The notes under the pieces: model-generated
Databases searched by the model: none
What the model saw: the letters and a program-made list of their open reading frames with translations, nothing else
Told to the model about the DNA's origin: nothing
In this document: one piece after another, positions 1-64,000 of the stretch
How the letters are laid out: every line of letters starts with the position of its first letter
Position numbering within the stretch: position 1 is the stretch's first letter
Source: Pirellulales bacterium
GTDB taxonomy: Bacteria > Planctomycetota > Planctomycetia > Pirellulales > PALSA-1355
Length of the DNA: 64,000 nt
Direction of reading: 5' to 3'
NCBI GenBank assembly: GCA_963733035.1
Contig: CAVTBU010000005.1
Span: 1,024,001-1,088,000, forward strand
Made by a program: the position numbers and the translations under genes

Positions 1-852
1 GATGCAAAGATTGCGAGGCGATGTGACCAATCGATACGATTTCTGGTAGCTATCGAGCGGATAGGCAAAATCGTTCGTACCGTTGACGAACAAAATTGGG
101 CATTTTACGCCGGCCAGGTACTGCGAAGGGTCGAAGTTCTTCAGCCAACGATTGCGGGCTCTCGACGACAGGCGGTCAAATCGCCCGGATTCCTTCCATG
201 CGCTGTTGTCACCCAGAAATCCACATCCGTAGACCGGTACGGCCACGGCGAGGCGATGATCGATGCCTGCGACAATGCATGTGAGATAGCCTCCCCAGCT
301 AATTCCGGTAATGCCGATACGGGACTTGTCGACTTGTGGTTGCTGCAACAGCAGCGCGTGTCCTCGTAGTACCGCAGCAACGGCTTGGTAAGGCCAAGTG
401 TCCTGAATCGAATTGGTCTCGGTAGCTTCGAACTTGGTATCGTCGTCTTGGGGAGGTCCACCGTGTGCCAAACGTTTGCCGTCGGCTCCGTTGCCGGCCA
501 GGTCCATCGCGAGCGCCACATAACCACGGTCGGCCCAAAGTTGCGCCCATTCTGCAAACGCTTTCCCACCACCTCCATGCACCAGCAGCATCGCCGGAAA
601 CGGCCCTGATCCCGATTCGGGCACGGCGTAGTACGCGAACACCTCCGTCTCGTGACCAAGATAAAGCTCGGACCGATACCGGATCGCCCGTAGGCTGCCT
701 TCCCGCACGTCGACTTCAAACTGCGTGCGAGTGCTGAGAATTCGCTGGACATCCCACGGTCCGGTCGAATTGGGCGGGGCGCCTACCTCATCGGCTGTGG
801 TCAGGCCTGCCAATAAAAGCACGGTCAGCGGGATGGCTGATAGGCGTGGCAC
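1..852 (-). CDS. Secreted alpha/beta-hydrolase (acetylxylan esterase-like), 3' end runs off the window
   Basis: Not in the ORF track; translated by hand from GTG at 852 (AGGAG RBS upstream): MPRLSAIPLTVLLLAG... with signal-like N-terminus, AMLLVHGGGG, GITGISWGG nucleophile elbow, ILFVNGTNDFAY; frame open to position 1. Confidence 0.85.
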   Translation of the reverse strand, partial: MPRLSAIPLTVLLLAGLTTADEVGAPPNSTGPWDVQRILSTRTQFEVDVREGSLRAIRYRSELYLGHETEVFAYYAVPESGSGPFPAMLLVHGGGGKAFAEWAQLWADRGYVALAMDLAGNGADGKRLAHGGPPQDDDTKFEATETNSIQDTWPYQAVAAVLRGHALLLQQPQVDKSRIGITGISWGGYLTCIVAGIDHRLAVAVPVYGCGFLGDNSAWKESGRFDRLSSRARNRWLKNFDPSQYLAGVKCPILFVNGTNDFAYPLDSYQKSYRLVTSPRNLCI

Positions 853-898
853 GGGTGAAACTCCTGGCAAGCGAATGGACGGGAGAGACTAATAGGAA

Positions 899-2185
899 TT
901 AGAACGGACCGAACGTTGCGTCCACATTTCCGCGGAGCACCTGCGCGCCCAAGGCAACTGCCCGTTCCTCGGTCCAGCCGCGGTCAACTACGAACCGTTC
1001 GGCTAGGACCTTCGCCAGAATACGCTTGTACATGGCGAACTTTGGCAATGCGAATTCAAGCTTGTACATGTCGCTGTAATAACCGATCTGTTTCGTACGC
1101 GGCACCGCTTCGAGCCGAGCGGCCGCGTCGTGCTCGATATACGTTGGCGTGTTGGAATACCACCAGTGACCGTTGCACAAGACATTCGGGAAAATCCAGC
1201 TGTAACTGACCAGTTCCTGGTTGGTGACACTGGCAAGTACCGAGATCGGGAATCGCACTTGGGGAAAGGCGTTAAATAGTCCTTGGTACTGAATCAACGA
1301 GACGCGGCTATCGTATAAATCACGCCCCTGATGGACGCCATCGGCATAGACGCCGCGATTGACGCCAATCATCAAATCGAACGGTAAACGATACTCTGCA
1401 CAAAACTCGGCGAGCGTCCAAAATACAAAACCCCCAAGCTCCTGTCGTCGTTGCTGGGAAGATGAAAGGCCATGCCTGAAAACATCATCGACTGCGGCAC
1501 TCGCTTGCGCATCACTAACGTCGGTGGGTGAAAAATCCGGCGGCAGCGAAATAGCGCATGCGCGGGCGTTCCTTTGCGTGAAGTACTCAAACAGGGTGCC
1601 AATCGCCGAGCGTAGCGTGGCTGCGTCGCGGACGGCAGTGCCGGCAATCTTATCGAGTCGCTGACGCACGCTGGGCTGGGCAAGGTGAAAAACAAGGTCG
1701 TCGGTGCGCAGGCAGGGAATATATTTCTTCGTGTCAAAGCCCGCCAATGCGTCGTCGAAGTCGTTTGTGAGAAACACCGCTTCGAGTTTGCTTTGCTCGA
1801 GCACACGCTCGGCCCAGTCGGGTTGCTGCATCAGGGTCGCAGCTCGATCGTAAAGTGCCTCCCAGTTGTCAGCGGTCACGGCTTCCATCCGAAAGTCGAA
1901 AAATGCCCGCGACATTTCGATCAACCAACTCGACTGAATTGTGTTTTCGAGCGCCCCGAGATGCTCGACCAGGCGTCCGACTTTCTCTTTCGGGTCGAGG
2001 CCTTCCTGTTCGATATGATCCTTGGGCATACCGGCCGAGTGGGCGAGCTCGGTGTAGTAGTGGTAACCCAGGATGTCGGCAAGCGTATCGGAGGCCGGTT
2101 TTAGCGCATTGATGTGGGTGTGGGGATCGATCAGTACCAGATCAGCAAGGGCATCGTATAGTCGCGTGCGGAGTAGATCAGACAT
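899..2185 (-). CDS. uxaC: Uronate/glucuronate isomerase-like amidohydrolase
   Basis: DPHTH metal motif near N-terminus, GHWWY and YYSD motifs near C-terminus; start moved to ATG 2185 (MSDLLR). Confidence 0.7.
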   Translation of the reverse strand: MSDLLRTRLYDALADLVLIDPHTHINALKPASDTLADILGYHYYTELAHSAGMPKDHIEQEGLDPKEKVGRLVEHLGALENTIQSSWLIEMSRAFFDFRMEAVTADNWEALYDRAATLMQQPDWAERVLEQSKLEAVFLTNDFDDALAGFDTKKYIPCLRTDDLVFHLAQPSVRQRLDKIAGTAVRDAATLRSAIGTLFEYFTQRNARACAISLPPDFSPTDVSDAQASAAVDDVFRHGLSSSQQRRQELGGFVFWTLAEFCAEYRLPFDLMIGVNRGVYADGVHQGRDLYDSRVSLIQYQGLFNAFPQVRFPISVLASVTNQELVSYSWIFPNVLCNGHWWYSNTPTYIEHDAAARLEAVPRTKQIGYYSDMYKLEFALPKFAMYKRILAKVLAERFVVDRGWTEERAVALGAQVLRGNVDATFGPF

Positions 2186-2288
2186 AGTCCAACAAGGGTA
2201 ATAATTGGGAGAAGTGGAAACGACTTGCCAACCCAATCTGTCACTTGCGACGACAACATGCAAGCCGAGCCGGCTGCGCCGTTCGATC

Positions 2289-3092
2289 TCAAGTCGTCAA
2301 CGGCAAGTCTTCGCTCAGAAATGACAACCAGTGTCGCGCAACCGTGGCCTTGTCGTCGCGCCGATCGACCAAGACGCCTAGCATTCTGGCCCGCAATATC
2401 ACGCCTTTTTCGAGCCGGTTGGCGAACAGCTCGTGGCGCAATTGCAAGCGAAACTCCGTGCCGTGCAACCACCCGTCCCACGACGACGATTGTGCATCAG
2501 CGGGTTGGATCATTTCCGCATAGCTATACTGCCGGCCGGGCAGTCGAAACAGGTAACATTGAGGAGCCCCCGGTGTACTATCGGGGTCCGCTTCGTTCGA
2601 CGGCGGGACGATACTGGTGAATGTTCCAGTTTCTGCGTCGGTGAGGCGAAATGCCTCGCCGGCGAGCAGTTGGCTGCGGATGGCGAACTGCGGGCAACTA
2701 TCGAGCAGCGACGTTTGCACCGAGGCCACGAGTTCCACTGTTGAAATTGCGCCTTTGCGATCGTGAGCCGTGGTCCGCCAATAGATTTGCGTACGCATCT
2801 GCGGCGCTGGACGATCGTTGTAGGTGACAACTAGGTCGCCACCGCGCACATAGCGATCGATGTCTGCGGCGGATTCACTGGCCGGAGTCGGGGGCAACTC
2901 GGGTGCAAGAGGATGAAAGCCGGCGATCACCTGTCCATCAACTCTGACTTGTTGCAATCCGCCAGCGGGATTTGTCGGATCGACGACCGCCAAAAACCGC
3001 TCTAGTTGAAGACAAATCGTGCGATCGTCTACGTCCTGCCACGGCCGCATGGTGTCGGAATCCGTCGGATCAAAACTATCGAAGGAGGGCAA
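2289..3092 (-). CDS. Hypothetical protein
   Basis: 267-aa ORF with protein-like composition, co-oriented with the downstream genes; start uncertain (3092 or 3050). Confidence 0.7.
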   Translation of the reverse strand: MPSFDSFDPTDSDTMRPWQDVDDRTICLQLERFLAVVDPTNPAGGLQQVRVDGQVIAGFHPLAPELPPTPASESAADIDRYVRGGDLVVTYNDRPAPQMRTQIYWRTTAHDRKGAISTVELVASVQTSLLDSCPQFAIRSQLLAGEAFRLTDAETGTFTSIVPPSNEADPDSTPGAPQCYLFRLPGRQYSYAEMIQPADAQSSSWDGWLHGTEFRLQLRHELFANRLEKGVILRARMLGVLVDRRDDKATVARHWLSFLSEDLPLTT

Positions 3093-3100
3093 AAGTCGAA

Positions 3101-3142
3101 AATAAAAAAACCCCGCCGCTCGCGCGAGGCGAAACGGCGGGG
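3101..3142 (-). terminator. Intrinsic terminator
   Basis: CCCCGCCG...CGGCGGGG stem followed by a T7 tract on the minus strand. Confidence 0.75.
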
Positions 3143-3255
3143 CCGGAACAGAGAAGAGGCCGATCAGTTTGCGAGCTGCAAGAATAATTTTGGATAAGGC
3201 CGACTGCCAAAAGACAGTCCTATGCTCGCGAACTCGGGGCTACTCCCTCCGCTCG
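3101..3255 (-). ncRNA. Candidate structured small RNA or leader RNA
   Basis: Lies between a promoter (3262-3289) and an intrinsic terminator; 5' and 3' arms pair (GAGCGGAGG/UCUCUGUUC, AGUU-GCGAGC/GCUCGC-AACU); internal hairpin GACUGUC-UUUU-GGCAGUC. Confidence 0.5.
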
Positions 3256-3261
3256 CTGTTG

Positions 3262-3289
3262 ATCTTACCACAATTGCGCACGCAAGCAA
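3262..3289 (-). promoter_or_regulatory. Sigma70-type promoter with extended -10
   Basis: TTGCTT-N16-TAAGAT with TGn directly before the -10. Confidence 0.5.
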
Positions 3290-3354
3290 TAGTCTGCGAG
3301 AATTTTTTCTCACAATTTACAGCCGTGTCAGTCTCCAGGGGGGGAATCGGATTG

Positions 3355-3383
3355 TTGGCGGAGTCCGACCGCTTTCCTATAAT
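3355..3383 (+). promoter_or_regulatory. Putative sigma70 promoter of suhB
   Basis: TTGGCG-N17-TATAAT. Confidence 0.45.
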
Positions 3384-3435
3384 CCCTGCGCGTAATAACC
3401 AACTTTCGGATCAGTGATTTCGCAGGACGCCCCTA

Positions 3436-4221
3436 GTGCCCGACTTTCTAACGCTTTGTGAACATGCGGCCCGCGCCGGAGGTGACAAGCTGCTCCAATG
3501 GGTTGGGCGTTTCAACGTGCGTGAAAAGGGTCCCCGAGACCTGGTCACGGAGGCTGATCTGGCCTCGCAAGAGGCGATTAGGAACGTCATTCAAGCAGCC
3601 TTTCCCGACCACGATTTCGTCAGCGAGGAGGGGGACGGGCCGGTGCGCCTCGACGGAAAGTACTGCTGGGTGGTCGATCCGCTAGACGGTACGACAAATT
3701 ACGTCCACCAAATTCCCCATTACGCGGTTTCCGTGGCACTCCTTGAGCACGGCACGCCGCTCGTGGGAGTCATTCATGACCCAGTCAATAACGAGTGTTT
3801 CGCTGCTCAACGCGGGCGCGGGGCAACTTTGAACGGCCAGTCCATCCACACGAGCGGAGTTAGCGATATTGCACAAGCCGTGGTAGCGGCAAGTTTTGCC
3901 GCCGAAGTCCAATTTCCGTCGCCAGAGGTCGATCAGTTCGTAGCGGCTGTCCAGGCGACTCAGGGTGTCCGTCGCACTGGCTCGGCCGCCTTAAATCTCT
4001 GTTACGTGGCATCAGGACGGTTCGATGCGTTTTGGGCGCTTAGCACGAAGGCTTGGGACGTGGCGGCCGGAGTGTTGCTGGTGGAGGAGGCGGGCGGAGC
4101 CGTCACGCGGCTCGATGGAGGACCGTTTGACTTGAGTGAGCCGCGTCCGGTGGCCACGGCCAGCGCGGCCTTGCAGAATCGATTCTGTAGGCTGCTCATC
4201 GATGCCAGGCCTTTGCGCTAA
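3436..4221 (+). CDS. suhB: Inositol monophosphatase family protein
   Basis: DLVTEAD, SEE, WVVDPLDGTTNY, GSAALNLCYVASG, WDVAAG motifs. Confidence 0.95.
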   Translation: MPDFLTLCEHAARAGGDKLLQWVGRFNVREKGPRDLVTEADLASQEAIRNVIQAAFPDHDFVSEEGDGPVRLDGKYCWVVDPLDGTTNYVHQIPHYAVSVALLEHGTPLVGVIHDPVNNECFAAQRGRGATLNGQSIHTSGVSDIAQAVVAASFAAEVQFPSPEVDQFVAAVQATQGVRRTGSAALNLCYVASGRFDAFWALSTKAWDVAAGVLLVEEAGGAVTRLDGGPFDLSEPRPVATASAALQNRFCRLLIDARPLR

Positions 4222-4419
4222 GTTACAGCGTCGTAACAATTTGACGCCGCCAACCGGAGTGAATTCGCAGCCGCGTCTGCGAACACGCGCAGATGCGGTA
4301 TCCCGTGGCAATAGTTTTGAGGTTGCGGGCGAATCGAATTAGACTGAAAGGTGATTTCTCCCATCTACTTTCGCAATACCTAACCGGTTTGGGCGTGCTC
4401 GACGCGTGGCCGGCAGCTC

Positions 4420-7400
4420 ATGGGCGTTTTTGCCATGCGACCGCGACTCTGGAAAACCGGGGGGCTATTGTTCTTCGCGATGGCCAACAGCCTTTTTGCG
4501 CTCGGTGTGTTGGCTCGAGCCCAGGACGAGTCGTCCGCTCCGAACGGCGCGACGGCCGATGCCGCAAGCCCCCTGACGGCCAAGTCGGCAGAGAATGCCA
4601 ACGAAGCTTTACCCTTCGAAGTCAAGCCTGGAGTTTTCTATGTCAGGGACGAGCACGGCAAGTTGCAGCCCGTGCCAGGCATGTGGACCTACTCACAACT
4701 CATGGAGCTGTGGAAAGACAAACATCAGCTTGCCGGTGGGAACCAGCGACCAGCCTACAGCTTGGAGCAACTAGAGATTTCCGGTACGGCATCAAACACG
4801 AGCGCCGAACTGATTGCACGCTTCAAAATTGTCGTACACGAATCCGGCTGGACCGGTGTGCCTCTGCGACTCAACGGAGCGGTGATGCGGGACGCGGCGG
4901 CCTACGACGGTCCCGGTCAGCAGGTCATGCACTTTGACCCTGACGAAGATGGCCACGTAGCCTGGATCCGCAGCCAAGCCGATGAGACCCACACATTGAC
5001 GCTCAAGCTACTGTCCACTGTCGAACAAGTTGGGCCGCAGTCGCGACTAAAATTGAGTCTTCCCCGTGCCGCGGACGGTCAGTTGCAACTACAGGTGCCC
5101 CTGGGGAATGCGGTCGCAGAAGCAAGTGAGGGCAGCATCCTTGATGCCGTGCGGCCACTGGCGGGCGGAAAGACGGAATTGCGCGTGATCGGCGTGGGCG
5201 GCGACTTCGAGCTCACTTGGCACCCCGCCGACAGCAACGTCGCGAGCGTGCCAACCATTCTGGAGGCAAGCACCACACAGCTCATTCGCATCAACGGACG
5301 CAGTGCGAACACAGAGGTCACGCTCAAAGTCGGCAGCCTAGGGAGTGAATTCGATCATTTTCAAGTTCGGTTGCCGCCTGGAGCAGACTACGTCGGAACG
5401 CCCGAAGCCGGTGTTTCGCTTGTGGCCGTGGACGTCTCAGCGGCCGAGGGCAAGCTCTACGATGTGCGACTCGAGAAGAAAACAACCGGTCCGGTGGAAG
5501 TGCAACTTGTTACGGAACGAGTGCACAATGCGGCCCAGGACAAGAGCGCGCTGGAACTTGCCGGGTTCGAAGTTGTAGGAGCGGTGCGACAATGGGGTAC
5601 GATCGCAGTACAGGTCGAGGGAAACTGGCATGTCGTCTGGGGTGAATCGGAACATGTGCGCGCGGTCGATGACGTCGAGACGAACGTTCCTCGCGATGAA
5701 TTTGTCGCCGGTTTCGAATACTTTGTGCAACCCTATTCATTGACAGCTCGGGTCGTGGAGCAAACGACTCGCATACGCGTCGAGCCGCAATACATACTGC
5801 TGGTGAGTGGTGACGACGTTCGTCTTCAAGCGCGCCTGAAGTACATTATTCGTGGCGCCAAGGTGCGTACACTTTCGGTCGATGTTCCAGGCTGGGAAAT
5901 CGACTCCGTGGGTCCGGCAAGCCTGATTAATGTGGATACTGCCATCGCGGACGTGGACCAGACATTGACCATCCCGCTCCTGCAGGCCACTAGCGGTGAA
6001 TTGGAACTGACTTTCGAAGCACGCCAGAGACTTGTCCCCGATGCCGAGGACGTCCGACTCGACTTGCCCCGACCGAAGGGGGACGTGATGGCGGCGGACG
6101 TGGCCGTCCTCAGCGACAATCACATCGAATTACTGCCGCGGCTCGAGGAATTGCGACACCTCGCGCCGCAAGCGATGCAGCCGGCAATGACGTTGCCCCA
6201 GCGTCAACAAGAGCCCTTGTTCTATCGCACGACGGGAGAGGAAGCTCAATTTGTGGCCGATTTGAAAGCTCACGGACAAGAAATCTCCACAACGATCAAC
6301 ACCTTGCTACGCGTGGGCGAAACAGAAACGGTTGTTGAGGAAACGATTGCTTACCGTGTCGCGTATCGGCCGACGGACCACTTTACGCTGATCGTGCCAG
6401 CGACCATTCGACCGGAGCGGCTGACAATTCAATACGAAGGCCAGCAGCTCCTTCCCACGCCCGATCGGGACCATTCCACATCCGAGGGCAGTGCAATCCC
6501 CGTGCGTGTCGATCTTCCAGCGCCGACCATCGGTCGCTGTGAATTGCATGTCAAATACGCTCCACGACACGAAAAACCCCCCACGCAGGCCAGTGCCCTG
6601 GTGGCCGTGCCACTGGTCGTCCCTGGCGAAGGGGCCCTCTCCGACAACCGGCTGGAAGTTGTCGCCGAGAAGGACATCACCGCCAGTTACCCGCAGGGTC
6701 CGTGGACGGCTGAGGGTGGAGTGACCACGGTTGGCGACGGTGCGAGTATTGACGATCCTTCCGCGTTAACGCTGACTGCCACGCGCGCGATTGGCGAAGT
6801 GACGCTCGCCGTCAGCTCCAAGCAAAGAACTATCGAAACGTCTACGGCCATCGAACGGGCGGTCATTGAGACTCAACTGACTGATCGGGTGCGGCAAGAT
6901 CGGGCCATGTTTCAGTTGACGACCGATCGCCAGCGACTCGATGTCAGCCTGCCCGAGGGTGCCGACCGGCAAACGCTCTTTCTAATCGTCGATGGCATTC
7001 GAGTGGAACCCGAGGCCGTGGTCAAACGCATGGTCACCGTGCCCCTGGCGGAAGGTCGACGCGACCATTCGCTGGAGTTGCGCTACCATTTCGCAAGTCG
7101 GCCGGCACAGGGTTCACTCGTACTTGAAGGTCCCCAGATCCCGTCCGCGCGTTGGGTCCAGCAATTGTATTGGCAATTGGTCGTTCCGTCGGGCGAGCAT
7201 GTCCTTTTCACGCCACGCCACTATACCGAGGAACTTGCCTGGACTTGGGCTGACTTCTTCTGGCAGCGCAAGCCCACGCTGGGCCAGGCTGATTTGCACC
7301 GCTGGGTCAACTCGACGGCGCTATCTGATTTGTCGGGCGGAAATCCGGATTCGCTGCCATACGGCCACAAGGGCCAATTGCAATTCGCCAACAACCGCTA

Positions 7401-7836
7401 CCTTTTTAGTACGGTGGGCTCCGTGCAGCCGCTCGCTCTTTATACGTTGAGTCGAGCTCGTCTCGTGTTGCTGGCATCGCTCCCGCTACTCGTTGTAGGA
7501 CTCGTCTTGATCTATTTTCCCGCGTCGCGGCATCCGGCAATATTACTCTTGCTGGCTGTTGCCTTGGCGACCAGCGGGATCGTGGTGCCGCAATTGACGA
7601 TACTTCTGGCGCAAGCATCACTACTGGGCCTTGTGCTTGTTGCGCTTGCTGCGGCGTTGACTTCCCTCATGCCGCGTGCCAGACGCGAGTCGGCAGCACC
7701 GATTCGTGGCAGTTCGTATGCAGTAATCGAACGGAGCGCAACAGAGCTGTACCACCGTTCGCCACCCAGCGGTAGCCATCCTGCCTCAACCGCAACAAAT
7801 CCTCTGGTGCCCACCTCTCCCGAAGGCGAGTCATGA
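4420..7836 (+). CDS. Large exported beta-rich protein with C-terminal transmembrane bundle, unknown function
   Basis: 1138 aa; signal peptide ending ARA-Q, about 3 hydrophobic helices near the C-terminus; start may be 4435. Confidence 0.85.
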   Translation: MGVFAMRPRLWKTGGLLFFAMANSLFALGVLARAQDESSAPNGATADAASPLTAKSAENANEALPFEVKPGVFYVRDEHGKLQPVPGMWTYSQLMELWKDKHQLAGGNQRPAYSLEQLEISGTASNTSAELIARFKIVVHESGWTGVPLRLNGAVMRDAAAYDGPGQQVMHFDPDEDGHVAWIRSQADETHTLTLKLLSTVEQVGPQSRLKLSLPRAADGQLQLQVPLGNAVAEASEGSILDAVRPLAGGKTELRVIGVGGDFELTWHPADSNVASVPTILEASTTQLIRINGRSANTEVTLKVGSLGSEFDHFQVRLPPGADYVGTPEAGVSLVAVDVSAAEGKLYDVRLEKKTTGPVEVQLVTERVHNAAQDKSALELAGFEVVGAVRQWGTIAVQVEGNWHVVWGESEHVRAVDDVETNVPRDEFVAGFEYFVQPYSLTARVVEQTTRIRVEPQYILLVSGDDVRLQARLKYIIRGAKVRTLSVDVPGWEIDSVGPASLINVDTAIADVDQTLTIPLLQATSGELELTFEARQRLVPDAEDVRLDLPRPKGDVMAADVAVLSDNHIELLPRLEELRHLAPQAMQPAMTLPQRQQEPLFYRTTGEEAQFVADLKAHGQEISTTINTLLRVGETETVVEETIAYRVAYRPTDHFTLIVPATIRPERLTIQYEGQQLLPTPDRDHSTSEGSAIPVRVDLPAPTIGRCELHVKYAPRHEKPPTQASALVAVPLVVPGEGALSDNRLEVVAEKDITASYPQGPWTAEGGVTTVGDGASIDDPSALTLTATRAIGEVTLAVSSKQRTIETSTAIERAVIETQLTDRVRQDRAMFQLTTDRQRLDVSLPEGADRQTLFLIVDGIRVEPEAVVKRMVTVPLAEGRRDHSLELRYHFASRPAQGSLVLEGPQIPSARWVQQLYWQLVVPSGEHVLFTPRHYTEELAWTWADFFWQRKPTLGQADLHRWVNSTALSDLSGGNPDSLPYGHKGQLQFANNRYLFSTVGSVQPLALYTLSRARLVLLASLPLLVVGLVLIYFPASRHPAILLLLAVALATSGIVVPQLTILLAQASLLGLVLVALAAALTSLMPRARRESAAPIRGSSYAVIERSATELYHRSPPSGSHPASTATNPLVPTSPEGES

Positions 7837-10800
7837 GTTGGCGGCAATACTTCGTTGCGTCGTGCAGCTTGCTGTGCCTGACGATGGGGACGCTCGTCTG
7901 CCAGGCAGAGGAGCCGCAGAGAGAACAAACGCGCCTTCGCTTCCATCGGTTGTACCTCCCGGAAGAGGATATCGAAGCCCGTACTTGGAATCAGCGTTAT
8001 CTGCCCGTCGATGCCGAAGCATTTGAGCGCGACCTGCAAACCGTCTCGAACGGCGAACGCGGTGTTCCCACAGCCTCTCGAGCCCGCTTTGAACGTGCCG
8101 AATACCGTGCTCAGCTGGTAGGCGATGATTTACTCGTGGGCAGCTTTCAGCTGCATCTTGAGTTTCCGGCTGGCCCGTCGACGCTGTTGTCGCTGACTCC
8201 GTGCAGTTTGGCCATCGAATCAGCAAGATGGAGTGAGCAAGCAAAGCACGCCGTCCTGGGAGCCGACCCAACGGGAGACTTGTGCTTACTCGTCGAGGGG
8301 AGGCAACTTGAATGTGAATGGTCGCGGCGCGGCGAGCGAACGGCGTCGGGCACGGTCAAGTTTCGACTTGGATTGCCAGCCTGTCCAATGTCGCGCATTG
8401 AGGTTACCGTCCCTAACGGCGCAGAAGTTGTCGCCGATCATGGCGTGGTGTCTCGACGGGAGAGCGATCCTGGCGAGGCGAGCCGATGGCTAGTGGAGCT
8501 GGGAGGAAATTGCGAGGTCGAACTTCGCATCGTGCCAGACGAAGCCGGACGAGACCGCCGGTCCCTTACGCTCTTGCGACAGGCGACGACCTATCAGTTT
8601 TCCTCCCGCGGGATCAATGTTGGAGCCCAATTGCGACTTGACGTACACGGAGAGCCGCTCACCCGTCTGCTGGTCGACCTTGATCCCTCTTTGCATCTAA
8701 TCGAGGCGAAGTTTGGCGAATTGGCCCTGCCTTGGTCAGCCACGACCGACTTGGAAACCGGACAATCACACGTCCATTTGGATTTTCCAGAACCGCTGGT
8801 AGGAACCGGTCGAGTGCTTCAGCTTTCGGCCGTTGCGCCGCTCACAACCGGTCACCGTTTCATGTTGCCTCGCGTACAACCTCAGGGTGTTGCTTGGCAA
8901 GAAGGCACGGCCGACCTGATCATCCCCAGCGCACTCCTACTCGAACAACTCCTGACCACCGGTTGCCGCCAGTCACGCGTGACGGCACTCCCGGCGCCTC
9001 TGGCCGGCGAATCGATTGAAATACAGAGCTTCGAAGCAGGCGCCAAGGTCGAGGTTCTGGTCGATGAGCCCCGTAAACGCCTGGCGTTGCAGAGAGCGGC
9101 GGTCGTTGAAGTGAAAACGGACGTGATCGCCAACCGCTGTGCGCTGATCGTATTAGGCGAGCAGGGGCGGAGGCACCGCGTCAAGATTCCCCTTCATGAC
9201 GGCTGGATCGTCGAAACGGTGGAGAGCTCTCTCCCCAATCAACCGGTCGATTGGGACTTGCATGAATCTCAAGACAAGCCCGCTGAGTTGCATGTTGAAT
9301 TAGTGGAAGGGAGCCGAATTGTCGTACAAGGTCACCGTGTGCGCCCTCCCGCCGACACCTTCGAGGCAAGCCAGCTGCTGATGCTCGACTTCACGGCGTT
9401 CCCAGGGGGCACCAGCCTAGTTAGCGTACGTGCTTCCGAGGGGCTGGAACTGCGCTGGAGCGGAACCGAAACGCTGCAACGCCTTGACGCCGCCGAGTTG
9501 TCGACGGAACAACTCGGCTTGTTCCCGCGATTGCCCGAGGGGGTATTGTTTTCCGAGGACGAACAATTCGTGCGATCCCGCGTCAGTGTCTCTCGTCGCC
9601 GCCCCAGCTACTCGGCCGATATCCATATCGATGCGGCACTACAGAACGAAGCCCTAACCGAGACGTTCACTATTCTTTGCACACCGGACGCGTCCCGCAT
9701 TGAGAGGTTGCTGATCCACTTCTCACAACCGCGCACGGAGCCACTCGAATGGCGTCTGGCCGGTGGAAACAATTCCGGACAGTTTTCGGCGAGAAAACTG
9801 TCAGCCGGCGAGCAAGCCAAAGCTGGCATTCAAGCGGCTGGCGAAGTGTGGGAGATTTTGCTTCAGTTGGCACGCCCGGGTGTCTTCGAGCTTCGCGCCG
9901 AGCGCAAGGCTCACTTTACTGTCGAGACGCCGCTTTCGCTCGTTTCCGTTGAGGGCGCCACCACGCAACGTGGCACGCTCTCTATTCGCGCATTGGGCGA
10001 CACTGGAATTCGCCTTGAAAATCGCGGGCTGATGTCGGTTCCGGCCGAACTTCTCGATGACGACTATTATCAGACCGCTCGCGCGACCTATCACTACCAA
10101 CCAGCCGATGACGATTTCGAGACAGATCCTCTAGTAACAGTTGCCCCAGCATCACCCCAGCAGGCAGACACCGGTGCCTGGGTCTGGGATGTTCGGCTTA
10201 TGTCACGTTTTGCTAGCGATGGTGCCGTCGCACACGAGGCTGTCCTGCACATCGAGACCGCCGGGCGCCGTGCCTTTCCCTTAGAACTCCCTGCAGGCAC
10301 GACACTCCAAGAGGCGTGGATCGATACGGAACGATTGGCGCTGTCTGATAAGGGGCCTTGGAACATCGAGCTACCGGCCGGGCGGAGCCGTGTTACTCTC
10401 GCCTTGCGTTTTTCGGCCGTTGCCCACCTTCCCCTCTTGACATCAGAAATAGAACCTCCCGTTCCAGACATCGGGCTGCCGGTCGTGCAGCGTCAATGGA
10501 CCGTTTGGTTACCACCGGAATACCGCCTGAGCGACGCGGAAGGGTATGCGCAACATGAACTTCTTCCCCCACTGAGCTGGTCCGAGCGATTGTTTGGGCC
10601 TTTGGGACGGAGTTCGGCCGACCACATCTTCAATCCGCTCGTGGCTGCGGATTGGCGCGAGATATTTCGCGCCAGCAGCGATATGGAGTCGGCGCGGGCC
10701 GCTCAGAATCAACTCCTAGAGAGTTTTGGCACGCTGGCTGCCACCTATGCCGACGACGAGGAACTTACTTGCGGACAGCTATTGTCAGCCGCGAGCGAGA

Positions 10801-13800
10801 CGGAGGCCCAACAGGGGCGTTTGCTGTTGGTCGACGCAGATGGGTTGGCCGAAGCCAGAATCTCGCCCCAGACGCGAGTCACGCTTCCGGCCGGTCCGAC
10901 TCCGCTCGTACGCGGCCTCACCATGCTCCGTCAGGCGAGGTTATTGCCCATTGCCACTCCGGCCGCCATCATCGTCACCACGGCTGCTCGCGCGGCGACG
11001 TATCGCGATCAATTGGTAGTGGATGAGGATGGTCATGCAGTGGCCGTTGCCGGTGGTTTCCTGTCGACCGCCGCTCACCGCGCGGCCGGTGGCGATGTCG
11101 TTGGAGGAATAGAAACCCTCGAACTTTGGCGTGCCGATTCAAACAGCCAGCCAGTGACCTGGGTGGATCCCCCTCTCCCTCCATTCGCCGACATCGATCC
11201 ACTTGGTTGGCGAAGCTACACCGTCCAAATCCCGTCCCACAGAGCCGCAACGATAAGCCTAATTCACGCCACCCGACTACAATCGCTGACCTGGGCGGTG
11301 CTCTTGGCGACTGTGGGAGTTGGACTCTGGCGATCCGTGATTGGCGGACTGGGGTTGGTGCTGATTGTCGGTGGCTCGGCTGTGACCAGCCTAGTCGTTT
11401 CGCCCGCGCTGGCGACCCTTTTTAGTGCCGCAACGGTGGGGGGCCTCTTGTGCCTGGCTGCCCGAATGGTGCGCATCGAGCCGCGAACAACGATTGTGCC
11501 CGACGCCGCGGATGGAGTGTCGAAGGCTCGGAGCAGCTACGTTCAACCGGTAGCCACAATTTTACTGGTGATGGCATTTGTCCAACTTGCCGCCGCACTT
11601 GATGCAGCCGAACCCTCCGGCGTTGCTGAGCCCCCCTTATATGCGGTGCTCGTGCCGATTGACGCCGATCAGCATCCGGTTGGCGACAAATACTATGTCC
11701 CGGATACGTTGTATGAAGAATTGCTGCGACGTGCGGCGGAGATAGCTGGTACTCCCAAGGCTTGGATTGTGACAGGTGGTGCATTCGAAGGTGCCCTTTT
11801 GCGCGATCCAGTCAGTTCGCAGCTCGATCTCGCGCGGCTTGACGTGAAGTTCGATCTCGAAGTCTTTCAGGCCAATGTGCCGGTACGGCTTCCCTTGCCG
11901 CGCAGTGTCTGGGGCACTGCTATCCGGTCCGTGCGCTTTGATGGGCGCAGTATTTCTCCACGCTGGTCCTTCGCCGGTGACGCGATGGAACTAGGAACGA
12001 CCGCTGTTGGCTCGCACCGGCTGGAACTCGACGTTTTACCTACTCTCCAAACGGAAATCCGCCACCAGCGTTTTGACCTACCGATTCCGCGGCTAGGTCA
12101 GGCGAACCTTAAGTTGTCGTTCCCGCAAGACGTCACGTCGATCGACGTGCCTAGTGCTCGTGGCCGCGTTGAATTCACCTCGGGCGGTGGTGAACTTCGC
12201 GCTCAAGTTGGTGGCTCGGACCGGCTTTCCGTTCGCTGGCCAACTGTAAATGGAACCGACGCCGCTACGGCGAACCTCGAGGTTGAGGAGCTAATTTGGA
12301 TTAAGGTCCGGCCCGGAACGACGGTTCTGGACGCGCGTTTCAAATACCGGGTGCTCTCAGGGCGCATTCGCACTTTGCGGCTCCTCACTGACTCGCGATT
12401 GCGTTTGCTCACATCGCCGGCGGCACCTTCACCTGTCACTGCCGTGCATACGATCCCGGGTGATCCGCAGCGCATTGAGTTGGAACTCGCCGAGGATGTC
12501 GCCGACCATGTCACAATCGATCTATCGTTCCTTGTGACCCGTGCGTCGGGCGTCGGCAGTCTAAGGCTCCCGCGTTTGGAGTCCGTGGACGCCCGCGCGA
12601 TGCGCAGATGGTTGGGTATGTCGGTGGATGTTGCTTTGCAACATCGTGTACAAGCCGGCGAAGACACGCGCGTTCTGGACACCGGCGAGTTCGTCGGCGC
12701 ATGGGGGCCTAGCGACGCAAAGCCGCTGCAGTCTTTTAGCATTCCCCGAGGTGAACCCATCTGGTTTTTGGCCACACAGCCCGGAGAACCAAAAACCACC
12801 GTTGAACAGACCACGGCAGTCAGCCTGGGAAGAAACTCGGCGGAAGTTCGCTTCGGCGCGGCAATTTCAATTTCTAGCGGCGTGCTGGCTCAATTAGCCA
12901 TCGAAGGCCCACGAGGTTTCTCCGTCGAATCTATTTCAGTTCCAGAGCAAGACGTCGAACGGGTTGCTCGCTGGTCGATTGATGAATCCGGGCGCGTAAC
13001 CGTATTCCTCACCGCGCCAATCGAGGGGAAACAATTCCTATCGATGCGTGGCCGATGGATACTTCCAAACGATAGTCCAATCACGATTCCCAATTGGAAG
13101 CTTCTTGGTGCCGACGCAACACGTCGACATCTGCAGCTCTATCGCCAACCCGCTGTTTTGGCGACTGTCAAACCCTCGGTCGGTGCACGACCACTTGAGG
13201 ATGTCGTGTCACAGCGATCGAACAGCTTGGGCGCTCCATGTGGCGGATTTTCACTCGACGACGAGGGTGCAAGCGTTGAAGTGACTCTCATGCCAAACGA
13301 GCCCAAACAGAAGGCCTCGGCCATCACATATCTTGAGCACCGTGACGATCAGTGGCTTGCGGAGTTGCAGTATCACGTCGATGTCGCCGGTGGGCTGGCT
13401 GACTCATTGCAGTTTGAAATTCCTCCCCAATGGTCAGAGCCGTTTCGCGTTGAACCCGCGGCCGAGTTGTCCGTTGTAACGATGGCCGGTGAACAGCGTA
13501 GACAACTCACGCTTACGCCTTCGAAGCCATTGGCCGGGAAGCAGACGTTCCTAGTGCGAGGTCGGGTAGCGCCGTCTCCGGGTGACCGATTGAGCGTGCC
13601 CGACATTCTTCCACTTAACGTTGACGAATTGCAGAGGTTCGTTGTCCTGCCGCGATACTTCGAGTCGCAACAAGTCACCTGGGATACGCTGAGATTATCT
13701 CCGGCCCGGCTGCCAGCCGAATTCTTGCCGCGGCATTGGCAGGCCGACCAGATGGCGGTTTACCACGTCGCCGGGGAGCATTTTCAAGCTTCGTTGAAGG

Positions 13801-14855
13801 CCGTCCAGCGCCAACAAGCCACTGCGAGCGTCAAGCTCGCTGACATTCAACTGGCTTGGCTGCCGAACGACGGGTATCAGGCGTCGGCTGCGTTCGATGT
13901 GGAGCCCGGTGGAGCAACGCATTGCCTGCTCGAACTCCCGGCGGATTGCGAACTCGTTCACTTGGCCGTGGAACAACTTCCAGCGTCGATTGTCCCAGCT
14001 GGCAGAAACAGATTTCATGTATCGCTCGGCCCCGAACAGCTACCTCAGCGCATTGAGTTGCTCTATAGCGGTTCTTCGCTCGGTGACTTTCCCATTAAGG
14101 AATTTGTGGCCCCGCGACTCATCGGTTTGACAGTCGAGAAGACACTATGGACTGTGTACGCACTTCCTCGCTTTGGCCCGGCCACGACGAATCAACGTCT
14201 TGACCAAATCGCTCCCGGCGAAAGGCAATTGGCTCGACTAGAAGCCATCGCAGACCTGGTCCAATTGCCCACGGAAGTGGTCAGTGAGCACTTGCCTGAG
14301 GAAATCGCCCGCTGGTATGACGTTTGGCGCAAACGCTATTGGACAGGGCGATTGGCGCTGCGGCACGATTTGATCGAGGCCCGCCGTGAAACGGCCCAAT
14401 CGGAAGAAAGTATCGCCGCGCGTCAGCTCGATCGGCAGATGACGGCAATGGACAAACGGCTAGGAGCCGGTCAATCGGGTCTCCCACCACTGCTGGCCGG
14501 GGATACGACCACGCGACTGGCTGCCGCTGAAAGCTCCAACTTGCGAGCGCAGCATTTTTTGGTGACCTCGCCAACGGGCAATTTGCAGCTGCGATACCTG
14601 CAAGATAGCAGCGAGCGTGTTATGCCACGCTGGTTAGCCGTGGCCGCAATTCTGTTCGTTTGCGGCCTCTCTTTCAGGTCGTTCAGCGGGCGACCGTTTC
14701 CGCAGTGCACGCCGTTGACCATGGTGAGTGGACTGGCCTTTATCTGGTGGCTCCTCTTGGCTCCAAGTTTCCTTGGGTTAATCGCACTAGTCTCGATCGC
14801 AGTTGCATTGATCTGGAAACGTTGGTCGTGGACGCATGGCGTTGCCATCCGCTAG
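7833..14855 (+). CDS. Giant (2340 aa) exported/membrane protein with two repeated modules, unknown function
   Basis: ATGA overlap with the upstream gene; signal peptide, a central TM bundle and a C-terminal TM bundle. Confidence 0.85.
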   Translation: MSWRQYFVASCSLLCLTMGTLVCQAEEPQREQTRLRFHRLYLPEEDIEARTWNQRYLPVDAEAFERDLQTVSNGERGVPTASRARFERAEYRAQLVGDDLLVGSFQLHLEFPAGPSTLLSLTPCSLAIESARWSEQAKHAVLGADPTGDLCLLVEGRQLECEWSRRGERTASGTVKFRLGLPACPMSRIEVTVPNGAEVVADHGVVSRRESDPGEASRWLVELGGNCEVELRIVPDEAGRDRRSLTLLRQATTYQFSSRGINVGAQLRLDVHGEPLTRLLVDLDPSLHLIEAKFGELALPWSATTDLETGQSHVHLDFPEPLVGTGRVLQLSAVAPLTTGHRFMLPRVQPQGVAWQEGTADLIIPSALLLEQLLTTGCRQSRVTALPAPLAGESIEIQSFEAGAKVEVLVDEPRKRLALQRAAVVEVKTDVIANRCALIVLGEQGRRHRVKIPLHDGWIVETVESSLPNQPVDWDLHESQDKPAELHVELVEGSRIVVQGHRVRPPADTFEASQLLMLDFTAFPGGTSLVSVRASEGLELRWSGTETLQRLDAAELSTEQLGLFPRLPEGVLFSEDEQFVRSRVSVSRRRPSYSADIHIDAALQNEALTETFTILCTPDASRIERLLIHFSQPRTEPLEWRLAGGNNSGQFSARKLSAGEQAKAGIQAAGEVWEILLQLARPGVFELRAERKAHFTVETPLSLVSVEGATTQRGTLSIRALGDTGIRLENRGLMSVPAELLDDDYYQTARATYHYQPADDDFETDPLVTVAPASPQQADTGAWVWDVRLMSRFASDGAVAHEAVLHIETAGRRAFPLELPAGTTLQEAWIDTERLALSDKGPWNIELPAGRSRVTLALRFSAVAHLPLLTSEIEPPVPDIGLPVVQRQWTVWLPPEYRLSDAEGYAQHELLPPLSWSERLFGPLGRSSADHIFNPLVAADWREIFRASSDMESARAAQNQLLESFGTLAATYADDEELTCGQLLSAASETEAQQGRLLLVDADGLAEARISPQTRVTLPAGPTPLVRGLTMLRQARLLPIATPAAIIVTTAARAATYRDQLVVDEDGHAVAVAGGFLSTAAHRAAGGDVVGGIETLELWRADSNSQPVTWVDPPLPPFADIDPLGWRSYTVQIPSHRAATISLIHATRLQSLTWAVLLATVGVGLWRSVIGGLGLVLIVGGSAVTSLVVSPALATLFSAATVGGLLCLAARMVRIEPRTTIVPDAADGVSKARSSYVQPVATILLVMAFVQLAAALDAAEPSGVAEPPLYAVLVPIDADQHPVGDKYYVPDTLYEELLRRAAEIAGTPKAWIVTGGAFEGALLRDPVSSQLDLARLDVKFDLEVFQANVPVRLPLPRSVWGTAIRSVRFDGRSISPRWSFAGDAMELGTTAVGSHRLELDVLPTLQTEIRHQRFDLPIPRLGQANLKLSFPQDVTSIDVPSARGRVEFTSGGGELRAQVGGSDRLSVRWPTVNGTDAATANLEVEELIWIKVRPGTTVLDARFKYRVLSGRIRTLRLLTDSRLRLLTSPAAPSPVTAVHTIPGDPQRIELELAEDVADHVTIDLSFLVTRASGVGSLRLPRLESVDARAMRRWLGMSVDVALQHRVQAGEDTRVLDTGEFVGAWGPSDAKPLQSFSIPRGEPIWFLATQPGEPKTTVEQTTAVSLGRNSAEVRFGAAISISSGVLAQLAIEGPRGFSVESISVPEQDVERVARWSIDESGRVTVFLTAPIEGKQFLSMRGRWILPNDSPITIPNWKLLGADATRRHLQLYRQPAVLATVKPSVGARPLEDVVSQRSNSLGAPCGGFSLDDEGASVEVTLMPNEPKQKASAITYLEHRDDQWLAELQYHVDVAGGLADSLQFEIPPQWSEPFRVEPAAELSVVTMAGEQRRQLTLTPSKPLAGKQTFLVRGRVAPSPGDRLSVPDILPLNVDELQRFVVLPRYFESQQVTWDTLRLSPARLPAEFLPRHWQADQMAVYHVAGEHFQASLKAVQRQQATASVKLADIQLAWLPNDGYQASAAFDVEPGGATHCLLELPADCELVHLAVEQLPASIVPAGRNRFHVSLGPEQLPQRIELLYSGSSLGDFPIKEFVAPRLIGLTVEKTLWTVYALPRFGPATTNQRLDQIAPGERQLARLEAIADLVQLPTEVVSEHLPEEIARWYDVWRKRYWTGRLALRHDLIEARRETAQSEESIAARQLDRQMTAMDKRLGAGQSGLPPLLAGDTTTRLAAAESSNLRAQHFLVTSPTGNLQLRYLQDSSERVMPRWLAVAAILFVCGLSFRSFSGRPFPQCTPLTMVSGLAFIWWLLLAPSFLGLIALVSIAVALIWKRWSWTHGVAIR

Positions 14856-14864
14856 ATCGGTCAG

Positions 14865-15272
14865 TCAGCGCTTCGCGCTGAAATAGTGTGAGTAGTGCAT
14901 AAATCGAACCGCGGAGGGCCGACCGCCAGCGCTGCCACGCGTCGTATCCGCTCGGTTGTCGGAACCATTCGATCCGTGCATTTGCTGGTTTAACTGCTCA
15001 AGGGCCGTCCATTGGCGATTCAGTTCCTCTCGCTCCTCGAGCAGCGGGCGAACGAGCGCCTGGTAGTTGGACAAGCCACCGTTGTTGTTTGCGAGATTTA
15101 CATAAGGACTAACAGTTGGTCGCGATTCGATCGACTGGTAAGGACGGCTCCCAGGCCGATCGAACGGCCGCATTGATTGTGCCCTGGCCGTCACAGAAGT
15201 AGCTAGCCAGCACGCGCAACACATCAAAGATAGTTTGACAACTGAATTCAGCATGCCCGTGTTCTCCGTCAA
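14865..15272 (-). CDS. Small secreted hypothetical protein
   Basis: Signal peptide (ARA-Q); RPTVSPYVNL...NYQALVRP motif reminiscent of planctomycete-specific proteins. Confidence 0.7.
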   Translation of the reverse strand: MTENTGMLNSVVKLSLMCCACWLATSVTARAQSMRPFDRPGSRPYQSIESRPTVSPYVNLANNNGGLSNYQALVRPLLEEREELNRQWTALEQLNQQMHGSNGSDNRADTTRGSAGGRPSAVRFMHYSHYFSAKR

Positions 15273-15296
15273 GAGTATCCAACGCCGTGGGTTAAT

Positions 15297-16394
15297 TTAG
15301 AAGCCGACGCCGGAGTTGAATCCGAGGGGGTAGCGGTTGATGGTTTGGATGGCTTGGGTGCTGAGCAAGGTGACGCCGAACAGACGTTCGACGGGTGCGA
15401 TGACGCGGTTGAGTGTGGAATCCAGGGCGATCAGCGGATCCTGGGCGATGAAGATTCGATCGCCCGGCAGCACTTGGTAGTTGCTGGCCGTGGCGCCGCT
15501 GGCGGTGATTTCTTTCCAGTTGACCGGCAGAATCGCGTCGCAGCCGGCCCCGCCGGGCATCGGCCGGGCGATCCAGATCCGTTTGCTCGACACCCGGCTC
15601 AGACCGTTGACTTGCGTCAACGCGTCGAGCACCGTTTCGTTGCCGGTGACCGGGAAGCGGGCCACCGTGTCGCCCAGCCCGGCCCCTTCGGTCACCACGT
15701 AGTACACCTTGCTGTTGTAGGCGAACACGCTGATCGAGACCTGCGGGTTGTCGAGCTGCTCGGAAAGGTGCTCGTTGACCGCTTTGGTGGCCTCTTCCAG
15801 GGTCAGGCCGGCCACGTAGACCGAGCCGTAGCTGCCCAGGTTAACCGTGCCGTCGGGAGCCACCAGGTGCTCGCCGGTGATCGGTTGCATGCCGGCCGAC
15901 TGCGAGAGCTGCACCGAGACCTGGGGGTCCTTAACCACCTCGCGGAGCGAGGCTTCGATCTTGCGGGCCGCCTCGTCCTCGGTCAGACCGGTGACTTCCA
16001 CGCGGCCGGCCTCGCCGTAGGCGGGACCCAGATCAATGCGTCCCGAGGGGCTGACCAGGTACTGATCGGCGTTCGGGCCGCCACCGACCGGAGGTGTGGG
16101 AAAGCCGCCTTGCAGCTGAATGCTCAACACGTCGGTTGCCTGAATGTGATACGGCGGTTTGGGCACCACCCGGATGGCCTCGATGAACAGGATGTCGGGC
16201 GGTTCGATGGTATAGGGTGGGAGCGAGGTCTTGTCCTTCTCGGTGGGGACCAGGCCGCCGAACGGATCGCCCGTTTGGGGGCCTACAAGGCGGGGGTCGG
16301 GCCGATTGACCAGCGCATGGCAGCCGGACCCCAGCGTCAGCAACACCAGCAAGGCGAGCCCGCAAGCCCAGCGATCGACGTGTCGCGCCAGCAT
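15297..16394 (-). CDS. Polysaccharide biosynthesis/export lipoprotein (Wza-like, Poly_export/SLBB)
   Basis: Lipobox GSGC, YTIEPPDIL, duplicated V.P.G.(I/V).LG..G.V.V.GLT motif, ETVLDAL, NYQVLPGDRIFI; start moved to ATG 16394. Confidence 0.9.
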   Translation of the reverse strand: MLARHVDRWACGLALLVLLTLGSGCHALVNRPDPRLVGPQTGDPFGGLVPTEKDKTSLPPYTIEPPDILFIEAIRVVPKPPYHIQATDVLSIQLQGGFPTPPVGGGPNADQYLVSPSGRIDLGPAYGEAGRVEVTGLTEDEAARKIEASLREVVKDPQVSVQLSQSAGMQPITGEHLVAPDGTVNLGSYGSVYVAGLTLEEATKAVNEHLSEQLDNPQVSISVFAYNSKVYYVVTEGAGLGDTVARFPVTGNETVLDALTQVNGLSRVSSKRIWIARPMPGGAGCDAILPVNWKEITASGATASNYQVLPGDRIFIAQDPLIALDSTLNRVIAPVERLFGVTLLSTQAIQTINRYPLGFNSGVGF

Positions 16395-16694
16395 GGTCAA
16401 GTTGGCCAACCCTTGTCTGGACCTAGCCCGTCGCGGAGCGGAGCGCACCGGCGCCCTCAACGTCCTCCCGACCGTCACAGACCTACTAATCGGCAAACTC
16501 AACCAAACACTTTGCCCCCATTCCCACCCCAAACCAAAATCTCGGGGAGGTAAGTGCGCCGAAATGCCACGGATCCATCCATTTACCCCATTTTACTCAT
16601 GTAACAGTCGGATCTGCCGACCCAACGTGGGCGCGACTCGTATAGGTTTGCAGGACCTGCTTATTGAGCATTCTGTTAGGGGGTGATTGGTTCG

Positions 16695-16722
16695 TTGACA
16701 CTGCCTATTGGACAAGTACGAT
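16695..16722 (+). promoter_or_regulatory. Putative sigma70 promoter of the TPR gene
   Basis: TTGACA-N16-TACGAT about 200 nt upstream of the start codon. Confidence 0.45.
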
Positions 16723-16927
16723 AGAGTGTAAGCATTTCGACTTTGGATCGTGGAAGGCCGCACCGTCAAAGGCTTCCAATCCGCGGTTCAATGGCTCTAC
16801 GGCAAGGCGGTTCGCGGCGGCTTCATTGCAGCTATCGGGTGTGATCGAACCGCGTCTGCCTCGAATCCCCAATTTGCCAGCCAGCCGTCCGAGCTGGTCT
16901 GTGCAATTCTCGAAAACTGGATGAGAC

Positions 16928-19900
16928 ATGAAACGCCTGAACGTCAAGCTGGCTCTTTGGCTCGTGGGAATTACGGTCTTTTCCGTGGTAGGTGGTTACT
17001 TTCTGCACGGATTTCAGGAGGACCGCAACGCTGAGTTTTTGAAGGTCCAAGCAGAACAAGCTCGCAATGAAGGCAATGACCAGGACGCAATCAAACACTA
17101 CAGCCAGTACGTCCGACATCGAGATGACGTAGAGGGCTACAAGGCGCTGGCGGAGTTGACTGTCAAGGTGGCCAAAAGCCCCAAGGCCACCCGAAACGAT
17201 CACATTCGGGCATACAACCTCTTGGAAGAAGCGATTCGCCGCTATCCCGACCTGGATGAGGCGCGTTCAAGTCTGATTGACTACACAATGCTGATGCGGC
17301 GGTACGGCGAAGCGCTCGATCACATAGCGTATTTGCAAGCGAACGGCAGCAAAGACACAAACCTCGAGCTCAAAAAAGCCATTTGTCAACTCAATAATGG
17401 CGAGGAAGATGCGGCCAGAAAGAAACTGTTCGAAATCGTCGGTTACGACTCCGAAAATCAGCAGTTTGCCGCTGAGCCACCAGCGACGGCCAAGGAAACA
17501 GAGGCCTATCTAATCTTGGCTCGACTATTTCGAGCCGAACGAAAGAACGACACCGCCGACGCGTTAATGCAGAAGTTGGTCGAATGGAATCCTGATTTGG
17601 CCCAGGCCCATATCACAAGAGCGGCCTATCTCCTCTCGGTTTGGGAAACGGTGCGGTCCGATACGCCCGAGGGACAGGATCTGAAAGCGCAATTGTTGGT
17701 CGATGCCAAGAACGAATTGAAACGTGCATCAGAAATCGAACCGGACGACGTCGACACATTGCTGATGACTTCCGGCATTGCCGTTCATGAACGTGACTTT
17801 CCACGCGCTCAGGAATTGCTCGATCGGGCGATGAAACTGAATCCCGAACGAGCTGACGTCTATCTGCGTCGTTCGGCGCTTGCGTTCGCTCAAGGCGATC
17901 AGGAAAAGGCCACCGCTGAACTCCAGACGGGGTTGGACAAGACTGAGAACGTGAAGCCTTTGCTCGAGCAGCTTGTGGAGATTCAGTTCACCCAACGTGA
18001 CCTGAAAGGGGCCAAGGCAACCTGTGAGAAGATGAAGAAGGTTGCGACGATTCCACCCGAGTACGTTGGCTATCAGGAAGCACGGCTCCAAATGGGTGAG
18101 GGGAAAGTGATCGAGGCTGCCCGGGCATTCGAAAAAGTTCGGCCTGCGATGGAGCGACTAGGCGGGCAATACCTCAACACGGTCAATTCGCTGCTCGGCC
18201 GCTGCTATGAAGTCCTAGGTATGCCCGACCGGCAGTTGGAGGTCTATCGTCGCGTCTTAAGCGCCTATCCGAACTTGCTTCAAGCCCGCATCGGTGAGAC
18301 CGCGGCATTGCAAGCCTTGGGGCGTCACGCTGAGGCTGAAACCTCCGTGAAGCTGTTGGCCAGCTCGGCGCTCAGGGATCCGGAACAGACCTCGCGGATC
18401 TTGCAGCTGGTAGTAAACCAGCAATTGAGTAAGCCCCAGGACGAGAGAGATTGGCAACAAGTCGAGAAACTGACCGCGATGCTGCAAGACGGTGGCAAGC
18501 AAACACCCCTGCAGACCCAGTTGTTAAAGTCACAATTATTGCTAGCTCAAGGTAAGTCCGGCGAAGCCCTGAAGATCTTGGGCACATTGCGAAAGGAACA
18601 TCCAAAAGAAGCTGGCGTCTGGATCGCCCTATGTAATCTCATGGCGAGCGAAGAAGAATACCGTGATCGTCTCCCGCAAGTGATCGCATTGGCTGAAAAC
18701 GCGTTGGGAGACGTTGCGCCGCTCCAGGCCGAACGCATTAAAATCGTGGCCCGTGAAGGTGGCGATGATGCGTCGCAGAAATTGCAAAAGCTCGAGGACG
18801 GAAACAAGACCTACGAGCCCAAAGAACAGCAAGCCTTGGTAGCCCTCTTGGGGACCGCCTATCTGCAGGTTGGGGACTACGAGAACGCCAAGCGATGCTT
18901 GAAGGAGGTGATGGCCCAAGAGGGGAGTAATCTGCGGGTTCGTCAGTTACTGTTTGACCTGGCGATGGAACGTAAGGACGACGCAACGGTCGAGGGGATT
19001 ATCAAGGAACTGGGCAAATCTCCCTACTTCGGTCAAGGCAGTGCGTTGTACCGATACTGCAAGGCAGCATACGAATTGCAAAAGTTCACCATCGGACGTC
19101 AAGGCAAAACCGGTGGGCTTTCAAAGGCAGAACACCAGCAATTGTCTGAAGTCCGAAAGTCTGTCGACGAAGCCATCGCATTGCGCGGGGAATGGGCTCC
19201 GCTCTGGCGGCTCCGTGGCCAAGTCGATCAACTCGACGGCAACGTGACGGGGGCAATCGCTAATTATCAACGGTCTCTCGACTATAGCCGGTCAGGACAA
19301 ACGGGAACCGCCCGCCGGCTCGTTACCCTCCTTTATGCGGCTCAGAGGTATACGGAAGCAAATGAAGCAATGCGGTATCTGGACGGATCCGAATTGCCTG
19401 ATGCAATGCGCAAATTGGTTGAGGCCACAAAGCAACGGGTTGGCGATACGAAAGCGGCGCTGGAGATGGCCCGAGCCGACCTGCAGAAGGATCCGGACAA
19501 TCCGGGCAACTACGTGTGGTATGGCCAATTGCTGGAAGGCGACGGTGATTTCGAAGGTGCCGAACAGGCATATCTGCAGGCCGTAGCCAAGGGGCCGAAG
19601 TTGGCATCCGCCTGGGAGAATCTCGTTCGCCGATTGATGTCCAACAATAAGAAACAGGAAGCAGTTGCGGCCGCAAAGAAAGCCGCGGAATCTCTGGGAG
19701 ACTCGCCTCTAGAACTGGGCCGCTTGTATCAGCGGGCCGGTGAATCTGCTGACGCCGAAAAGCGGTACAAGCAGGCACTGGCCAACGAACCGGACAACTT
19801 GATGATTATGCGGCACCTGGCGGAACTTTATCTGAGTGAGGAGAACATCAAAGCTGCGCTAGCCCAACTCGACAAGATCATCGAGAAGGCCACGGTCGCA

Positions 19901-21295
19901 AAAGATCCGCAATCCGCCGCTCATGCGGCTTGGGCTCGCACGCAGAAGGCCCAGAATTTCGCTCCCTCGCGCGACTATGGAAATACAATGGAAGCCGTCA
20001 AACTCGTCGAGCAAAACGCTCAAGACGGCAAATTGGCGACGAATGACATGTTGACCATCGTGTCGTTGCTGGCGCCGCGCATGGATGAACCGCCGTCCCG
20101 TGCAAGAGCAATTGAGCTACTGGAAAAGGTTCGGCTCACAGATAAGCTCAATGCCGCGCAAATGGTCGCGCTTGGGCGACTGTACGAACGTGACGGAAAC
20201 TGGGATCAAGCGCGAAATACGATGTCGGCGGCAATGAGCATGGGCGACGACAATCCAGAAGCATGTTTAATATTCGCCGAAATGCTCTTCGACCACGAGG
20301 ACTTCGAGGAGTCGCAGCGATATGTCGATCGAGCCCAAGATTTACTACAGAATACTTTGGCACAACCTTCGAGCCCACTAAGCCAGAGTGCACGAGTCCT
20401 GAGAGCTCGCTTGTTGGTAAGAGATGGAAAGTCAGAAGAAGCCGTCAAAGTACTGGAGGGCTGGCTGCCAAGACCGCTTCCGCAAAATGGACTCGTGTGG
20501 CTCCTGCAGGTCGCGCAGCAAGCGGAGTCCCTCGAACTGAATGATGCCGCCTCTCGTCTCTTCGAGGAGTACGCTTCCTTGGACCCAACGACGGGCAAGT
20601 TGGCGCTGGCGGCCTACCGAGGTCGCCGCGGAGACATCGAGCAGTCATTCGCCTTGCTCGAAGATTCTCACGAAACCTCGCCGATGATCGAAATCCTGCC
20701 GATCGCGTTGGCCAACGTGCGGGCCTTTCCGGAAAAGATCACCCCAGGGCAATTCAAAATGCTCGACGCGTGGGCCAAGACAGCGTTGAAACAGAGTAAG
20801 GATCCAGCGCGGCTGAAGCTTTTGATTGCCGAAATGTACGATCTTCAAGGTCGCTACGACGACGTCATCAAGGTCTATCGCAAGATGCTTGCCGATCCCG
20901 AGATCTCGCGTATTTATAAGGCTTATGTCCAGAACAATCTGGCGTTTATACTTGCGGCAGTCAATCCGACCCAGCAGAGCGGCGCCGAGGCCGAAAAGTT
21001 GATTGAACAAGCAATTGCCGTTTTGGGCCCGACCTCCGATCTGCTCGACACGCGGGCGCTTTCCTTCCTGGCTCAGGGGAAAGTGGACGAAGCGGCGGCC
21101 GACCTGAGAACGGCTGTCGACGACCGTCCGACAACGTCGAAGTACTATCACTTGGCTCAGGTCGAAAAGCGCCTCGGAAACGCTGACGCGGCCAAAATCG
21201 CGATTGCCAAAGCCGAGGAATTGCACGGCGGCCGTAATAGTTTTACGCCTGCCGAACGCAAGGGTTACGAGCAACTCAAAAGTGAAATGAATTAG
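16928..21295 (+). CDS. Large N-terminally membrane-anchored TPR-repeat protein
   Basis: 1455 aa; N-terminal TM helix; many TPR repeats; C-terminal NNLAFIL...LLDTRA motif. Confidence 0.9.
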   Translation: MKRLNVKLALWLVGITVFSVVGGYFLHGFQEDRNAEFLKVQAEQARNEGNDQDAIKHYSQYVRHRDDVEGYKALAELTVKVAKSPKATRNDHIRAYNLLEEAIRRYPDLDEARSSLIDYTMLMRRYGEALDHIAYLQANGSKDTNLELKKAICQLNNGEEDAARKKLFEIVGYDSENQQFAAEPPATAKETEAYLILARLFRAERKNDTADALMQKLVEWNPDLAQAHITRAAYLLSVWETVRSDTPEGQDLKAQLLVDAKNELKRASEIEPDDVDTLLMTSGIAVHERDFPRAQELLDRAMKLNPERADVYLRRSALAFAQGDQEKATAELQTGLDKTENVKPLLEQLVEIQFTQRDLKGAKATCEKMKKVATIPPEYVGYQEARLQMGEGKVIEAARAFEKVRPAMERLGGQYLNTVNSLLGRCYEVLGMPDRQLEVYRRVLSAYPNLLQARIGETAALQALGRHAEAETSVKLLASSALRDPEQTSRILQLVVNQQLSKPQDERDWQQVEKLTAMLQDGGKQTPLQTQLLKSQLLLAQGKSGEALKILGTLRKEHPKEAGVWIALCNLMASEEEYRDRLPQVIALAENALGDVAPLQAERIKIVAREGGDDASQKLQKLEDGNKTYEPKEQQALVALLGTAYLQVGDYENAKRCLKEVMAQEGSNLRVRQLLFDLAMERKDDATVEGIIKELGKSPYFGQGSALYRYCKAAYELQKFTIGRQGKTGGLSKAEHQQLSEVRKSVDEAIALRGEWAPLWRLRGQVDQLDGNVTGAIANYQRSLDYSRSGQTGTARRLVTLLYAAQRYTEANEAMRYLDGSELPDAMRKLVEATKQRVGDTKAALEMARADLQKDPDNPGNYVWYGQLLEGDGDFEGAEQAYLQAVAKGPKLASAWENLVRRLMSNNKKQEAVAAAKKAAESLGDSPLELGRLYQRAGESADAEKRYKQALANEPDNLMIMRHLAELYLSEENIKAALAQLDKIIEKATVAKDPQSAAHAAWARTQKAQNFAPSRDYGNTMEAVKLVEQNAQDGKLATNDMLTIVSLLAPRMDEPPSRARAIELLEKVRLTDKLNAAQMVALGRLYERDGNWDQARNTMSAAMSMGDDNPEACLIFAEMLFDHEDFEESQRYVDRAQDLLQNTLAQPSSPLSQSARVLRARLLVRDGKSEEAVKVLEGWLPRPLPQNGLVWLLQVAQQAESLELNDAASRLFEEYASLDPTTGKLALAAYRGRRGDIEQSFALLEDSHETSPMIEILPIALANVRAFPEKITPGQFKMLDAWAKTALKQSKDPARLKLLIAEMYDLQGRYDDVIKVYRKMLADPEISRIYKAYVQNNLAFILAAVNPTQQSGAEAEKLIEQAIAVLGPTSDLLDTRALSFLAQGKVDEAAADLRTAVDDRPTTSKYYHLAQVEKRLGNADAAKIAIAKAEELHGGRNSFTPAERKGYEQLKSEMN

Positions 21296-21325
21296 GCACC
21301 TGACAAATTGTCGAGGGACAATGCC

Positions 21326-21610
21326 ATGGCAACGGAAGCCGCAGAAACCTGGCGTCAGTGCTTTGCTCGTTGGCCAAATGACGTCGACCGTCGCGGAGTT
21401 CTAGTAACGTCATTTGGCGAACAAATCGCTTTTGAGTCCTTTGCCGCCAGCGACGACATGCTGCTGATCGAACGACGTTCGCCCGACAATGTCGGCGCGA
21501 GGATGGTGCTGATCGACTATCATCACATCCAAGCTCTCAAGCTGGTCGACGTACTCAAGATGAAAGTCTTTCAGCCGCTCGGATTTGTGTTGCCCCCTTC
21601 GCGCAAGTAA
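21326..21610 (+). CDS. Small hypothetical protein
   Basis: ATG 21326 after a GAGGG RBS-like sequence; protein-like composition; operonic position. Confidence 0.75.
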   Translation: MATEAAETWRQCFARWPNDVDRRGVLVTSFGEQIAFESFAASDDMLLIERRSPDNVGARMVLIDYHHIQALKLVDVLKMKVFQPLGFVLPPSRK

Positions 21611-21672
21611 CTCGCCACGATCTCCCCTGCCCTGCCTGCGAACCCTTGCCTGCTAGCCTGCCCGAATTCGAA

Positions 21673-22560
21673 ATGAACTCCGTCCAACGCTATTCCACCG
21701 GTGTACCTGGCCTGGACAAGCATCTCGGCGGCGGATTGATACCGGGAACGCTCACCACGATCGTGGGAGCCAGTGGCATCGGCAAAACACAGCTCGGATT
21801 GCAATTCGCTCACACCGGCGCGGCGCAAGAAGGCCGCCGCGGTGTCATCTTCGACCTTAGCGCACGCATCGATCCCCAAAGCCATGTGCCTTATGCCGAA
21901 CGCATGTTCGGGTGGAACGTCACCGCGCATCCACACGGCCGCTTTTCGTCGGACTCGGCGTTTGACCCGGCTCGACCGGTTGGCGAGTACTTGCACGTCT
22001 TCGATCAGACCGGACGTCGTGTGACGCACAGCGAACTTGGATTCGACGCCTGGCACGATTGGCAAGTCGAACTGGCGGCCAAGCTCGAAGTGACGATCGA
22101 CTTCTTCTACTCCAACTTCGCCCGCGGGGCGCGGCGCGTCGTCGTCGATGGCATCGAGCCGGCAACTCGCCCCAGCGACTCCATCCAAATCGAACTCTTC
22201 GAATACGTTTACCACCAGGTTCTGCGCAAAGAATCCGATTGGGTTGCGCGCGATCTGTTTCGGCAGGCGTTTCGAGCGAACCTTGCGGCCATTGAAGAAC
22301 ACGCCTACGACGCCACGCAAGTCGGCGCCGTCCTGCTGATGACCGCGCATGATACGATGCTCGACGACCTGATCGAGCGTCCGCTCGTCGATGGCGATCC
22401 ACTGGCAACCGCCAACACACTGATCTACATGGGCAAGATTCGCGAAGGCAACAAACTCGCCCGCGGGCTGTTCATTGCCAAACACCGCGGCAGCGCCTGT
22501 TCTGACGAGATATTGCGCTACACGATTGACGACGCCGGTCTGCGATTGATCGACGCCTGA
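21673..22560 (+). CDS. Single-domain KaiC/RAD55-like RecA-superfamily ATPase
   Basis: STGVPGLD..LGGG, Walker A GASGIGKT, Walker B VVVDG, KHRGS motif. Confidence 0.9.
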   Translation: MNSVQRYSTGVPGLDKHLGGGLIPGTLTTIVGASGIGKTQLGLQFAHTGAAQEGRRGVIFDLSARIDPQSHVPYAERMFGWNVTAHPHGRFSSDSAFDPARPVGEYLHVFDQTGRRVTHSELGFDAWHDWQVELAAKLEVTIDFFYSNFARGARRVVVDGIEPATRPSDSIQIELFEYVYHQVLRKESDWVARDLFRQAFRANLAAIEEHAYDATQVGAVLLMTAHDTMLDDLIERPLVDGDPLATANTLIYMGKIREGNKLARGLFIAKHRGSACSDEILRYTIDDAGLRLIDA

Positions 22561-22636
22561 ACATCGTGCTCAAGCCAGCGGTCGCCGCTCGACGGGCTTG
22601 AATTCCACCCCTTCGATCTAAATCGCTTCTGGCATT

Positions 22637-22954
22637 CTACCCCTGCGCTTGCAACATCCGCGCCTTGGCCATCGCGTCTTCGGCCTCGGGAATCTTGCCC
22701 GCTCGCTGAAAGGTAACGCTCATGGCTGTGAAACTAAATGGCTCGTTCGGCTCGAGTTCGCAAACCCGCAAGCCATGCTTGATGGCGTCTTCGTGCCGGT
22801 TCAACCGCCCGTAAAGAACGGCCAGAGCGGAATGCGCCAAGGCAAACGTGTCGTCTTGCGACAGCAACGTCTCAAGCTGTTGAGCTGCCTCGTCTAGCTT
22901 GCCTTCGTCTTTGAGGCGTTCGTATTCGCGGTATAGCTCTTCGTTGGTCGGCAT
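22637..22954 (-). CDS. Small TPR protein
   Basis: About two TPR repeats (LAHSALAVLYGRL, ELEPNEPFSF); AGGGG RBS. Confidence 0.85.
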   Translation of the reverse strand: MPTNEELYREYERLKDEGKLDEAAQQLETLLSQDDTFALAHSALAVLYGRLNRHEDAIKHGLRVCELEPNEPFSFTAMSVTFQRAGKIPEAEDAMAKARMLQAQG

Positions 22955-23390
22955 TGCCCCTCCCGTCGTTGGCAGAATTCGCTGTAAAGGTACTTGCGGT
23001 CAAGCGGCTTGGGTCTGGCTAGAATTGCTAGCACGCTGGCGATTTTAGCAACTTTCGCCGGCGCTCGCTGGGCCTGCAAGCCGCTGGCCGCCGGCGCTCG
23101 GCAGGCCAGGCCGCCGGGTGCACGTTTTCCCGCATTTCAAGGCCCTTGGCGCGGCCCAGCCGTCATATTCGTTACCTTCGGCAGACTCGTTAGATGTCGT
23201 GTTTTGGGTTGAATTGGCACGCCTGGAAAATCCGATAGTGAAGTCAGCACGAGCACTCGAGAGTTCTCGCCCCCGGCGGGGACGCCAACCGAGTGGCTCG
23301 CCTCCTCGCCATGCCCGCGCGAGGGTCCCTCCCGAGGGACGAAGCCGCCATGGTAGCCGGGAAGCGACCCTGCCTCGGAGAATCTGCACG

Positions 23391-24248
23391 GTGAATATCC
23401 ATCCGCTCGCAATCGTGAGCCCCGCAGCCAAGCTGGGGCCAGGCACCACAGTGGGTCCCTTCTGTATCATCGAGCCCGACGTCGTCCTGGGCGCTGGCTG
23501 CACGCTGGCCAGCCGCGTCGTGATCAAAAACGGCGCTACGCTGGGCGACCACAACACGGTTTGCGAAGGAACCGTGCTCGGAGGCGCGCCCCAACACCTG
23601 CGAACCCCCGAACGAATGGGCCGCATTCTGATCGGCTCTCACAACACCTTCCGCGAGAACGTGACGGTCCATCGGGCCTTGAGCGAAGACGCGGTGACCA
23701 CAATTGGCGATCACAACTTGCTGATGGTTGGCGCGCATGTGGCCCACGACTGCACGGTGGGCAATCACGTCGTGCTCGCCAACAACGCCCTGCTGGGAGG
23801 CTTTGTGTCGGTGGCGGACCGGGCGTTCGTGTCCGGGGCCGTGGCCGTGCACCAATTCTGCCGCATCGGTCGCATGGCAATGGTCGGCGGCTGCGCCCGC
23901 GTGGTTCAAGACATCCCGCCGTACGTCATGGTCGACGGCCACAGCGGACTGATCGTGGGGTTGAACCTGGTCGGTTTGCGTCGCAATGGTTTCAGTCATG
24001 AGCAGATCGCACAACTCAAAGCAGCCTATCGCACCATTTATCGTAGTGGCCTGAACTGGAAAGGCGTGCTCGAAGCTCTCGTCCGCGAGTACCCAGAGGG
24101 TCCAGCGGCCGACTTCCATCCGTTCCTTTCGCAGGGCACGCGGGGCTTTGTCCAAGAGCGACGCATGCCGCCGACCGCCACGCTCAAACTCCGCCGCGCC
24201 AGCGACGACGATGGCGAAGGCCACCGCTACCGGGCCAAAGCCGGCTAG
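23391..24248 (+). CDS. lpxA: Acyl-ACP--UDP-N-acetylglucosamine O-acyltransferase
   Basis: Hexapeptide repeats, GGAPQ, RENVTVHR, HVAHDC, VHQFCRIG, GLNLVGLRR; GTG start at 23391. Confidence 0.93.
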   Translation: MNIHPLAIVSPAAKLGPGTTVGPFCIIEPDVVLGAGCTLASRVVIKNGATLGDHNTVCEGTVLGGAPQHLRTPERMGRILIGSHNTFRENVTVHRALSEDAVTTIGDHNLLMVGAHVAHDCTVGNHVVLANNALLGGFVSVADRAFVSGAVAVHQFCRIGRMAMVGGCARVVQDIPPYVMVDGHSGLIVGLNLVGLRRNGFSHEQIAQLKAAYRTIYRSGLNWKGVLEALVREYPEGPAADFHPFLSQGTRGFVQERRMPPTATLKLRRASDDDGEGHRYRAKAG

Positions 24249-24283
24249 CGCTTCCGCAGCACACAAGTTCGGTGTCCGCTCCC

Positions 24284-24313
24284 AGGGGTCGGAAACGCTG
24301 GTTTCCGGCCCCT
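24284..24313 (+). terminator. 13-bp hairpin after lpxA, possible terminator
   Basis: AGGGGTCGGAAAC-gctg-GTTTCCGGCCCCT; U-tail is weak. Confidence 0.4.
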
Positions 24314-24975
24314 TGCCGTTTTCGCGGCGCGGCCAAGTGCCTGCTGCCTCGAACCCAGCCGCATTGTGCGGCAGGCGCCGGCTCGATTTCAACCACCGGC
24401 GAACGCGTGCACGATTGTTCGGTGTGCAACGGGCGGCCCGGCCGCTCCCCACGGCGCCGACAAGTGCGTCGATTGGCCCGGTTCGGAATTCGCAAAGTTT
24501 TCGAGTGGCATTTTTTCGGGATGAAAGTTGTGCGCACTTTTCTTTTCGCCTTTTGTAACCTGAAAAATGACACCTGTCGTAGCACGCAGCTTTCGCATTT
24601 TGCCCGATATGAAACATGACGATCCTCCGCGCGTCCCCTGTGCAGAATTTGCCGACCGTAGGCTAGCCCAGGTGCTGGCCCGATTGATAGAGGCAAAGTC
24701 GTGCAGGGCGTTCCCTAGCTGTGCGCGGCAGGAAGAATGCAGGCGAAATGCCACGCACAGCCGCACCAAGCGTAAAGAGCGACCGCCAGCGTCAAGCACA
24801 AAAATGTACTAGCATTCTGGTCGGGTGCCGGTACTACAGTTCGAGGCGCGAACCGGAAGCGTCGGATTGGCGCAGGCACGAGCAAGCAAGGTTGATGCCG
24901 CCGCCACGTCGCACCCGTGCCCGTATTGGTTCCGGGCGCCTTTAGTTTGTTGCGCGCAAGTCTCGCGCTGAGCCT

Positions 24976-25977
24976 TCAATCCGCCAACGTCATGCCCGTA
25001 CGCTTACGAATTGGGGGCGCAGGGCATTTGCGTAAATAGTCGAGTATCTCGGAGACTTGGGCGGTAGCCAGAGCCAGGCAGCTATCGGCTCCACCGTAGT
25101 ACATGCGGATGGCGCCACTCGTTTTGTCCAGAATCCAACCGCATGGAAAAACCACGCCGTTGACATCCCCCTGGCGTTCGTACGGCATTTCCGGTGCAAA
25201 GATCCATTCGTCACTGCGCCGCAAAACCCGACACGGATCTTCCAGATCGAGCAATGCAAGTCCCAAGCGATAAAGGCAACCACCCGCAGTCACGCGTACA
25301 CCGTGATACAAGATGAGCCAGCCTTCAGGCGTCTCCAAGGGCGGAGGGCTGAGGCCAATTTTGTTGGCATCCCACCATGCCCCACGCCGCGCATGCAACA
25401 GAATGTGGTGATCACCCCAATGCGTAAGATCCGGCGAAAACGAAATCCACATGTGAGCGCCAAGCCCGGCAGACACGGGGCGATGGATCATTGCGTAGCG
25501 GTTGCCGAAGCGGCGGGGAAAGATCGCGGCATCCTTGTCGTCTGGTGGCATGACCGGGCCAAGTCGCGCGAAATGAACAAAATCTTTTGTCGCAGCCAAT
25601 GACACCAGCGGACCGCTGGTTGAATACGCCGTGTAGGCGATGATCCACTCGTTGCGTTCTTCAATCCAGGTTACACGGGGATCCTCAACGCCCCAGGCTT
25701 CTTCGGGAAAGTCAGCGGGGTCGGCTGCGAAACTCGGCCTCGAATCAATTTGCCAGTTGCCAATTCCGTCGTTACTTCGGGCAACGCAAAGATGCGAATG
25801 GCCTCGCCGGTCTTCGACTCGTACCAGTAGAATCGTTTCGTCGCCCGACTGACATGCGCCGGCATTAAAAATCGAATGCGCTGGATAAGGCCAATCGTGG
25901 GCCGTGAGGATTGGGTTCGTGGAATTGCGATGGAACAGGTCAACGTGCAAATTGGCGACCGTCGATTCTCGACGCAT
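24976..25977 (-). CDS. GH130-family glycoside phosphorylase/hydrolase (beta-mannoside)
   Basis: NPIL, FNAGA, GVEDPRV, DKDAAIFP, YHGV, VVFPCG, YYGGAD motifs. Confidence 0.9.
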   Translation of the reverse strand: MRRESTVANLHVDLFHRNSTNPILTAHDWPYPAHSIFNAGACQSGDETILLVRVEDRRGHSHLCVARSNDGIGNWQIDSRPSFAADPADFPEEAWGVEDPRVTWIEERNEWIIAYTAYSTSGPLVSLAATKDFVHFARLGPVMPPDDKDAAIFPRRFGNRYAMIHRPVSAGLGAHMWISFSPDLTHWGDHHILLHARRGAWWDANKIGLSPPPLETPEGWLILYHGVRVTAGGCLYRLGLALLDLEDPCRVLRRSDEWIFAPEMPYERQGDVNGVVFPCGWILDKTSGAIRMYYGGADSCLALATAQVSEILDYLRKCPAPPIRKRTGMTLAD

Positions 25978-26021
25978 GCATTTTTCCTTTTGGGCGGTTT
26001 CTCAGGCTTGGTTCACGGAAC

Positions 26022-27098
26022 TTATCCGTTCCCGACGGCAGCTTGCGGGCTACCATCTAGGACGCGCTGAAGATTGCAGTTGTGGACTTCGGTCCACAAG
26101 TAAGCGAGTGTCGATTCGGCACCTTGGTTTCGGTTGATGCCCGACGCGTGCAGACCATCGCAACAGGCTCCCCGGGGAGCATCGACCAGAGGCTTTCGCA
26201 AGCTATTCTGGCCGTGGAACCAGCCATGTGCGCGGCGAAAGGTGGACAAGTACTTCTCTTCTCGTTGGCGTCCGAAAGCGGTTAGCGCCGCTTCGGCCAT
26301 CGTGGACGCCTCGACCGGCTGTTGATCGTGCAAGGCTTTGCTTTGCTTAGGGGCGTGCCATCCCCCATTGCCAATTGGCCAAAACACGCCTTCGGCTGTT
26401 GTTTCGCGGTCGAGGAACGAAAACGCAGCCTCTGCTACGGCAAAAAAGGGCTCCGTTGGCCAGCGTTGGGACGCGGCGAACAGCGCATGCGGTAATACGG
26501 CATTGGCGTAGGTCATGCGAGGCTCGAACCACAACCAGTCCGCTGACCGACATCGCTCGAAGCACTCGACCAGTTGCCGAGCCGCGTACCAAGCAATGTT
26601 TTCCAGTGATGCGGCATCGGCCACTTCGGATCGGCAAAGATGATCCCACGCCAGCACGATATACGCCTGGGCCCGCGGGCTGCGCACGTCGATGAGCGTA
26701 GGCACAAGCGAGCCGATAAGTTCCCGAGCCAACCGCCGATGATCGTCTGGCAATTTACTGCCGAGTACTTCGGCTAACGCAAGGACGGCTTGTCCTTGGC
26801 AGTCGTCGCAGCCTTTTGCGTCCAGCCAACTACGTTGATAACTGAGGTAATTATGAAAGCCTCCGTCGGCACACTGCGCAAATTGCAAGAATCCCAGATA
26901 ACGTGTCACGCGTTCAAGCATTCTTGGGTCGGGGCGTTCCGAGCACAATTGAGCACAAAGCCGCAAAGCGCGGGCGTTATCGTCGGTCGTATAGCCGCTC
27001 TCGCGCCGCGGAATGCTGTAGATCGCATGCTGAATCAAGCCAGTCGAGTCCGTCATGCGGTCCAAATGATCCAGAACGACCGGATTGTGACGATGCAC
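26022..27098 (-). CDS. Six-hairpin (alpha/alpha)6-type protein usually fused to GT4 glycosyltransferases
   Basis: HL.RMTD.TGLIQHA, GYTTDDNARAL, WFE..MTY.NA, DQQPVEA, NQGAESTLA; GTG start overlaps the upstream stop. Confidence 0.85.
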   Translation of the reverse strand: MHRHNPVVLDHLDRMTDSTGLIQHAIYSIPRRESGYTTDDNARALRLCAQLCSERPDPRMLERVTRYLGFLQFAQCADGGFHNYLSYQRSWLDAKGCDDCQGQAVLALAEVLGSKLPDDHRRLARELIGSLVPTLIDVRSPRAQAYIVLAWDHLCRSEVADAASLENIAWYAARQLVECFERCRSADWLWFEPRMTYANAVLPHALFAASQRWPTEPFFAVAEAAFSFLDRETTAEGVFWPIGNGGWHAPKQSKALHDQQPVEASTMAEAALTAFGRQREEKYLSTFRRAHGWFHGQNSLRKPLVDAPRGACCDGLHASGINRNQGAESTLAYLWTEVHNCNLQRVLDGSPQAAVGNG

Positions 27099-28333
27099 TA
27101 CAAGCCCCTTTGCAAAGATCGTTCATAGGGTTTCAGCTCACTCGACGCGGCGACGATCTTCCGATGGAGTCGCGTGATGTTGGCCCGTCGGGTCGATACG
27201 ATTCGGCCGAAGAGCTTTAAATACTTGTGTCCCACATTGTTCCAATGCATCGGACGGGAATACTCGTAGGCCCTGCGACGCGTCTCGAATTGAAACTTGC
27301 TATCGCCAAGGAATCGCAGTGCCGCATCGGCGAGGCCATCGCTCTGTTCAAATGGCGTTAGCAGGCCCCGACCGTCGGCCAGGACTTCTTGAGCATACAG
27401 ATAGGGAGTGCTGACGACTGCCAGCCCCGCCGACAGGGCATACGCCAATGTGCCGCTGGCAATCTGATCTTTTCCGGGATACGGAGTAACGTAGACATCG
27501 CAGGCTTGCAAGTATGCCAGCAGATCGGCCAAGCAAAGAAACTGATTTACGAAACGTACATGTTCGCCCACGCCCAGGCTTTGGGCCATGGCCGCCAGAC
27601 TTTCGCGATAGACCTCGCCCTCCTGACGTTTGACCAGCGGATGAGTGGCGCCGACGATCAGATATATCGCGTCTGGGTAGGCGGCCACGATGCGGGGCAT
27701 GGCTTGGATCATGTACTCCAGGCCCTTTCCTCGATTGATGAGGCCGAACGTGCAGATGACACGCTTCCCCGCCAACCCAATCCGCGCCTTGTGCAATTCA
27801 TCGCGATCAAAGGGAACTTCCGGCACGCCATGGGGAATCACCCGAATTCGGCGACTAGAGACGGCGTACACGCTGCGCAAGAGTTTCGCGGCAATCTCTG
27901 TCATGACCACCAAGCCCTGACTGTGCGCGGCGATCCGCTGGATCACGCGGCGCGGTAGCGGAGCGGGTTCGGTCATCAACGTATGAAAGGTCGTTACGAT
28001 GGGCTTGTGACATGCTTGTACGAACTGCAGTACGTCCTTTCCCCACTCGCCCGGGTAAAGTCCGAACTCATGTTGCAGGCTTACTACGTCGCAAGGGCCG
28101 TCGTTGGCCATTTCGGCAGCTATTCGGTAGGCGCCTCGCCGCGAGTTCTCTATGACGTGCACCACGCGAGGATCGTGCAGTTGAACCGGCCCCATCTTGC
28201 GGATCGCCGCGACCGACGAAATGTCGGAACCGGCTGCCAGGTCCACAGCGTCAGCCGAATCCCTGGTAAACGTGGCCAGCCCGCATTCCTCTGGCGGGTA
28301 GGTCGAAACAAACAGCGGTCGGACGATTTCCAT
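27098..28333 (-). CDS. GT4-family glycosyltransferase
   Basis: STYPP..CGLATF, QHEFGLY, IPHGVP, GKGLE, DVYVTPY, SGTLAYA, STPY motifs. Confidence 0.93.
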
Positions 28334-28336
28334 CAG

Positions 28337-28540
28337 TCACCTTCGGTTATTGGTTCCGTGTGTCGAGAATCCTGTGAAGACTTCATCGAGCCCTTGCCGT
28401 CTTTTTTTGCAGTCGCGGCCATCGCCCTCGGTGACGCGTGGCCGGCGCTCCTTTTCCCCACTGCCGTCCGAAGGGAACAGCAATCCGTGCCAAACGCCGA
28501 CGACGACCACAGCAACCGCGAGCACCAGCAGCACTTCCAT
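28337..28540 (-). CDS. Small membrane-anchored protein (tentative)
   Basis: 67 aa, N-terminal hydrophobic helix, ends 3 nt before the GT4 start. Confidence 0.45.
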   Translation of the reverse strand: MEVLLVLAVAVVVVGVWHGLLFPSDGSGEKERRPRVTEGDGRDCKKRRQGLDEVFTGFSTHGTNNRR

Positions 28541-28627
28541 AAATGCGCCTGTCGTGGTTGGCCGAGTTTTCTTGAGCGAGCGGTACAGAGAAACTCCCCT
28601 CGGGCACGCCGCCGAGCGTGGCCGCTC

Positions 28628-28774
28628 TTAGGTCAGTCGGCGACCTTGAAACACGTTAACGAGCAGCACCACAAGCGCGACTACTAGCAGAGCGTGAATG
28701 AGTCCGCCCCCAACTCCGAAGCCGAACCCCAAGGCCCACAACAGCAGTACGATTAACAAGACGGTCCACAACAT
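28628..28774 (-). CDS. 48-aa lmo0937/DUF5670-like small membrane protein
   Basis: Below the ORF-track cutoff; hand translation MLWTVLLIVLLLWALGFGFGVGGGLIHALLVVALVVLLVNVFQGRRLT; GAGGTG RBS. Confidence 0.85.
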   Translation of the reverse strand: MLWTVLLIVLLLWALGFGFGVGGGLIHALLVVALVVLLVNVFQGRRLT

Positions 28775-28880
28775 ACGTCACCTCAGCGTGTAAAATTTCT
28801 CATTCGATCAAGCAAATATGGTCTGTGGGGAGACATGGCGATGCGCTCCGGCAGCACTCTGTCCGCCTCTAATTTTTCGC

Positions 28881-29156
28881 TTAAGATGGCATGATCATCT
28901 CAATGGAGTTAGTCCCAGCATCGCCGCCATGCGTCACCGATGCGGCCGCATCGTGATTCAACGGATTCAATTGGCCGCCGTTGTGAATTCGTTCCCAGAC
29001 CTCCAGGCGATGGACCGGAATGTCGGGATCAACGTCGAATCCCAGTTTCACCTTCTCGCCGCGAATCTCGAGCACGGTAACTTTCAGCATGCGCTGAACG
29101 CCGTCGGCGCCTCCAACCACGACCGACTCCTTGTTCCTTCTCGTCAGCACTAGCAT
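28881..29156 (-). CDS. csrA: Carbon storage regulator CsrA-family RNA-binding protein
   Basis: MLVLTRR..ESVVVG...KVTVLEIRG.KVKLG...IPVHR.EV; GAAGG RBS. Confidence 0.92.
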   Translation of the reverse strand: MLVLTRRNKESVVVGGADGVQRMLKVTVLEIRGEKVKLGFDVDPDIPVHRLEVWERIHNGGQLNPLNHDAAASVTHGGDAGTNSIEMIMPS

Positions 29157-29179
29157 CGTCGCACCTTCCTTTCTCATGC

Positions 29180-29593
29180 CTACCTCTGCGTTCCATTTCC
29201 GCTCCAGGTTCCGGCAGTCACACTGTCGGTGAGCAGGAACACTTGAACCACCGTTCCGGTAGTAAACGCCTTCACGACGGTACCCGACGTCGGTGCGATC
29301 TCGACCCCCGATTCACGCACGTTTACCCCAGTGATTCGCTTGATTTCGTCCCGCAGCGAGTCGGCAGAGTTGTCGAACAGCTGACGGTGAAACTTCTGCA
29401 CCTGGACGGCTCCTTCCGGGGTCTTGGCCAATGCCTGCTCCGCCGGTGACAACGCCCCTTGGAGCGTGATGACCAGCGTATTCTCACTGAACACGACAGT
29501 TACCGACTGGGGCATGATGCCAGTCCGTCGGCGCTCGAAATCACTGGCTGCCAAGGCGACTTCCTTCGCCATCGCCGAACTGGAATTATCCAT
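29180..29593 (-). CDS. DUF2294 (MpsC-like) family protein, divergent paralog
   Basis: FE...TG..P.SV.V.....LVITL.GALSPAE..L...PEG...V..F.RQL...L...I..ITGV.V pattern; AAAGGAG RBS. Confidence 0.85.
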   Translation of the reverse strand: MDNSSSAMAKEVALAASDFERRRTGIMPQSVTVVFSENTLVITLQGALSPAEQALAKTPEGAVQVQKFHRQLFDNSADSLRDEIKRITGVNVRESGVEIAPTSGTVVKAFTTGTVVQVFLLTDSVTAGTWSGNGTQR

Positions 29594-29631
29594 TGGGTCG
29601 CTCCTTTCAGTTGTGCCCGCGGCAAGCAACC

Positions 29632-29741
29632 GAAACAAAAAAAGCCGACGTGGTGAAACACCCATAGGTGTCCCAACACGTCGGCTTACTCGTTAACGAG
29701 CCGCCCGGCATCGCCGGGCTGCCCTTTAGTTAGTCGTCCGA
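29632..29741 (-). promoter_or_regulatory. Leader RNA / transcription attenuator, copy 1
   Basis: 110-nt element repeated at 30872-30981; GGGC-A-GCCC..GGGC-G-GCUC hairpin, then terminator AAGCCGACGUG..CACGUCGGCUUUUUUU. Confidence 0.8.
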
Positions 29742-29793
29742 TAAACTCAAGAATACGCGGAACCGAATCAGAATGGCCTTCACGAACACCTTA

Positions 29794-29825
29794 ATCATAG
29801 TGTTTGTACCCTAGAAAGCAAACGA
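29794..29825 (-). promoter_or_regulatory. Promoter of leader copy 1
   Basis: TCGTTTGCTTTC box containing TTGCTT, then N16-TATGAT; same box before copy 2. Confidence 0.6.
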
Positions 29826-29865
29826 GAGCCTGTTCCGCCTGCATTTCCGCCCGGAAGGATTTCCA

Positions 29866-30054
29866 TTAGTCCTCCTTGATCGACTTGTCCATGGCCTTGA
29901 GGCATTTGTCGCACATTGGTCCGAGTGATTCTGCTACCACCACTAGCGTTTCTGGAAGCGCGCCATGATGGTGCAGCAGATGCTTGAGTCGTGGAAGCCA
30001 CTGTGTAGCCTCCTGGCCAATCATCAAGGACCGGCAGGTTTTGCAAATTTGCAT
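29866..30054 (-). CDS. Small CxxC...CxxC protein
   Basis: 62 aa with CKTC and CDKC; in series with neighbouring genes. Confidence 0.5.
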   Translation of the reverse strand: MQICKTCRSLMIGQEATQWLPRLKHLLHHHGALPETLVVVAESLGPMCDKCLKAMDKSIKED

Positions 30055-30072
30055 ACGATCAACAGCTTTTTT

Positions 30073-30306
30073 CTAGGTCGCCAACTGATCGCGAGCTCGG
30101 CCCTGACGGTCGAAACGGGTGCCGCACTTGGGGCAAGTCCAATCGCCCAGAACGAGTTCCGCGGATTGGTTGGACAAGCGAATCACGGGGAGTCCGCCGC
30201 CGCACTCACGGCAAGTCTTCCGACCCATCCCTGTCGAAAAAAAGGCGATCAGCGCAAACCCAACAAACACGGCCAGCGTTATGGTCCCAATCAAAAGAAT
30301 TTGCAT
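30073..30306 (-). CDS. Small membrane-anchored zinc-ribbon protein
   Basis: TM helix then CREC...WTCPKCGTRFD; abuts the upstream stop codon. Confidence 0.7.
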   Translation of the reverse strand: MQILLIGTITLAVFVGFALIAFFSTGMGRKTCRECGGGLPVIRLSNQSAELVLGDWTCPKCGTRFDRQGRARDQLAT

Positions 30307-30828
30307 CTACAGACTCCCGGGCAATTCGGTCCTAGTTTCAAGCAATGGTTGTCGGTGGGAAGTGGCTTCATCGGTAACGACGCTTAAGCGCGACGTTCTC
30401 AAATAGGGAGCGTCGTCGAGAGCGAATTCCACCGCAACGCTCCGCTCCAATTGATCGAATCGACGATTTGTCAGCGCTGACGCATCAAAGAAGACGTCGC
30501 CGGCGGGCGTTCGAATATAGCCGTATCCCACGGTGTTGTGGCTGGGAACCAAATGCGTCGACGGAACATCCGTCCCGCAGGAAAGGAATTTCAGTTGACT
30601 AATCACACCCCGCACCAACCCCGGCGGCTGAGGACGGGAAGTCTGAGCGAGAGTCGCAGGTGTTACTACTCGAATTCCATTTCTTTTGTCGCCGATCAAT
30701 TCGTTTTCCATTCCAGCCTGTCCATACGATTCGCATTGCCCGCCATCGTCACACCAACGATCCTTTGCGGACGCTTCGGAGCCAAGCAACGAATTCTGAC
30801 TGCTCGACGGCGTGTTGATAGATTTCAT
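30307..30828 (-). CDS. Cold-shock-domain-like protein with N-terminal extension
   Basis: RGVI...GYGYI..PAGDVFFD.SAL....FDQL.....VEF resembles the CSD RNP1/RNP2 fold; start set at ATG 30828, downstream of the attenuator. Confidence 0.65.
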   Translation of the reverse strand: MKSINTPSSSQNSLLGSEASAKDRWCDDGGQCESYGQAGMENELIGDKRNGIRVVTPATLAQTSRPQPPGLVRGVISQLKFLSCGTDVPSTHLVPSHNTVGYGYIRTPAGDVFFDASALTNRRFDQLERSVAVEFALDDAPYLRTSRLSVVTDEATSHRQPLLETRTELPGSL

Positions 30829-30871
30829 GACGCATACCACCAAAGGATCACGCCGGTTCCCAATTTGACGA

Positions 30872-30981
30872 GAAACAAAAAAGCCGACGCGGTGGTATAC
30901 CCCGAGGTACATCACCGCGTCGGCTTACTCGTCAACGGGCCGCCCGCTGGCAACTGGGCTGCCCTTCAGTTAGTCATCCGA
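30872..30981 (-). promoter_or_regulatory. Leader RNA / transcription attenuator, copy 2
   Basis: Paralog of 29632-29741 with compensatory changes in the terminator stem. Confidence 0.8.
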
Positions 30982-31040
30982 CGATTCAAAAACCCGCTGC
31001 GGCCAGATCGGAACTGATTATCCGCGCTAGCTCACCCCTA

Positions 31041-31072
31041 AGTTTAACCTTCCCATGGTGGAAAGCAAACGA
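31041..31072 (-). promoter_or_regulatory. Promoter of leader copy 2
   Basis: TCGTTTGCTTTC box containing TTGCTT, then N16-TAAACT. Confidence 0.6.
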
Positions 31073-31219
31073 CTGCCATCTTGACATCACCTATTTGGCT
31101 GGCATACAGCTTTTCGCCCGCGAGACTGCCAGTGCCTGTTTTCGAGAACAATTTAGAGTTAGAATCGGACAGGCATTCCGGACGAGCCGTCGCCCACGCA
31201 ATGTATCTGTTGAATCACA

Positions 31220-31600
31220 ATGAAAAGTCAAGGAGAAATTGAAGCAGCGATCTGCGCGGGACTGAATCGCTTTGAACAAGAATACATGGGGCGAGGGCCG
31301 AAGCAGATTCACGCACACCTGATTGGCGATTGCCTGATCATTCGGCTGCACGGTGTTTTGACCGCGGCCGAAAAACAATTGGTGAAGACCTTGCCGGCGG
31401 AGAAAGGAAGGGATTTGCTCAAGCAAGTTCGAACACATCTCATCGAAACCGCACGGCCGGTCATGGAGGCGATGGTCGAGGAAGTGACGGGCGTAAAGGT
31501 CGTGAGCTTGCACCACGACATCAGCACGACGACTGCCGAGGAAGTGGTGCTCTTCACGCTGGCGACTGCGCCTGCTTTCCGCGAAACGCGAAAAAAATAG
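31220..31600 (+). CDS. DUF2294 (MpsC-like) family protein, canonical
   Basis: MKSQGEIEAAI...FEQEYMGRGP...L.GVLTAAEKQL...GRDLLKQVR...VTGVKV.SLHHDIST...EEV..FTL. Confidence 0.92.
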   Translation: MKSQGEIEAAICAGLNRFEQEYMGRGPKQIHAHLIGDCLIIRLHGVLTAAEKQLVKTLPAEKGRDLLKQVRTHLIETARPVMEAMVEEVTGVKVVSLHHDISTTTAEEVVLFTLATAPAFRETRKK

Positions 31601-31620
31601 CTCATTGCCAACGAGCGTAC

Positions 31621-32166
31621 TCAATTGCCAGAGTTGCTCGATTCTTGAGCGCGAAACTGGCCGAGACGCTCCGCCTCGGCCGCTCGCAATTCCGCATGGA
31701 CACGTTGGCAATGGACGTTCGCATGCGTCAGACGGTAGTCCAGCCACTCCTTGTCGACGCTCAGGAACCGCCCCATCGCCTGTTCGCGGTCCATCCAATC
31801 TTGCAGGTAGTTGCGGCGGATCTCCGAGAGATCGGCCAACAACACTTGAACGCTCAAGGTATCCGCGTAGTCAGGATAGAACGTAGCTTGCAACCTACGA
31901 CGAAATGCAAGCAGCGCTTCGGCGTCGGTAATCTGCTCGTCCGCCAAATGCAGATACATTTTGTCATGCAAACTATGCTGCTCTGGCGCCGGATCCGCCT
32001 TAGCCTGCGGCAACAAGCTGCGCTGCAAATCGAGCATTTCGGTGTAAAGCAGTGAACGCTTGCGGATGGCGGCCTGGTCTGCATCTGGTCCGGCGCGGAT
32101 AGATTGCACTTCGGCGTAAATCTCGGTGAGTCGGTTTGTGGCTCCGTTACGTTCGGTTGAGTTCAT
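31621..32166 (-). CDS. Hypothetical helical protein
   Basis: 181-aa ORF with AGGGGG RBS; no recognised motif. Confidence 0.6.
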   Translation of the reverse strand: MNSTERNGATNRLTEIYAEVQSIRAGPDADQAAIRKRSLLYTEMLDLQRSLLPQAKADPAPEQHSLHDKMYLHLADEQITDAEALLAFRRRLQATFYPDYADTLSVQVLLADLSEIRRNYLQDWMDREQAMGRFLSVDKEWLDYRLTHANVHCQRVHAELRAAEAERLGQFRAQESSNSGN

Positions 32167-32507
32167 AGCTCAGAACCCCCTAATATGAAGTAAGTGATGT
32201 TCCCTCTATGGTAATAGTAGGCCGACGCCGCGATTTGAACACCACCCGACTGCCGCGATTTGCCAAAAGGCCTGCCTTCCGGCAGCCATTGGGCCGGTGT
32301 GACTGAGAGCGCCACAACCCCACGGTTCCGGTTGTTCCGCTTCACGTGTGCTTGTCGCGCCGCTCCATGCGCCACAAACGCGGATTCAGTTCAAATGTGA
32401 CCTTCCCGTTTAACAGGCGAAATGCGCGCAAGGCCTGCCACGCCAAGGACAAGTCGCAACGAGACTGTACGACCGATCGTAGGCAATCTGTTTGAAGCGG
32501 CCGGCTG

Positions 32508-33506
32508 CTAATAGCTCCAGCCGGACTTGAGGCCGAGCATCACGTTTTGCGAGTTGGGCTGGTTGACGTAGTAGTAGGTGCCGCCGCCTTGGTAGTCCAG
32601 TACTCGGGCCGAGCGCGACCAGGCCATGACTTCGCTGTAGGCGCTCACAAACCAGCGCGGACCGCGGTATCCGAGTTCGATCTGGCCGGTCAGGTTGGGA
32701 CGGGGAAACAGCGTGACGTCGTCGTCGGCAATGTGCTCGCGGGTGAACGCCGTGAGTCCGATTCGCGCCCGCCAGTACGGCTCCCAATTCGTATTCATCT
32801 TGCGGCGCGACTCGGCACCCACGTAGGGGTAGAACGTCCACCAGGATTCTTGATATCCGACGGCGACCACGGTGGGTGCCAAGAAGATATCCGGAATGCT
32901 GCGGACGAAGAACCGGGTGCCGACGCCGCCGAAAAAGCTCAGCCGCTCCCAGTTTTCGGGTTCGAACATCAATTCGTATTCGGCGCGCAGCCCGAGGTAG
33001 TTGGTTACATTCGAACCGTCGTAACCACCGAGATCGGCGGAGTAGTCAACTTTGGCGCCGAAAAGTTCGGCGCGGTAGCGTTGCCGGCCGTGGCGCTGTT
33101 GCCAGCCCAGCGTCGGCGCCGCGCCGTTGTTTTGCATGAAGGTGCGATGGTCGACCTGTTCGCCCCAATAGAAATAGTCGATCCGCGTATACCAGGTCGA
33201 TTCGAACAGCCGTGGCGCGTCGCCGCTGACCGGCACGCGCGGCGTGGCGGGGACGTAATCCTCGACCGTGAGGAATTCTTCATAAGCGGCGGGCGAGACA
33301 TCGGTCGACGATTCAGGTGCCGCTTCGATCGGTTTGGCCGGCTCGCCACTCTCAGATCCCACGGGGCTCGCGGGCGGCAGCCGCTCGCTCTTTGCATTCG
33401 GCGCCGCGGCTTGCGAAACCGGATCGGTCATAGGGTCCGCGACGGCGCAGGCCAAGTGCGCGCCGGCAATGAGCACACCGGTCAGGAGCAAACGAAGGAC
33501 GTTCAT
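32508..33506 (-). CDS. Putative outer-membrane beta-barrel protein
   Basis: Signal peptide, low-complexity linker, alternating aromatic beta-strands, C-terminal GLKSGWSY. Confidence 0.75.
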   Translation of the reverse strand: MNVLRLLLTGVLIAGAHLACAVADPMTDPVSQAAAPNAKSERLPPASPVGSESGEPAKPIEAAPESSTDVSPAAYEEFLTVEDYVPATPRVPVSGDAPRLFESTWYTRIDYFYWGEQVDHRTFMQNNGAAPTLGWQQRHGRQRYRAELFGAKVDYSADLGGYDGSNVTNYLGLRAEYELMFEPENWERLSFFGGVGTRFFVRSIPDIFLAPTVVAVGYQESWWTFYPYVGAESRRKMNTNWEPYWRARIGLTAFTREHIADDDVTLFPRPNLTGQIELGYRGPRWFVSAYSEVMAWSRSARVLDYQGGGTYYYVNQPNSQNVMLGLKSGWSY

Positions 33507-33776
33507 AGAGCGCGCAATGCGACGGAGTTTTAAAAGACATGCCTACGCGCCCGCCTGCGAGGGGGGAACAGTAGCCCATGCGGCGACTGTAGGTCAAGTT
33601 CAACCCCGAGCAGGTAGCTCGCACGGCCAGGCATGGCAAACGGCCAGTGACGAACTGGACTTTAGCGACGCCGGTTTGCCGCGTATTGGGTAGCCAGCTG
33701 CTCGTGGGATCGCGTAACGGCCCCCCTTTCGCGGCCCAAATGCTAGGCTTTCCGAGGGTGGTCATCACGAAGGAGA

Positions 33777-34061
33777 TTGGCAATGCGGTGCATCGTCGGC
33801 GTGGTCCTGTTCGGGGTCCTGTACTTCGGCAGTTGCGCTCTGCTCGGCGAAATCGTCCGTGCGCGGGCAGTGACAAACCATCCGCTGCATTCGCAGAAGG
33901 TAGGAACAAAAACTCGGGCACGGGTGTTGAAAAAATACCACGCGCTGGTCGCCGTTGGCGCCGGAGTCGTCACGATCGTCGGCTGCAGCCTGCCCTCGGT
34001 GTTGCTCAGGATGAGCGAGCGAAGCGAGTGGCGGCAGTACAAGGAATGGCAGCGAGGTTGA
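33777..34061 (+). CDS. Small two-TM membrane protein
   Basis: AAGGAG RBS; two hydrophobic segments. Confidence 0.6.
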   Translation: MAMRCIVGVVLFGVLYFGSCALLGEIVRARAVTNHPLHSQKVGTKTRARVLKKYHALVAVGAGVVTIVGCSLPSVLLRMSERSEWRQYKEWQRG

Positions 34062-34112
34062 GCGTTACCCGTCACTTGTTTTTTCGCGGGTCCTGGTTTG
34101 AAAGGCGAACCA

Positions 34113-34664
34113 ATGGTTGAAGCCATCATCAAATGGGTGCTGAGCAACTATCCGATCACCTTTTTCTTCGTGGGATTGTTGTGCGCATTTGTCTCGCTCG
34201 CCAGACGTCATGGCGAACTGACAAGAGAGGCTGTGTTCGAAGCGCTGCTGGCTTACTACTGCCTGTTCGCCGTCGGGTGCTTCTACGTCTACAACTTCGT
34301 GATGCACGTATTCTTTGGCGAGGTGGCCGCCAGGTTCATTGGCTGGGAGGACAGCCCATTCCAATTGGAGGTGGGATTTGCGAGCCTTGGTTTTGGCGTG
34401 GTGGGCCTGCTGGCATTTCGCCAGGATTTTAGCTTACGGCTGGCCGCGATCACCGGTCCGGCCTTCTTTCTGTGGGGTGCCGCCGGCGGGCATATTTACC
34501 AAATGATCGCGCATCATAATTACGCGCCCGGCAACGCCGGAGCCATGCTGTGGGTGGATCTCTTGTTTCCGGTGATTGGGTATGCGCTGCTCTTTGGCTG
34601 GCGAAAGGCAAGCGGGAAGTCCTCGAACCGTCGAGCAGCCGGAATGGAAGCGGCCAGAGGTTAA
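34113..34664 (+). CDS. Multi-pass membrane protein (DUF6790-like)
   Basis: H.FF....A..IGW..SPFQ.EVGFASLG, WGAA.GH, NYAPGNAG motifs. Confidence 0.8.
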   Translation: MVEAIIKWVLSNYPITFFFVGLLCAFVSLARRHGELTREAVFEALLAYYCLFAVGCFYVYNFVMHVFFGEVAARFIGWEDSPFQLEVGFASLGFGVVGLLAFRQDFSLRLAAITGPAFFLWGAAGGHIYQMIAHHNYAPGNAGAMLWVDLLFPVIGYALLFGWRKASGKSSNRRAAGMEAARG

Positions 34665-34686
34665 GACCGAACTCATCGAGCTGCCG

Positions 34687-35270
34687 CTAGCGGCGATTGA
34701 ATCGGCGAGCGAAGCAACTGCCCAGCAGTATCAGCGCGCACGTTAAGAGCGCAAGTGTCGACGGTTCGGGCACGACTTCGACAACACCCCAGCGGCCGGA
34801 ACCGGAATTGTAGCTATTGCCGTCTCGGTCGTTCCACATCAACCCGTTGAACGCGGGCGACTCGATGTGAACATAGTCCTCCAATTCCGATGCGCTATTG
34901 GGTTCGCCGGGCGCCCAGTTCGTATAGGTCACCGGTTCGCCTGAGACCCAAACAAACGTGCCCTCGACGGCCGCGTCGTTCAGTCCGATCCACAAACCGC
35001 GATTGACGCCCCCGAGATTCGCGAACGTGGCAAAGACCCAAATGTTTTCGGCCGCGTCATTGATGGTTGCCAGATTTCCGCCGAGCGTGACCGCCTCGGC
35101 CTGGGAGGCAAACCAGGTGTCTTTCTCCAGCAGGTAATAGCTGTGGCCGTTGGCTGGATTGACGACGGGTCCATCAATGACCGTTGCCTGGCGCAACTCG
35201 AACACCAGCCGAAAGCAGCCGTCAACACCAGCCAGCGATAGCCGACATTCGATCGAGGCACAATTATCAT
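34687..35270 (-). CDS. C-type lectin domain PEP-CTERM protein (probable frameshift near 35190)
   Basis: NGHSYY, LATIND.AEN, WIGLND..EG.F.W.SGEP..YTNW..GEPN, WND, VPEPSTL+TM+RR; a signal-like N-terminus lies in another frame from ATG 35270. Confidence 0.85.
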
Positions 35271-35490
35271 GGCTCGACGCCCTAGTTCCAAGATGGGGTT
35301 TCGGCGACCATTTCCAGGCTAAGCGAGCGCACCAGAAATAACAACTTCGGGCCAACTTACATGGAGTAACATTTCGACGACGAACTCCACCTGATAGCTT
35401 TTAACCTAGGCGACACGGCTGCCGGAGGCGCCAGCGGCCGTCGCCTTTGCTGACAGTGCTTCGACCGAGATTCCAAATAAGGGGCCAACC

Positions 35491-36615
35491 ATGCTGTCGG
35501 TTTTCTGCTCGCCGAGCCGCTACACGCAGGGCAAGAATGCCACGACCTCGCTGGGGCCCGAGATGGCGGCACTGGGGCTGAGCGGGCCGGTGCTGGTGGT
35601 CGGGGGGCGGTCCGCGATTCGACTGCTGTCGGAAACGTGGCGAAGCACGTTTGGCGATGCCGGCATGACGCATGCCGTGCGTCCGTTCGGCGGCGAATGC
35701 TCGCTCCGCGAGATCGAGAGGATCAAGCAAACTGCCAAGGACAACAAGTCCGCCGTGGTCGTGGGCGCCGGGGGCGGAAAAGTGCTTGATGCGGCCCGCG
35801 CTGCGGCTGCCGATTTGAATTTACCGGTGGTGAACTGTCCGACCGTCGCCTCCAGCGACGCGCCGTGCAGCGCGCTCTCGGTGATTTATTCCGACGAGGG
35901 CATCGTCGAGGGCTCGCGGTTCTATCGCAAGAATCCGGACCTGGTGCTGGTCGACACGCAGGTCATCGCCCAAAGCCCGCCGCGGCTACTGGCGGCCGGC
36001 ATGGGCGATGCCTTGGCCACCTGGTTCGAAGCCCGGACATGCGTCGAGGGACACGTCAAGAATCTGCGCGGCGGCCAATCGACGCAGAGTGCCTTGGCGC
36101 TAGCGAAACTCTGTTATCGCACGTTGCTGGCCGACGGGGCCGAGGCCCTGCGGGCGGTCGAGACGCAGGTGGTGACGCCCGCCCTGGAACGTATCGTGGA
36201 GGCCAACACGTTGCTTTCGGGGTTGGGGTTCGAGTCGGCCGGGCTCGCAGCCGCGCACGCAATTCACAACGGCCTGACGACGGCGCCGGGCACGCATGCC
36301 TACCTGCACGGCGAGAAGGTTGCGTTCGGTTTGCTCGCGCAGCTCGTCCTGGAGGGAAAGCCGCGGGCGGTCGTCGAACGCGTGTTGGGCTTCGCCAGCG
36401 AGGTCGGCCTGCCGACGACGCTGGCCGACATCGGGCTGGCGGAGATATCGAAAGAAGTCCTGGATAAGATCGCCGTGCGCGCGACGGCCAATAGCGACAC
36501 CATGCAGCACGAACCGTTCGAGGTGCGGCCCGACATGGTATGCGACGCGATCCTGGCGGCGGATGCAATCGGGCGAGCCTGGAAGAAAGAGCACCGGCGC
36601 GCGACTCGCTGCTAG
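35491..36615 (+). CDS. gldA: Glycerol dehydrogenase
   Basis: SPSRYTQG, GGGKVLD, PTVASSDAPCSALSVIY, GMGDALATWFEA, GLAAAHAIHNG, HGEKVAFG. Confidence 0.95.
   Translation: MLSVFCSPSRYTQGKNATTSLGPEMAALGLSGPVLVVGGRSAIRLLSETWRSTFGDAGMTHAVRPFGGECSLREIERIKQTAKDNKSAVVVGAGGGKVLDAARAAAADLNLPVVNCPTVASSDAPCSALSVIYSDEGIVEGSRFYRKNPDLVLVDTQVIAQSPPRLLAAGMGDALATWFEARTCVEGHVKNLRGGQSTQSALALAKLCYRTLLADGAEALRAVETQVVTPALERIVEANTLLSGLGFESAGLAAAHAIHNGLTTAPGTHAYLHGEKVAFGLLAQLVLEGKPRAVVERVLGFASEVGLPTTLADIGLAEISKEVLDKIAVRATANSDTMQHEPFEVRPDMVCDAILAADAIGRAWKKEHRRATRC
36471..36587 (+). repeat. Direct repeat copy A (gldA 3' end)
   Basis: 106/117 nt identical to 38611-38727 by manual alignment. Confidence 0.9.
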
Positions 36616-36644
36616 CGAGAATGCGCGCGCGTAGGGTGTCAGGA

Positions 36645-38318
36645 TCAACCGTACGTCGTAACGCCCGCAATTGCGGAGCGGCGACGTCCTTTCCGCCGGG
36701 CGACGGCCACGAACGCCACGAAAGCCGTCAGCATCAGCAGGGCGCTAGTCGGTTCCGGCACGGCCACAAGGTCCGAAACAAAGATCCCGCTCGTCCCATC
36801 GGTGAAGACAGCCCGAAAGGCCAATTGGCCGCGCTCGCTGAACGCGGCTCCGCGGCCGTCACCCAAACCCGACCTGCCGAAAAGCGACAATTCTGCAATT
36901 GTCCGATTGTCACCCGGCGCCACTTCCAACTGATTTCCCTCGCGGGCGATGAGCCGGAGCACGCCGAACGCGTCTTGGGCAAAGATCGCCTGGTCGTTTG
37001 TACTGTCGACTCCATCGCCGCGCAGGTTGGCTGCGAAGGCCGTTTGCCCATTCGCATTGAAATACAGCGAATTGAAAGTGCCGTCGAACACGACGACGTT
37101 CGCGGTGTCAGGGATCTGTGCGCCCTCACGCGCCACGAGTTCGAGGGCTCCAAATCCATCGGACCAGATTCCGCTGTCGTTTGTCGAATCCACGCTAGCG
37201 CCCATCAGGCTGGCCTCGAATGCGATCTTGCTTGCGGAGTTGAGTTCCGGTGGTTCGAAGTCGAGGAAATTGACGTCCATCAATGTGCCAGGCGCATGGT
37301 CACCGGTGCGAACGACGAGTTGGAGCGAGCCGGAACCCTCGGACCAAATCCCATAGTCGTTGGGGGAACCTGAATTTCGGAGCTTCGCCGCAAATGCGAT
37401 CTGATCGGCGGCGTTTATCTCAGAGGTGTATTTGCCAAACGCCAGGTTGTCGAAGCGCACACCGCTCGGCAGCCCCGGCGCCTGATCACCTTCCCGGACG
37501 ATCAATTCCAAGCTTCCGGAGCGATTTGTCCAAAAGCCCTTGTCGTTGTTGAAGTCGATTCCCGGACCAGCGAGCGTCCCCAGGAACACGCTGTGGCCGG
37601 CGGAGTTGATTGGACTGTCTCCTGTTCCGAAGAATCTCACCGAGTCTGGTAATCCCGGCGCGTGGTCACCGTCTTGTTGAACCACGCTCAAGACCCCGGA
37701 ACCTTCCGACCAGAGCGCGGCGTCATTCACCGTGGTAATTCCCGGGCCTTTGACAAACGCACCAAAGGTCATTTGGCCCGCGGTATTGAAATGTGACAAG
37801 CCGAGACTTTGGTAGTTGACACCGTCCGGCAGTCCAACTGCCTGACTCCCCTGCCGCGCCACAAGGTGGAGCGCGCCGGGCGCACCTGACCAAATGCCGA
37901 AATTGTTTGTCGCCGTGACGCCATCACCTGTCAGTTTCATACGAAAGGCGACGTTCCCATCCGAACTGAACAGAACATCCAGACCGCCGAAAAAGTAGAA
38001 GTCATCAAACCGCACGTCGTTCGCGATGCCGGGAGCATGTTGTCCCTCCTGCGCGGCCAATTCCAGCGTTCCCGAGCTCCCTGTCCAAACTCCGGCGTCG
38101 TTGGTCCCATCGATTCCCGGCCCGATCAGACTCGAAGAGAAGGCCACATTGCCAGCAAGATTGATAGCGGGCGATCGCACTTCATCAAACAGGACTCCAT
38201 CGGGAGTCCCTGCGCACTGCTGGCCCGTGAGTGCAATCGTGCGCACGGGTTGCGCCGCCGCCGCGCCACCAAACAGGAGAACGACATAGCCTGCCAGAGC
38301 GAACTGAGCGAGTCTCAT
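36645..38318 (-). CDS. PEP-CTERM protein with tandem NxxGxxAF repeats
   Basis: Repeated IN..G.VAF...GPG....ND.G.W..GSG.L.LV.R.G..APG units; VPEPTSALL+TM+RRKGRRR; start ATG 38318. Confidence 0.9.
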   Translation of the reverse strand: MRLAQFALAGYVVLLFGGAAAAQPVRTIALTGQQCAGTPDGVLFDEVRSPAINLAGNVAFSSSLIGPGIDGTNDAGVWTGSSGTLELAAQEGQHAPGIANDVRFDDFYFFGGLDVLFSSDGNVAFRMKLTGDGVTATNNFGIWSGAPGALHLVARQGSQAVGLPDGVNYQSLGLSHFNTAGQMTFGAFVKGPGITTVNDAALWSEGSGVLSVVQQDGDHAPGLPDSVRFFGTGDSPINSAGHSVFLGTLAGPGIDFNNDKGFWTNRSGSLELIVREGDQAPGLPSGVRFDNLAFGKYTSEINAADQIAFAAKLRNSGSPNDYGIWSEGSGSLQLVVRTGDHAPGTLMDVNFLDFEPPELNSASKIAFEASLMGASVDSTNDSGIWSDGFGALELVAREGAQIPDTANVVVFDGTFNSLYFNANGQTAFAANLRGDGVDSTNDQAIFAQDAFGVLRLIAREGNQLEVAPGDNRTIAELSLFGRSGLGDGRGAAFSERGQLAFRAVFTDGTSGIFVSDLVAVPEPTSALLMLTAFVAFVAVARRKGRRRSAIAGVTTYG

Positions 38319-38610
38319 CAGTAACAAAACCTTCAGGTGGCGATAAAAAAACTCCGCTTGGCCGACACACCTCGACCGCCAGAAAAGTCCGGCAGCGTCT
38401 GATCGAGATATGCGGCAAAGCGGAGTTATCAGTAGCGCGTCAAAGGGGGAGCGAGAGCGCCCCGAGTCAAAGGATTTCCAGTTGTGGTCTACCTGGCACA
38501 CTCCCTACCCGAGTAGGGGGCAAGGAGGATCGTATCTAGTAGCATGCGGAATTGCAAGTATTTTTTTGGAACGTGCAAAGTTCCACACTAAATTGAGAAA
38601 AACAAATGGC

Positions 38611-38727
38611 CGCCGTCCGCGCGACGGCCAATAGCGACACCATGCAGAACGAACCGTTCGAGGTGCGGCCCGAGATGGTATGCGACGCGATCCTGGCAGC
38701 CGATGCGCTGGGGTGGGCGTGGAAGAA
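38611..38727 (+). repeat. Direct repeat copy B: diverged gldA 3' fragment
   Basis: About 91% identical to 36471-36587; in-frame ATG at 38606 gives a 45-aa mini-ORF ending at 38743. Confidence 0.9.
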
Positions 38728-39017
38728 GGGTAGTGGGTCGTAGCGGGAAGAAAGGTCTCGAGTACTGGGGTGGCCGCGAAAACTCGTTGTCGCATATGCC
38801 GCAGGCACAAGACGCGTTCCGTTGCGCAGTGCATCTTCATCCTTGTTTCGAATCCCTCGTATTGCTCCGCAACACCGACAACAAGTTGCCACCCTGCGGA
38901 TCAAGCTAGCAATTCACACCACCGCCACGTAATCCCACATGGCGTTCGCGATCATCTGCTCGCTAGAATCCCCCTGGGACCGACCGACGTTCAATTCAAT
39001 TCACGGAGGATGATGGC

Positions 39018-39293
39018 ATGAAATTTCGATTATTGAGAATCGGAATCGTCGGCTTGGCGGTGGGAGCAGTAGGGACCATGCTCCTTACAATTGGCAACGC
39101 AGTGCTTTTTATGTCTGAAGGAATCAATCTTGCTACGGAAATTGATTGGCCGATGTACTTGGGGGGAGCCATTTTCATGTACTTCCTTCCCCTGGCCGCC
39201 GTCGGGACGCTGCTTACCGGCATCCTAGAGGTTGGCAGGTTTTTTCTCTCCAACCGAATAAACGCAGCAGCAAAGAACTCTGCTGGCGGATAG
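39018..39293 (+). CDS. Small two-TM membrane protein
   Basis: GGAGG RBS; two hydrophobic helices; lower GC. Confidence 0.65.
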   Translation: MKFRLLRIGIVGLAVGAVGTMLLTIGNAVLFMSEGINLATEIDWPMYLGGAIFMYFLPLAAVGTLLTGILEVGRFFLSNRINAAAKNSAGG

Positions 39294-39462
39294 CCTTCCT
39301 CCCAAGCCCTGCACAGACTCCTAGGACACCCACTACCGCATCGGCGGCCACCTTGACCACCCCTAGTGGCCAAACCTACACTGGCGGGTTTGGATGCTTT
39401 GGTTGGCTCCGGGTGCGGGGCGAATGCGGCGTCCGCTGGTTTTTTGAGTGCGAGGGTGGGCG

Positions 39463-40751
39463 GTGAGCGTTACCTGTGTCATTGGATTGCAATGGGGCGA
39501 CGAGGCCAAGGGAAAGCTCGTCGACCTGCTGACCGACCAGCACGAAATCGTGGTTCGCTACCAGGGGGGGAGCAACGCTGGCCATACCGTCGTGACGGGC
39601 GGGCAAACCTACAAGCTCTCGCTGATCCCCAGCGGCATTTTGAGCCCCCAGGTGCAGTGCGTGGTGACCGGCGGCGTGGTGCTCAACCCGGCCAGCATCT
39701 TGCAGGAAATCGACGGCCTGATGGCCCGCGACATCAAGGTGGGCGACAACCTGATGCTCAGCGATCGGGCGCATGTGATCTTTCCCTGGCACGTGGCCGA
39801 GGACGCGATTCTGGATAAGAGCTGTTCGAGCGGCGAGAACATTGGCACCACCATGCGGGGTATCGGCCCGTGCTATCGCGATAAGGTGGCCCGATCGTTC
39901 GCCGTGCGGCTGGGGGACATGTATCGCGACAACTTCAAAGACAAGCTGCAGTACATCTGCGAAGCGAAGAATGCCACGATCGGCCCGCTGCTCACGCCGC
40001 AGCCGTTCAACTCCACGGAAATCGTGGCCGAGTATCTCGGTTACGCTCAGCGGCTGAAGCCCTTCGTGCGCGACACGACGTCGTATCTGCTCGACGCCGT
40101 GGAGTCGGGCAAGAACATTCTGCTCGAAGGCGCCGAGGCGCACTGTTGGACGTCGACCACGGCACCTATCCGTTCGTCACCAGCAGCAATAGCTCGGGCG
40201 TGGGCGTGTCGGTCGGCTCGGGTATACCGGGCTGTTGGATCAAGAAGGTGATCGGGGTGGTCAAAGCGTATTCGACGCGCGTGGGGGGCGGCCCGTTTCC
40301 GACCGAGCAAGACAACGACATCGGTCAGCACATTCGCGATCGCGGCAATGAATACGGCACCGTGACGCGGCGGCCGCGTCGTTGCGGTTGGTTCGACGCG
40401 GTGGCCGTGCGTTACACGGCGCGGCTCAGCGGCGTCGATCGGTTGGCGGTGATGCTCTTGGACGTGCTATCAGAGCTGCCAGAGCTGAAAATCTGCACGG
40501 CCTACGAACTGGACGGCGAGCGGGTGACGGATTTCCCCAGCCACGTCGACGACTTGCGGCGGGCCAAACCGGTGTACGAGACCGTGCCGGGCTGGCAGCA
40601 GGACATCACGAAGATCCGCAAATTGGAGGAATTACCGGCCCAGGCCCGGAGCTATTTGGATCGCCTCAGCGAGCTTTTGGGGCGGCCGGTGGACGTGGTG
40701 TCGGTGGGTCCAGACCGCGAACAAACGATTTTTGCCCCGCGTACAAGCTAA
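39463..40751 (+). CDS. purA: Adenylosuccinate synthetase (apparent 1-nt frameshift near 40135)
   Basis: [28 protein letters not shown] in one frame; [34 protein letters not shown] in the next; break falls inside the EGAQG motif. Confidence 0.95.
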
Positions 40752-40804
40752 ACTAGGACTGGGGTTTTTCGTACCTTCGCCCTTTGACCGTAAGGAAGCC
40801 CGGG

Positions 40805-41557
40805 ATGGCTGAACCAACGGCAACCGCCGCCGAACCATTGGAAGTGCCGCGCGAGGCTCGCCCCCGTCACATTGCCGTGATCATGGATGGCAACGGCCGC
40901 TGGGCGCAGCGGCAGGGGCTGCCGCGAATCGAAGGACACCGCCGCGGCGTAGCCAGCGTGCGGCGGGTGACCGAAGAGTGCGCCCGGCTCGACATCGAGC
41001 AGCTTACGCTGTACTGCCTGTCGAGCGAGAATTGGAAACGGCCGCAGCGCGAGCTTGAGTTTCTGATGCACCTGCTCGAGCAGTACATGATCGAAGAGCG
41101 CTCGACGATCATGGACCAGAACATTCGCGTCAACGTGATCGGCCGCCGCAACGACATTCCCGAGGCCGTGCAACGGGAGATGCAAAAGACCATCGACATG
41201 AGCGCGGCCAACAGCGGCCTGCGGCTCTGCCTGGCGATCAACTACGGCAGCCGCCTGGAACTGGTCGACGCCGTGCGCGAGATCGCCGAGGAAGTGCAGA
41301 GCGGCCAGCTCAATCCCGCGCAGATCGACGAAGAAACCGTTCGCAAACATCTTTACACGGCCGGCATGTCCGATCCCGACCTGGTCATTCGCACGGCGGG
41401 TGAAATGCGGGTCAGCAATTTTCTGCTGTGGCAAATCAGCTACGCCGAAATTTGGGTGACGGAGCATTGCTGGCCGGAGTTTCGAGAAAGCGATTTGCAC
41501 CAGGCGATTCGCGACTACGCGTCGCGCGACCGCCGATTCGGCGGATTGACCGGCTAG
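40805..41557 (+). CDS. uppS: Undecaprenyl diphosphate synthase (isoprenyl transferase)
   Basis: HIAVIMDGNGRWA, SSENWKRP, NYGSR, PDLVIRTAGEMRVSNFLLWQ, RRFGG. Confidence 0.96.
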   Translation: MAEPTATAAEPLEVPREARPRHIAVIMDGNGRWAQRQGLPRIEGHRRGVASVRRVTEECARLDIEQLTLYCLSSENWKRPQRELEFLMHLLEQYMIEERSTIMDQNIRVNVIGRRNDIPEAVQREMQKTIDMSAANSGLRLCLAINYGSRLELVDAVREIAEEVQSGQLNPAQIDEETVRKHLYTAGMSDPDLVIRTAGEMRVSNFLLWQISYAEIWVTEHCWPEFRESDLHQAIRDYASRDRRFGGLTG

Positions 41558-41577
41558 CTCAGAAAAGGAACCCGCCG

Positions 41578-42462
41578 TTGCTGCGCTGGCGTCTATTGCT
41601 GGGAGCGTGCCTGATCGGGGCATTGGCCGGGTTCATGGTGCTTGATTACCAGGCCGCAACTCCCGGCACCTGGTTGCTGTTGCTCGCATTGGTCGCCGGT
41701 CTGGGAGCCGCCAACGAAGTGGTGACGCTGTTGGCCGCCGGAGGTTATCACCCTCTGTCAAGCGTTATCTATGGCGGCACACTATTGGTGATTGCGAGCA
41801 ATTTGCTGCCGCTGCATTGGCGGCCCGTCGACGAAGAACATGCCCTGGCGCGTCTCGTCTGGCCGCTGGTCGCTTTTACGCTGAGCATGCTCGCCGCGTT
41901 CATCGGTGAAATGCGCCGCTACGAGCGCCCCGGCGGAGTGATGATCAACGTCGGACTGGCCATCTTTGGCGTGGCCTACGTCGGCTTGCTGCTCAGTTTT
42001 ACCGTTCAATTGCGTTTGCTGGGAGGCCCGCAAGACGGCATCGTGGCGCTGGCGGCGCTGGTGGCCGTGGTCAAGTTTGGAGACACGGGCGCCTACACGT
42101 TTGGACATCTCTTCGGCCGCCACAAGATGACACCCGTGCTGAGCCCCGGCAAAACCTGGGAAGGCGCCGCGGGCGGATTGCTGTCCGCAGCGCTTGGTGC
42201 CTGGCTGGTGATGACCTTCCTGCCGCGGGCGCTGGGACACACCCTTTCGCAAGCCTCGTGGAGCTGGCTGCTGTTTGGCGTCGTGGTGGGCATTGCCGGA
42301 ATTCTCGGCGACCTGGCCGAATCGCTGTTCAAGCGCGACGTCGGCCGCAAGGATTCGAGCAACTGGATGCCCGGCTTCGGCGGAATTCTCGACGTACTTG
42401 ATTCGATTCTGTTCGCGGCGCCAGTGGCGTATCTGTGCTGGTGTGTCGGGATGAATTGGTAG
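41578..42462 (+). CDS. cdsA: Phosphatidate cytidylyltransferase
   Basis: DTGAY..G..FGRHK..P.LSPGKTWEG, GDLAES.FKR..G.KDS...PG.GGILD..DS; follows uppS. Confidence 0.95.
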   Translation: MLRWRLLLGACLIGALAGFMVLDYQAATPGTWLLLLALVAGLGAANEVVTLLAAGGYHPLSSVIYGGTLLVIASNLLPLHWRPVDEEHALARLVWPLVAFTLSMLAAFIGEMRRYERPGGVMINVGLAIFGVAYVGLLLSFTVQLRLLGGPQDGIVALAALVAVVKFGDTGAYTFGHLFGRHKMTPVLSPGKTWEGAAGGLLSAALGAWLVMTFLPRALGHTLSQASWSWLLFGVVVGIAGILGDLAESLFKRDVGRKDSSNWMPGFGGILDVLDSILFAAPVAYLCWCVGMNW

Positions 42463-42527
42463 TGCGCCTCTCCCAATAGCCCCGCGGGAATCGGGCTCCG
42501 CGAATTCTTTCGCCAACTGCCCTTGCG

Positions 42528-42567
42528 GTACCTCGAACCTTGAGGTACAAGCCCTCGAACTTCGAGG
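42528..42567 (+). promoter_or_regulatory. Tandem palindromic operator, probable PadR autoregulatory site
   Basis: GTACCTC-N7-GAGGTAC and CCTCGAA-C-TTCGAGG, 22 bp apart, immediately before the GGAGG RBS. Confidence 0.7.
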
Positions 42568-42582
42568 CATGGAGGCTCACGA

Positions 42583-42943
42583 ATGGCACTGCGAAAGACG
42601 AATCCGCCGTTTCTCAACGGGGTTCCCGAGATGCTGTTGCTCGAATTGCTATCGCGGCGGCCGATGTACGGCTACGAGCTGGTGCAAGCCATCAAGGTCG
42701 CCACGGGCGGCGGCCTGGAGTTTGGCGAGGGCTGCGTTTATCCGATTCTGCACCGTCTGGAAACGCAGGGCGTGCTGGCGGCCGCGCGAGAAGGTGGCCG
42801 GACGCGAGCGTGTCGTTTACCGAGTGACAGCGGGCGGAAAGAAGCAGCTGGCCGACTCGGTGAGTACGTGGCAGCGCGTCGTGGCTTCCATCAACCACGC
42901 TTTGCAAGGAGGAGATCGTGGACGCGAAGCGTTGGCTGGATGA
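42583..42943 (+). CDS. PadR-family transcriptional regulator (apparent frameshift near 42783)
   Basis: LL.LL...PMYGYEL, EG.VYPILHRLE..G in one frame; R..YRVT.GGKKQL...W in the next. Confidence 0.88.
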
Positions 42944-43631
42944 ACTGCGGGCCGAGTTGGCTCGAAAGAAACTACCCTCGTTCTACGTGGAACGGTTGGT
43001 GTTGGAGTTGTCAGATCATTTCTCAAGTTGCATGGAGGATCGTATGAGCACGGATGCCAAAGATCTCCACGGCGTGTTCCAACGGCTGGGATCGCCCCAG
43101 CAAGTGGCGGAATCGGCCGGAAGGGAATTTCGCAAGGCTAAGTTCGCCAGACGTCACCCGGTTTTAATGTTTGTCCTGTTGCCGGTCTTGTCACTGCCGC
43201 TTCTGTGGGTGGCCAAGATCATGTCAGTCGTTCTGCTGATCAAGATCCTTGGCATCGAACAGGGCAAGACGGACGTTCACAGTACGGTGTGGCGAATGGC
43301 AGACGCGGCGCTTCCCTATTTCGTCGTCGCCATGACCGCGTTGCCGGTAGCCGTTTCCGCATTTTGCTTCTGCATTCTCGCTCGACGAACGGGTGTTAAT
43401 TGGAAGTGGTTGATGGCGGCCTGCGTTCTACTGGCGATCGTCGGCGGAATGGGAGTCGCTCAACTCACGCTGCCGACGGCAACGAGCAGAGGCGCGTTGA
43501 GTTTTGGGCTTGGTTTTAGTTTGCGTCCAAGCCATGCCCAAATGCTGCAGTTCCTATTGCCAATTTCGATTGGCGGCTGGGCCATTTGGCGACAACTGCG
43601 CGGTGGGCGGATGCACTCGCTGCAAGCCTGA
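42918..43631 (+). CDS. Membrane protein with N-terminal HAAS-like domain (PadR partner)
   Basis: WLDELRAEL...ELSDH...RLGSP..VA followed by about 4 TM helices. Confidence 0.75.
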   Translation: MDAKRWLDELRAELARKKLPSFYVERLVLELSDHFSSCMEDRMSTDAKDLHGVFQRLGSPQQVAESAGREFRKAKFARRHPVLMFVLLPVLSLPLLWVAKIMSVVLLIKILGIEQGKTDVHSTVWRMADAALPYFVVAMTALPVAVSAFCFCILARRTGVNWKWLMAACVLLAIVGGMGVAQLTLPTATSRGALSFGLGFSLRPSHAQMLQFLLPISIGGWAIWRQLRGGRMHSLQA

Positions 43632-43712
43632 GCGCAAGGTTACGGAGTACCGGTCAACAAACTATGGCAAGTGACGCGGGTGGCTTTGTCCACCCGTGCG
43701 CTTGCGCTCACG

Positions 43713-44327
43713 TCAAAAAAGCCATTCATCGCCGCCGTCGGGATCGACCACGGGGGCTTCTCGCAATAAATAGACCAGCGCCACAAAGTCGTAGGCCGCG
43801 TGCGTGACAATCGGCACCAGCAGGTTGCCGGTCGAAAGATACAACACGCCGAAATAGGCCCCCATCAGGGCCGCGAGCACGACGTAAGTGGCCGTGATCG
43901 AGTGCGCCAGGCCGAAGACGATGCTCGCGACCACCAATGCCCACGGAGGCGATCCGAAGGCACGCGCGAGGGCGTCTTGCAACACACCGCGAAACAGCAA
44001 CTCCTCGCCAAGCCCAGCCAGCAGGGAGATCAGCAACAAATCCAACAGCGAGGCAGCGCGGAACAGCGGTAAGATCGACTTCCGCATCACCGCGTCCAGC
44101 TTCTTGAGTGGCCCGAACGGAAAGCGGTCGAGCAAGACCAATCCCACCACCATGGGAATGGTCGCGAGCAAACCCGTCGTCACGCCGGCCAGTGTCCAGG
44201 CGATTTTGCCGAGCGGCGGCCGACCAAACAACCAGCCGACAAGTAGTGCCACAACGACCAGCGCGCCTTCGACGACGAAGGCCGCACCGACGAGACTGAC
44301 GTCCGTTTCGCGAGCCGGGCTGTCCAT
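43713..44327 (-). CDS. CPBP/Abi-family intramembrane metalloprotease
   Basis: EELLFRG, FGLAH, HAAYD motifs; start ATG 44327 overlaps the DoxX stop. Confidence 0.92.
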   Translation of the reverse strand: MDSPARETDVSLVGAAFVVEGALVVVALLVGWLFGRPPLGKIAWTLAGVTTGLLATIPMVVGLVLLDRFPFGPLKKLDAVMRKSILPLFRAASLLDLLLISLLAGLGEELLFRGVLQDALARAFGSPPWALVVASIVFGLAHSITATYVVLAALMGAYFGVLYLSTGNLLVPIVTHAAYDFVALVYLLREAPVVDPDGGDEWLF

Positions 44328-44761
44328 CAGGCGACCGGTGGGGGCTGCGGTGGGCGAGTGAACAGGCGATCGAAGCTCATCGGCCCAGCGCCAAACGCGA
44401 TCACCAACAACACGCCGCCGGCAATCGAAACGTTCTTCATGAAGTTGGTCATCTGCGCTACCTGCTCGGCCCCTTGATAGGCCCAAAAGTCGTGCATGAT
44501 GGCCGTGACGGGCGCCAGGAACACCAGCAGCGCCAGCGCCCCAAAACGCGCTTGGATGCCGAGAAGAACCGACAGCCCCCCGATAATCTCCAAGGCCACG
44601 GCAATCGACAACAGGATGTTGGCGGCCGGTAGCCCCTTGTCGATCATCATCCGTAGCGGCTGCTGCCAGTCCATCAGTTTGGCCGCCCCGCTGGCCAGAA
44701 AGATCGATGCCAACAGCAGGCGTCCCAGCGGCGCGAGATATTGCAGCACGCGGTCCGACAT
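44327..44761 (-). CDS. DoxX-family membrane protein
   Basis: GRLLLASIFL.SG..K, EIIGG, HDFW, FMKNVSIAGG, GAGPMS.D. Confidence 0.93.
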   Translation of the reverse strand: MSDRVLQYLAPLGRLLLASIFLASGAAKLMDWQQPLRMMIDKGLPAANILLSIAVALEIIGGLSVLLGIQARFGALALLVFLAPVTAIMHDFWAYQGAEQVAQMTNFMKNVSIAGGVLLVIAFGAGPMSFDRLFTRPPQPPPVA

Positions 44762-45082
44762 GGTCAGGCCTCCCTCGCAAAAGGTTGAACTCACCTCACC
44801 GCCCGGCACGAACAAGGCCGGTGACCAGCATTGTACGCGGCCACGAACATGCCTCCGCCCGGCGGCTTAGTTTTGTGGCGCCGTACTGACCGCCCCGCTG
44901 GCTGGATCTGACGGCTGCTTGAACACCCTATTCTCTTAGCTCGCCGAGGCTTACGGCTGCTTGACGGTTTTGGCTCCGACTTGTTAGATTGACCCGCTTG
45001 TACACCACTCCCCACAGCATCGCAGACGGCGAGCGAGGCGAGCCGCCAGCCGGCGCTCGAGACTTGAAAGGAACGCGGATCA

Positions 45083-47809
45083 ATGGAGAAATACGTCTAT
45101 TCTTTCGGACCGTCGGGCACCGACGGTTCGGCCTCGATGAGGGACTTGTTGGGTGGCAAGGGCGCCAACCTGGCCGAAATGACCAATCTGGGTCTGCCAG
45201 TGCCGGCCGGTTTCACGATCGGCACCAACGTCTGCACGTATTACTACGACCACGAAAAGAGTTATCCGCCGGAACTCAAGAAGCTGGTCGACGAGGCGAT
45301 GGCCAAGATCGAGCGCGAGATGGGGGCCGAGTTCGGTTCGACCAAGAACCCGCTGCTCGTCTCCTGCCGCTCGGGCGCCCGCGAAAGCATGCCGGGCATG
45401 ATGGACACGGTGCTGAACATCGGGCTGAACGATCAGACGGTCGAAGCGCTGGCCAAGCAATCGGGCAACGAAAGTTTCGCTTGGGATAGCTATCGCCGCT
45501 TCGTGCAGATGTACGGCGACGTGGTGCTCGACATGAAGCCCAAAACGAAACACGACCACGATCCGTTCGAAGACCTGCTCGACGCCAAAAAGGAGAAGGC
45601 GGGCGTGAAGCTCGACAACGAGCTGTCGGCTGGGCACCTCAAGGAATTGGTGACGGAATTCAAGAAGGCCATCAAAGAGCATACCGGAAAGGAATTCCCC
45701 ACCGACCCGATGGAGCAGGTGTGGGGCGCGATTAGCGCTGTCTTCGGAAGCTGGATGAACGATCGCGCAGTGGTCTATCGCCGCACTTACGGTATTCCGC
45801 ATGAATGGGGCACGGCCGTCAACGTCCAGGCGATGGTCTTTGGCAACCTGGGAGACGATTGTGCCACCGGCGTGGCCATGACCCGCGACGTGGCGCTGGG
45901 CGTGCCCGGCATCAATGGCGACTATCTGGTCAACGCGCAAGGCGAGGACGTGGTGGCCGGCATTCGCACGCCGCAGCGCATTGAAGAAACATTGTCGAAA
46001 GTCATGCCCAAGGCCTTCGAAGAGCTGGTGGAAATCGGCAACAAGCTCGAATCGCACTACAAGGACGTGCAGGACATCGAGTTCACGGTCCAGCGACGCA
46101 AAGTTTGGATGCTGCAAACCCGAAATGCCAAGCGAACGGGTTTTGCCGCCGTGCGAATCGCGGTCGACATGGTCAATGAAGGCCTGATCACCAAGCAGCA
46201 GGCCTTAAACGCCAAACGGATTCCGGCCGACGATTTGAATCAGTTGTTGCAACCGATTTACGACCCGAATTCCAAGCGATCGGCCGTCGATGCCGGCCGT
46301 CTGTTGGCCAAGGGCATCAACGCCGGTCCCGGTGCCGCCAGCGGAAAGATCGTGTTTCACGCGTCCGACGCCGAGGAAGAGTGGCGCAAGGACAACAAGG
46401 TGCAGCTGATCCTGGTCCGGCGGGAAACCAGCCCGGAAGATCTCCGCGGCATGAAGATTGCGCAGGGCATTCTCACGGCCTTCGGCGGGGCCAGCTCGCA
46501 TGCGGCGCTGGTCAGCCGTCAGATGGGCAAAGCATGCATTGTGGGCTGCGGCGATTTGAATATCGACTATCAGGCCGGCGCGCTAAAGGTCAACGGCAAG
46601 AGCTTTAAAGCCGGCGATTGGATTTCGATCGACGGTTTTACGGGCGAAGTGTTCGAAGGCAAGGTCGAAACCCGACCCAGCGAGATTCTGCAAGTGCTGA
46701 TTTCCAAATCGATGAAACCGCAGGAGGCCGAAACTTATCAGCGCTACGAGCAGTTGATGACCTGGGTAGACGAACACCGCAAGCTCAACGTGCGCACCAA
46801 CGCGGACGAGCCGAAGCAAGCCGCCGAAGCGATCGCCTTTGGCGCCGAAGGCATTGGACTGTGCCGCACCGAGCACATGTTCTTCGACCACATCAATGAC
46901 TTCCGCGAGATGATTCTCGCCGATACGGTGGACGAGCGCGAGAAGGCTTTGACCAAGCTTTTGCCGCATCAGCGGAAGGACTTCGACGGCATCTTTCGGG
47001 CCATGCAGGGCAAGCCGGTCACCATCCGCTTGCTCGATCCGCCGCTGCACGAGTTCCTGCCGCATTCGCAAAGTGAACAGGGCGAACTGGCCAAGATCAT
47101 CGGAGTTAGTGCAGACGCGATTCATCGCCGCGTGCAGGAGCTGCACGAGTTCAATCCGATGCTCGGACATCGCGGCTGTCGCCTGGGTATCGTCTATCCG
47201 GAAATCACGCGGATGCAAGCCCGAGCCATTTTTGAAGCCGCTTGCGACGTGAAGCTAGCCGGGCTCGACGTGCATCCGGAAGTGATGATTCCGCTGGCGG
47301 GTTTTGCCACGGAATTCCACGACCAGGAAAAGATCGTGCGCGAAACGGCCGACAAGGTGTTCAAGGAGAAAGGGACCCACGTGCAGTACCTGGTGGGAAC
47401 CATGGTCGAGTTGCCGCGGGCGGCAATTTGTGCCGATCAAATTGCAAAGCACGCGGAGTTCTTTAGCTTTGGCACGAACGACCTGACGCAGACGACCCTG
47501 GGCATGAGCCGCGACGACTACGGCGGTTTCATTAACGAGTATCGCGAACGGGACATCATTCCCAACGATCCCTTCCAGACGATCGACCGCGACGGGGTCG
47601 GCGGCCTGATGAAGATCGCGGTGGCTGGCGGCCGCCAGTCGCGGCCCGAGATCAAGCTGGGCATCTGCGGCGAGCATGGCGGCGACCCGGCAAGCGTGCA
47701 GTTCTGTCACGAAATTGGACTGAACTACGTGAGCTGCTCGCCCTTCCGCGTGCCAATTGCCCGGCTGGCTGCCGCCCAGGCGGCGGTGGCTGACGCGGGC
47801 AAGAAGTAA
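45083..47809 (+). CDS. ppdK: Pyruvate, phosphate dikinase
   Basis: [55 protein letters not shown]. Confidence 0.98.
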
Positions 47810-47846
47810 GCCGAATGTTCGAAATGGCCTCACGCGACATCCCGCT

Positions 47847-48350
47847 TCAGCCCGCCGGAAACTGTCGACAGTATTCGTACAGCGCCATGGCCGTGGCCGT
47901 GGCCACGTTGTAGCTGAAGGGCAGGCCGTAGACCGGAATCTCAACGACGTGGTCGAGCAGGACCAGAACGTCGTCGGTCAGACCGGCACGTTCGTTGCCG
48001 ACGATGAGCGCTGTGCGCCGCGGAAAAGCAAAGGTGTGTAGGCTCGAAGAGTTGGTGGTCTGCTCCAGTCCGACAAGTTGAAAGCCGTCCTGCTTTAGTT
48101 CCTTGAGCACCGGCGGCAGTGTACGGTGGACATCGACTTCGACCGTGTCGGCGCCGTCGCGCGCAATCTTGCCGATGATCTTAGCATGGCCACAAACGAT
48201 CACGCGGCGAACTCCCGAGCAGCCCGCTACCCGCACGATGCGAGACAGATTGATGTTGCTGCGCACGGGAGCGCAGGCGACGACCAACTCGCGGGGGCGT
48301 TCCAAGGGCGAGACGGGTTTGTGGCGCTGGTGGACGAAGTCGGACATCAT
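47847..48350 (-). CDS. TrmH/SpoU-family RNA methyltransferase
   Basis: N...I.R, GNERAGL, VEIP.YG...S.NVATA SPOUT motifs. Confidence 0.92.
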   Translation of the reverse strand: MMSDFVHQRHKPVSPLERPRELVVACAPVRSNINLSRIVRVAGCSGVRRVIVCGHAKIIGKIARDGADTVEVDVHRTLPPVLKELKQDGFQLVGLEQTTNSSSLHTFAFPRRTALIVGNERAGLTDDVLVLLDHVVEIPVYGLPFSYNVATATAMALYEYCRQFPAG

Positions 48351-48458
48351 GGCATCGTACGGCTGCCGAAAACGCTCGGCAATCGCCTTTTGACGGCTAG
48401 CCCGAGCGACGATTAGACTGATGGAACACCCCGTTTTCGCTACGAAAGGCCCGCCTTC

Positions 48459-49124
48459 ATGTTCCGTCTGACGATTCGGCCGAAATGCCTCTATCTGGCG
48501 CCGCTCTACGTGATGATGTTGGCGGTCGTCGGTTGCCGTCCGGCGGCATCTCGGGACGACTTAAAGCCGAGCGAGGGGCCCGCCGCTTCGCAAGATCATG
48601 CCCCCGCGAGCGATTCGCACGTGCAGGACGTGAAGCTTGACGTTCTCAATTACGACGAGATTCAACAGCGGATTGCCGAACAGCGGGGGAAAGTCGTGGT
48701 GATGGATGCCTGGAGCACGAGCTGCCCTCCGTGCATGAAAGACTTTCACAACCTCGTCGAATTGCACAAGCAATATGGACCCGCTGAACTGGCGTGTATT
48801 TCGCTCAGCTTCGACTACGAGGGACTTGGAAAGCCGGAGGACGTGAGCGAGGGGGTACTCACGTTTTTGCGGTCTCAGGGGGCGACATTCGACAATTTGA
48901 TGTCGAACGAGGAATCGGACGTACTGTATCGCAAGTTTGATCTAAACGCGGTTCCCGCGGTCTTCGTCTATGATCGCTCGGGGAAACTACGGCAGCGATT
49001 CGAGAGCGAAGGCGCCTATGAACAGGTGCGCGCGCTCGTGGCCGATCTCGTCAAAGAGATGCCCGCCGGCGCGGCAGCAACCGACGCCGGCAGATCGTCG
49101 GAAGACGACGCCGCGGGCTTGTAG
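48459..49124 (+). CDS. TlpA-like thioredoxin-fold lipoprotein
   Basis: Lipobox VVGC; GKVVVMDAWSTSCPPC; VP.VFVYDR.G. Confidence 0.9.
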   Translation: MFRLTIRPKCLYLAPLYVMMLAVVGCRPAASRDDLKPSEGPAASQDHAPASDSHVQDVKLDVLNYDEIQQRIAEQRGKVVVMDAWSTSCPPCMKDFHNLVELHKQYGPAELACISLSFDYEGLGKPEDVSEGVLTFLRSQGATFDNLMSNEESDVLYRKFDLNAVPAVFVYDRSGKLRQRFESEGAYEQVRALVADLVKEMPAGAAATDAGRSSEDDAAGL

Positions 49125-49141
49125 TTGGCGCGCCAGGCGGT

Positions 49142-49558
49142 TCAGGTGGTGACGTGCGACAGCAGGTAGTCGTCGAGGCGAATCTTGCGATTGCCCTCGG
49201 GCATCGCCTCGAACAGCATGTCGAGGAGCGTGGAGAACTTCCTCGTCTTCAGGCCGTAGTAGTTGTGTTTGCCCTCGCGTCGGCGTTCGATCAACCCCGC
49301 TACGCGCAACAGCGCCAAGTGATGGCTGACGGCCGGCTGGCTTTCACCAAGCAGTTCGCACAAGGCCCGCACGTGAAGTTCGTTGCGCTCGGTGAGGTAA
49401 TAGAGGATCCGAAGTCGGGTTTCGTCGGATAGCAGCTTGAACAATTTGACGAGATTGTCGACGAGGTCGTCAGATACGGCCAAATGCCACCCGTCGGTGG
49501 AGGCCTGCGAGTCTTTTGGTTGTCGATTTCCCATGGGTTGTTGAAGAGCGTTCACCAT
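49142..49558 (-). CDS. ArsR/SmtB-family transcriptional regulator
   Basis: FKLLSDETRLRIL, SQPAVSHHL..LR.AGLI..RREGK..YY; start uncertain. Confidence 0.92.
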   Translation of the reverse strand: MVNALQQPMGNRQPKDSQASTDGWHLAVSDDLVDNLVKLFKLLSDETRLRILYYLTERNELHVRALCELLGESQPAVSHHLALLRVAGLIERRREGKHNYYGLKTRKFSTLLDMLFEAMPEGNRKIRLDDYLLSHVTT

Positions 49559-50122
49559 GTTCGCCCTCTGCAGAAGTACGCACGTGAGGTCAAACGAAAC
49601 CGCGGACCGCGGTTCCGGAGATTGACCGTATGAAGTGAAAACGAACGAAAATGATCGGCACGCACGGCACGATGGCCGGCGAAGCATGTCCCTGAATTAC
49701 GTGTTTGTCAGACCGACAGTCGAGATGAGAATCTTTGCTTTGCCACTTTGCCGCCAAACGCAGAACGCGAAAAGTGGATCTTACGGCGGCAAGTTGCGCA
49801 GGTCACATGACCTATGGGCGACATTGTAGCGACTGCCCGGGAAAATGGAACCGCCGGGCGGGAAATGGCCGGAATTTGCGGCGAAATATGCCGTCGGTGC
49901 GCGGCGAACTGTGCCTTCGCATCTAGCCAGTTGCCCACCTTCTGTCCCGTTTGATTGTCTGGCAACCCGGCTGGCGGCTGGTTGGCCACGCTAGCACGAC
50001 GTGCAGGCGAGGGCCGCTCGAACCTCGCATTGACCCGGGACAGCGCCAGCCCTACCATTCCGCCGCTCATCAGGCGCTGCTCGCTTCCCTTTGCCCAACT
50101 CACTTTTCGAAGGACTACTGCT

Positions 50123-50908
50123 GTGCGCAGGGTAGTCATAATCGCGTCTCTGGCCGCTGCGTTGGTTCTGGCCATCGCCGGAGCATCGCTGCTAGCGGTC
50201 TATCGAGCCTCGCAGCGCGTGCCGGAATTCTACCAGGCCGCAGTGGCCGTCGAACCCGAGGCACAGCAGGAAGAGCGCGACGCCTTCGTCGCTCGAGCAA
50301 CGGCGCTGGCCAGCGACCTCAACATGGAAGGACGCTGGCAGAGCCTGTTCACGGCCGACGAAATCAATGCCTGGCTAGCGCTTGAACTCTCGACAAACTA
50401 TCCGGACTTGCTGCCGGCGGAATTGCGCGACCCGCGGATCTCGCTGGACAAGGACATGGCGACGCTCGGTTGCCAATATCGGAGCGGCGAGATGGACGCC
50501 GTCGTGACCGTGAAATTCGAGGCGTACCTGCACAGCAAGCACGTGGTCGCGATCCGCATCCATGGAGCCCGCGCAGGCTCGATTCCAGTTCCGCTGGGAA
50601 CGATTCTCGATGGCATTGCGTACGCCGCGCGGCAACTGAACCTACGCCTGGAATGGCGCCAGTCGCATGGCGACCCGGTCGCCTTAATCACGCTTCCGCC
50701 TCTGGGCGACAAGCCGTCCGAGGCGCTGTGTCTGGACGCCATCGAGATGCGCGAAGGCGAACTGTTCGTGGCCGGGACGGTCGGACGGCCGCCACTCGAG
50801 ACGAGCCCGGTCGTGCCCCAACCACTGCGCGTTCCGACCGCCAAGCTGGAGCCCAAGAGCGATCAGCCACGGATCGGCGCGGCCCCCACCGAAACGCTCC
50901 AAAAGTGA
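50123..50908 (+). CDS. Membrane-anchored hypothetical protein
   Basis: AAGGA RBS, GTG start, N-terminal TM helix, FTADEINAWLA motif. Confidence 0.75.
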   Translation: MRRVVIIASLAAALVLAIAGASLLAVYRASQRVPEFYQAAVAVEPEAQQEERDAFVARATALASDLNMEGRWQSLFTADEINAWLALELSTNYPDLLPAELRDPRISLDKDMATLGCQYRSGEMDAVVTVKFEAYLHSKHVVAIRIHGARAGSIPVPLGTILDGIAYAARQLNLRLEWRQSHGDPVALITLPPLGDKPSEALCLDAIEMREGELFVAGTVGRPPLETSPVVPQPLRVPTAKLEPKSDQPRIGAAPTETLQK

Positions 50909-51258
50909 TTGCCTCCCGTTTTTTCGAGCACGAGGCGGCAAGGGAGCCGCGGTCCGTCGAGAACCACGGTAAGCGCGTCGTTGCCAGGGACCTCGATTTG
51001 ATATTGTCCCGCATCCCAGCGAGTTACCTGGCCACGATTGCCTGAAACGGGTCCTTCGTACGTGAGATAGTCGAGTCGATGGTCCGGTAGCTGCTCGGCG
51101 TTGCAGGTGCAACCGACCGCGGGTTCGGTGGCCAGGGCCCACGACCGCAGGGCTGTTCCCCACTCGAGCATCAAATCCCAATGCGTCGAACGGCCGGGGG
51201 CCAACTGCTGACCGGCGGGCAGTTCGTGCAACAGGATTACGTATCGCGGCATGATCAT
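50863..51258 (-). CDS. Stand-alone LigD N-terminal (3'-phosphoesterase-like) domain protein
   Basis: RYVIL.H, HWDLMLE....LRSWA, DH...YL.YEG, G.V..WD.G.Y. Confidence 0.8.
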   Translation of the reverse strand: MIMPRYVILLHELPAGQQLAPGRSTHWDLMLEWGTALRSWALATEPAVGCTCNAEQLPDHRLDYLTYEGPVSGNRGQVTRWDAGQYQIEVPGNDALTVVLDGPRLPCRLVLEKTGGNHFWSVSVGAAPIRG

Positions 51259-51282
51259 CCCTTCCAGGTCGCGTCCGCGCGG

Positions 51283-51735
51283 CTACTCGTGAGCCGCCGG
51301 TTCGTCGCGCCTCTCGACGCCGAATTGCGCCAAATATCTGCGCTCGGCGTCTTGCATCGCGGTCCGCAACGCATCCGTGGCATCGTCGTATCCGACCAGG
51401 TGCAGTGTGCCATGCACGACGTACAACAGAAGCTCGTCTTCGGCCGGCCAACCAAGCCGCTCGGCTGTGCGGGCCGCGGTGTCGTTGCTGACGATCACTT
51501 CGCCTTCCAAATGGTCCCCTTCCCGCTCGAGCAGGAAGCTGAGCACGTCGGTGGCGTAATCGTGCTGGAGGTACTGTCGGTTGAGAGCGTGGATCGTCGG
51601 ATCATTGACGATGGCAATGCTCAACGCCCCCTCGCGGACGCCCGCTTCACGCAAGATGGCCGCGGCGACTTGTCGCAGACGCTGCTGATTGACTGCGAGC
51701 GTGTCCTGCTCACGGGTGACTTCGATCGTAAGCAT
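51283..51735 (-). CDS. ybeY: rRNA maturation endoribonuclease YbeY
   Basis: LNRQY, TDVLSF, GEVIVS, HGTLHLVGYDD. Confidence 0.95.
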   Translation of the reverse strand: MLTIEVTREQDTLAVNQQRLRQVAAAILREAGVREGALSIAIVNDPTIHALNRQYLQHDYATDVLSFLLEREGDHLEGEVIVSNDTAARTAERLGWPAEDELLLYVVHGTLHLVGYDDATDALRTAMQDAERRYLAQFGVERRDEPAAHE

Positions 51736-51842
51736 GACTTGCGGTGGGATGCGCCTTACGGATTGGGTCGTTGACTCGTGGTGAACTCGCTTGGTTATTC
51801 CGATTCGATACGGCGGGGCAACGCGCGCGACGGGGCATGCAC

Positions 51843-54092
51843 CTAGGCGGTGCGCTGTTGGTCGGGATATTTCACGCGGCCGTGATAGACCGCGGTGAGC
51901 GACTTAACCAGGCTGTCTTCGATCGTGGCTAGTTCCTGGAGAGTCAAGCCGCATTGATCGAATTGGCCGTCCAGTAGCCGCTTCATGGCAATATCATGAA
52001 CGAGGCTCTCGATGCGAGCGGGCGTTGGTTCGACCAGAGCGCGGCTGGCACCCTCGACGGCGTCGGCCAACATCAAGACGGCGGCTTCCTTGGTCTGCGG
52101 CTTGGGGCCAGGATAGCGGAAATTGCTCTCATCCACCTCACCGCCGTCGGGATTGGCCTCGGCGGCTCGACGGAAAAAGTATTCGACCAGCGTCGTGCCG
52201 TGATGCTGCTCAATGAAATCGATAATCGCCTTGGGAAGGCGATGCTGGCGGGCAAGGTCGGCACCGTCTTTGATGTGCGCGATGATGATCAACGTGCTCA
52301 TGGCCGGTACGAGCGCCTCGTGACGGTTGGCGTCGTGGCCTTGGTTTTCGACGAAGTAACCCGGCTTGAGCATTTTTCCGATGTCGTGGAAGTAGGCCCC
52401 CACGCGAACCAACAGCCCCTTGGCGCCGATGCTTTCGGCCGCGGCCTCGGCAATCGAGGCGACGTTGATCGAATGGTTGTAGGTTCCCGGCGCCCGGCGG
52501 ACAAGTTCCTGCAAGAGCGGGTGGGCCACGTCGCCGAGTTCCAGCAGGCTCAACTCGGTTTGCACGCCAAACAAGCTCTCGATGAAGGGGAGCAGTGCCA
52601 GCATTAGCCCGCCCGCGAACACCGAGAACAATCCATAGCGGAGCGCGTCGGGCCAAATGGCGGCGAACGGTTGGGCAGAGAGTGTCTCGACGCCTACGGT
52701 GGTCAACGACGCGACCAGGCCCACGGCCAGTCCAACGTAGATCAGCTTGCGGCGATTGCGAATGCTGCCCACCAGTAAAATCGAGGAGGCGACCGCCGAA
52801 TAGAGAATCATGAACTGCCCGAGGCCTTGTCCGGTCGTCACGACGACGATCACCGTGATCACGGCCGAAAAGAGGAGTGCCAGTTCGCGGTGAAATGCAA
52901 TTGAAAGCGTCAGGCCAAACACGATCAGCGGCACGATCTCGGCCCGAATCGTGTCGACCGAGGCCAGGACCGACAATCCGACCGTGACGACGATTAGCCC
53001 CAGCGTCGTGGCGAACTGTCGCAGGTTGTCGACGAGCTTCGGCTCGTAATTCAGTACGTAGACTCCACACAGGATCGACAAGGCGACAAACATTCCCAGC
53101 GAGGCGAGAGAATAGGCCAGCCGCTGGCTGATCGTGCGATTCTTGAGATAGGCATCGTGTTCGAGTTGCAACAGCGATAAATCGTCAAGCGGCTTGCCGG
53201 CCGGGACCAGCAGGTCGCCGACGATGTATTTGTGATACACCGGACCGACCGCGTCCTCCGCCCGCTTTTGCGCCAGCCGCGTTTCGGTCTCGTTTCGCTT
53301 AAGCGTGGTCGGCAGGCGACTACGGAGCCAGGTGAAGACGCGGGTTGCCAGCTCGGGAGAGTCAAGCCGTTCGGCCAGCCCCTTCTTCAACCAGTCGGCC
53401 TCTCCGATCAAAACGTCGCTGACCCTGACCAGTTGCCGTTGATCCGGATGACCGGCGGGAATGACGACGATTTCCTGCTGATTCCCTTCGTTGGGCTCCT
53501 GCGGAAGCTTTTCCATGATGCCCCGCTGCTCATACGGCGCGAGCACTTCGGCAACGGCTCGTTCCAGTTTGTCCAAGGCTTCGGGCGTCGAGAGGGCGCC
53601 GCGCAGGAGCTGAAATCGCTGTTCCTGTTCGTCGGGGGTCAGCGTGGGCGCCCCGGAGCCGGGGGGCGGAAAGAACTCATCCCAGACTTTCTTATCCAAA
53701 TCGGCCAGCGATTTGGCCCCGGCCAATTGCACGGCTTGATTGTGCAAGGCCGCCCGCAACTGCGTCAGTTCGTCGACGTCGTGGTCGTAAACAAAGCTGA
53801 CTTTGTTGGCGGCCAGCGCCTTGGCTTCGCGAGTTTTGTCGGGATCGATTTTTTCAAAGGGGACTTTGGCCACGATGTTGCGTGGCGGGGTGAAGTCGCG
53901 TTGGTACTCGAGTGGGACGGACCAGGAGAGCGTGACGCACCACAATGCGAGGACGGTAAGCAGGCACAGTCCCAGTCGCAGCAAGACGTCGCCGCGTTTG
54001 AGATAGGCCAGCGCGCGCCCCACGGTTCCGGGAGGCAATTCGAGCGCCGCCACCCGCTCCGACCGCTTACGTTTTTGCGTACCGTTTGCCAT
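51843..54092 (-). CDS. 7TM-HDIG phosphohydrolase (PgpH/YqfF-like)
   Basis: Extracellular domain plus 7 TM, APGTYNHS, HDIGK, HHGT, YPGPKP, LAD.VE; phoH-X-ybeY synteny. Confidence 0.92.
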   Translation of the reverse strand: MANGTQKRKRSERVAALELPPGTVGRALAYLKRGDVLLRLGLCLLTVLALWCVTLSWSVPLEYQRDFTPPRNIVAKVPFEKIDPDKTREAKALAANKVSFVYDHDVDELTQLRAALHNQAVQLAGAKSLADLDKKVWDEFFPPPGSGAPTLTPDEQEQRFQLLRGALSTPEALDKLERAVAEVLAPYEQRGIMEKLPQEPNEGNQQEIVVIPAGHPDQRQLVRVSDVLIGEADWLKKGLAERLDSPELATRVFTWLRSRLPTTLKRNETETRLAQKRAEDAVGPVYHKYIVGDLLVPAGKPLDDLSLLQLEHDAYLKNRTISQRLAYSLASLGMFVALSILCGVYVLNYEPKLVDNLRQFATTLGLIVVTVGLSVLASVDTIRAEIVPLIVFGLTLSIAFHRELALLFSAVITVIVVVTTGQGLGQFMILYSAVASSILLVGSIRNRRKLIYVGLAVGLVASLTTVGVETLSAQPFAAIWPDALRYGLFSVFAGGLMLALLPFIESLFGVQTELSLLELGDVAHPLLQELVRRAPGTYNHSINVASIAEAAAESIGAKGLLVRVGAYFHDIGKMLKPGYFVENQGHDANRHEALVPAMSTLIIIAHIKDGADLARQHRLPKAIIDFIEQHHGTTLVEYFFRRAAEANPDGGEVDESNFRYPGPKPQTKEAAVLMLADAVEGASRALVEPTPARIESLVHDIAMKRLLDGQFDQCGLTLQELATIEDSLVKSLTAVYHGRVKYPDQQRTA

Positions 54093-54113
54093 GCGCGTTC
54101 GTGGGCCGGCGAC

Positions 54114-55064
<951 letters not shown>

Positions 55065-55284
55065 TAAACAAAAACGGCGGCACGGAGGCCGCACGCCCAA
55101 AACCTCAAGGGTCAATCGGTATCCTAAATATAGCGGATTGGTGCACGCAGGCGAAGGAGATTCTGGCCATCGCTCGCCGTAAGCAATCGCAGGCCAAGGA
55201 TTTGCGAAGACCTGTAGGGGATCTGGGGGAAATAGGGACTCGCGGCCCGCCGTGGGAATGCGCATCTTCGGCGCGCCGACCAAC

Positions 55285-55974
55285 CTAGCCGCCCGGGTCC
55301 TCAGAGGGCGTGTTGGCTGGTGGGGCCCAACGAGGATCGTGGCGATAGACCCAATACGAGTAGACGACCAAGCCGGCCAATCCGACGCCGCCGACTACGA
55401 GCGTAACCGCTAGATACCAACCAGCACGCACCACGCCAATCGCCGCCACCATTGGCCCAAGCAATAGGAAAAGCCAACCGCCGACGCGATGGGTCTTTTT
55501 CCAGGCAAGATCGCTGGAGAGCGTCCAAGGAGTGCGGATCCCTACGAACCAGTTTGGCTGCAGTCGGTGCACCAAACTCCCCAAGACTACGAACAGGCCC
55601 CCAACTCCCAGCGAAATCACAAGCCCAACGTCGATGGGCTGACCAAAAGCGGCTAGTAGCGTCGCGCCATACAGCAGCGTCAGAAACATGACCAGCGTAA
55701 CACGAATCGCGAGGTACGTTCCTTCGAATCGGACATAGTTCGCGTATCGCGGGTCGATCCTGGGGAGCCAGAGCAGCAGCAGGTAGATCCCAAGCGTGAT
55801 CGCTGGCACCAGCAATAGTCCAGTCGCTTTGCCGGCGTAGCCGTCCACCTCTCCCTGGAGGTTCCAGTGGACGGGAAGTCGATCGGGCGCGAAAGGCCAT
55901 GCCGCGATCGCAGCCAGGAACATCGCCGCAATGAAAACCAGCTGCGGTAATTCGCTTCGCCAGGTTATATGCAT
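55285..55974 (-). CDS. SdpI/DUF1648-family membrane protein
   Basis: P.RLPVHWN..GEVDGY, PNWFVGIRTPWTLSS..AW.KTHR. Confidence 0.9.
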   Translation of the reverse strand: MHITWRSELPQLVFIAAMFLAAIAAWPFAPDRLPVHWNLQGEVDGYAGKATGLLLVPAITLGIYLLLLWLPRIDPRYANYVRFEGTYLAIRVTLVMFLTLLYGATLLAAFGQPIDVGLVISLGVGGLFVVLGSLVHRLQPNWFVGIRTPWTLSSDLAWKKTHRVGGWLFLLLGPMVAAIGVVRAGWYLAVTLVVGGVGLAGLVVYSYWVYRHDPRWAPPANTPSEDPGG

Positions 55975-55995
55975 CTCGGCAATCCAGTGCGCCCG

Positions 55996-56467
55996 TCAGG
56001 TCGCAGGCGCTGTAGCGGCGTGGACTTCGGACCCTTGAATTACAAACTGGCGCTTCAGAGCCGGCGCGCAGCACAAAGTACGTCAGCAAACCTACCGGTC
56101 CCATCATGAACGTCAGGAACAAGCACGGGATGACCAGCAGGTGAGGGATGCCCAGACGGCGGGCATCGCGCACTTCCCAACTGCCGACGAACAAATCGAA
56201 CGCCAGGTAGTGAATCCACGCGGCCAGCAGCATGCCGTCGATCGAGAGTGCGTTCTGCACCCCGGCGAGCGAACCAAAGGCACCGAATCCCTCGGGCACT
56301 TCGCGGAAATACTGGATGAACAAAACCAGGTAGGTTGCCCCCAGAATCGCCGGCAGCAAGGCGGCCGAGACCGTCTGGGTCCACTTCCAGCCCGGCAGCA
56401 TCACCAGCAACAACCAGCCGGGCAGCGCAACCCAACCCACAATGTCAAACAGTCGAGCGAGATCCAC
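55996..56467 (-). CDS. ABA4-like/DUF4281 membrane protein (apparent frameshift near 56062)
   Basis: GW.LL, FGSLAGV, WIHYLAFDLFVG.W, P.L.LTFM.GP.GLL; as written the frame runs on through the next gene, while a shifted frame ends LKRQFV...APAT* at 55996. Confidence 0.85.
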
Positions 56468-56588
56468 CGGTAATCTCCTGCAAGTGCGATGAGGTGCTAC
56501 GCTGGCAAATGCCAGGGGCTTCGAAATGCGTCAGCAGTATAACAAATGCCAAGCCGCGAGCACCCAGTCACTGGCATGCCAACCGGAT

Positions 56589-58250
56589 TCAATCCTGGAT
56601 GGGCGTGCCCCAATCGGCCGTGAACTGAGCGTGGCACTTGTTGCACTCCACCCGCCGCCCAAGATGTTCGGCTTTCAATTTGCTGACCTGGCCGCACCCG
56701 GAGCATGTAACATTTACATGGAGGTCATGCGCCACTTCCGCGTCGATCGCGCTGTCGGGAACTCCGCGAAAGACGACGTCGCTCGGCTCCAAGCGTGTCA
56801 GCAGGTCCTTGGTGAGCGGCACGATATCGGCCACGCGGTTGGCAAGACGGCGGATTGCATGCTCGAACACGTTGCGCACCAGTCGCCCGTTGCCAAAATG
56901 TTGGTCGCGATGTGCGACGAGATAGTTGAACCCCAGAATCAATCTGGCCCGCGTCTCGGGGGGCAACAGATAGTGGTTCTTTTCGCATAGCAGCTGCATG
57001 ATTCGGCAGAGCTCGACGACCGTGTAGTCTGGAAAAACCAGCGTGCGTTGAAACCGCGAGGCCAGGCCGGGGTTGGTGGCCAGCAGCCGCTCCATCTCGG
57101 CCGGGTAGCCCGCCAGCACAACGACCAAACGATTGCGATCGTCCTCCATGCGTTTGAGCAGGATCTGCACGGCTTCGTGCCCGTACGGGTCATCGCCTTC
57201 GTCGCTTACCAGGCTGTACGCTTCGTCGATGAACAGCACACCGTCGAGCGCCGTGTCGACGACGCGATTCGTGCGTTCGGCGGTTTGGCCCACATAGCCG
57301 GCCACCAGGGCCGAGCGATCGGCTTCGATCAAGTGGCCGCGCGAGACGATTCCGAGTGCACCGAACACCTCGCCCAAGATTCGTGCCACGGACGTTTTGC
57401 CGGTTCCCGGATTGCCGGCGAAGACCGTGTGAATGCTGACTTGCGTGCGCGGCAGGCCAGCTTTCTCGCGCTGCTGCTGCACCTGCAAGAAGCGGGTTAG
57501 CTCGTGAACTTCGGTCTTGATCGCCTCCAGGCCGATCAGTTCGTCGAGCGAACGCAAAGCCGCTTGCAGACGTTCTTCGTCGGTGGGTGGATGGACCGCG
57601 GCGGCCGGGCGAGTCGCGGAAGCGATTGTTGGTTCTTCGATCGGCGAGATATCCAAGAGCGGCTCCTCGTGTCGGGGGCGCACCATGGGCGGATACACCA
57701 TGCTCTCGCCGGCTTCGAGCGGCACGGGACGCAAGTGCCTGTGGACCTCGGCCAGAATGCCCTTGAGCTGCACGGTCTCTTCCGGAGCCAGCGTGCCGTC
57801 GGCCTTGGCAACCAGGTTGCCGAGCCGCATGACGACGGTCTCGACTTCGCCCACCCGCTCTCGAAGCGCCGGCACGGCCTCGAACGGTCGCAAGAGGCGA
57901 TACCAGTCGAACTTGTCGGCCATCGGCACCAGCTCCTGCAAAACGGCTCCAATCTCGTCCGGCGGAAACTCGCGTCCCCACAGCTTGGCGATGAGGACTT
58001 GCGCGAGCTGCCGTTCCTGCGTGGTAAACCGCCGGTCGGCCTGCATGATCGTCAGATAGATCTTGATCACCAACCCGCGGGCAAGATCCTCCATCAGCCC
58101 CAACTTGGACTCCCAAGTGCCGGCCGCGGCGCCGGTCGAGAGGCTTTGATTCCAGGCCAGGGCGCTCGATCGATAGAGTTCGAGGCAATCGTCGACGGCC
58201 TGGCTGAAACTGGAGACGTGTGAATCGCGCTGGTCAACCGATTTGGGCAT
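56589..58250 (-). CDS. CbxX/SpoVK-type AAA+ ATPase with N-terminal TerB-like region and C-terminal Zn ribbon
   Basis: LIGL..IK, GNPGTGKT, LV.GYVGQTA, LFIDEAYSL, NPGL.SRF, FGNGR.VRN; QADRRF..QE and KADG.L..EE motifs; CSGC/CNKC; start 58250 or 58295. Confidence 0.9.
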   Translation of the reverse strand: MPKSVDQRDSHVSSFSQAVDDCLELYRSSALAWNQSLSTGAAAGTWESKLGLMEDLARGLVIKIYLTIMQADRRFTTQERQLAQVLIAKLWGREFPPDEIGAVLQELVPMADKFDWYRLLRPFEAVPALRERVGEVETVVMRLGNLVAKADGTLAPEETVQLKGILAEVHRHLRPVPLEAGESMVYPPMVRPRHEEPLLDISPIEEPTIASATRPAAAVHPPTDEERLQAALRSLDELIGLEAIKTEVHELTRFLQVQQQREKAGLPRTQVSIHTVFAGNPGTGKTSVARILGEVFGALGIVSRGHLIEADRSALVAGYVGQTAERTNRVVDTALDGVLFIDEAYSLVSDEGDDPYGHEAVQILLKRMEDDRNRLVVVLAGYPAEMERLLATNPGLASRFQRTLVFPDYTVVELCRIMQLLCEKNHYLLPPETRARLILGFNYLVAHRDQHFGNGRLVRNVFEHAIRRLANRVADIVPLTKDLLTRLEPSDVVFRGVPDSAIDAEVAHDLHVNVTCSGCGQVSKLKAEHLGRRVECNKCHAQFTADWGTPIQD

Positions 58251-59317
58251 CGTCCACACGTGCTGGGAAGGGGGGCGGTCCGGCAACTGGCTCATTATAC
58301 CGCATACCGCTTGGGATACGGAAATCGACGCGAGTCGCTCGCCCGCGCGAATCCGTTCCGATTGAAACGGTCCCGGCGGCCAAGCGTCAACCAAAGGACG
58401 AGGCCAGAGGTGGATCGATTCGGCAGGCGCGGAAAGAAATGCGTGCAGAATGAGCGCATGGCCCGATTGACCAACAAAAAGTTTGGTGCGGCTGCTCTTT
58501 GGACGAGCCGGGATTGTTCTTTAAAGTTGGTTAGACACGTGATCACTCCTCGATCATCGGCCAAAGAGCAGCTGGTGCACGCGGGATGATACCCGTCACT
58601 CGTCTGAGGCGTTAAGTGCCCGGCATTTCCAATCCATCCCTCACTGGGCCGGGTGGTTTCTCAGACACGGGCGGACAAGCCTGGGGCAACGACTCCCACA
58701 TGCCGCCGACTTTCGGCGAGCACGATCGGAGCGGCGTGAATCAACGAGACGAAAAACACTGCGGCTGGCGCCCGCCGCAGGGCATTTGTCCCAAGCACGG
58801 GGCCAAGACGTCCCCGTCTCAACGAAACGCTACGCTTCGCGTGACCACGCCTGGCCACCAGACTGAAACGCATTGTGCGGGAAGTGGTGGCTCGATTTCA
58901 AGGAAAGATTCTTCGCGAGCGATTCACGAGACAACGAGCCCGCTGCCGGTGCTGTTGAGAGTCTTTCGTCTATCGGCTGGGCTGCAGCCATACCGTGGAT
59001 CGCCCCACGCAAGTCGTCATCTGATAGTCAAGCACGTGAATATTGCACCCAAGGCTTCTAGACGCCGCGCGGCAGCGCAAGGCCGCTGAAACGGGTTGCC
59101 AGTGAAGAAAGTTGCGAGGGTTTCAAAATCACTCGCACAAGTCACCGCAAAACGTTTTTCGAAAACGCAGGTGAAATCGAGCCACCACTTCCGCTAAGCT
59201 CGCAAGCAATCAACACAACTGGGTATTGAAAGAGCCTGGGCCCACTAGCCAGGTATCGGCAGAGCCCGCTTCCGGATTCATTTCGGCGGCGGGCTCGTTG
59301 CATTTAGGGAGCTTGCC

Positions 59318-60088
59318 ATGACACGTCGCGATCTTGACGATTCAATGCCCGACGACGATCTGTCGGCCAAATCAATCGATCCAACGGCATCAATCGAGCA
59401 ATCGGCCAATGATTCCACGATCGACGAGGCGCGAAGCGATGAAGAAGCGGACGCCGGTGACACATCTGGTGAAATTGGAACTGACGATGCGGAGAGCCCC
59501 GAGGCAAGTGCCTTTTTGAACGCGGTGTCGGCCTCCCTGAATGCACAGGATAAGACAGATAGTGAAGCGGCACACAACGCCGCTGATGACGGCAGTTCGA
59601 ATCCGGCAGTCCTCGGGAATGACTCCACGAACGCGGCCGATTCGAAGACAGCCGCTAAAGCCGAACCGGCCCAAGAGGAACTGCGGAGGTCCAGCGGAAA
59701 GAAATTCGACTTTGGCCCGCGGCGGCTTCCACCCCCGACTCCGTTTGAACAGTTGGTGATGGATATGTCGGCCGCACGCCGGGCGGGTCCATCGCCTCCG
59801 TCGGCAGCACCGGAAGCATCCCCGCCAGTTCACTCCGCGTTTGCGCCGTCAGAGTCGCGGCCAAGCTTTGCGTTGTCGCCTTCGATCGAGTCGGCCGCCG
59901 GGGCGTTCACGGTCAATGTGCAGGTCAGCCTGACCGACGAGGCGATTCGCCGAGTTGCGGAGGCGGCCGTCCGAGAGCTAGCCGGCGTGAGTCACAAACA
60001 GCTGGAGATCGTGGCCAAACGCCTGTTCGACCTCGATCAGGAGATCTTTGCCCGCGAGGCCAATCGACGCGCCTTGTATCGCTACTGA
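59318..60088 (+). CDS. Hypothetical protein with acidic low-complexity N-terminus
   Basis: GGGAG RBS; D/S/E-rich N-half, helical C-terminus; directly upstream of the toxin. Confidence 0.7.
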   Translation: MTRRDLDDSMPDDDLSAKSIDPTASIEQSANDSTIDEARSDEEADAGDTSGEIGTDDAESPEASAFLNAVSASLNAQDKTDSEAAHNAADDGSSNPAVLGNDSTNAADSKTAAKAEPAQEELRRSSGKKFDFGPRRLPPPTPFEQLVMDMSAARRAGPSPPSAAPEASPPVHSAFAPSESRPSFALSPSIESAAGAFTVNVQVSLTDEAIRRVAEAAVRELAGVSHKQLEIVAKRLFDLDQEIFAREANRRALYRY

Positions 60089-60139
60089 TCGCTCTGAGCT
60101 TTAGGAATCACGGACGTCGCAGGCCTTCACGGGCAGCCC

Positions 60140-61690
60140 ATGTACAGCTTCGACCCGCAGGAATGGAAGCAGCACTATCGCCGGGCGGCCGGACCGGCCA
60201 GCAAACACGTCGATCGGCTGCTCGACCGTTTTCAGGAATCGCTCCGCGATTGGTTGCACGCGGCGCTCAACTGGCCGGAGGAGGACTGGCGAACCGATTT
60301 GGCGAGGTTTCTTGATCATTCACGAGGAGCGGGCGTGATCGTCGAGCCGGACGGACGAGCCGCGCTGGAATCGCTCCTGAGATCGCGAGCCAGCGGCAAG
60401 GGGCTCTTGGCCGACCGAGCGCAGGGGCGGATCTCGAAACCTCCATTCCAGTTAGTGGCAGTCGAATTCTCCAACGACGGTCAGGATACAGACGCCACTG
60501 TCGACTACCGTGCCGAACCGACCGAGCCGGAATTAAGTTACGAGCTCGCCGGTTCTGGCCCGGAGACGTCGGAAGCGTATCAACGGAAGGTCAAGCAGAT
60601 CCTTGCCGTGCTCGACGAGTTCGTCGCGCGAATCTGGGAACAGAAACGTGGGATCGTCCGCTCGCGCGAGCGGAACTGGTTGCAGTTCCGTTACTACTCG
60701 GAAAAGGACGACGGCCGATTGGTGATCGTCGTGTCGCCCGAGTTTACCGCGCGTGATACCGCGCTGGCGATTCTCGCCGAAGCGTACGCTTCCGGATCGA
60801 ATCGGATCAACGCCGAGGTGCTCGAGAAGAAGCTGCTGACGGCTGAGGAAATCGAGAAGCAGTACGCCGAGCTTCAAACCAAGGCCTTCAAAGAGGCGGC
60901 AGGTCAAGCGGCGTTTCTCGCCGAGTTCTACGTTAGTTCGCTGGCGTCACTCACGCCCGCCGGCGAACTGATCGTGACAGTCGATGACATCGATAGGAAC
61001 GGCTTTTCTTGGCAACACCTGTTCAATGCCTTGCCACTTCTCCGCCACCTGCCGTTCACAGTTATTGCCGTCAGCTTGAAGCTGAAGGATGGCCATAAAC
61101 TAACGATTCCCGCCCCGCTGCTGCGCAAAATCAAAGCGTTGGGCAAGGCAGGCGCCGCCAAAATCTCTAAAGCCGTTAATTTGTCGAAGTCACCGGAAGA
61201 GGCGCTTGAGAAGATCAAAAAGGTGCTTGAAAAGAAAAAAGGACGCACGTCGCCCAAGAAAGTCAAACCAAAGACCAAGCCATCAAAACCGGCAAAGAAA
61301 CCACCAGTATCAATCAAAAAGGGACCGGGACGATGGATCAAGCCCGACACCAACATGAGACCGCGAAACCGACGGTATCAAACGCAGATTTCGGGTCGAC
61401 TTGAGGAATACCTCGTTGAAGGTGTGAAATTCGACGGTTACAAAAATGGCACACTACTAGAAGCGAAGGGGCCCGGCTACGTGAATTTCGTTACCAAAAA
61501 TGACGAGTTTTACGGTTGGTTTCGTAAGAAAGATGAGCTTATCGATCAGGCTACGCGACAGCTTGAAGTGGCAAACGGCATCCGGATCGAGTGGCACATT
61601 GCGGAGAAGAAACTATACGATGCGATCGAGGCATTGTTCAAGGATGAAGGAATATCTGGCATCATACTAATTCTTACTATACCGAAGTGA
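60140..61690 (+). CDS. Polymorphic toxin with C-terminal Tox-REase-5 nuclease domain
   Basis: YQTQISG...EY.V.GVKFDG....LLEAKG.GY...L.DQA.RQ...ANG..IEWH.AE; K-rich linker. Confidence 0.85.
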   Translation: MYSFDPQEWKQHYRRAAGPASKHVDRLLDRFQESLRDWLHAALNWPEEDWRTDLARFLDHSRGAGVIVEPDGRAALESLLRSRASGKGLLADRAQGRISKPPFQLVAVEFSNDGQDTDATVDYRAEPTEPELSYELAGSGPETSEAYQRKVKQILAVLDEFVARIWEQKRGIVRSRERNWLQFRYYSEKDDGRLVIVVSPEFTARDTALAILAEAYASGSNRINAEVLEKKLLTAEEIEKQYAELQTKAFKEAAGQAAFLAEFYVSSLASLTPAGELIVTVDDIDRNGFSWQHLFNALPLLRHLPFTVIAVSLKLKDGHKLTIPAPLLRKIKALGKAGAAKISKAVNLSKSPEEALEKIKKVLEKKKGRTSPKKVKPKTKPSKPAKKPPVSIKKGPGRWIKPDTNMRPRNRRYQTQISGRLEEYLVEGVKFDGYKNGTLLEAKGPGYVNFVTKNDEFYGWFRKKDELIDQATRQLEVANGIRIEWHIAEKKLYDAIEALFKDEGISGIILILTIPK

Positions 61691-61694
61691 CGCG

Positions 61695-62396
61695 ATGTCC
61701 AAGCTATTCATCGGTGCGTACTGGAAAAGCCGCAGGGCCTCTGTCGGCTCTTGTGCGGACCGACTAGAGAAGTGGCTGCGTACAATCGACGAGATTGCCG
61801 GCCAGACCGTACTCTGGCGTTACGCCGTGCGCAGAAAGCCGCGACTTGAGGAGCTTATTTGCGGACCTGAACGGGAAAAATGCTTGCGGGAACTATTACT
61901 GCTCCGTCGCAATCGCACGGACGTTGGGAACCGGGTGATCCCGTCTCTGGGTTTTTCCGTGTCCTTTTTGAGTGGTGGCGACAGCCACTCGACGTCGGAA
62001 CTCCACATCCACTGCGGTGCATACAGTCGATATATAGGTAACTGCCTTACTTGGGACCGACCAGAGGAAGTTATCGGCGCCGCCGATGTTCAACCGTACC
62101 TGGAGGTGCTGACGGAGCTGGCCGAGCTATGGGAACCGGATTGGGCGGGAGTAATGTCGCGAGAAGCAATGCGCACTCGAGATTACGATGTGAAACCATT
62201 TGTGGATTGGATGTTCTACGTCTGCGACGATTGGTGGTCGCAGCCCCCAGTCGTCGATCCTCCGGCCGTCGTGCGTCGACTGTCGGGCGGGAATCTGATT
62301 GTCGTGCAAGATGCAATCCCAGATCCCCACGATCCCAAACATCTGGCGCAGATACAACGTGTTCAGCAATCGATCAACCCTGCGCTCGATCGGTAG
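61695..62396 (+). CDS. Imm52-like immunity protein
   Basis: Starts 4 nt after the toxin; GAYW..R, LGFS.S, L..L...WEPDWAGV, WM.Y, G.LIV motifs; Imm52 is the usual partner of Tox-REase-5. Confidence 0.75.
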   Translation: MSKLFIGAYWKSRRASVGSCADRLEKWLRTIDEIAGQTVLWRYAVRRKPRLEELICGPEREKCLRELLLLRRNRTDVGNRVIPSLGFSVSFLSGGDSHSTSELHIHCGAYSRYIGNCLTWDRPEEVIGAADVQPYLEVLTELAELWEPDWAGVMSREAMRTRDYDVKPFVDWMFYVCDDWWSQPPVVDPPAVVRRLSGGNLIVVQDAIPDPHDPKHLAQIQRVQQSINPALDR

Positions 62397-62574
62397 CCTT
62401 CTCGCTATGTGTTCCACTGGCCCGTTCCTGGCGGGCCGCGCTTTATGGGCTGGGCTACTTGCGCGGCATGGATCGACCCACGTAACTCCTCAACTTCAGG
62501 GCCGTGGCCAGCGGTCAGTCGCCCCGAGCGCAGGCGAAAATGCCGGGGAGCGGGACGATTCGTCGCCAGTTTGA

Positions 62575-63722
62575 TCAAAAGTCATTTTCCTTTAGCCGAT
62601 ATTGCCAGGGGGTCGCCACTCGCTGCGAGGCCCCGCTCGGCGCGCTCGCCGTAACGGGATCTCCGGCGGCCGTGATGTCGACGACCACGTCCGCCCCGTT
62701 GGGCGTCATCAATTGCGTGTAGACCCGGTAGTCGATGTCGTCGGCCAGAAACCTGGCGTTCCCGCCGCAGAACATGGCATTCACTCCGCCGGGATGATGC
62801 GAGGAGGGCCGAGCGGCCGTCAGTCCGCCGAAGTGCGATTGGTTGCGATATCGAATCGGTACCGGAGCGACCTGGTCCTTCTGGCCGTTGATCGGAATCG
62901 ATTGCGCACCATAGACGTTCTGACGCAAGACGTCGACGGTGGGTGGATAGGCATTGTCGGCCTTGCCGGTGAGAAACCAAACGAACGACGTGTTCTGTCG
63001 CATTTGAAATTCGCTTTCGTACGGACGGTTCTCGTCATTCGGATTGGTGGCCCACGTCGTGGCCTGCAAGTTTTCACTGAGTAACAGCGTGTAGGTATTG
63101 CCGTCATGCTGCGAGAGAAAGTCGAGGGTTACACTGGGCGCCTGGTCGGGATGAAAATTAACAACCCGTGGATCTGGATTCGGCCGCGCGGAGGTTTGGG
63201 CGTAATCGGCTCGCGCACGATTGAAAAACAGGCCGGCGTTGACATCCTCGACCCAGCCAGGGGGAGACGGAATCGGCGGCAAAAAGTCATTCGCCGTGCG
63301 AGCCGAACCGCTGTTAACGACGTACGACAGTTCGTCGGCGCGGCGACCGCGCCGGGATCATTCGGACAAACCAATTGACTGAGGCCCGCCACGAGGTCGG
63401 GGCGTTTGCCGTCAATCGGCGCGATCGATTCGTTGGACCAATTTCGGTACAGGTCATTCCGCTCGAGTTGCGGCAGGATCGGCACCACCCAGCTTGCTCG
63501 CTTTCCGCCGACTACGTTGGCGTAGCCTGGGAACTGCCGGTGCGTTTCGGCGTATTGCATGAGTCCGAGGGCACACTGACGCAAGTTGTTCGAACAGGTT
63601 GCATAGCTCCGCGACCGGCTCTGTTGCCACATCGGGAGAAACAGCGCGGCGAGCAAGAAGATCGCGAACAATGCCACCAGCACTTCCGCAAGATAGACGC
63701 GTCCGCTTCGCTGTCCGTTCAT
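62575..63722 (-). CDS. DUF1559 (planctomycete PulG-like) protein (apparent frameshift near 63345)
   Basis: LAEVLV...LAALFLP, CSNNLRQ..L, SW.V.ILP.LE, VCPND in one frame; SYVVN.G, TLLLSEN, PSSHHPGGVN.MFC.G in the next. Confidence 0.88.
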
Positions 63723-64000
63723 GGCCGGCCTCCTCGAATTCCGCTAAACGAGTTGCTACCACCATGCCTTTCATTTTGACCGGATTCGCTCGGGAGCGCG
63801 GCGATTATCCTCGCCGCAGCGCCCGGCAATTATAACGGCTCGTAACTAGCCAATGCGAATCGCGCGGGCCGTGACTGATTGTTCGCCGGCGACTTTGTAA
63901 CCGTTCAACCGGACGGCCGCAATTTTCGCCTGCCCATAAGCCATTTTCAAACTACGCAGCCCGTTCGCTGGCGGAGTTCGGGTGGGCCAAAAACCAGACG

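Follow-up and report, generated by a model that had tools for sequence, protein, structure and literature searches.

An apparently undescribed leader RNA family of Planctomycetota with attenuator architecture, a candidate antitermination switch of stress-type genes

Our analysis of a 64,000-nt stretch of DNA from a Pirellulales bacterium (the window; contig CAVTBU010000005.1, positions 1,024,001 to 1,088,000) revealed two copies of an RNA element belonging to a widespread and apparently undescribed leader RNA family of Planctomycetota. Judged by sequence comparison, the repeat is a conserved leader RNA, above chance, and each copy very probably represents a 5′ leader of about 107 nt with attenuator architecture and a conditional terminator. 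An ON-type antitermination switch is the most likely mechanism. We tentatively favour, with a probability of about 0.4, an effector that is a small molecule or ion sensed directly by the RNA, which would make the family a candidate new riboswitch class.

The two copies are located 1.2 kb apart on the minus strand (table 1), where the sequence-only reading had placed them, and the model search detected only these two in the window's genome, with no third, degenerate copy before the window's GT4 gene. Pairwise alignment shows the claimed near-identical block in both copies, from UCGGAYGACUAACURAAGGGCAGCCC to GUURACGAGUAAGCCGAC, with a variable hairpin tip and with a terminator interior that has changed while its pairing was kept. 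A promoter about 50 nt before each element and a start codon about 40 nt after it had also been claimed, and we indeed found promoter-like boxes 50 nt (copy 1) and 57 nt (copy 2) before the hairpins and start codons at 29593 and 30828, about 43 and 48 nt past the respective U tracts. These boxes, which we regard as putative promoters, agree with about 7 of 12 E. coli consensus positions. Boxes of the form TTGC-N18-21-TAnRnT occur in 34 of 66 upstream regions of the family, compared with 1.4 expected from shuffles. A simple consensus scanner listed neither the promoters nor the terminators of the two copies; the terminator stems of both carry a mismatch. A leader peptide (AUG ACU AAC UGA) considered for copy 2 was dropped, since copy 1 has ACG and the family AYG or AAG.

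Table 1. Features of the two leader loci, with positions in the window.
Feature	Position	Strand	Basis or remark
Copy 1, promoter-like boxes TTGCTT-N16-TATGAT	29821-29794 (TTGCTT 29821-29816, TATGAT 29799-29794)	minus	letters; putative promoter
Copy 1, whole element	29743-29637	minus	
Copy 1, conserved rod hairpin	29743-29676	minus	covariance model R1, 94.4 bits, and fold; P1 UCGG/CCGA, P2 ACU/AGU, P2a, P3 GGGC/GCUC, P4 and variable tip
Copy 1, intrinsic terminator	29685-29637	minus	letters and folding; hairpin 29685-29644, U7 29643-29637
MpsC type 2 (DUF2294, 137 aa), first gene after copy 1	29180-29593	minus	Pfam PF10057, E 7e-20
Module CsrA paralogue (91 aa, starts MLVLTRR)	28881-29156	minus	Pfam PF02599, E 1.4e-14
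GT4 glycosyltransferase, further downstream of copy 1	27098-28333	minus	Pfam
358-aa protein, between GT4 and GH130 genes	26022-27098	minus	
GH130	24976-25977	minus	Pfam
Copy 2, promoter-like boxes TTGCTT-N16-TAAACT	31068-31041 (TTGCTT 31068-31063, TAAACT 31046-31041)	minus	letters; putative promoter
Copy 2, whole element	30983-30877	minus	
Copy 2, conserved rod hairpin	30983-30915	minus	covariance model R1, 94.6 bits, and fold
Copy 2, intrinsic terminator	30924-30877	minus	letters and folding; hairpin 30924-30883, U6 30882-30877
173-aa protein, first gene after copy 2	30307-30828	minus	weak cold-shock-like C-terminal part, Pfam CSD E 0.001, below cut-off
77-aa membrane and zinc-ribbon protein, copy 2 operon	30073-30306	minus	
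62-aa Cys-rich protein, copy 2 operon	29866-30054	minus	
MpsC type 1 (DUF2294, 126 aa), head-to-head with copy 2	31220-31600	plus	Pfam PF10057, E 3e-36; no leader before it

Folding of the full elements gave -60.0 and -62.6 kcal/mol (z -6.3 and -5.7; 0 of 200 shuffles as stable). The 68-nt 5′ parts fold into a P1-P2-P3-P4 rod of -30.0 and -29.5 kcal/mol (z -3.3 and -2.8), with equally stable shuffles in 0 of 200 cases for copy 1 and 3 of 200 for copy 2. In both copies GCCGAC serves as the 3′ strand of P1 and as 5′ arm of the terminator, and the UCGG/CCGA and ACU/AGU pairing is incompatible with the terminator base. Folding thereby confirms the mutually exclusive structures that had been proposed, an arrangement of riboswitch type in which the expression platform competes with the candidate sensor helix. 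P1 is the first to form as the transcript grows, and the conformer with intact P1 is less stable than the terminator conformer by 11.7 and 12.9 kcal/mol.

With the two copies as seed for a covariance model, as the sequence-only reading had suggested, matches of 44-80 bits to this element turned up in many other genomes and revealed a large planctomycete family, in which the inner rod and the terminator covary and P1 and P2 do not. Double changes were found in 13 pairs of the inner rod (P2a/P3/P4 helix 11/13) and 13 pairs of the terminator, and 0 of 500 shuffles reached any of five covariation measures. A conserved, structured 5′ leader domain with helices (P2a/P3/P4) backed by covariation is likewise a riboswitch-type feature. 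P1 and P2 hardly vary and so offer no compensatory covariation; the switch helix therefore rests on conservation and energy rules. The changes A70G and C71U are compensated within the terminator (two cells each) and stay wobble-compatible with U6 and G5 of P1 (UG 3, GU 2), as expected if both structures matter. Across the phylum the lower rod is near-invariant, comprising P1 (GUCGG/CCGAC), a 3x3 purine loop (AYG/AAG), P2 (ACU/AGU) and a second loop. Conserved unpaired or loop nucleotides outside both helices (alignment columns A61 G62 U63 A64 and G66) argue for specific recognition.

The model search found the element in 52 of 151 genomes of the window's order, representing 20 of 30 families, and in 4 of 150 other genomes of the phylum. 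An exact-pattern scan, sensitive to near-consensus copies only, gave at least 132 matches in a genome collection and at least 132 in a metagenome collection. A search of Bacillota had been suggested as well; no Bacillota-labelled record was among the first 80 near-consensus matches listed from the all-prokaryote genome collection. The terminator accompanies the rod in 66 of 68, 129 of 132 and 115 of 125 members of three sets, and the median gap between the U tract and a same-strand gene start is 42 nt (38 Pfam-confirmed cases). Leader units also occur in tandem (L056, 3348-3413 and 3219-3286). A search of sequencing runs returned five matching runs from two studies, all DNA with small word shares, and no RNA run.

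In agreement with the first impression that this is not a recognised riboswitch class, Rfam 15 covariance models gave no match at gathering score over the whole window. At E<=10 the region 29400-31300 had nine matches, all far below gathering score and from no riboswitch family, the best of which was mir-8303 on the terminator hairpin (28.5 bits against a cut-off of 90). The families of the Na+ (DUF1646 motif) and Li+ (nhaA-I) riboswitches gave no match near gathering score in the same search. Among Creative Commons articles in PMC and in bioRxiv we found no published account of the leader, no paper joining DUF2294 with a riboswitch or MpsC with CsrA, and nothing related in the literature on DUF2294 or on riboswitch candidates in Planctomycetes. 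The Rhodopirellula-1 motif of Weinberg et al. 2010 is, like our leader, a cis-regulatory candidate of Planctomycetes; that publication describes it by the consensus AACnA..GAU..GAAC..GUUAUC..GUU with a long variable insert, lists it without Rfam accession in the table and flags it as overlapping a transposase-related motif (PMC2864571). Compared by eye with the Stockholm alignment from that source, the leader differs from it in sequence and structure and is a distinct RNA. The YjbJ motif (Narunsky et al. 2024, PMC11109978) is a Streptococcus motif unrelated to the leader.

The genes behind the leaders form a broad stress-type set that extends beyond DUF2294 operons. They encode MpsC/DUF2294, CsrA paralogues, CsbD, BON, DUF3309, YflT, a hibernation factor, G6PD and a GT4 cluster, as well as cold-shock-like and ice-binding-like proteins. 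In 15 of 68 cases the gene directly behind the leader is mpsC, its type 2 being the commonest cargo. Proteins similar to the 173-aa protein follow the leader in other genomes too, the pair of 77-aa and 62-aa genes is also found behind it at L011, L013, L016 and L021, and at L012, L021 and L026 a separate leader copy precedes the orthologous GT4 gene. Neighbours such as mpsAB/dabAB, SulP or carbonic anhydrase genes, to which the sequence-only reading had pointed, were absent beside the two copies in the annotated stretch 24976-34664. The GT4, 358-aa and GH130 genes lie on the same strand as copy 1, and their joint transcription with it is at most putative.

We infer an ON logic for the leader. 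RNA polymerase would start at the promoter-like site 50-57 nt upstream and make the rod-shaped hairpin with its nearly invariant lower part. The 19-bp terminator transcribed afterwards would have to take the GCCGAC strand from P1. By default the terminator would win and transcription would end about 45 nt before the start codon. An effector that locks the rod base would deprive the terminator of its lower 6-7 pairs beside the U tract, and polymerase would continue into the stress genes.

Direct sensing by the RNA is consistent with a large, restricted family in which an aptamer-like rod is nearly always followed by a strand-sharing terminator, both covarying, and in which gene starts lie close behind the U tract and leader units occur in series. 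It is also consistent with a P1 that forms first, yet competes with a more stable terminator conformer. If the signal is related to stress, both the many copies in a genome and the diversity of the genes behind them would be accounted for. Furthermore, no protein partner is universal (MpsC is missing from 8 and the module CsrA present in only 25 of the 52 motif-positive genomes, and the contig of G024 carries two leaders and no MpsC), and MpsC has no recognisable RNA-binding fold. Against a ligand stand the missing compensatory covariation in P1 and P2 and the plain rod, since invariant helices with no junction or pseudoknot are also typical of protein-binding sites. Moreover, a pure riboswitch does not explain the tight, position-specific link to two MpsC types, the gene set points to no candidate ligand, and the MpsC-less motif genomes are drafts of 190 to 1020 contigs.

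The same terminator/antiterminator design might instead have its rod base read by a protein (MpsC, CsrA or another), a serious possibility to which we give somewhat less than even odds. The prime candidate would be the head-to-head MpsC type 1, acting as a ligand-gated antiterminator like HutP, PyrR or LicT; alternatives would be a CsrA paralogue on the invariant GGA of UCGGAYGA, or a protein encoded elsewhere. A leader-controlled mpsC(type 2)-csrA operon would form a feedback loop. The specific version in which MpsC/DUF2294, as a small protein that senses a ligand, gates antitermination by binding to the invariant rod base, with feedback through MpsC type 2 and CsrA, appears rather unlikely to us. 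MpsC is present in 44 of 52 motif-positive and 11 of 99 motif-negative genomes (8 with the motif only and 88 with neither among the 151), and 37 of 46 type-1-like mpsC genes of motif-positive genomes, as read from match tables, stand head-to-head with a leader within 1.4 kb. The tie to DUF2294 that had been claimed thus holds as linkage; it does not hold as specificity, given the broad stress gene set and five strong-match genomes with no detectable MpsC. A protein reader would fit the position of MpsC directly behind many leaders, the near-invariance of P1, P2 and the purine loops, and the breadth of the regulon, which is as for a regulator protein. However, five of the eight MpsC-less motif genomes have strong leader matches, and one of these, at 96% completeness, has two leaders on a contig of 18 kb. 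Conversely, at eight examined mpsC loci out of the 11 motif-negative genomes no diverged leader scored above 9 bits with filters off, and LysR regulators and carbonic anhydrases each stood beside 3 of 8. DUF2294 elsewhere accompanies the MpsAB/DabAB system.

Matches to the structure model of MpsC stay at noise level and lean towards sensor folds rather than RNA binders. With a model of pLDDT 92, Foldseek found nothing at E<=0.001, its best rows being TRAPP Bet3/TPC6 and YslB (probability 0.92-0.94, TM 0.43), and phmmer gave no match to PDB sequences at E<=1. A wide fold search (VIA) went no higher than Z 6.8, a value that the tool itself counts as noise, with TRAPP, V4R, YslB and PoxR/DmpR at Z 4.4-5.7 among unrelated folds; no recognisable RNA-binding fold appeared in these searches. 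A weak Pfam match to HK-GC-Chemotax_sensor occurred in 3 of 46 MpsC members (best E 0.014), and Pfam presumably places DUF2294 in an H-NOX/V4R-like clan. We take a possible sensor-like fold (Bet3/V4R/YslB/H-NOX type) as a lead only. With respect to CsrA, close orthologues of the module paralogue occur in 26 of 151 genomes, 25 of them motif-positive, and retain the MLVLTRR and VHR segments, which we take to be RNA-binding parts of CsrA. General CsrA co-occurrence is uninformative because all 151 genomes have at least one Pfam match. The module CsrA is nevertheless found in fewer than half of the motif-positive genomes (25/52), and, since many members carry CGA, AGA or UGA instead of a second GGA in the terminator arm, the RNA does not look like the usual CsrA target with several GGA motifs. 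A complex prediction for two copies of the module CsrA with MpsC type 2 scored 0.01 against a mark of 0.32, which gives no answer, neither for nor against.

We regard it as improbable that the short terminated transcript is itself the product, namely a multi-copy trans-acting sRNA such as a decoy for CsrA or MpsC, with incidental readthrough. An own promoter-like site, a strong terminator, up to 19 model matches in one genome (both strands counted) and the many CsrA paralogues of the order (14 Pfam matches in the window's genome) would suit such an sRNA, but the elements precede same-strand genes at the short median distance given above and keep orthologous positions, for example before mpsC-csrA or the GT4 gene. 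In addition, the window's genome has only two copies, and the one invariant GGA (alignment columns 8-10) lies in the P1 stem and internal loop 1, not in a hairpin loop. Similarly improbable is a constitutive or physically tuned attenuator that responds to temperature or transcription speed and damps expression with no specific effector; the far more stable terminator and the cold-shock-like and ice-binding-like proteins in the gene set would agree with it, but not the phylum-wide conservation of non-helix nucleotides. Two similar copies at short distance and clusters of copies in some genomes might also stem from a repeat or mobile sequence, or from the chance duplication of an ordinary terminator, but this is very improbable and already at odds with the structure-preserving covariation, the fixed orientation before genes, the excess of promoter-like boxes and the orthologous positions over 20 of 30 sampled families.

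To our knowledge gene regulation in Planctomycetota has been little studied, and the leader occurs in at least several hundred copies when the genomes of the order and the two collections are considered. As a riboswitch, it would constitute an orphan class of considerable size, probably with a stress signal or an ion as its ligand, and knowing this ligand would give access to stress physiology across the phylum. With MpsC as its reader, a first molecular function would be found for DUF2294, an uncharacterised domain that also occurs in Firmicutes, and this would define a new class of RNA-binding antiterminator and the main stress regulon switch of Planctomycetota. The model offers a simple annotation of stress genes in planctomycete genomes, and the promoter-leader unit is a compact candidate inducible expression part for these hard-to-engineer bacteria.

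Among known systems, CsrA-sequestering RNAs of the CsrB/RsmZ type carry many GGA motifs in hairpin loops. The leader shares with them a GGA, albeit a single conserved one in a stem and internal loop, and CsrA paralogues in the operons that it would control, and was not assigned to this type. Riboswitches for second messengers such as c-di-GMP-I (GEMM-I) occur in many copies before functionally diverse genes. The same distribution of the leader would suggest a signal rather than a pathway metabolite, although it has no structural likeness to c-di-GMP-I, no Rfam match to it and no link to cyclases or phosphodiesterases that we saw. Protein-dependent antitermination, as by BglG/SacY/LicT on the RAT sequence, PyrR and HutP, acts at a hairpin overlapping a terminator. 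In the leader, too, the terminator 5′ arm is overlapped by an irregular hairpin whose internal loops are conserved; there are several targets per genome, and a candidate regulator is encoded beside or inside the regulated operons. The leader differs in that MpsC resembles none of these regulator folds, that some genomes have the RNA with no MpsC, and that its rod measures about 68 nt compared with about 30 nt for RAT. The adenine pbuE and guanidine-I riboswitches are transcriptional ON switches in which P1 competes with an intrinsic terminator. The riboswitches sensing Na+ (DUF1646 motif, PMC9337991) and Li+ (nhaA-I, PMC9646797) are further examples of this kind. Unlike these four, the leader has no Rfam match, forms a plain rod whose lower helices are nearly invariant and for which ligand binding is a candidate function, and has a fixed link to two MpsC gene types. 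Like them, it is a 5′ leader with a conserved aptamer-like fold, arranged in places as units in series, in which the terminator uses the 3′ strand of the basal helix as its own 5′ arm and which would combine default termination with effector-dependent readthrough.

Each detail examined of the sequence-only reading of the two minus-strand leaders, copy 1 and copy 2, proved correct by sequence reading, alignment and folding. In a pairwise alignment the copies correspond nearly base for base, sharing UCGGAYGACUAACURAAGGGCAGCCC, a variable tip and GGGCGGCYCGUURACGAGUAAGCCGAC, with a long hairpin and then a U6-7 tract on the 3′ side. Folded alone, the 5′ 68 nt are predicted to form a rod consisting of P1 (UCGG/CCGA), a 3x3 loop (AYG/AAG), P2 (ACU/AGU), a second loop with a 3-bp P2a, P3 (GGGC/GCYC) and P4 with the variable tip. 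The full folds of both copies were matched by 0 of 200 shuffles. GCCGAC supplies the 3′ half of P1 as well as the start of the terminator 5′ arm, and the rod base and the terminator are thus mutually exclusive, as had been proposed. Promoter-like boxes lie 50 and 57 nt from the hairpins, and start codons follow the U tracts after about 43 and 48 nt, in agreement with the distances first noticed. The window's genome carries only these two copies of the element.

Leader elements and neighboring genes in the window, with folding values where calculated.
Feature	Coordinates	Strand	Remarks
Copy 1, whole element	29743-29637	minus	full fold -60.0 kcal/mol, z -6.3; 5′ 68 nt alone -30.0 kcal/mol
Copy 2, whole element	30983-30877	minus	full fold -62.6 kcal/mol, z -5.7; 5′ 68 nt alone -29.5 kcal/mol
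mpsC type 2	29593-29180	minus	first gene after copy 1
CsrA paralogue	29156-28881	minus	after mpsC type 2, followed by small hydrophobic ORFs
48-aa ORF, very hydrophobic (MLWTVLLIVLLLWALGF...)	28628-28774	minus	between csrA and GT4 gene; may be like small stress membrane proteins (likeness by eye only)
Cluster of GT4 glycosyltransferase, 358-aa protein without Pfam family, GH130 phosphorylase	24976-28333	minus	about 550 nt further on
Copy 2 operon: 173-aa protein (weak cold-shock-like part), membrane zinc-ribbon protein, 62-aa Cys-rich protein	29866-30828	minus	
mpsC type 1	31220-31600	plus	head-to-head with copy 2
Two proteins with VPEPS...-type hydrophobic tails	34687-35355; 36645-38501	minus	PEP-CTERM-like, read from translations

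We interpret this architecture, with a probability of about 85%, as conditional antitermination via a stabilised rod base. In the predicted folds of a growing transcript, the optimum up to about 100 nt is the rod with P1 formed; it gives way to the terminator after synthesis of the final 5-7 nt of the terminator 3′ arm. When complete, the terminator lies 11.7 (copy 1) and 12.9 kcal/mol (copy 2) below the best fold in which P1 and P2 are forced to form, so that default termination with effector-dependent readthrough is the natural reading. Transcription would accordingly stop at the terminator by default, and an effector that stabilises the rod base would permit readthrough.

The search of Planctomycetota with a covariance model (R1) built from copies 1 and 2 only, which had been suggested as a check, uncovered a large family. 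In the window's taxonomic family 20 of 33 genomes had a match (E≤0.01), with up to 19 matches in one genome when both strands were counted; in an even sample of the order matches were found in 52 of 151 genomes and 20 of 30 families (E≤1e-4), and among other genomes of the phylum in 4 of 150 (E≤1e-6). An exact two-anchor pattern occurred in at least 132 stretches of a species-representative genome collection, where 78 of 80 loci among the matches listed came from records labelled Planctomycetota and two from one 'delta proteobacterium' MAG contig, and in at least 132 stretches of a metagenome collection. Among the matches listed, 129 of 132 from genomes and 115 of 125 from metagenomes contained the terminator 3′ arm CGYYGGY with a T run behind it.

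From 50 loci we collected 68 distinct forward-strand members; in 66 a T run lies no more than 50 nt away. We aligned the 66 members with enough flank. In this alignment 11 pairs of the inner rod (P2a, P3 and P4; e.g. column pair 24-52, with A-U in 29 and G-C in 28 members) and 13 pairs of the terminator stem have changed on both sides. For both structures the observed value was reached by 0 of 500 column shuffles on any of five measures, and pairing fell from 91-93% to below 50% when partners were slid by 1-3 columns. The anticipated covariation was therefore found for the inner rod and the terminator but not for P1 and P2, which are nearly invariant (A13, C14, A61, G62 and U63 never vary), so that covariation can neither back nor refute these two helices. 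The 11 variant cells at P1 pairs 6-70, 7-69, 8-68 and 9-67 comprise seven wobbles and four mispairs. In two A70G and two C71U members the terminator carries the compensating change, and P1 has wobble pairs at the corresponding positions, tallied separately from the terminator cells so that the rows may differ; this pattern would fit both structures being kept. P1 is invariant because of the triple constraint on GCCGAC, and the invariance of P2 and the loop purines points to direct recognition by something.

A box pair, TTGC-N18-21-TAnRnT, was detected in 34 of 66 upstream regions versus 1.4 expected from shuffles; the boxes resemble the E. coli consensus only weakly and went unreported by a generic scanner. 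They end about 11 nt from the rod in six cases and 42-70 nt in 27. Longer leaders have a variable 5′ hairpin ahead of the rod, which must be dispensable given the spacings of about 11 nt. From the U tract to the start of Pfam-confirmed genes the median is 42 nt (38 cases, same-strand search only).

Scanning 136 candidate ORFs downstream of the 68 members against Pfam, with loci picked from best matches and clusters and hence a biased sample, we counted as first supported gene MpsC (the DUF2294 protein, PF10057) in 15 members, BON in three, the same GT4 as in the window in three, and CsbD, PDZ and DUF2934 in two each. CsrA, DUF3309, YflT, S30AE hibernation factor, phosphoketolase, G6PD, Host_attach/baeRF12, response regulator, fasciclin, ice-binding-like and GH94 followed once each, and 30 members had no supported family (two with a sub-threshold match only). 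The proposed tie to DUF2294 genes is thus real but not exclusive, since BON, CsbD and GT4 genes follow leaders too. Judged from family assignments, the downstream genes look like a general-stress set. Because the leader family spans the phylum and tags a stress regulon, it is of real interest.

The GT4 cluster, which may encode a stress-induced sugar or compatible-solute pathway, has the same gene order and equal ORF lengths in genome G024, and in three loci (L012, L021, L026) the GT4 gene is preceded by its own leader copy. The small-gene operon is conserved behind a leader in L011, L013, L016 and L021. Its W(R/C)DDGG motif and cold-shock-like GYGYIRTP..DVFFD parts are fused in the window and separate genes elsewhere; the membrane protein has a CxxC...CxxC zinc ribbon, and the Cys-rich protein of 62-64 aa starts MQ(I/L)CK(T/A/S)C. 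None of these operon proteins had a Pfam family above cut-off.

As to the putative effector, a small ligand or ion, which would make the leader a riboswitch, is a plausible if tentative choice. Arguments for it are the aptamer-plus-platform design, the conservation of loop nucleotides, the occurrence of leader units in series and the many copies before diverse genes. Second-messenger riboswitches occur in numerous copies ahead of diverse genes. Locus L056 carries two complete units before one gene (3219-3286 and 3348-3413, minus strand), the first unit's terminator lying directly upstream of the second rod, and series-like coordinate pairs occur elsewhere (e.g. G094:C1:1492321-1492388 and 1492503-1492570).

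Alternatively, and only slightly less plausibly, the rod could be read by an antiterminating protein, for which the plain rod with its invariant helices, the two MpsC types at fixed positions and the feedback-like mpsC-csrA operon speak; neither MpsC nor the CsrA type behind copy 1 was found in every motif-positive genome, which would count against this explanation and in favor of a ligand. MpsC itself is an unlikely effector. Cross-reading of the tables for the 151 genomes gave 44 with motif and MpsC, 8 with motif only (three of them with weak leader matches, E >1e-5), 11 with MpsC only and 88 with neither. MpsC therefore occurs in 44 of 52 motif-positive versus 11 of 99 motif-negative genomes, as the suspected link would have it; since relatedness among the genomes makes the counts non-independent, they are evidence of linkage and not of dependence. 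In motif-positive genomes 37 of 46 type-1-like mpsC genes (≥113 bits) stand head-to-head with a leader no more than 1.4 kb away (140-700 nt in most cases), one lies behind a leader, and eight have none nearby or are on another contig. One 18-kb contig of G024 (460 contigs in all, 96% complete) bears two leaders, which precede the GT4 cluster and a small-protein operon; MpsC was absent both from that contig and from the rest of the assembly. At eight type-1-like mpsC loci of motif-negative genomes no leader was detectable near mpsC; LysR-type regulators adjoin three and beta-carbonic anhydrases three (L197, L198, L199, L202, L203), which would fit a DUF2294 link to inorganic-carbon, ion or pH sensing.

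The AlphaFold model of MpsC (46-row alignment) is confident (pLDDT 92, pTM 0.84), with a helix, two strands, two helices and two strands. A sequence search found no relatives among PDB sequences, and Foldseek none at E≤0.001, the best partial matches being TRAPP Bet3/TPC6, YslB and H-NOX. A Foldseek-independent search peaked at Z 6.8, within the tool's stated noise, with TRAPP, V4R, YslB and phenol-sensor domains amid many unrelated folds. Nothing in these results thus suggests a known RNA-binding fold, and they hint only faintly at a sensor fold for small molecules. Type 1 MpsC proteins have a conserved HHDIST.TGEE segment, absent from type 2, that may bind a metal or ligand.

CsrA or another protein as reader is more doubtful still. 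CsrA matches occur in 151 of 151 genomes of the order, 2 to 17 each, and 14 Pfam CsrA matches in the window's genome; this great expansion points to many probably specialised paralogues. Close orthologues of the CsrA behind copy 1 were found in 26 genomes, 25 of them motif-positive, yet in only 25 of the 52 motif-positive genomes. That the element is a trans-acting small RNA, or an attenuator working free of any effector, is in each case improbable, and a repeat or chance resemblance is scarcely credible.

No Rfam family matched at gathering thresholds across the whole window (cmscan), so the impression that no recognised riboswitch class is present holds for Rfam 15. A permissive scan of 29400-31300 returned nine weak rows, all far under cut-offs, headed by microRNA models placed on the terminator hairpin. 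Searches with DUF2294, MpsC, CsrA, CsbD and riboswitch terms yielded no relevant full text in Creative Commons PMC and bioRxiv, and the leader family is without counterpart in Rfam 15 or that literature. The sole planctomycete cis-regulatory candidate found in print is the Rhodopirellula-1 motif, whose consensus (PMC2864571) differs from that of the leader. The device is of a well-known kind, and the leader family itself is a new member.
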